Origin: Spirochaetota bacterium
GTDB taxonomy: Bacteria; Spirochaetota; UBA4802; UBA5550
Direction: 5' to 3'
DNA: 23,821 bases
NCBI GenBank assembly: GCA_050298055.1
Contig: JBNKTL010000041.1
Span: forward strand, 1 to 23,821
Below are positions 1-23,821 of this stretch, in pieces; the first letter of the stretch is position 1; each line of letters opens with the position of its first letter. A program made the translations under genes and the position numbers. The notes under the pieces are model-generated. The model worked only from the letters and a program-made list of their open reading frames with translations. It did no database searches and had not been told where the DNA came from.

Positions 1-185
1 CTGGCGATCATATACGGGGTTTAAATTCATTGAGGAAAGGATTTTACTGGCGATCTGAATTTTTCAGGAAGCCCTAAATATGATTATTTGTATATCGTTG
101 AGCAGCAATATGAATAAGCATTGATTATATATATTAAAATATATCAAAGGAATGTTATGAATTATTTCAGAAAGTTGTTTTTATT

Positions 186-345
186 CTGCGGAGTTTCAGC
201 AGCTCTGCTTATCCGCGCGTACCCGGACCGACGGGCTTGCAGCAGTTGATCCCCATGCCAGGTGGGAATTCAACTTTAATGTTAACCTTGCATATTACTT
301 CCAGCAGGCACGGTACTTTTCGGCTAACCCGGAAAGGGAGTGCAG
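186..345 (+). promoter_or_regulatory. Structured 5' leader of the osmoprotectant operon; candidate cis-regulatory RNA (possibly Na+-I/DUF1646-like)
   Basis: GC-rich island after an AT-rich promoter region. Stems: GCGGA 188-192/TCCGC 212-216, CCCG-gaccga-CGGG, and GTTGA 245-249/TCAAC 270-274 enclosing TCCCCATGCCAGGTGGGA. Family assignment is from memory only. Confidence 0.35.
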
Positions 346-355
346 GCTATGAATC

Positions 356-1555
356 ATGAACAGCATAAAGATAAAAATAGAGAATATTGAAAAGATTTTC
401 GGAGAAAACCGTAAGGAAGCCCGCAGGCTCCTTGAGAAGGGAGTGGTAAAGAACGAGATCCTCGAGAAAACCGGCTGTGCCGTGGGAGTGGTTGACGCTT
501 CATTCGAGGTCAGGGAGGGCGAGACCCTTGTGGTCATGGGGCTCTCCGGCAGCGGGAAGTCCACACTTCTCCGGTGCCTCAACAGGCTCTATGAGCCCAC
601 TGCGGGGAAAGTCACTATCGATGATACCGATGTCACCGCCCTCAAAAAGGAGGAGCTTCGAAAATTCCGGCAGGAGAAATTCGGAATGGTTTTCCAGGGT
701 TTTGCCCTTCTTCCCCACAAGACGGTTCTTGACAATGCCGCCTTCGGCCTGGAACTGCAGAAGTGGGAACTTGCTAAACGGCGGGAGAAGGCAGCCGAAG
801 CCCTGGAGCTTGTGGGCCTCAAGGGGTGGGAGAGCCATTATCCCGGCCAGTTGAGCGGCGGGATGCAGCAGCGGGTTGGAATTGCCCGGGCCCTGGCAGT
901 TGAGCCTGATATCCTCCTCATGGATGAGGCCTTCAGCGCCCTTGACCCCCTCATCAGGGCGGATATGCAGGATGAACTCCTTGCCCTGGAAGACACGGTG
1001 AAGAAAACAATAGTCTTCATCACCCATGACCTGGACGAGGCCCTGAAGATCGGTGACAGAATTGTCCTTATGAAGGATGCCCGGGTTGTCCAGATCGGGA
1101 CACCGGATGACATCCTCATGCGTCCCAAGACAGAATATGTGAAACGTTTTGTTGAGAACGTGGACAGGTCCAAGGTCCTGAGCGCGAAGGATGTCATGGT
1201 AAAGGCATCCACCATCACCTATCCCAAGGACGGTCCCCGGGCAGCTCTCAGGATAATGAAGGAGAAAGGGATCTCCAGCATCTTTGTCGTGGACAAAGGA
1301 CGAAAGTTCAAGGGGATAGTCATGGCCGACAGGGCGGACAGCGCCATAGATAATGAAGAAAAGGACCTTGATAATATCCTGGAAATCTATGAAAAGTATG
1401 TTGTGAGCCCGGAAACCCCCCTGCAGGAGATCATGCCGGTAATGACAGACAGCAGGTACCCGGTTGCGGTTGTGGATGATGAAAGAAAGTTCCAGGGGAT
1501 GATCGTAAGGGGATCAATTATCGCAGGTCTCAGTGAAGGAGGAAAAGATGCTTAA
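356..1555 (+). CDS. proV: Glycine betaine/proline ABC transporter ATP-binding subunit with tandem CBS domains (ProV/OpuAA)
   Basis: Walker A GLSGSGKS, signature LSGGMQQR, Walker B/D-loop [16 protein letters not shown]-terminal CBS pair. Confidence 0.95.
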
Positions 1556-2417
1556 TTTGCATATAGGTGAATACGTGGAAAAATTTATCACTTGGCTTTC
1601 CCGGGCGGCGGAGCCTTTTTTCACCACGGTGACAGTTGTTATCGACGGGATTATTGACGGGTTCCAGTCCCTGCTGATGTTCCTTCCTAGCTGCGTCATG
1701 ATCGCTCTCTTCGCTCTCATGGCATACCTGGCCACTTCCCGGGAAACCGGATTCTTTACAAAAGAGGGTTTTAAAAAGGGGAGGGGGCTTACCCTGTTTA
1801 CTATAATCGGCCTCCTCCTGCTGGATGGAATGGGTTTCTGGGAGCATGCCATGCAGACACTTGCCCTGGTCATCACCTCCGCTCTTATTGCCCTGGTCAT
1901 TGGGATTCCCACCGGGATATTCGCGTCGAGAAGTGACAGGTTCAATAAGATGATACGGCCGGTCCTTGACCTGATGCAGACGATGCCTGCCTTCGTCTAC
2001 CTGATCCCGGCAATCCTCTTTTTCAGCGTGGGGAATGTTCCCGGTGTGGTGGCAACCGTAGTTTTTGCCATCCCTCCCGGGGTGCGTCTGACCAACCTGG
2101 GAATACGGAATGTTCAGGAGGATGTTATCGAGGCCGCTCTCGCCTATGGCAGCGACCCCAACCAGCTTCTCTTTAAAGTGCAGATCCCCCTTGCAATGCC
2201 CACGATCATGGCCGGGGTAAACCAGGTTATCATGCTTTCACTCTCAATGGTGGTTATCGCATCCATGGTGGGCGCCGGCGGACTGGGACAGCTTGTCTAC
2301 AAAGGTATTCTCCAGGCAAAAATAGGGCTGGGATTTGAAGCCGGCCTGGGAATTGTCATCATTGCCATACTGCTGGACAGAATAACTCAGACTTTCGGGA
2401 AGACTCCGAAAGAATAA
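1548..2417 (+). CDS. proW: Glycine betaine ABC transporter permease (ProW/OpuAB)
   Basis: [18 protein letters not shown] loop (EAALAYG), [32 protein letters not shown] before ATG 1548. Confidence 0.95.
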
Positions 2418-2437
2418 TACATTACAGGAGGAGATAT

Positions 2438-3286
2438 ATGCTTAAAAAACTTTTAACACTTACAGGAATCGTAGTTGTATCAGCCGCGCTGTTGACAACC
2501 GGATGCGCGAAAAAATCAAAGTCTGACAGGATAACCATCCTCTACCCCAACTGGGCCGAGGGAGTTGCCATAACCCATCTGGCCAGGGTGGCCCTTGAGG
2601 ATAAGGGGATCAAGGTGGATATTAAGCCCATTGAACCGGGCCCCATCTATGCCAGCCTGGCAAAGGGAGATGCCGACCTTTTCCTCGATGCCTGGCTTCC
2701 CAATACCCACAAGGACTACTGGACCAAGTATGGGAGCAGGATTGATAAACTGGGAGAATCATTCAGTGACGGAACCACCGGTCTGGTGGTCCCTTCATAT
2801 GTACCGGAAAACAGCATCCCCGATCTGAAAAAGGCAGGGAAGAAGTATGGCGGAAAAATTATCGGTATCGGGAGCGGAGCCGGGATACATAAGAATACCG
2901 AGAAAACCATCAAGGCCTACGGGCTTTCCTTCAAGCAGATCACATCCAGCGGGCCGGCCATGATTGCCAGCCTGGAAAAGGCCTATAAATCGAAAAAACC
3001 GATTGTAATTACCGGCTGGAAACCCCATTTTATGTGGGCACGGTTTAAGCTGAAGTATCTTGCTGATCCGAAAAAAATCTATCCGAAAGACATTATGGCG
3101 ATCCTTGCCAGAAAGGGATTTTCATCGGACAGGCCGAAGGTTGCAGCCTTTTTCAAGAATTTCAATTTTAGAGAGAAGGAGCTCTACAGCCTTATGAAGG
3201 CCATGAGAGAAAGCAGGGATGAGCTTGCAGCGGCAAAGAAATGGTATGCTGCAAACAAGAAGCTCGTTGACAGCTGGTGGAAATAG
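2438..3286 (+). CDS. proX: Glycine betaine ABC transporter substrate-binding lipoprotein (OpuAC-like)
   Basis: Lipobox LTTGC; NWAEG, AWLPNTH and TGWKPH tryptophan-cage motifs; SD AGGAGG. Confidence 0.92.
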   Translation: MLKKLLTLTGIVVVSAALLTTGCAKKSKSDRITILYPNWAEGVAITHLARVALEDKGIKVDIKPIEPGPIYASLAKGDADLFLDAWLPNTHKDYWTKYGSRIDKLGESFSDGTTGLVVPSYVPENSIPDLKKAGKKYGGKIIGIGSGAGIHKNTEKTIKAYGLSFKQITSSGPAMIASLEKAYKSKKPIVITGWKPHFMWARFKLKYLADPKKIYPKDIMAILARKGFSSDRPKVAAFFKNFNFREKELYSLMKAMRESRDELAAAKKWYAANKKLVDSWWK

Positions 3287-3317
3287 TACCGGCAGCAAAT
3301 TGCTTGGTAAAAAACAG

Positions 3318-3348
3318 GGAGGGTTCCTATGGGAGACCCTCCTTTTTT
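3318..3348 (+). terminator. Rho-independent terminator of the opu operon
   Basis: GGAGGGT 3318-3324 / ACCCTCC 3336-3342 stem followed by TTTTTT. Confidence 0.85.
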
Positions 3349-3356
3349 ATGCATAA

Positions 3357-3410
3357 CTAAAGGACTATGCTGTGGTGGCCCTTGTAGAGTTCGTTCCTTA
3401 TGGTGAGGAT
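3357..3410 (-). pseudogene. Remnant 3' end of a paralog of the ABC-F gene (5138-5191)
   Basis: Translates ILTIRNELYKGHHSIVL* versus IHALRDELYHGHHSLVL* in the intact gene; ungapped alignment. Confidence 0.85.
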
Positions 3411-3442
3411 CCTTTATTGAGCGGTTCAGCTTCAATGCCTCC
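3410..3442 (+). pseudogene. 33-bp internal ABC-F fragment in inverted orientation
   Basis: TCCTTTATTGAGCGGTTCAGCTTCAATGCCTCC matches the reverse complement of 5942-5974 at 31/33. Confidence 0.85.
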
Positions 3443-3586
3443 TCATCGATGCATGCATTGTCTACCGGAAAACCCGTGAATCGAAGATGTTCTTCCCGTT
3501 CGGGGAAAAGGCCATTATGGGGAAACACCTTGAACTTCTTCTGGAGAGTGGAGTTGTGAAGCAGGAGGGGGGATGTTATTCTCTCG
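3443..3586 (+). pseudogene. Remnant 3' end of a paralog of the MBL-fold hydrolase (7760-7903)
   Basis: 144-nt ungapped alignment including identical GTTCGGGGAAAAGGCCATTATGGGGAAACACCTTGAACTTCT. Confidence 0.9.
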
Positions 3587-3659
3587 GGGAATCATTGTAT
3601 CCGCAGTAGACTTCCGGGGCAGGTAACTGCTCTTTTTTCTATGATGACCATAACTTCCG

Positions 3660-4169
3660 CTATTTTTTCTGTATGACCTCTATCTCCTGATTCTGATCCT
3701 GGGAAATTATCGTAAATCTGTTTTTCCCCCATCCCATGGAGAAGAGTATCAGTTCCTGTGTTATAACAAAGGGAAGGAGTTCTCCGTTATAGTTATTATC
3801 TTCCCTGACACCCACCAGGGGTGTAACCCGGATCTCCCTCCTGCAACCGGCAAAGTTACCTCCCTTAATGACTTGTTCCGAGATATGAACGGATTTGATA
3901 TAAGGTCTCCAGCCTTTATCGGTCCTCATTTTTCCGCTTATTGCCAGAGAGACCAGGCTCCTCCCGTTAAAAAGGTTCAGCCGGGAATCCAGAAGCTTTA
4001 TCTTCAGGGATGTCACCTCCATATCTTCCTGGTATGGCCACCAGCCGATTTGATAGATAAAGGGGACACTGGACTCAGGTTTTCGGACTGCCGGCCCCAG
4101 TTTCATGCACTTTGTAACAAAGAGGGCCGCTAATAGGATCACTCCCAGTATAATTAAAATTATCTTCAT
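3660..4169 (-). CDS. Hypothetical exported/membrane-anchored protein
   Basis: 169-aa ORF, hydrophobic N-terminus MKIILIILGVILLAALFV, SD-like AAGGA upstream. Confidence 0.7.
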   Translation of the reverse strand: MKIILIILGVILLAALFVTKCMKLGPAVRKPESSVPFIYQIGWWPYQEDMEVTSLKIKLLDSRLNLFNGRSLVSLAISGKMRTDKGWRPYIKSVHISEQVIKGGNFAGCRREIRVTPLVGVREDNNYNGELLPFVITQELILFSMGWGKNRFTIISQDQNQEIEVIQKK

Positions 4170-4296
4170 TTTCAGTCTATCCTTTTGTAATTTTATTAAT
4201 TCTTACTGTTTCTCATAAACATTTTCTGTACACTGTCAGTATCTGCCAGCAGTTTTTTGTATTCTCCGGGCTTCACCGGGTAAATAAATAATAATT

Positions 4297-4596
4297 ATGA
4301 ACTGATTTTTGATATTCTCCTGGTTTTGTGGAGTGAACTGTTTCTCTATTCGGTAGTTACCCGGGGAAAGAATCTCTACCAGCTTCTCACCATTGATCAA
4401 CTTATCTGGTCAACCGTGGTAATCACCTTTGTATTGTCGTGGTATCTTTTTATGATATACTATCATCTGGATAAAAAAATTGAAAATGCCTGACCTTCAG
4501 TAATGATGTTTCCTGTGGGAAGAAATTTACCTCTGGGGGAAAATTAACGGCGCCCTCAATGCCGGTGAAGTCCTTTCTTTTTTCCGTGTACAGACT
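4297..4596 (+). pseudogene. Internally deleted paralog of the membrane protein gene 9610-10536
   Basis: 4297-4511 aligns to 9674-9888, 4512-4582 to 10308-10378, 4577-4596 to 10498-10517; TGG->TGA stop at 4491-4493. Confidence 0.9.
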
Positions 4597-4623
4597 CAGA
4601 GGGGGTATCTTTTAGAGCAAATT

Positions 4624-4653
4624 CTCATTACCGGTTACCTGTCCGGTAATGAG
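4624..4653 (-). terminator. 11-bp stem-loop, probable terminator for the ABC-F/lipoprotein unit
   Basis: CTCATTACCGG 4624-4634 / CCGGTAATGAG 4643-4653, just downstream of the stop at 4670; weak U-tract. Confidence 0.55.
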
Positions 4654-4669
4654 TGGTGCGGGTAAATAT

Positions 4670-5128
4670 TTAGTCATAAAGCACCAGGGTATGTTCATAG
4701 GGAATGAGCCGGTTCATCTCCTGAACCAGTTTATGAATATCCGGCTGTTTAATAAAATAGAGTTTTATTTTTGAATGTTTATTCTTTATTTGTATATCCA
4801 GCAGGGTATGTACTTCTCCCTTTACTTCTTTATTGATATATTTGTTTTTCAGCGATTTCAGGGGAAATGTCTTTAAAAAAAGGAGTAGTTTTCTTTTTTC
4901 ATCTTTTGTTAAAACGCGGTTAACTACGACTAAACCGGGTTCGTCATTTCCTGAATGTTTTATTACCCTGATTTCATTCTGGTTAAAATCATATGTATAC
5001 AGGGGGTTGTCCCCATGGGTTATCTGTTTTATGTTAATATGAAAGTTAAATTCCATAATATTTTTTTCAGGTATAATTGAACAATTCATAAAAAAAAATA
5101 AAATCGTAGCACTTAATATTGTTTTCAT
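4670..5128 (-). CDS. Hypothetical lipoprotein (AT-rich)
   Basis: 152-aa ORF with signal peptide MKTILSATILFFFMNC ending in Cys; starts 9 nt after the ABC-F stop. Confidence 0.7.
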   Translation of the reverse strand: MKTILSATILFFFMNCSIIPEKNIMEFNFHINIKQITHGDNPLYTYDFNQNEIRVIKHSGNDEPGLVVVNRVLTKDEKRKLLLFLKTFPLKSLKNKYINKEVKGEVHTLLDIQIKNKHSKIKLYFIKQPDIHKLVQEMNRLIPYEHTLVLYD

Positions 5129-5137
5129 AAAGCAAAA

Positions 5138-6772
5138 CTAAAGTACCAAACTGTGATGGCCATGATAGAGTTCGTCCCGCAGGGCGTGTATCTCATGGCT
5201 GTTTATATAGTCATCGAACAGCATGTAGCGGTCGATTGTTCCGCCGGGTGTTATTTCAACAATCCGGTTTGCTATGGTGTTTATAAACTCATGGTCATGT
5301 GAGGAGAAGAGAACCAGTTCCGGGTATTTGATCAAACTGTTGTTCAGGGAAGTGATTGATTCCAGGTCCAGGTGGCTGGTAGGTTCATCGAAAATAAGGG
5401 CGTTGGCGCCGGAGAGCATCATCCGGGAGAGCATGCACCGTACCTTCTCCCCTCCGGAAAGCACCTGTACGCTCTTAAGTGACTCCTCCCCTGTAAAGAG
5501 CATTCTCCCGAGAAATCCCCGGGCATATGACTCATCAGGGTCATCTGTATACTGCCTTATCCACTTGAGGACGCTGATGTCAGTGTCAAAAAACGAGCTG
5601 TTTTCCTTGGGAAGGTAAGAGCTGGTTATGGTCTCACCCCACCTGTAAGAGCCGCTGTCAGGCTCCAGTTCCCCGGAAAGGATCCGGAACAGGGTGGTTT
5701 GTACCAGGTGGCTGTATGCCAGGAAGACGATCTTGTCCTTCTTGTTTACAAGCAGATTAAAATCCTTAAGGACCTCTTCTCCGTCCATACTCTTGGAGAG
5801 CCCCTCAATCTCAAGGATGGACTTTCCGCTCTCCCTGTGGGGTTTAAATTCTATAAAGGGGTACTTCCGGGAACTCGGTTTGATGTCGTCAATTGTGAGT
5901 TTCTCAAGGAGTTTCTTCCGGGACGTTGCCTGCCGGGCCTTGGAGGCATTGGAACTGAACCGCTCAATAAAGGACTGCAGCTCCTTTTTTTTATCTTCGA
6001 TTTTTTTGTTTTCATTACGCCGCTGTTCCAGGGCGATTTCGCTCATCTGTACCCAGAAATCATAGTTGCCGGTAAAGATCTCGATCTTCCCGAAATCAAT
6101 GTCGGCTATATGGGTGCATACCCTGTTCAGGAAATGCCTGTCGTGGCTGACAACGATGACGGTGTTATTGAAATAGTAGAGAAAGTCCTCCAGCCAGCTG
6201 ATGGATTCAATGTCCAGGTGGTTGGTTGGCTCATCCAGAAGGAGGATGTCAGGATTTCCAAAAAGGGCCTGCGCGAGAAGGACCTTCACTTTCTCTCCGC
6301 CCTCAAGTTCCTTCATTTTTTTTCCATGCAGCTCTTCTCCGATACCGAGACCTGACAGGAGTTTCGCGGCGTCACTTTCCGCTTCGTAGCCGTTTAACTC
6401 ATCAACCTCTTCCTCCAGTTCCGATATCCGGATGCCGTCCTCATTGAGGAATTCCTCCTTGGCGTATATTTCTTCCCGCTCCTTGAGGACGTCGTAGAGC
6501 CTCTTATGGCCCATGATAGCCGTGTCCATTACGGTGTATTCATCAAAGGCGAAGTGGTCCTGGCGGAGAATAGCTATCCTGTCCTTTGGATTGGTAAGGA
6601 CTTCCCCGTCATTGGGTTCAATCTCCCCGGAAAGTATTTTTAAAAATGTTGATTTCCCGGAGCCGTTTGCCCCGATGAGCCCGTAACAGTTGCCGGGACG
6701 GAACTTGATGTTGACTTTTTTAAAGAGTACCCTTTCCCCGAAGCCAAGGGTAAGGTCATTTGCATGCAGCAT
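5138..6772 (-). CDS. ABC-F family ribosome-associated ATPase (YbiT/YkpA-like)
   Basis: Two ABC domains, no TM segments; [33 protein letters not shown], linker RFSSNASKARQATSRKK; second Walker A degenerate. Confidence 0.92.
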   Translation of the reverse strand: MLHANDLTLGFGERVLFKKVNIKFRPGNCYGLIGANGSGKSTFLKILSGEIEPNDGEVLTNPKDRIAILRQDHFAFDEYTVMDTAIMGHKRLYDVLKEREEIYAKEEFLNEDGIRISELEEEVDELNGYEAESDAAKLLSGLGIGEELHGKKMKELEGGEKVKVLLAQALFGNPDILLLDEPTNHLDIESISWLEDFLYYFNNTVIVVSHDRHFLNRVCTHIADIDFGKIEIFTGNYDFWVQMSEIALEQRRNENKKIEDKKKELQSFIERFSSNASKARQATSRKKLLEKLTIDDIKPSSRKYPFIEFKPHRESGKSILEIEGLSKSMDGEEVLKDFNLLVNKKDKIVFLAYSHLVQTTLFRILSGELEPDSGSYRWGETITSSYLPKENSSFFDTDISVLKWIRQYTDDPDESYARGFLGRMLFTGEESLKSVQVLSGGEKVRCMLSRMMLSGANALIFDEPTSHLDLESITSLNNSLIKYPELVLFSSHDHEFINTIANRIVEITPGGTIDRYMLFDDYINSHEIHALRDELYHGHHSLVL

Positions 6773-7008
6773 GTCAGATTTCCTGTTGTATGATATTTGT
6801 GATTCAGGGTGGACAACCGGTTGAAGTCACGAATCTCTTCCCATAAATATGATCTTATTGTCAGATGATTAGATGGGTCGCTTGTGTCAACAGAATTTTT
6901 ATAGAAGGCAGTAGATCCCTCACCTTAGGCCCGCTGATTATAACGAATATTTGCTTTGACAGAGGAGCAAGTTCCCGGCATACTATCCCTATGAAAGAAG
7001 TTGGTGGA

Positions 7009-7917
7009 ATGAATAAAGAAACAGGTCGAGAGGAAGTACGGTTCGGACCGGTGTGGTTCATCCCGGGGGAGAATAATGGAAAATACCCCTGTTGTCATTC
7101 CCTTTATATTCAGGGAGCCGGGGTACTGATTGACCCCGCATCCAACAGGCAGAGGCTCATTGAACTGAAAGAGGGTCCCGGAGTAGGGGAGGTGTGGCTC
7201 AGCCACTGGCATGAGGACCACTTCATGCACCTTGATCTTTTTGATGATCTTCCCCTGAAAATATCGGAGCCGGACGCTCCGCCGCTGTCAAGTATTGAAA
7301 ATCTCATCAATTCCTACGGCATTGACCACCAGTTTATGGATGACTGGAAAAAGAACTTTATCGAGACGTTTAACTTTCGGCCACGGGAGCCATCCGGGTA
7401 TCTCAGCGACGGTCAGGAGATTGATCTGGGCAATGTACGGGTCCGGGTGATCCTTGCCCCGGGGCATACGCCGGGAAGCATATCCCTGCTCTTCCCGGAC
7501 CAGAAACTTCTCTTCCTCGGTGATTATGACCTGAGCCGGTTCGGCCCCTGGTACGGGGACAGGCAATCCAGCATCCCGGATACCATCAGGTCGGTGAGGA
7601 TGCTTCAATCGATGCCGGCGGAAACATGGGTGGTTTCCCATGAGGAGGGGATCTTTCATGAAGCTCCCGGGAGTTTGTGGGATGATTACCTGGGCGTTAT
7701 CGATTACAGGGAGAAGAGGCTCCTTGAATTTCTGGAAATGCCCCGGACCATGGAAGATATCATCGGTGCATGCATTGTGTACCGGAAACCCCGTGAACCG
7801 AAGATGTTTTTTCAGTTCGGGGAAAAGGCCATTATGGGGAAACACCTTGAACTTCTCATGGGAAGAGGGATGGTGAAGGAGGAGGGGGGATACTATTCTG
7901 TCGTGTCACCACCCTGA
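7009..7917 (+). CDS. MBL-fold metallo-hydrolase with C-terminal winged-helix-like extension
   Basis: HWHEDH (HxHxDH), PGHTPGS, FLGD, SH; start probably ATG 7009 after GGTGGA. Confidence 0.88.
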   Translation: MNKETGREEVRFGPVWFIPGENNGKYPCCHSLYIQGAGVLIDPASNRQRLIELKEGPGVGEVWLSHWHEDHFMHLDLFDDLPLKISEPDAPPLSSIENLINSYGIDHQFMDDWKKNFIETFNFRPREPSGYLSDGQEIDLGNVRVRVILAPGHTPGSISLLFPDQKLLFLGDYDLSRFGPWYGDRQSSIPDTIRSVRMLQSMPAETWVVSHEEGIFHEAPGSLWDDYLGVIDYREKRLLEFLEMPRTMEDIIGACIVYRKPREPKMFFQFGEKAIMGKHLELLMGRGMVKEEGGYYSVVSPP

Positions 7918-8421
7918 CCGGTCATGAAGGTATTGAAAAACTTATTTAACCGGACAATGATTTTTTAGTTTATTAACGATATTGCCAGATTTAATTTCAA
8001 TTATTACCATACATAGCTTTTATTTATTATGATATATATTGAACAAAAATCGTACTTCCCGCTCCCATCCGGGGGCTTTTTGCCAACATCGCATATAACA
8101 TCACTATGGTTTAAAGTGGTGCCGGTCAATGATTCATTCCGGTGCAAGCAGCGACCGACGATCTATCGGCACGATGGTTTCGCCGGGATTACCGTTTTTC
8201 CGGTTGGCTGCTGTGTTTAAATACCTGCCGCACGATTCAACCTTTTAAAACGAGGAACAAGGCTTTCGTCCGTCTGTGAGAAAAGCATCCCGCGTAATGT
8301 GGTACTGGTAATTGATTTGACCTCCACGGATAAAGGAATAAAAAGAGGATAAAAATGAAAAAGATAAAGGATATTGCGGCTGTACTTTGCAGGGTTGAGG
8401 CAGCTGAGATTGGAGAAACGT

Positions 8422-9303
8422 ATGAAATCAGCCAATAAATATGCATATATTGAAGGATGGCTTTCAATTTTCATAAACACCGGGCTTTTTGCCTTAAAAT
8501 ACTGGGCCGGAGTGGTAACCGGATCAGTTGCCATTATAGCAGATGCATGGCATACTCTGTCTGATTCCATCTCTTCAATGGTGGTTATTACAGGCGCTAA
8601 AATATCCTCAAAACCTGCGGACAGGGGACATCCTTTTGGTCATGGAAGAGCCGAGTTGATAAGTTCAATTATCATTGGGGTTTTACTTATGGTGGTTTCG
8701 GGAAATTTCTTCGTTGAATCAGTACAGAAAATAAAAAATCATGAAAGTGTAACATATGGCCTTCCGGCAATAATTGCAACAGTTGTTTCAATACTGGTAA
8801 AGGAGATTCTGGCTCAGTATGCATTTTATGCAGGCAGGAAAACCGGAATGCAGTCATTAACTGCTGATGGATGGCATCACAGAAGCGATGCAATTTCTTC
8901 TCTAATTATTCTTGCAGGTATTGCACTGGGTTCATTTTTCTGGTGGATTGATGCTGTTCTTGGAATCATTGTTGCCAGTATAATTTTTTACGCCGCATAT
9001 ACCGTCATCCGTGACACATCAAGTAAAATCTTCGGAGAAGAACCGTCGGAAAAACTTATTGATGATATGAATAGTATTGTTGCCGAACATTATCCCGGTG
9101 ATTCATTTACGCACCACTTTCATCTTCATGATTATGGTTTACACAGGGAGTTGACATTTCACATGAGGTTCCCGGGCGGTGACAGCATACATGACGTACA
9201 TACAATTATCCATACAATTGAACAGGACATTCTTCATCGGTACAATATAGAAGCAACAATACATCCAGAACCTATAACGGGAAAACAGGGTAATCAGAAT
9301 TAA
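8422..9303 (+). CDS. Cation diffusion facilitator (FieF-like) transporter
   Basis: ADAWHTLSD, KPADRGHPFGHGRAE, ADGWHHRSD, C-terminal IHPEP; SD GGAG before ATG 8422. Confidence 0.93.
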   Translation: MKSANKYAYIEGWLSIFINTGLFALKYWAGVVTGSVAIIADAWHTLSDSISSMVVITGAKISSKPADRGHPFGHGRAELISSIIIGVLLMVVSGNFFVESVQKIKNHESVTYGLPAIIATVVSILVKEILAQYAFYAGRKTGMQSLTADGWHHRSDAISSLIILAGIALGSFFWWIDAVLGIIVASIIFYAAYTVIRDTSSKIFGEEPSEKLIDDMNSIVAEHYPGDSFTHHFHLHDYGLHRELTFHMRFPGGDSIHDVHTIIHTIEQDILHRYNIEATIHPEPITGKQGNQN

Positions 9304-9609
9304 GCTTATTGCCCGGTTTTTTAAAGAAGTATACCTGATAATCTCTAATAACCACTGGCTATTTTCATAATCAATATTAAAAAAAAGATGAATTAGTATT
9401 AAAAATCATCCCCGGATTTTTAGCCGCTGTAGTCTATTTCAGGTGGTTATTGGGGGTTCTGGGATATATGCTCCCGTATGTTGTGCTTTCATCATTTATA
9501 AGAAAGAACGCTTCCTGTGAAAATAAAACCAGGTAAAGATATTGACATTCACCAAATATCATTACAGGGTCACCCTGCACAGGACCGGATTATCTTTCAC
9601 AAGAGAACC

Positions 9610-10536
9610 ATGGAAAATACAAAGGACACTATACCGCTGTTCAACAGAAAAGACCTTCGCCGCTTCAACAGCCATGAATTGATTTTTGATATTCTCCTGG
9701 TTTTATGGAGTGAACTGCTCCTCTACTCGGTGGTTACCCGGGGAAAGAACCTCTACCAGCTTCTCACCCTGGATCAACTGGCCTGGTCCACCGTGGTCAT
9801 CACCTTTGTGTTGTCGTGGTATTTCTTTCTGATATACTATCACCTGGATAAGAAAATTAAAAATGTCTGGCCTTCGGTAATGATGTTTTACCTTGCAATT
9901 ACAATCCCCTTTCTCATGTCCGTTTTCGGATACCGGGGGATAGAGGGGATCATCGGTCACAAACCGCCCGGGTCAGTGGGTTTCTGGACCTTCTTCGGCA
10001 CCCTCTTCAGCATTATCGCCGGTTCCGGTTTCGCGTACACCGAGCAGGGCGCAGAGGAGGGTAAATCCATACTCCTTCCCCGTATCGAAGTACTGTTTCT
10101 CATTGTCCCCATAGGAACCTTCTACATGTCATTTTATCTCACAGGAAGAGTTCCTTTTATTGCAGTGCTCGCAGCAGGGGGCGCCATTTTATTAATTCTC
10201 TTTTTAATACGCAGACAGATAAAAGACAGGAAAGAGATGAAGTTGAGCCGCTCCTATCACCATTTCAGGAAATACGTGTTCCCGGTCATCTTCTTCCTGG
10301 TCCTCTGCCTGTGGGAGGAAATTTATCTCTGGGGAAAAATTCACGGCGCCCTCAATGCCGGGGAAGTCCTTTCTTTTTCCGGTACGGCACTCTACCTTTT
10401 CTTTTCAGGGATCATTCCCGCCCGTATCCTCATGATACTGGACCCTCCGGTAAGTCTCGCCGGTCTCGGCACGGGGCTCTTCAGTCTCGGCTGGTTCCTT
10501 TTTTCCGTGTACAGGCTTATATCGGGATTGTTTTAA
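9610..10536 (+). CDS. Hypothetical polytopic membrane protein
   Basis: About 9 hydrophobic segments; its decayed paralog differs largely at third codon positions, which supports real coding status. Confidence 0.8.
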   Translation: MENTKDTIPLFNRKDLRRFNSHELIFDILLVLWSELLLYSVVTRGKNLYQLLTLDQLAWSTVVITFVLSWYFFLIYYHLDKKIKNVWPSVMMFYLAITIPFLMSVFGYRGIEGIIGHKPPGSVGFWTFFGTLFSIIAGSGFAYTEQGAEEGKSILLPRIEVLFLIVPIGTFYMSFYLTGRVPFIAVLAAGGAILLILFLIRRQIKDRKEMKLSRSYHHFRKYVFPVIFFLVLCLWEEIYLWGKIHGALNAGEVLSFSGTALYLFFSGIIPARILMILDPPVSLAGLGTGLFSLGWFLFSVYRLISGLF

Positions 10537-10860
10537 GAGTGAACTGCTTTTCAGTAGGAATAGATTACTGAAATTTCATAAATTCTTTCACTCTTTTCTG
10601 TTGTTGTGTCCCCCGCGCGGCCAAGAAAGGCGTTATGGGTAACCTGTCCTGCTAAAATGATATTCCATTCCGGGAATTCAAACGGTTTGTTTTTCTTTAT
10701 TTCACATTAATAGAAGGTAATGTTTTAAGCAGGCGGGAGGAGGTTATTGGGGTTTGTGGAATATCCGGAAGTAAATTATTTATAATAAGCATTATTAGTG
10801 GTGGTTATATCGTTGCGGTTTATAACCGCCGGTTTTTTTCCGCATAGGGAACGGGAATTT

Positions 10861-10880
10861 TTGCGGGCTATCACCCGCAA
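10861..10880. terminator. Stem-loop downstream of the DUF2442-like remnant
   Basis: TTGCGGG-ctatca-CCCGCAA; second palindrome GCGGTTTATAACCGC nearby at about 10814-10828. Confidence 0.4.
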
Positions 10881-10897
10881 TTCCAATTGAATCTCAA

Positions 10898-11017
10898 TTA
10901 AACGGCCTTTTTATCGCACCGGCCCATGAGGAGATGGGGAACACTGATATCTTCGTCAAGATCATCCCAGTGGATGCCGATACCCCCGCCGCTGATAATA
11001 TATTTTTCTCTCTGCTC
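10898..11017 (-). pseudogene. C-terminal fragment of a DUF2442-like (putative antitoxin) gene
   Basis: Translates EQREKYIISGGGIGIHWDDLDEDISVPHLLMGRCDKKAV*; GIHWxxLDEDxSV is the family motif; in-frame stop upstream with no ATG/GTG/TTG start. Confidence 0.75.
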
Positions 11018-11298
11018 ACACTCACCCAGAATTTGGCGATATTAGTCCCCCTCATTCAGAAATAAGTATCTCCAATTGTTTCCTGTATAACAATGAGAGG
11101 ATCGGTTAGGGAATTTTCTTTTACTTAGGGATGGAAATATCATTTCTGCAGTATAAAGGGATTTCCATGCCATTTAGATATAATAATACAAAAAATGACT
11201 TGATCTCCATTTAAACCGGATAATTCTCTAAACCCGGAGGTCTGGTAAAGAGACAGCTTCTGTATCAGGAGACCTGCAATCTTTTCCGAAAAAACAGT

Positions 11299-12357
11299 AT
11301 GTATAAAAACCTGACTATTTACTATTTCAGCGGCACGGGGAACGCTCTCACCGCGGCCCGGTGGATTGAAAAAGAGGCAAAGGCAAAGAGGATTGTCACA
11401 CAGCTTATACCCATTGACCGGTTTAAGAAAATAGAGGTCCCTTGGGGAAAAGGGAAAAGTCTCATCGGCTTTTGCTATCCCACCCACGGCTTTAACCTGC
11501 CGTGGATCATGCTGAAATTCATTATACGGTTTTCTTTGATGAGGGGATGCCACGTATTTCTTTTAAATACACGGGCCGGTTCAAAGATCGGTTCATGCTT
11601 TTTACCGGGAATAAGCGGTATTGCCCAGGTCCTTCCCCTTCTTATCCTGCTGCTTAAAGGCTTCCGGATTCGGGGTATGTTTCCCCTGGACATGCCCTCA
11701 AACTGGATCTCGGTGCACCCCGGTTTCAATAAAAAGACGGTGACCGCGATTTTCCAGCGGTGCCGGACCATGATCAGGGGGTTCTGCGCTAAAATTCTGG
11801 AGGGAAAGATCTCCATCAGGCCCGCGGTTTATCTCATGCTCCCCCTGGATCTTGCCCTTGCTCCGGTTGCCCTGATGTATTTTCTTTACGGACGCTTTTA
11901 CTTCGCGAAAATATTCATCGCGTCAACGGACTGCAACACCTGCAGGCTCTGTAAAATCCATTGCCCCACCGCATCAATTAAAATGATAGACCGGAGGCCC
12001 TTCTGGAAACTGACCTGCGAGAGCTGCATGCGGTGCATAAATATCTGTCCCCGGAAAGCAATAGAGGTATCCCACTCCCTTGCGGTGTTGATCCCGGTGA
12101 TCAGCTCATTTGTGCCCATAGCACTCATGTTAAAAATAATTAACGATCATATTCCCGCGGGATTCACAGGGACGGTAAATTTTCTGGTCAACTGGGGTAT
12201 GGCCCTTTCCCTCTATTTTCTCGTGTCGGGTGCCGTGTTCTGGCTCATCAGAAGCAGGGTGATCAACAGGCTTTTTACCGCCACCTCCCTTACCCGGTAC
12301 TGGAGGCGGTATATGGCAAAAGGGATAAAGAGTAAAAATTTCAGCCGTTTTCTTTAA
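11299..12357 (+). CDS. EFR1-family ferredoxin (flavodoxin-like N-terminus, 4Fe-4S dicluster, C-terminal TM helices)
   Basis: YYFSGTGN, MPSNW, CNTCRLCKIHCP and CESCMRCINICP. Confidence 0.9.
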   Translation: MYKNLTIYYFSGTGNALTAARWIEKEAKAKRIVTQLIPIDRFKKIEVPWGKGKSLIGFCYPTHGFNLPWIMLKFIIRFSLMRGCHVFLLNTRAGSKIGSCFLPGISGIAQVLPLLILLLKGFRIRGMFPLDMPSNWISVHPGFNKKTVTAIFQRCRTMIRGFCAKILEGKISIRPAVYLMLPLDLALAPVALMYFLYGRFYFAKIFIASTDCNTCRLCKIHCPTASIKMIDRRPFWKLTCESCMRCINICPRKAIEVSHSLAVLIPVISSFVPIALMLKIINDHIPAGFTGTVNFLVNWGMALSLYFLVSGAVFWLIRSRVINRLFTATSLTRYWRRYMAKGIKSKNFSRFL

Positions 12358-12399
12358 GTGGCATGAAACAAAAAACTCCCCCATTTTCCATATCTCTTT

Positions 12400-12708
12400 A
12401 TGATCAGTATGCTCACAACCATTGAGGGAATGACCCGGTGCGATTGCAAAATTGTCCTGAAAACAGAGGAAGGCTATTTTGTTATTTATAATACAGATGG
12501 CAATAACTGCGGCAGGTACAGCGAAATAGTCGGAAATACCGAAAAAGGAAGGTTTTTGCTTAATGTTAAACGTAACGGGAAAACCGGAAGGTATTCGGGC
12601 TGGTTGATGAACAGGCTTGAAAAGGTCTGCCCGGTAAACAACGCGATCTTTTATACCTATCATGAACTTCAGATAGAACACGACTCATCCTGTTCAGCGA
12701 ACCTGTAA
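12400..12708 (+). CDS. Hypothetical protein
   Basis: 102-aa ORF filling the gap before prfB; no recognisable motif. Confidence 0.4.
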   Translation: MISMLTTIEGMTRCDCKIVLKTEEGYFVIYNTDGNNCGRYSEIVGNTEKGRFLLNVKRNGKTGRYSGWLMNRLEKVCPVNNAIFYTYHELQIEHDSSCSANL

Positions 12709-12828
12709 ACACCGGGCCGTTTATTGAAGATAAAGTGGTTGACCATTCCGCTGATAGCAAAATATTTGACATAGACTGTCTGTTGGAATTATGTATTGAG
12801 AGTCATTTGTTACCGGGGATGCAGAGAA

Positions 12829-13944
12829 TTGGCTGAGAAAGATTACAGGGAAAACCAGAGGGAACTCTTCTCCGTGGCGGAGAAGGTCAAAGAGCTCTAT
12901 TCGGCCATAAATATTGAAGAGCTGCAAAAGGAGCTTGCCGTTCTTGAGAAGGAGACTTTCAAAGAGGATTTCTGGAAAAACCCCGACACATCCGCGAAGA
13001 TAAATCAGAAGATCAGCATCCTGAAAAAGAAGACCGAGACATGGGGCAGGCTGCTTGCGGATACGGATGAAACTGTGGAGCTCATGGAGATGGCCCTTCA
13101 TGAAGGAGACAGTGAAGTCCTGAAGGATATCTGCGCCACAATTGAAGATCTCGGCAAACGGCTCAATGAACTGGAAACACAGGAACTTCTCTCCGAGGAA
13201 GATGACTTTAACAACGCGTTTATCACCATCCATCCCGGCGCCGGGGGTACGGAATCCCAGGACTGGGCCAGTATGCTTTTCCGTATGTATTACAGGTGGG
13301 GTGAAAAGAACAACTTCAAAGCGGACGTTATCGATTACATGCCCGGTGAAGAGGCCGGTATTAAAAGTGCCACAATTCTCGTAAAGGGAGATTATGCCTA
13401 TGGTCTTCTCAAGGGGGAGATGGGCATCCACAGGCTTGTGAGGATATCCCCCTTCGATTCCAACAAGAGAAGGCATACCTCATTCGCGTCGGTTGAGGTT
13501 GTTCCCGAAGTGGGCGAAGAGCTTGAAGTTGAGATAAATGAATCTGATCTCCGGATCGATACCTACAGGGCATCAGGCGCGGGAGGACAGCATGTGAACA
13601 CCTCCGATTCCGCAGTCAGGATCACCCATATGCCGTCGGGGATTGTGGTCCAGTGCCAGAACGAGAGGTCCCAGCACAAAAACAAGGCCTTTGCAATGAA
13701 AGTCCTGAAGTCCCGGCTCTATGAGTTTTACCGGAAGCGGGAAGATGAGAAGCTGCAGGACAAGATGGGTGAGAAAAAGGATATCTCCTGGGGGAACCAG
13801 ATAAGGTCTTATGTTTTTCAACCCTATACACTGGTCAAGGACCACAGGACAAACGAGGAGACCGGGAGTGTGGATTACGTTTTTGACGGCGAGATCAACA
13901 GGTTCATCTACGCCTACCTGAAGCAGAGAAAGCTTTCGGATTGA
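12829..13944 (+). CDS. prfB: Peptide chain release factor 2
   Basis: GAGGTESQDWA, SPF motif (RISPFD), GGQ (ASGAGGQHVN), WGNQIRSY; probable TTG start at 12829; single continuous frame. Confidence 0.96.
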   Translation: MAEKDYRENQRELFSVAEKVKELYSAINIEELQKELAVLEKETFKEDFWKNPDTSAKINQKISILKKKTETWGRLLADTDETVELMEMALHEGDSEVLKDICATIEDLGKRLNELETQELLSEEDDFNNAFITIHPGAGGTESQDWASMLFRMYYRWGEKNNFKADVIDYMPGEEAGIKSATILVKGDYAYGLLKGEMGIHRLVRISPFDSNKRRHTSFASVEVVPEVGEELEVEINESDLRIDTYRASGAGGQHVNTSDSAVRITHMPSGIVVQCQNERSQHKNKAFAMKVLKSRLYEFYRKREDEKLQDKMGEKKDISWGNQIRSYVFQPYTLVKDHRTNEETGSVDYVFDGEINRFIYAYLKQRKLSD

Positions 13945-13991
13945 TGAGAAAAGTTACGGGTTTCAAGTTCCGAGTTCTGGGTTGATGAGAA
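13941..13991 (+). repeat. Five GTT-N4 heptamers flanked by a 10-bp direct repeat
   Basis: TTGATGAGAA at 13941-13950 and 13982-13991; GTTACGG GTTTCAA GTTCCGA GTTCTGG GTTGATG at 13953-13987. Confidence 0.55.
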
Positions 13992-14041
13992 GAGATTTTA
14001 CACATCTTTAATACGGGGAGAAATGAGCTTGGTGATCGACC

Positions 14042-14935
14042 ATGAAAAATAAAGGAAAAAATAACAAAGACCGGCTCCTCTACGGGGCTTTTGGTACCGA
14101 AGACCTGAACAGCGTCCTGTGTAACTTTTCTTCCCCGGATAAGTGCTGGCTCTTCCTGAGCAGGTTTTCTCCTGACGCTCTCCTGAAGATCATGGAGAAG
14201 GTGGGGCTGACCGGTTTCCTGGTCAAAAAGGGGTTCGGGGAGAAGGACCTTCTCTTAAAAATAAATATTGATGAGTCAATGGTCAATTACCTCAGGCTTT
14301 ACTATAAAAAGGAAGATCCGGACAACCTGATGATTGACCTGAGAATGTCCGAGGTGAAATTTGTTCCCAAACCATGGGGAAAGAAGAAGGACACAGTGGT
14401 ATACGATATGATCGTAACCGAATGGCTTGCCACCCAGGACCCCCTGAAAAATGAGTTTGATGAAAAAAAACCGAGGCTTCCCGGGCAATCGCGGCCGGGA
14501 CTGGGGGTCCTGAAGTACTGTTTTGAAATGATGTACAAGGTCGCCAGGGAGGTGTTTAAAGACGGTTTCATGGATGTCCCCGATCACATGCACGGGGCCA
14601 TCATGTACTCCAAAAAATATATGTTTTATGATCCTGTTCATGAGGCTATCCTTAAAGCGATCCTGAGAGACCTGGGAGACTACCCGCTTGGTGATATATC
14701 ATGGGGGATGATCACAGGTACAATAGTTGAGAAGAACTCCGGTGAACCCCAGGAATTCAGCCCATCGGAGCAGATCTTCCCCGTATCGGACAGAATGAAA
14801 GAGTACTTTCAGTCCAGGGAGTACAGGGACCGCTTTGATTCTGTTTATAAGAAGAAAAAGTATATCTTTGACTATGATCGTATGATAAAAAAGAGAGAGG
14901 AGATGCTGAAAGGGAGTAAGGATATTTCTTTTTGA
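14042..14935 (+). CDS. Conserved hypothetical protein with RLPGQxxPGLG motif
   Basis: 297-aa ORF with host-like codon usage; EWLATQDP, PRLPGQSRPGLG, PDHMHGAIMYS. Confidence 0.8.
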   Translation: MKNKGKNNKDRLLYGAFGTEDLNSVLCNFSSPDKCWLFLSRFSPDALLKIMEKVGLTGFLVKKGFGEKDLLLKINIDESMVNYLRLYYKKEDPDNLMIDLRMSEVKFVPKPWGKKKDTVVYDMIVTEWLATQDPLKNEFDEKKPRLPGQSRPGLGVLKYCFEMMYKVAREVFKDGFMDVPDHMHGAIMYSKKYMFYDPVHEAILKAILRDLGDYPLGDISWGMITGTIVEKNSGEPQEFSPSEQIFPVSDRMKEYFQSREYRDRFDSVYKKKKYIFDYDRMIKKREEMLKGSKDISF

Positions 14936-15084
14936 TGCAGAATAAAAGTCTTAGCCACATTTCGCACAATATTGGAGAATGGTCCGAAGTTGTCAAGCTC
15001 TGGAAATATTTATATTACTAATAATTCATGTTATAAATTCTTTAATCATGAACAATAAAACAAATAAAAGATAAGGATGTTTTT

Positions 15085-15930
15085 ATGGCATATGATGAAC
15101 TCTACGAGGCTTTAAAATCTGCATTTCTCCATTGGTTAAAAGAGATACCAGGATCTGAATCAATTGGTGTTATGGGCATTGAATTTGAAGAAAACGGAAA
15201 AATCGTTTTCTTTAGAACCTCGAGCTCCTATATCATTACGGATTGGGAGGACCCAATTGAAATATCTTCTGATATAAATCTAAATAACTTCGAACACCGG
15301 ACAGATCCTGCCTTCTTTGAAGAACTTGCTGCTAAACTATTCTCAGCCATTCAGACCGAATCAACCTTTCAAAACCTTTGGATTAAAAAGGGATTCCAAT
15401 TTGCTCTTGGATACAATCGTTCCATATCCACCATTCTTGACCCACTGCCCGGTAAAAAGAAGCCGAGTTTTGATGTGAAAAAATTAGTTCAATTTGCTAA
15501 AAAAAGTATTCACACATTTGCCGAAAAGCATAAGGACGAGACCTTTTATGCCTTTGCCATTGATGCAGGTATGCTTAAGATGAATTCCACACAGGCCTTT
15601 GAACGGGACATCAAAGCCTGCAAGGAAAAATTCAGTGAATTATATGAAAATCAAAAACAAATGGATATTCATATGTACAATCCGGGAAATTTTATTTTTA
15701 AGGTAGCTGATTTCACGCGTGATGATAATGGCAGGGACATCACGGGAAAGACAGGTTTTAATCATGATCTGTATGACCTGTTTTATAACAGTGACGATGA
15801 GGGACGCAGGAAGAGTCAATATTTAAAAGCAATGAATAAGGTACTTAAAAGTCTCCAGGATGAGAAGGTCTTTGATTGTTTATCAGTCACCAAAGATTTT
15901 CGTTTATTTGTATCAATAAGTGAAGATTGA
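15085..15930 (+). CDS. DUF4303-like domain protein (C-terminal half), AT-rich
   Basis: FAEKHKDETFYAFAID...NS...YNPGNF...FDCL pattern; SD AAGGA. Confidence 0.7.
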   Translation: MAYDELYEALKSAFLHWLKEIPGSESIGVMGIEFEENGKIVFFRTSSSYIITDWEDPIEISSDINLNNFEHRTDPAFFEELAAKLFSAIQTESTFQNLWIKKGFQFALGYNRSISTILDPLPGKKKPSFDVKKLVQFAKKSIHTFAEKHKDETFYAFAIDAGMLKMNSTQAFERDIKACKEKFSELYENQKQMDIHMYNPGNFIFKVADFTRDDNGRDITGKTGFNHDLYDLFYNSDDEGRRKSQYLKAMNKVLKSLQDEKVFDCLSVTKDFRLFVSISED

Positions 15931-15999
15931 CCGGGCACCACTTTTCGAAGAAGATACCGGTGAGGGTAATGAACTAATAATTATTAAAAACTTAATTTT

Positions 16000-16458
16000 T
16001 CAGATGCCTTTCTTATCAAGCTCAATCTTTCTCATCAGTTCAAGTTCTTTAATATCAACTTCCAGTTTAAGACTGATCTCTCCCATCTTTGATATGAGTT
16101 TCTCCCTGTTTCGGACCAGTTTATTAAGGATATTCCTCATGTCCCGCTTCAGGGCCTTCAACTCCCCCAGTTTTTCATGATCACCCTTTTCAAGGAGCCT
16201 GTTGAATTCACTCTCATCAATACCGGCGGTTTTCAGGATTTTCTCTTTTGTCCGGGCCGATTCAAAATCCAGTGTATCGATTTCGGTCCTCAGGTTTTCA
16301 ATGGACTTCAGGAGGTCTTCGGTTTTATCAAGGTCGCCGGTATTAAGATAGTGAAAGCAGTCGGAGTCTAGCCGGTATATTTCTTCAAAGAGTGAGTATT
16401 TTTTTCTGGTGGTGCTGATCAGGCCGGAGAGAAGTCGGGAAACATCATCCCTCAACAC
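16000..16458 (-). CDS. FlgN-like flagellar export chaperone
   Basis: 152-aa helical coiled-coil protein overlapping the fliS stop. Confidence 0.6.
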   Translation of the reverse strand: MLRDDVSRLLSGLISTTRKKYSLFEEIYRLDSDCFHYLNTGDLDKTEDLLKSIENLRTEIDTLDFESARTKEKILKTAGIDESEFNRLLEKGDHEKLGELKALKRDMRNILNKLVRNREKLISKMGEISLKLEVDIKELELMRKIELDKKGI

Positions 16459-16894
16459 TGAAGCTTCCCTTTCTGTTGATATTGACTTTATCGGATTTGG
16501 TCTCTTTCGCGGAGATCTTGTCCCACGCGTCCCTCAGGTCCTTGAGATATTTGATGACCTCCCTGATGATTTCAGGGTCCTTGTTGATGTTCGCTTCCAG
16601 GAGTCTCTTCTTGAAATACATGTAGAGATTAAAGAGGTTCTTTGATACTTCACCTCCCTCATCCATATTAAGGGAAACCAGGAGTTCGGTTACTATATCG
16701 GCAGCCTTGAGTATGTTATTATTTGCAATGTCGTAAGTCTTCGGCTCCATGTTTTCAATTGCGATATTCAGGAACTTAATTGCCCCGTCGTAGAGCATGA
16801 CAATCAGTTTTCCCTGGTTTGCTGTTGCGACCTGTGTTTCTTTATACTGATTAAGTCCTTTATTCTTTGGCAAAGTGGTTGTGTCTCCCGTCAT
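16445..16894 (-). CDS. fliS: Flagellar export chaperone FliS
   Basis: YKETQVATANQGKLIVMLYDGAIKFL, ELLVSLNMDEGGEVSKNLFNLYMY, LRDAW. Confidence 0.95.
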   Translation of the reverse strand: MTGDTTTLPKNKGLNQYKETQVATANQGKLIVMLYDGAIKFLNIAIENMEPKTYDIANNNILKAADIVTELLVSLNMDEGGEVSKNLFNLYMYFKKRLLEANINKDPEIIREVIKYLKDLRDAWDKISAKETKSDKVNINRKGSFSVEG

Positions 16895-17010
16895 GGTGTA
16901 TTTAATATCCGCCCCTTATTTCTGGAATCACTTTATATATCGTATTCTCAGTCAGTGAACTTTACGAATAATAGTTCCGGGCAGGATATTATTTTACAGG
17001 TTTTCCCTGC

Positions 17011-17898
17011 TTATTTCCCCAGCAGGGATTCTATCCTGTTTAAAATTTCCCGGTATTTCTCCCCGGTTTTTTCTACGATTTCTTCGGGCAGGGGAGGGGG
17101 CGGGGTCTCTTTGTCCCAGTCGGTTGTTTCAAGGTAGTCCCTGATAAACTGCTTGTCGAAGCTTACGGGAGAAGATCCTACGCTGTAGAGCGACTTGTCC
17201 CAGAACCGCGAACTGTCAGGAGTCAGGACCTCGTCGATAAGGATTATTTCATTATCCAGGAAACCGAATTCAAATTTTGTGTCCGCGAGGATGATCCCCG
17301 CTTCATCAAGCTTCTCCCTTCCGAACTCATAGAGCCTCAGTGTGATATCACCAAGGTGGTCGGCGATCTCGTCACCCAGTTTTTCCCGGACAACGTTCAT
17401 GCTTACGTTCATGTCGTGTCCCCTGTCCTCCTTGGACGCGGGAGTAAAGAGCGGAGCGTCCAGTCTCTGGGCCATCCGGAGCCCCTTCGGAAGGCTGATG
17501 CCGCAGAGAGAACCTGTTTCCCGGTAGTCCTTCCAGCCGCTGCCGATTATGTATCCCCGTGCCACGCACTCAAAGTCGATCCTTTTGGTTTTCCTGACAA
17601 TAACCGCCCTGTCTTTGAGCAGGTCCCCGAAATCGGAGAATGGTTTGGGGAAATTCCTGTAGTCATCCTCAACCAGGTGGTTCTTAATAAACTTGATGCT
17701 TTTGAACCAGGCATTGGACATCCTGTTGAGGATTACCCCTTTGCCCGGAATCCCGTTAGGGAAAATATGGTCAAAAGCGGAAATCCTGTCTGTTGAGACA
17801 ATGAGCATATGTTCCTTATCGACTTTGTAGATGTCCCTGACTTTCCCGCTGTAGGATTTCTTAATCCCTTTGAGTTTTATATCTGTTAACGCTTCCAT
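17011..17898 (-). CDS. purC: SAICAR synthetase
   Basis: GKVRDIY, TDRISAFD, ECVARGY, ADTKFEFG, DEVLTPDSSRFW, SFDKQFIRDYL. Confidence 0.97.
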   Translation of the reverse strand: MEALTDIKLKGIKKSYSGKVRDIYKVDKEHMLIVSTDRISAFDHIFPNGIPGKGVILNRMSNAWFKSIKFIKNHLVEDDYRNFPKPFSDFGDLLKDRAVIVRKTKRIDFECVARGYIIGSGWKDYRETGSLCGISLPKGLRMAQRLDAPLFTPASKEDRGHDMNVSMNVVREKLGDEIADHLGDITLRLYEFGREKLDEAGIILADTKFEFGFLDNEIILIDEVLTPDSSRFWDKSLYSVGSSPVSFDKQFIRDYLETTDWDKETPPPPLPEEIVEKTGEKYREILNRIESLLGK

Positions 17899-17913
17899 GT
17901 ATATACCCTTATC

Positions 17914-19344
17914 TCATCCCAGTTTCTTCCTGAGGATTTCGTTGACCATCTGCGGATTTGCCTTGCCGCCCGACTCCTTCATGACCTGCCCCACCAGGAA
18001 CCCTATGGCTTTCGTGTTCCCGTTTTTATAATCTGTAACCGATTTCTCATTATTTTCAAGTACTTTATCGATTATCCCTTCAATTTCTTTGGTATCGGTC
18101 ACCTGTTTCATTCCTTTCTCTTCGACAATTTTGCCCGGAGAGGCCCCGGTCCGTATCATCTCGTCAAAGACCTTTTTGGCGATTTTCCCGCTTATGGTAT
18201 CATCATCAACCAGGAGCAGAAGTTCCGCAAGCATTTCGGGCTTTACGGGAAACTCAACGATCTTTTCGGGATTATCGATCTTCCCCAGGAGTTCGCTCAT
18301 GATCCAGTTGGATGCTTTTTTGGGGTCGGCCCCTTTTTCCACAACCGTTTCATAGTAATCGGCCAGCTGCTTTACCGATGTGAGGACCCCCGCGTCGTAT
18401 TCGGGAATTTTAAAGTCCTTTTTAAATCTCTCCAATTTTTCGTCGGGGAGTTCCGGGAGCATCTTCCTTATACTTTCCACGTACTCCTCCTCCAGTGTTA
18501 TGGGAGCGAGGTCCGGGTCCGGGAAATACCTGTAGTCGTGGGCGTCCTCCTTTGTTCTCATGCTGTAGGTCTCACCCCTGTCTGCGTCCCAGAGGCGTGT
18601 CTCCTGGTAGATCTTCTCCCCTGAGTTCAGTGTACGGACCTGCCTCTCTATCTCGTAGTTGATTGATGCCTTCACCGCCTTGAACGAGTTCAGGTTCTTT
18701 ATCTCGACTTTCTCACCGAACTTTTCGGTCCCCTTCTTTCTTACGGATATATTCACGTCGCACCTGAGACTTCCCTCTTCCATGTTACAGTCAGAGGCGT
18801 CGATATATTTCATGAGGGACTTTATCTTCAGGAGATACTGGTATGCTTCTTCCCCCGTGCGGATGTCCGGTTCCGAGACTATTTCCGCGAGGGGGACCCC
18901 CGTTCTGTTGAGATCCACAAAGGAAACATTCTGTCCCGGGTCTTCGGAATGTATGGACTTACCCGCGTCCTCCTCCAGGTGGAGCCTGGTTATCCCTATC
19001 TTTCTGCTCTGCCCGTCAGCCTCGATCTCAACGTTTCCTCCCAGGCATATGGGTTTGTCATACTGGGATATCTGGTATGCCTTGGGAAGGTCGGGATAGA
19101 AGTAGTTCTTTCTGTCAAATTTGCTGTACCGGGCAATCTCCGAGTTCAGGGCCATTCCCGCGAGGATCCCTTTTTTCAGGGCCTCTTCGTTCAGGACCGG
19201 CAGTACGCCGGGAAGTCCCAGGCAGACCGGGCATGTCTGGCTGTTGGGAGGGGCCCCGAACCTGGTTGAACAGGAACAGAATATCTTGGTCTCCGTTGAG
19301 AGCTGTACATGTACTTCAAGGCCTATAACCGGTTCGTAGTCCAT
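17914..19344 (-). CDS. gatB: Asp/Glu-tRNA amidotransferase subunit B
   Basis: IGLEVHVQL, RKNYFYPDLPKAYQISQ, HLEEDAGK, EGSLRCDVNIS, DYRYFPDPDL. Confidence 0.98.
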   Translation of the reverse strand: MDYEPVIGLEVHVQLSTETKIFCSCSTRFGAPPNSQTCPVCLGLPGVLPVLNEEALKKGILAGMALNSEIARYSKFDRKNYFYPDLPKAYQISQYDKPICLGGNVEIEADGQSRKIGITRLHLEEDAGKSIHSEDPGQNVSFVDLNRTGVPLAEIVSEPDIRTGEEAYQYLLKIKSLMKYIDASDCNMEEGSLRCDVNISVRKKGTEKFGEKVEIKNLNSFKAVKASINYEIERQVRTLNSGEKIYQETRLWDADRGETYSMRTKEDAHDYRYFPDPDLAPITLEEEYVESIRKMLPELPDEKLERFKKDFKIPEYDAGVLTSVKQLADYYETVVEKGADPKKASNWIMSELLGKIDNPEKIVEFPVKPEMLAELLLLVDDDTISGKIAKKVFDEMIRTGASPGKIVEEKGMKQVTDTKEIEGIIDKVLENNEKSVTDYKNGNTKAIGFLVGQVMKESGGKANPQMVNEILRKKLG

Positions 19345-19457
19345 AAATTCCTCATTTTCTGCTTGATTTAATATGTGGTTAAAAAGATTAATAATTTGTA
19401 ACTGCTCAGCTCTGTGTAAAAACTAACGTTTTTTATGATCAGAATAAAACTGATGTA

Positions 19458-19482
19458 TCCCCGCCGCCTTCGGCGGCGGGGA
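19458..19482. repeat. GC-rich perfect hairpin (REP-like) in a divergent intergenic region
   Basis: TCCCCGCCGCC-ttc-GGCGGCGGGGA, extendable by ATGT/ACAT. Confidence 0.6.
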
Positions 19483-19583
19483 CATATTGTTTATAGTTTA
19501 TCAAATATGTATATTTTATCCATAGAGCTGAATAGTTACAATAATTTTTTAAAGAATAAATTCGTCTCTTTTTGTCAAGAAAA

Positions 19584-20090
19584 ATGGTGAAGGAAACAAG
19601 GTTAAAGATCATAAGGAGTCTCTTTTTTCTCATTCTGCTGGTTCCGGTATTTCTGGGCGGGTACTCTTTCGGAAGGTTGACCGGGACCCGCGCGGTAAAG
19701 GAGATGGTAACCGGCGGGGAGGGACTTTTTTTCCTCCTTTTAGGGCCCGCTCACCAGTTTTTCCAGGTATACAGAATGCTCAACAGCAACAGCGAAGTCA
19801 TAAGACTGTCCGGGTACTACTCAATGCTGGACAACAATATCATTGACGAAGGGTTCCTCCGGGAGAGATACCGGGATGAGACAAGTATTCCGGTAAAAAG
19901 GACGATTATCTGGCTCATGGGATTTTCCGGCGATTTTGAAGATATGAAGAAGTTCTTCAATAAAATTTATGATGAGAGCCACCGGGAAGTCAAGAGGGAG
20001 ATACTGCGGATATTCCAAAGACGGGACCCGGCATATTTCAAAGAATTTACCCGCAGAAAGAAGGGAAGCGGGAAGTTGTTGAAATATTAA
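19584..20090 (+). CDS. Hypothetical membrane-anchored helical-repeat protein
   Basis: N-terminal TM segment; HEAT-like VKRTIIWLMG and VKREILRIF; start uncertain. Confidence 0.7.
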   Translation: MVKETRLKIIRSLFFLILLVPVFLGGYSFGRLTGTRAVKEMVTGGEGLFFLLLGPAHQFFQVYRMLNSNSEVIRLSGYYSMLDNNIIDEGFLRERYRDETSIPVKRTIIWLMGFSGDFEDMKKFFNKIYDESHREVKREILRIFQRRDPAYFKEFTRRKKGSGKLLKY

Positions 20091-20302
20091 TTATTTTCAG
20101 CCCGCTAGATATCCCGGCTCATTGAAAGAGAAAGAAAGAGTGTAAGATAAGGAGATCAACTTATCAATGGTATGTTTTTAAAGTTGTAAAATTATATTTC
20201 TAATTTGTGAAAAAGAGGTCCTCTTATAAATTATCCTTGTCAAAAAACCGGACTTTTTACAAATGAGAATGAGAAGGAAAATATCCTGAAGAGCGGGTCA
20301 TT

Positions 20303-20887
20303 TTGAAAATCGGAATATTCGGCGGAACATTTAATCCTGTACATTACGGGCACCTGATAAATGCCGAACAGGTCAGGGAAAAATTCTCACTGGACAGGGT
20401 CCTTTTTGTCCCGTCAAAACATCCCGTTCACAAGGAACTTGAAGGGAGCATATCATCGGACCACAGGGTTAAGATGCTGGAACTGGCGCTTGAAGGCAAC
20501 AGGGAGATGGGGGTATCCACAATTGAGGTTGATAAGGACACGCCCTCCTATACCATCTATACTGTTAATGAACTGGAAAAACAGTATCCGGGTGACGAAC
20601 TTTTTCTTATCATCGGGTACGATTCTTACCTTGAAATAGGTACCTGGAAGAATTACAGGGAACTTCTTCAGAAGGTGAATTGTATTGTTATGAAAAGGGA
20701 GAGTGATTCCCCTCAGGGGGAAAACAGGGAGGAATTAAGGGAGTCGATTCTCTTTGCGGATAACCCGGTCATAGAGATCAGCTCATCCGTAATAAGGAAC
20801 AGGATCAGGGGGGGGCTCTCTGTTACCTATATGCTCCCTGAGAATGTTCTGGATTACATAAACAAAAAGGGGTTTTATAAAAGTTGA
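20303..20887 (+). CDS. nadD: Nicotinate-nucleotide adenylyltransferase
   Basis: GIFGGTFNPVHYGHL, SYTIYTV, FLIIGYD, ISSSVIR; TTG start. Confidence 0.95.
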   Translation: MKIGIFGGTFNPVHYGHLINAEQVREKFSLDRVLFVPSKHPVHKELEGSISSDHRVKMLELALEGNREMGVSTIEVDKDTPSYTIYTVNELEKQYPGDELFLIIGYDSYLEIGTWKNYRELLQKVNCIVMKRESDSPQGENREELRESILFADNPVIEISSSVIRNRIRGGLSVTYMLPENVLDYINKKGFYKS

Positions 20888-21987
20888 AGAAAAAGATCTA
20901 TTTCTTGGCCGGCCTTTTTATTCTTATCCTGTCTCTTTTTACAGTCCTCTATTATCACAGGATCAGTACAAGAAATGCCGTTCATCTTCTTGTGCAGGAG
21001 AAGAAGATGATAAATATCCTTATCGCGGGAAGCAACAGGTTTAATAAAAACAGGCACAGGTTTTTCGGGATCTTAAGTATCAATCCCGTAAACAATAATA
21101 TCGGCATGACATTTATCCCTCACTCATACAGGATCCCCGTTGATGAAAAGAAGGGTGTTTATACGAGCATTGGCAAAATCGATTTCAGTGATTTTGAACT
21201 TTTGCAGAATACCTTTAAAAAAGATCTCAAGATGAACATCCCTTTTTATATTGAACTCTATTCTCCCGATGTGGCGAGGTTTATCGATCTTATTGAAGGG
21301 ATCGACCTCTATGTCCTTGACCAGGTAAAGGATATCCCCGGCCTGAAGAGAGGTATCAACTATTTTGACGGGGAGAAAACCGTCAGGTATATAAACAGCG
21401 CTTTCGAAAACTCCCTCTTTATAAAGTATGACAGGATTCAGGACATTCTTCTGACGCTCTCCTATAACAGGGAGAGTAAAAGGATGCTCAACAATACAGG
21501 TTTTATCTCCGAACTTTTTAAGAGCATCAAGACAAACCTCCTGCCCCAGGAAATTCTCAAAATCGGTGAGATTGTCTTCAAAGGAGGGGACCTCTTTACC
21601 ATCCTGCTCCCCGGGACCATTGAACAGGGTCTCTATATTCCCGATGATATCTCATTTAAAATATATGAAGAGAAGTTTGTCACTCCTGTTGTTGTGGGAA
21701 AGAACCTCGACGCGAAGCATAAGATCAAGATCCTCAATGGGACCAATATCTCCGGTCTTGCCCGAAAGATGAGGAACAGGCTCATCAGGGAGGGACTGAA
21801 TGTTGTTGAATTTGGGACCTCTCCCTATGGCAGGATGAAAAAATCGGTTATCATCTTTAAGAGGGGGTGGTTTGCGGGGATCAATAAGATTATCAAACAT
21901 ACGAAAATAACCCGGGTCTATCCCGTGAGTGACAATACACAGCTTCACAATGTGCTGATCATTATCGGCGAGGATCTATCTCTATGA
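20884..21987 (+). CDS. LCP-like protein with LytR C-terminal domain
   Basis: N-terminal TM, degenerate LCP core, C-terminal IKILNGTNISGLARKMRNRL...IIIGED; 4-nt overlaps with neighbours. Confidence 0.82.
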   Translation: MKKKIYFLAGLFILILSLFTVLYYHRISTRNAVHLLVQEKKMINILIAGSNRFNKNRHRFFGILSINPVNNNIGMTFIPHSYRIPVDEKKGVYTSIGKIDFSDFELLQNTFKKDLKMNIPFYIELYSPDVARFIDLIEGIDLYVLDQVKDIPGLKRGINYFDGEKTVRYINSAFENSLFIKYDRIQDILLTLSYNRESKRMLNNTGFISELFKSIKTNLLPQEILKIGEIVFKGGDLFTILLPGTIEQGLYIPDDISFKIYEEKFVTPVVVGKNLDAKHKIKILNGTNISGLARKMRNRLIREGLNVVEFGTSPYGRMKKSVIIFKRGWFAGINKIIKHTKITRVYPVSDNTQLHNVLIIIGEDLSL

Positions 21988-22352
21988 AGAAGAGAGTAAA
22001 GTTAACACCCGGGGAAATCAAAAAGATCGCGGTCACCTGCGCCCGGAAACTTGACGAAAAGAAAGCGGAAGATACACGGCTTCTTGAAGTCATTGAAATA
22101 AATCCCTATTTTGATTTTTTCATCATTACATCCGGCAATTCACAGGTCCACTGCAGGTCCCTTGCCCGGGATATTGAGAAGTTCCTGGGGACAACTCCCC
22201 TCCGGGGCAGAAGCAAACCCGATATTAACTCCGGCTGGATTATCCTCGACTATGACGATCTCGTGGTCCACATATTCACCCACGAGCTCCGGGACTACTA
22301 CCAGCTGGAAAAGTTATGGGCCGACGGGGAGCATATTGAGTTCCAGGAGTGA
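21984..22352 (+). CDS. rsfS: Ribosome silencing factor RsfS
   Basis: EKKAED, DFFIITSGNS, WIILDYDDLVVHIF, RDYYQLEKLW. Confidence 0.95.
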   Translation: MKKRVKLTPGEIKKIAVTCARKLDEKKAEDTRLLEVIEINPYFDFFIITSGNSQVHCRSLARDIEKFLGTTPLRGRSKPDINSGWIILDYDDLVVHIFTHELRDYYQLEKLWADGEHIEFQE

Positions 22353-22832
22353 GGTTTTTTCACTTCAACTTATTTTTTTGAACCGCAAAAGCACAAAGGG
22401 CGCAAAGTTTTTCTTCAATTCATATTCAGAAATAGAGTCTTGTTGTCTCCTAAGGTTGCCGTTGTAAAAGAGTGTAAGAAGGGGGATAAAGGGATGAAGA
22501 GGGGATAGGGGGATGTGTTCACTTTTTTTTCTTTCTTCTTCAAAGTGTTTCCATGATAGGGATTAATTGCTTCTTTTTCAGGTTATTATGAAAAATTATA
22601 TATAATTTATTATCTTGACACTTTGTTTTATAGCCTGTAGTGTAGTAATGGGATTTATATGACGGAGAAAAATTGTTAATTTTTTATTACACAGGTTGAT
22701 TTTTGCCATATTGCTGAGTAATAATGAAGTTTGTTCCTCAAGAGAAATATAAGATATCAAATTGATTTTTTGCGGTGTAAAAAAAAGCTTATGACAGTAT
22801 CAAGTTGACGAGCCTGTCTGAAAGAAAACAAG

Positions 22833-23033
22833 ATGATTAAAAAAGTTGTAAATATTAAAAACTTAGATGATAATAATGATTCCTCAGATGATTTGAAATA
22901 CTGGTTAAGTAAATCCCCCGGTGAAAGAATTGCGGCTGTTGAATATTTAAGGAGACAATTTCATGGAGGTTCAGCAAGACTTCAGAGAGTTGCTCGAGTC
23001 TATGATGTATTGTACCTCATGTGCGTTGAATAG
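22833..23033 (+). CDS. Small partner protein of the nucleotidyltransferase (putative TA component); C-terminus altered by an inversion
   Basis: DLKYWLSKSPGERIAAVEYLR...RLQRV pattern; overlaps the downstream gene start. Confidence 0.7.
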   Translation: MIKKVVNIKNLDDNNDSSDDLKYWLSKSPGERIAAVEYLRRQFHGGSARLQRVARVYDVLYLMCVE

Positions 23034-23416
23034 GGATAGGCGGATACGCGTTGGCGTTTCACGGCGCGCCAAGATATACCGGCGACATCGATTTATTTGT
23101 GAAACCGGATTCACAAAATGCAAAACAGATATTGATAGCTCTTGAGAAATTAGGATTCGGTTCTGCTGGCATTAAACAGGAAGATCTGGAAAATCCCAAC
23201 AAAATCATTCAACTTGGACAACCACCGGTACGCATTGATATCATAACCTCAATCTCCGGACTTACCTGGGATGAAGCAAACAATAAAAAAGTAAAGGGAG
23301 AATATGGTGATATCCCTGTTTATTATATAGGTAAAGAGCAGTATATTTTAAATATAAAAGCTTCCGGCAGGACAAAGGATCTTGCTGACATTGAGGCTCT
23401 TGGTGAAGAACAATAA
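22963..23416 (+). pseudogene. Nucleotidyltransferase (DUF6036-like) gene disrupted by a 33-bp inversion and 4-nt insertion
   Basis: MEVQQDFRELLE in one frame and GGYALAFHGAPRYTGDID...KASGRTKDLADIEAL in another; the missing LFNAHEVQYIIV is encoded on the opposite strand at 23000-23032. Confidence 0.88.
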
Positions 23417-23646
23417 ATAACGTGAAATTCATACCTGTATTACTTTTGATAATTTGTCCGCGTCCTCTAACATAGGGATGTGATGTGGTGTTAGCGCATA
23501 ATCAAAAATAAAGTGCGCCCAGTTTTTCAGATTATAAAGAGATAACATTTTTACCGGCCTGTTTCGGATAAAGGGGAGTTGGACACCATTGTCTTGTACC
23601 ATTTCATTATAAAATATTGAATTATAAAATTACTGATGTAAGTTCT

Positions 23647-23753
23647 ACATAACAAACGCATGCAACTGACAATTTTTTTGGCGTAGTTTTTGAAGACTCA
23701 AAAACTACGCCAACCCTTCGGGACAAAATTGCAGTTGATGCTGGACGTTATGT
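23647..23753 (+). mobile_element. Integron attC recombination site
   Basis: R'' ACATAAC / R' GTTATGT complementary; GCAT[G]CAACTG[A]CAATTTT pairs with AAAATTGCAGTTGATGC leaving two unpaired bases; inner 16-bp stem TTGGCGTAGTTTTTGA/TCAAAAACTACGCCAA. Confidence 0.88.
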
Positions 23754-23771
23754 GCTAGAAAAGGGATAAAA

Positions 23772-23821
23772 ATGGGCTGGACATTACAAGGATATAATGG
23801 TCAAGGATTTAACCCATCGTT
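23772..23821 (+). CDS. Start of a probable gene-cassette ORF (truncated by window edge)
   Basis: AAGGGA SD then ATG 18 nt after the attC R' site; open to the window end. Confidence 0.55.
   Translation, partial: MGWTLQGYNGQGFNPS

Follow-up and report, generated by a model that had tools for sequence, protein, structure and literature searches.

The locus and its genes

The window analysed here is the whole stretch of 23,821 nucleotides, the first part of a 45,946-bp contig from a Spirochaetota genome of 4.7 Mb that is 98.3% complete. Towards its end lies a two-gene module in which a small upstream gene overlaps the start of a nucleotidyltransferase (NT) gene, and the overlap carries a short lesion: a block turned around in place, followed by four additional bases (Table 1). 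Promoter and terminator scans gave results at chance level. Repeat elements flank the module at 22376-22412, 22472-22514, 23423-23553 and 23678-23713, the last of which is a perfect 16-bp hairpin, and copies of them occur elsewhere in the genome as well as in other organisms sampled with it.

Table 1. Features of the NT module and of its lesion (positions in the window)
Feature	Position	Strand	Remarks
Repeat-element stretch matching the insert and right flank at 12 of 13 positions	22502..22514	+	Possible source of the four bases; post hoc and weak
Small upstream gene, putative antitoxin, unnamed family	22833..23033	+	Now 66 aa; 60 aa earlier
8-bp arm that could pair with the block's first 8 bases as oriented before the flip	22938..22945	+	Possible hairpin at the left breakpoint
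MenT1-like (DUF6036/DUF2204/AbiEii-type) NT pseudogene	22963..23416	+	Begins within the 3' end of the small gene
Inverted 33-bp block	23000..23032	-	Ends uncertain by 1-2 nt; profile and nhmmer evidence
Four extra bases at the right junction	23033..23036	+	Net +4, frameshift; copy of neither flank
Residual 121-aa ORF with TTG start	23051..23416	+	N-terminal 28 residues and GG motif missing; gene-caller annotation
Leu at a position that is Phe in 113 of 113 homologs	23150..23152	+	
Ile for the Lys aligning with MenT1 K137 (K130I, family numbering)	23354..23356	+	Second likely inactivating change

The NT family is large (2,764 matches at E 1e-20 or better), and its intact members match DUF6036, DUF2204 and AbiEii. 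The best PDB match of the family profile is MenT1 (E 2.3e-5), the tRNA nucleotidyltransferase toxin of the MenAT1 system of Mycobacterium tuberculosis, which is paired with the 68-residue MenA1 (PDB 8AN4, 8AN5 and 8RR5; PMC10435456, PMC11375011). The catalytic residues of MenT1 named in these papers, T39, D41, K137 and D152, align with T38, D40, K130 and D141 of the family. These four are conserved in 113/113, 109/113, 112/113 and 113/113 homologs, respectively, the 113 being those of 147-150 aa among the 119 best. Because K130 aligns with MenT1 K137, the K130I change of the window copy removes the counterpart of a residue whose loss is described as abolishing the toxicity of MenT1 (PMC10435456, PMC11375011). 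In E. coli MenT1 itself is silent (PMC10435456). Two changes at conserved columns are in themselves unexceptional, 10 of the 113 homologs having two or more. With its frameshift and its lost catalytic lysine the window copy is, judged from its sequence, a dead gene.

For the small protein no named family was convincing in Pfam, NCBIfam, PADLOC or the PDB. MenA1 was not among its six PDB matches (E up to 5), a comparison in which short proteins are easily missed. The small gene is present at 41 of the 43 genome loci, and its 60-aa family shares, as read from window positions 22833-22999 and the alignment, an aromatic-L-S-x-x-P-x-E-R helix and an RLQR tail. This small partner is a candidate new antitoxin family.

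Anatomy of the lesion

The earlier state was rebuilt by reverse-complementing 23000-23032 and deleting 23033-23036. The NT frame then becomes continuous from 22963 to 23416, with 150 codons including the stop (149 residues), and the upstream protein that starts at 22833 ends after 60 aa. The earlier note had described a 33-bp micro-inversion plus a 4-nt insertion, and its coordinates, lengths and two rebuilt frames all hold. The minus strand of the block codes for the end of helix 1 and for the strand running into the GG motif. Every base of the earlier sequence is retained; in the present one the NT frame is broken past codon 12.

That chance is an unlikely source of this double repair, as had been proposed, was borne out by two kinds of comparison. 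On a profile of the homologs the rebuilt 12-mer scores 37.8 bits, close to the mean of the homologs themselves (39.7), while repair without an inversion, by removal of any four bases, reaches -43 bits at best. When 300 shuffled versions of the 40-nt stretch were searched alike, the mean was -34 and the maximum -10 bits, so that none of the 300 attained 37.8. In addition, nhmmer with a DNA profile built from 25 intact modules returned in the window a minus-strand match at exactly 23000-23032 (6.5 bits). Homologs had also been expected to have a segment of the type LFNxHxVxYxIVGG at this position; indeed, the spacing across the inverted segment is identical in 111 of the 119 best protein homologs and different in none, the other eight being unscorable.

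The placement of the junctions is ambiguous by 1-2 nt, three placements tying at 37.8 bits. Of the 4-bp CTAT/ATAG repeat that had been noticed at the borders, only part is old: it is present now, but its last base is supplied by the insert, and in the earlier state inferred from the sequence the repeat was only 3 bp long. The inverted form was found by the nhmmer DNA profile in none of 72 homologous loci (29 from metagenomes and 43 from genomes, duplicates included), nor was it seen among the 29 metagenome loci sharing the 22 bases to the left of the junction.

The claim that the lesion hits both genes is formally true but overstated. The present small protein consists of 56 of the original 60 residues followed by 10 new ones, and residues 1-56 keep all conserved columns and most of the predicted interface. 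Since the small protein keeps these residues while the NT is frameshifted, it is mainly the toxin that the lesion kills.

A predicted toxin-antitoxin pair and the order of its decay

The partnership of the two proteins was modelled on the intact pair of a homologous locus, L001, and not on the window copy. The predicted complex scored 0.88, against 0.00 for the best control, on a scale where the mark is reached by 116 of 157 solved pairs and by 2 of 215 mismatched ones; a model of this kind may owe part of its score to its resemblance to the solved MenA1-MenT1 complex. The runs share at least 99% of contacts, with a pLDDT of at least 73 for the partner. Partner residues 17-44 and 48-59 are placed in contact with NT residues 26-39, the active-site loop. 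On the strength of this model the NT and the 60-aa protein are probably a toxin-antitoxin pair.

The likeness to MenAT1 extends to the best PDB match, to the four catalytic residues, which align at the level of the family, and to the small upstream partner, which is predicted to sit on the loop that bears T38, the equivalent of the phospho-acceptor. There are also differences. The NT has 148 aa against 196 in MenT1, the small protein is without sequence match to MenA1, the two genes overlap by about 50 nt, and the window copy is dead. Our search of the literature, most subscription journals being outside its coverage, found nothing on DUF6036 nucleotidyltransferase pairs.

Homologous loci were scored for intactness by frame length and by eye. 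A broken NT next to an intact small gene was found at 12 of 29 metagenome loci, through 8 distinct deletions or truncations, and at 7 of 43 genome loci. Both genes were broken at two loci, and the reverse combination, a broken small gene with an intact NT, occurred in none of the 72. The asymmetry corresponds to a rough binomial value of 0.016 at a rough target ratio of 0.24. These counts leave out three identical metagenome loci (L067, L070 and L083) whose last codons diverge, probably a ninth lesion, seven loci cut by contig or locus ends (L005, L015, L043, L057, L058, L072 and L085), and L066, which shows only part of the small gene. They agree with the usual, toxin-first order of decay, in which the toxin is inactivated before the antitoxin is lost (PMC13617665). 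Six of the eight metagenome lesions (six of nine with the uncounted one) start no more than 34 nt past the point where the conserved motifs of the small gene end, a range picked post hoc. We read this clustering as dead toxin genes eroding up to DNA that would still be under selection. Taken together, it is likely that the pair is a MenAT1-like toxin with a small binding antitoxin, and that the lesion persists since toxin-first loss is harmless.

Several of these loci deserve mention in their own right. Over the two sets (L057-L085 and L001-L043), roughly one locus in four has lost an intact NT but still has its small gene. The deletions in L042, L063, L068 and L076 retain the last 20-30 codons of the NT, and in L068 and L069 the small gene is fused in frame to the retained tail. 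In L026, 99% identical to L002, the NT has been thrown out of frame by an insertion of 5 nt, so here too a toxin was knocked out recently.

Replication template switching as a possible route

The account that we favour, with about even confidence in the whole of it, is that of a one-off scar in a decaying toxin-antitoxin module, produced by replication template switching. The replication fork would stall at the site, and the nascent strand would switch to the opposite strand and copy 33 nt backwards. Four bases would then be gained from a brief third template or from an error-prone polymerase, and the strand would return in register, as a 1-3-2-4 switch with a dirty return.

Several observations are consistent with this route. 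The block has been replaced in place by its own reverse complement, which is the four-point pattern of type 1-3-2-4. In PMC5453318, armless in-place inversions are a described class of template switch that needs no prior repeat, and they make up 45% of the high-confidence human-chimpanzee events; two breaks about 20 nt apart are judged highly unlikely as a source of micro-inversions in PMC8755829. A possible hairpin, formed with the 8-bp arm of Table 1, ends at the left breakpoint of the earlier state, a weak hint, as 9 of 220 positions do as well. The genome has two Y-family polymerase genes. It also has a hairpin-spacer flip among its repeats, where C3 8768-8838 and C4 139611-139681 differ by an interior that is inverted relative to the flank. 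A hunt for scars in repeat alignments gave 35 candidates, nearly all of them palindromic elements by eye, and none among 32 gap pairs; a second scar of the 33-bp-flip type was not found in 409,510 bases of genome repeats.

Other observations weigh against template switching. As placed, the junctions show no microhomology, and the full conservation of the earlier bases suits cut-and-join at least as well. Repeats of 3-4 nt are argued to be too short for template switching, and micro-inversions are said usually to be born without extra changes, both in PMC8755829. The lesion is also no classical quasi-palindrome spacer inversion: no stem joins the two ends of the block in either state, and the 8-bp arm pairs with one end only.

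The origin of the four bases was pursued separately. A single four-point switch that duplicated ATAG would need an ancestor that is out of register and scores -52 bits, and therefore such a switch cannot yield the four bases. An 8-mer spanning the junction is found again at 22556 and 23472, and at no site within 300 bp; this recurrence is equalled by 6 of the 256 possible inserts within 500 bp and by 1 of 256 within 1 kb. In a scored search for insert templates, 64 of 256 possible inserts do as well within 300 bp, 5 at 600 bp, 8 at 1000 and 17 at 2000. The nearby template sites, including the repeat-element stretch of Table 1, are post hoc, and a templated insert was retained as no more than a weak hint.

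Possible end-joining and a cassette of Ku-fold genes

Break repair is a possible route that we hold tentatively, as somewhat unlikely. Two Ku-fold proteins and an ATP-dependent ligase would have rejoined the block after it was freed and turned, with the addition of four untemplated bases. The lesion itself has the look of such a join: no earlier base is lost, the junctions are without homology and the four bases are not copies of the flanks. Yet the route requires two breaks only 33 bp apart, with the piece retained between them, and the repeats of the genome hold no second scar of the kind.

The earlier note had proposed a search of the genome for Ku and LigD. Ku, sought as PF02735, was not found in this 98.3%-complete genome, while the control was positive in B. 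subtilis. This negative is misleading, however, since a pair of Ku-fold genes invisible to Pfam is present in the genome next to a ligase; the lack of a Pfam match to Ku is no proof that end-joining machinery is missing. The cassette lies at C56:15257-18033 and has three genes (L056:26-637, 653-1351 and 1348-2802), the third coding for the single ATP-dependent ligase of the genome, which is without a polymerase module and whose best NCBIfam match, below the cut-off, is the NHEJ ligase domain. For both unannotated proteins the predicted models (pLDDT 95 and 81) match Ku ahead of all else, with Foldseek E values of 3e-6 and 1.6e-5 and structure alignments of Z 12.5 (rmsd 3.0, 122 residues aligned) and Z 10.2 (rmsd 4.3, 159 residues aligned). 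The two profiles barely align with each other (probability 4.9). Neither gene has a sequence match in Pfam, NCBIfam, PADLOC or the PDB, or a match to plasmids, and for the first one the Atlas is blank. In a sample of 201 genomes from the phylum, the second Ku-fold gene was found in two, of which this is one.

Compared with bacterial NHEJ, in which a Ku homodimer (PF02735) acts with LigD, the cassette is alike in having Ku-fold genes directly before an ATP-dependent ligase. It differs in that the two Ku-fold proteins are different from each other and invisible to Pfam, and in that the ligase lacks the polymerase module. The addition of four bases is a difficulty here, as PF21686, PF01896 and PF14791, for the LigD polymerase, AEP primase and PolX, were not found in the genome, where a divergent one could escape as Ku did. 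In addition, the function of the cassette is deduced from fold only, and with one genome and one event the co-occurrence of cassette and scar is not a cause. A wider version, which is doubtful, is that the flip and its four bases are the in vivo footprint of an undescribed end-joining system made of two divergent Ku-fold proteins and a minimal ligase, that carriers of this system would accumulate armless micro-inversions with added bases, and that the present one would lie at the boundary where the MenAT-like family as a whole repeatedly sheds its toxin and retains its antitoxin. No publication on a cassette of two Ku-fold genes and a ligase, or on divergent Ku, was found in literature that excluded most subscription journals. 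Within the same coverage, the literature found on end-joining and inversion was eukaryotic or concerned with editing only.

Excision by a type IIB restriction enzyme, suggested by the size of the fragments that these enzymes release, was rejected: the genome has two N6-methyltransferase genes, neither identified as type IIB, and the added bases do not repeat an overhang. A 979-aa fused restriction-modification-like gene with an N6-methyltransferase domain lies at L093:667-3606 on C4.

The earlier note had left the choice between end-joining and template switching, and had argued against an invertase. That judgement stands, as set out below; of the two options, the second is held at about even confidence and the first tentatively.

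Improbable origins: two-step, artefactual and programmed

An improbable variant assumes two steps, or a single break repaired by microhomology-mediated break-induced replication: a clean flip at the 3-bp repeat, with the extra bases acquired later in a gene already dead. The NT gene does show other decay, and micro-inversions of 17-33 nt with repeats down to 3 nt are described in PMC8755829. Against this, had the flip occurred at the 3-bp repeat, each junction would need added bases, one on the left and three on the right, and later insertions would have no reason to land exactly on the junctions.

Still less probable is an artefact of library or assembly, in which a chimeric molecule would have been amplified and then assembled. 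The lesion is known from one genome and one sequencing run, perhaps its source, at the level of contigs only. In that public run, X1, a 2,064-bp contig of depth 10.1 spans 21800-23799 with 0 differences and crosses both junctions unbroken, with no joint listed at the lesion. As X1 may be the source sample, its contig speaks more strongly against an error of the assembler than against a chimera formed in the library. The site lies in mid-contig, far from the ends, and the catalytic lysine of the same gene has been changed separately, both of which speak against an artefact. No intact allele was seen in the contigs examined from runs X1-X4, a form of data that drops rare variants; X1 shows the lesion only. 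In run X2, at a depth of about 3.6, one contig ends exactly at 22999 and 23000-23167 is uncovered; either a mixed population or a gap in coverage might explain this, and it is given no evidential weight. The locus is absent from the contigs of X3 and X4, the latter having foreign homologs that continue in the intact manner. Among 40 relatives there was no close relative with the locus, only distant matches.

A programmed phase switch or shufflon that controls the toxin, to which a short in-place inversion within a toxin-like gene might lend itself, has a negligible chance of being correct, as the earlier note had rightly argued of an invertase: the inverted repeat measures only 3-4 bp, the net gain of four bases stays after re-inversion, which fails to restore the frame just as the note had said, the catalytic lysine is already gone, none of the 72 homologous loci has the inverted form, no pair of long inverted recombination sites flanks the block among the longest 25 of 54 inverted repeats, and according to PMC8755829 a recombinase could not loop DNA as short as 33 bp. 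The lesion is thus very probably a real scar, and not a switch.

Comparison with known micro-inversions

Micro-inversions of this size are already known, and the window lesion is an impure example in a bacterium. With the type 1-3-2-4 template-switch inversions of Loytynoja and Goldman (2017; PMC5453318) it shares a short block flipped in place and the want of a long repeat. Those switches were described from ape genomes, and a single event of the type adds no bases foreign to the flanks, whereas the window lesion adds four. The human-chimpanzee microinversions of 17-33 nt are of the same size, and a very short flanking repeat is possible in them (PMC8755829). The same holds for the spacer inversions of bacterial quasi-palindromes as summarised in PMC5453318 and PMC5941160, where such a repeat is possible, as in the window. 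In these sources microinversions and spacer flips are mostly pure and lie between repeat arms, unlike the window lesion with its 3-bp repeat at best and its 4-nt addition. Literature on such scars in bacteria was not found, in a search that left most subscription journals outside.

Taken alone, the lesion has little weight, being one more micro-inversion that killed a gene. Its value lies in the junction, a clean natural one with no base lost, no arms and four bases added, which neither standard model explains in one step. The hidden Ku-like cassette in the same genome makes the relation between end-joining and scar formation a testable question. The lesion also draws attention to MenT1-like toxins as a large family, whose small unnamed partner resembles a new family of antitoxins.

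Five further NT paralogs are found in the genome, at about 101660-102440 of C5, 33056-33700 of C41, about 25080-25650 of C7, 102819 of C3 and 13114 of C59. Those of C41 and C7 have different small upstream ORFs. The paralog of C5 is frameshifted near its start, and there a palindromic element separates the NT from its small gene.
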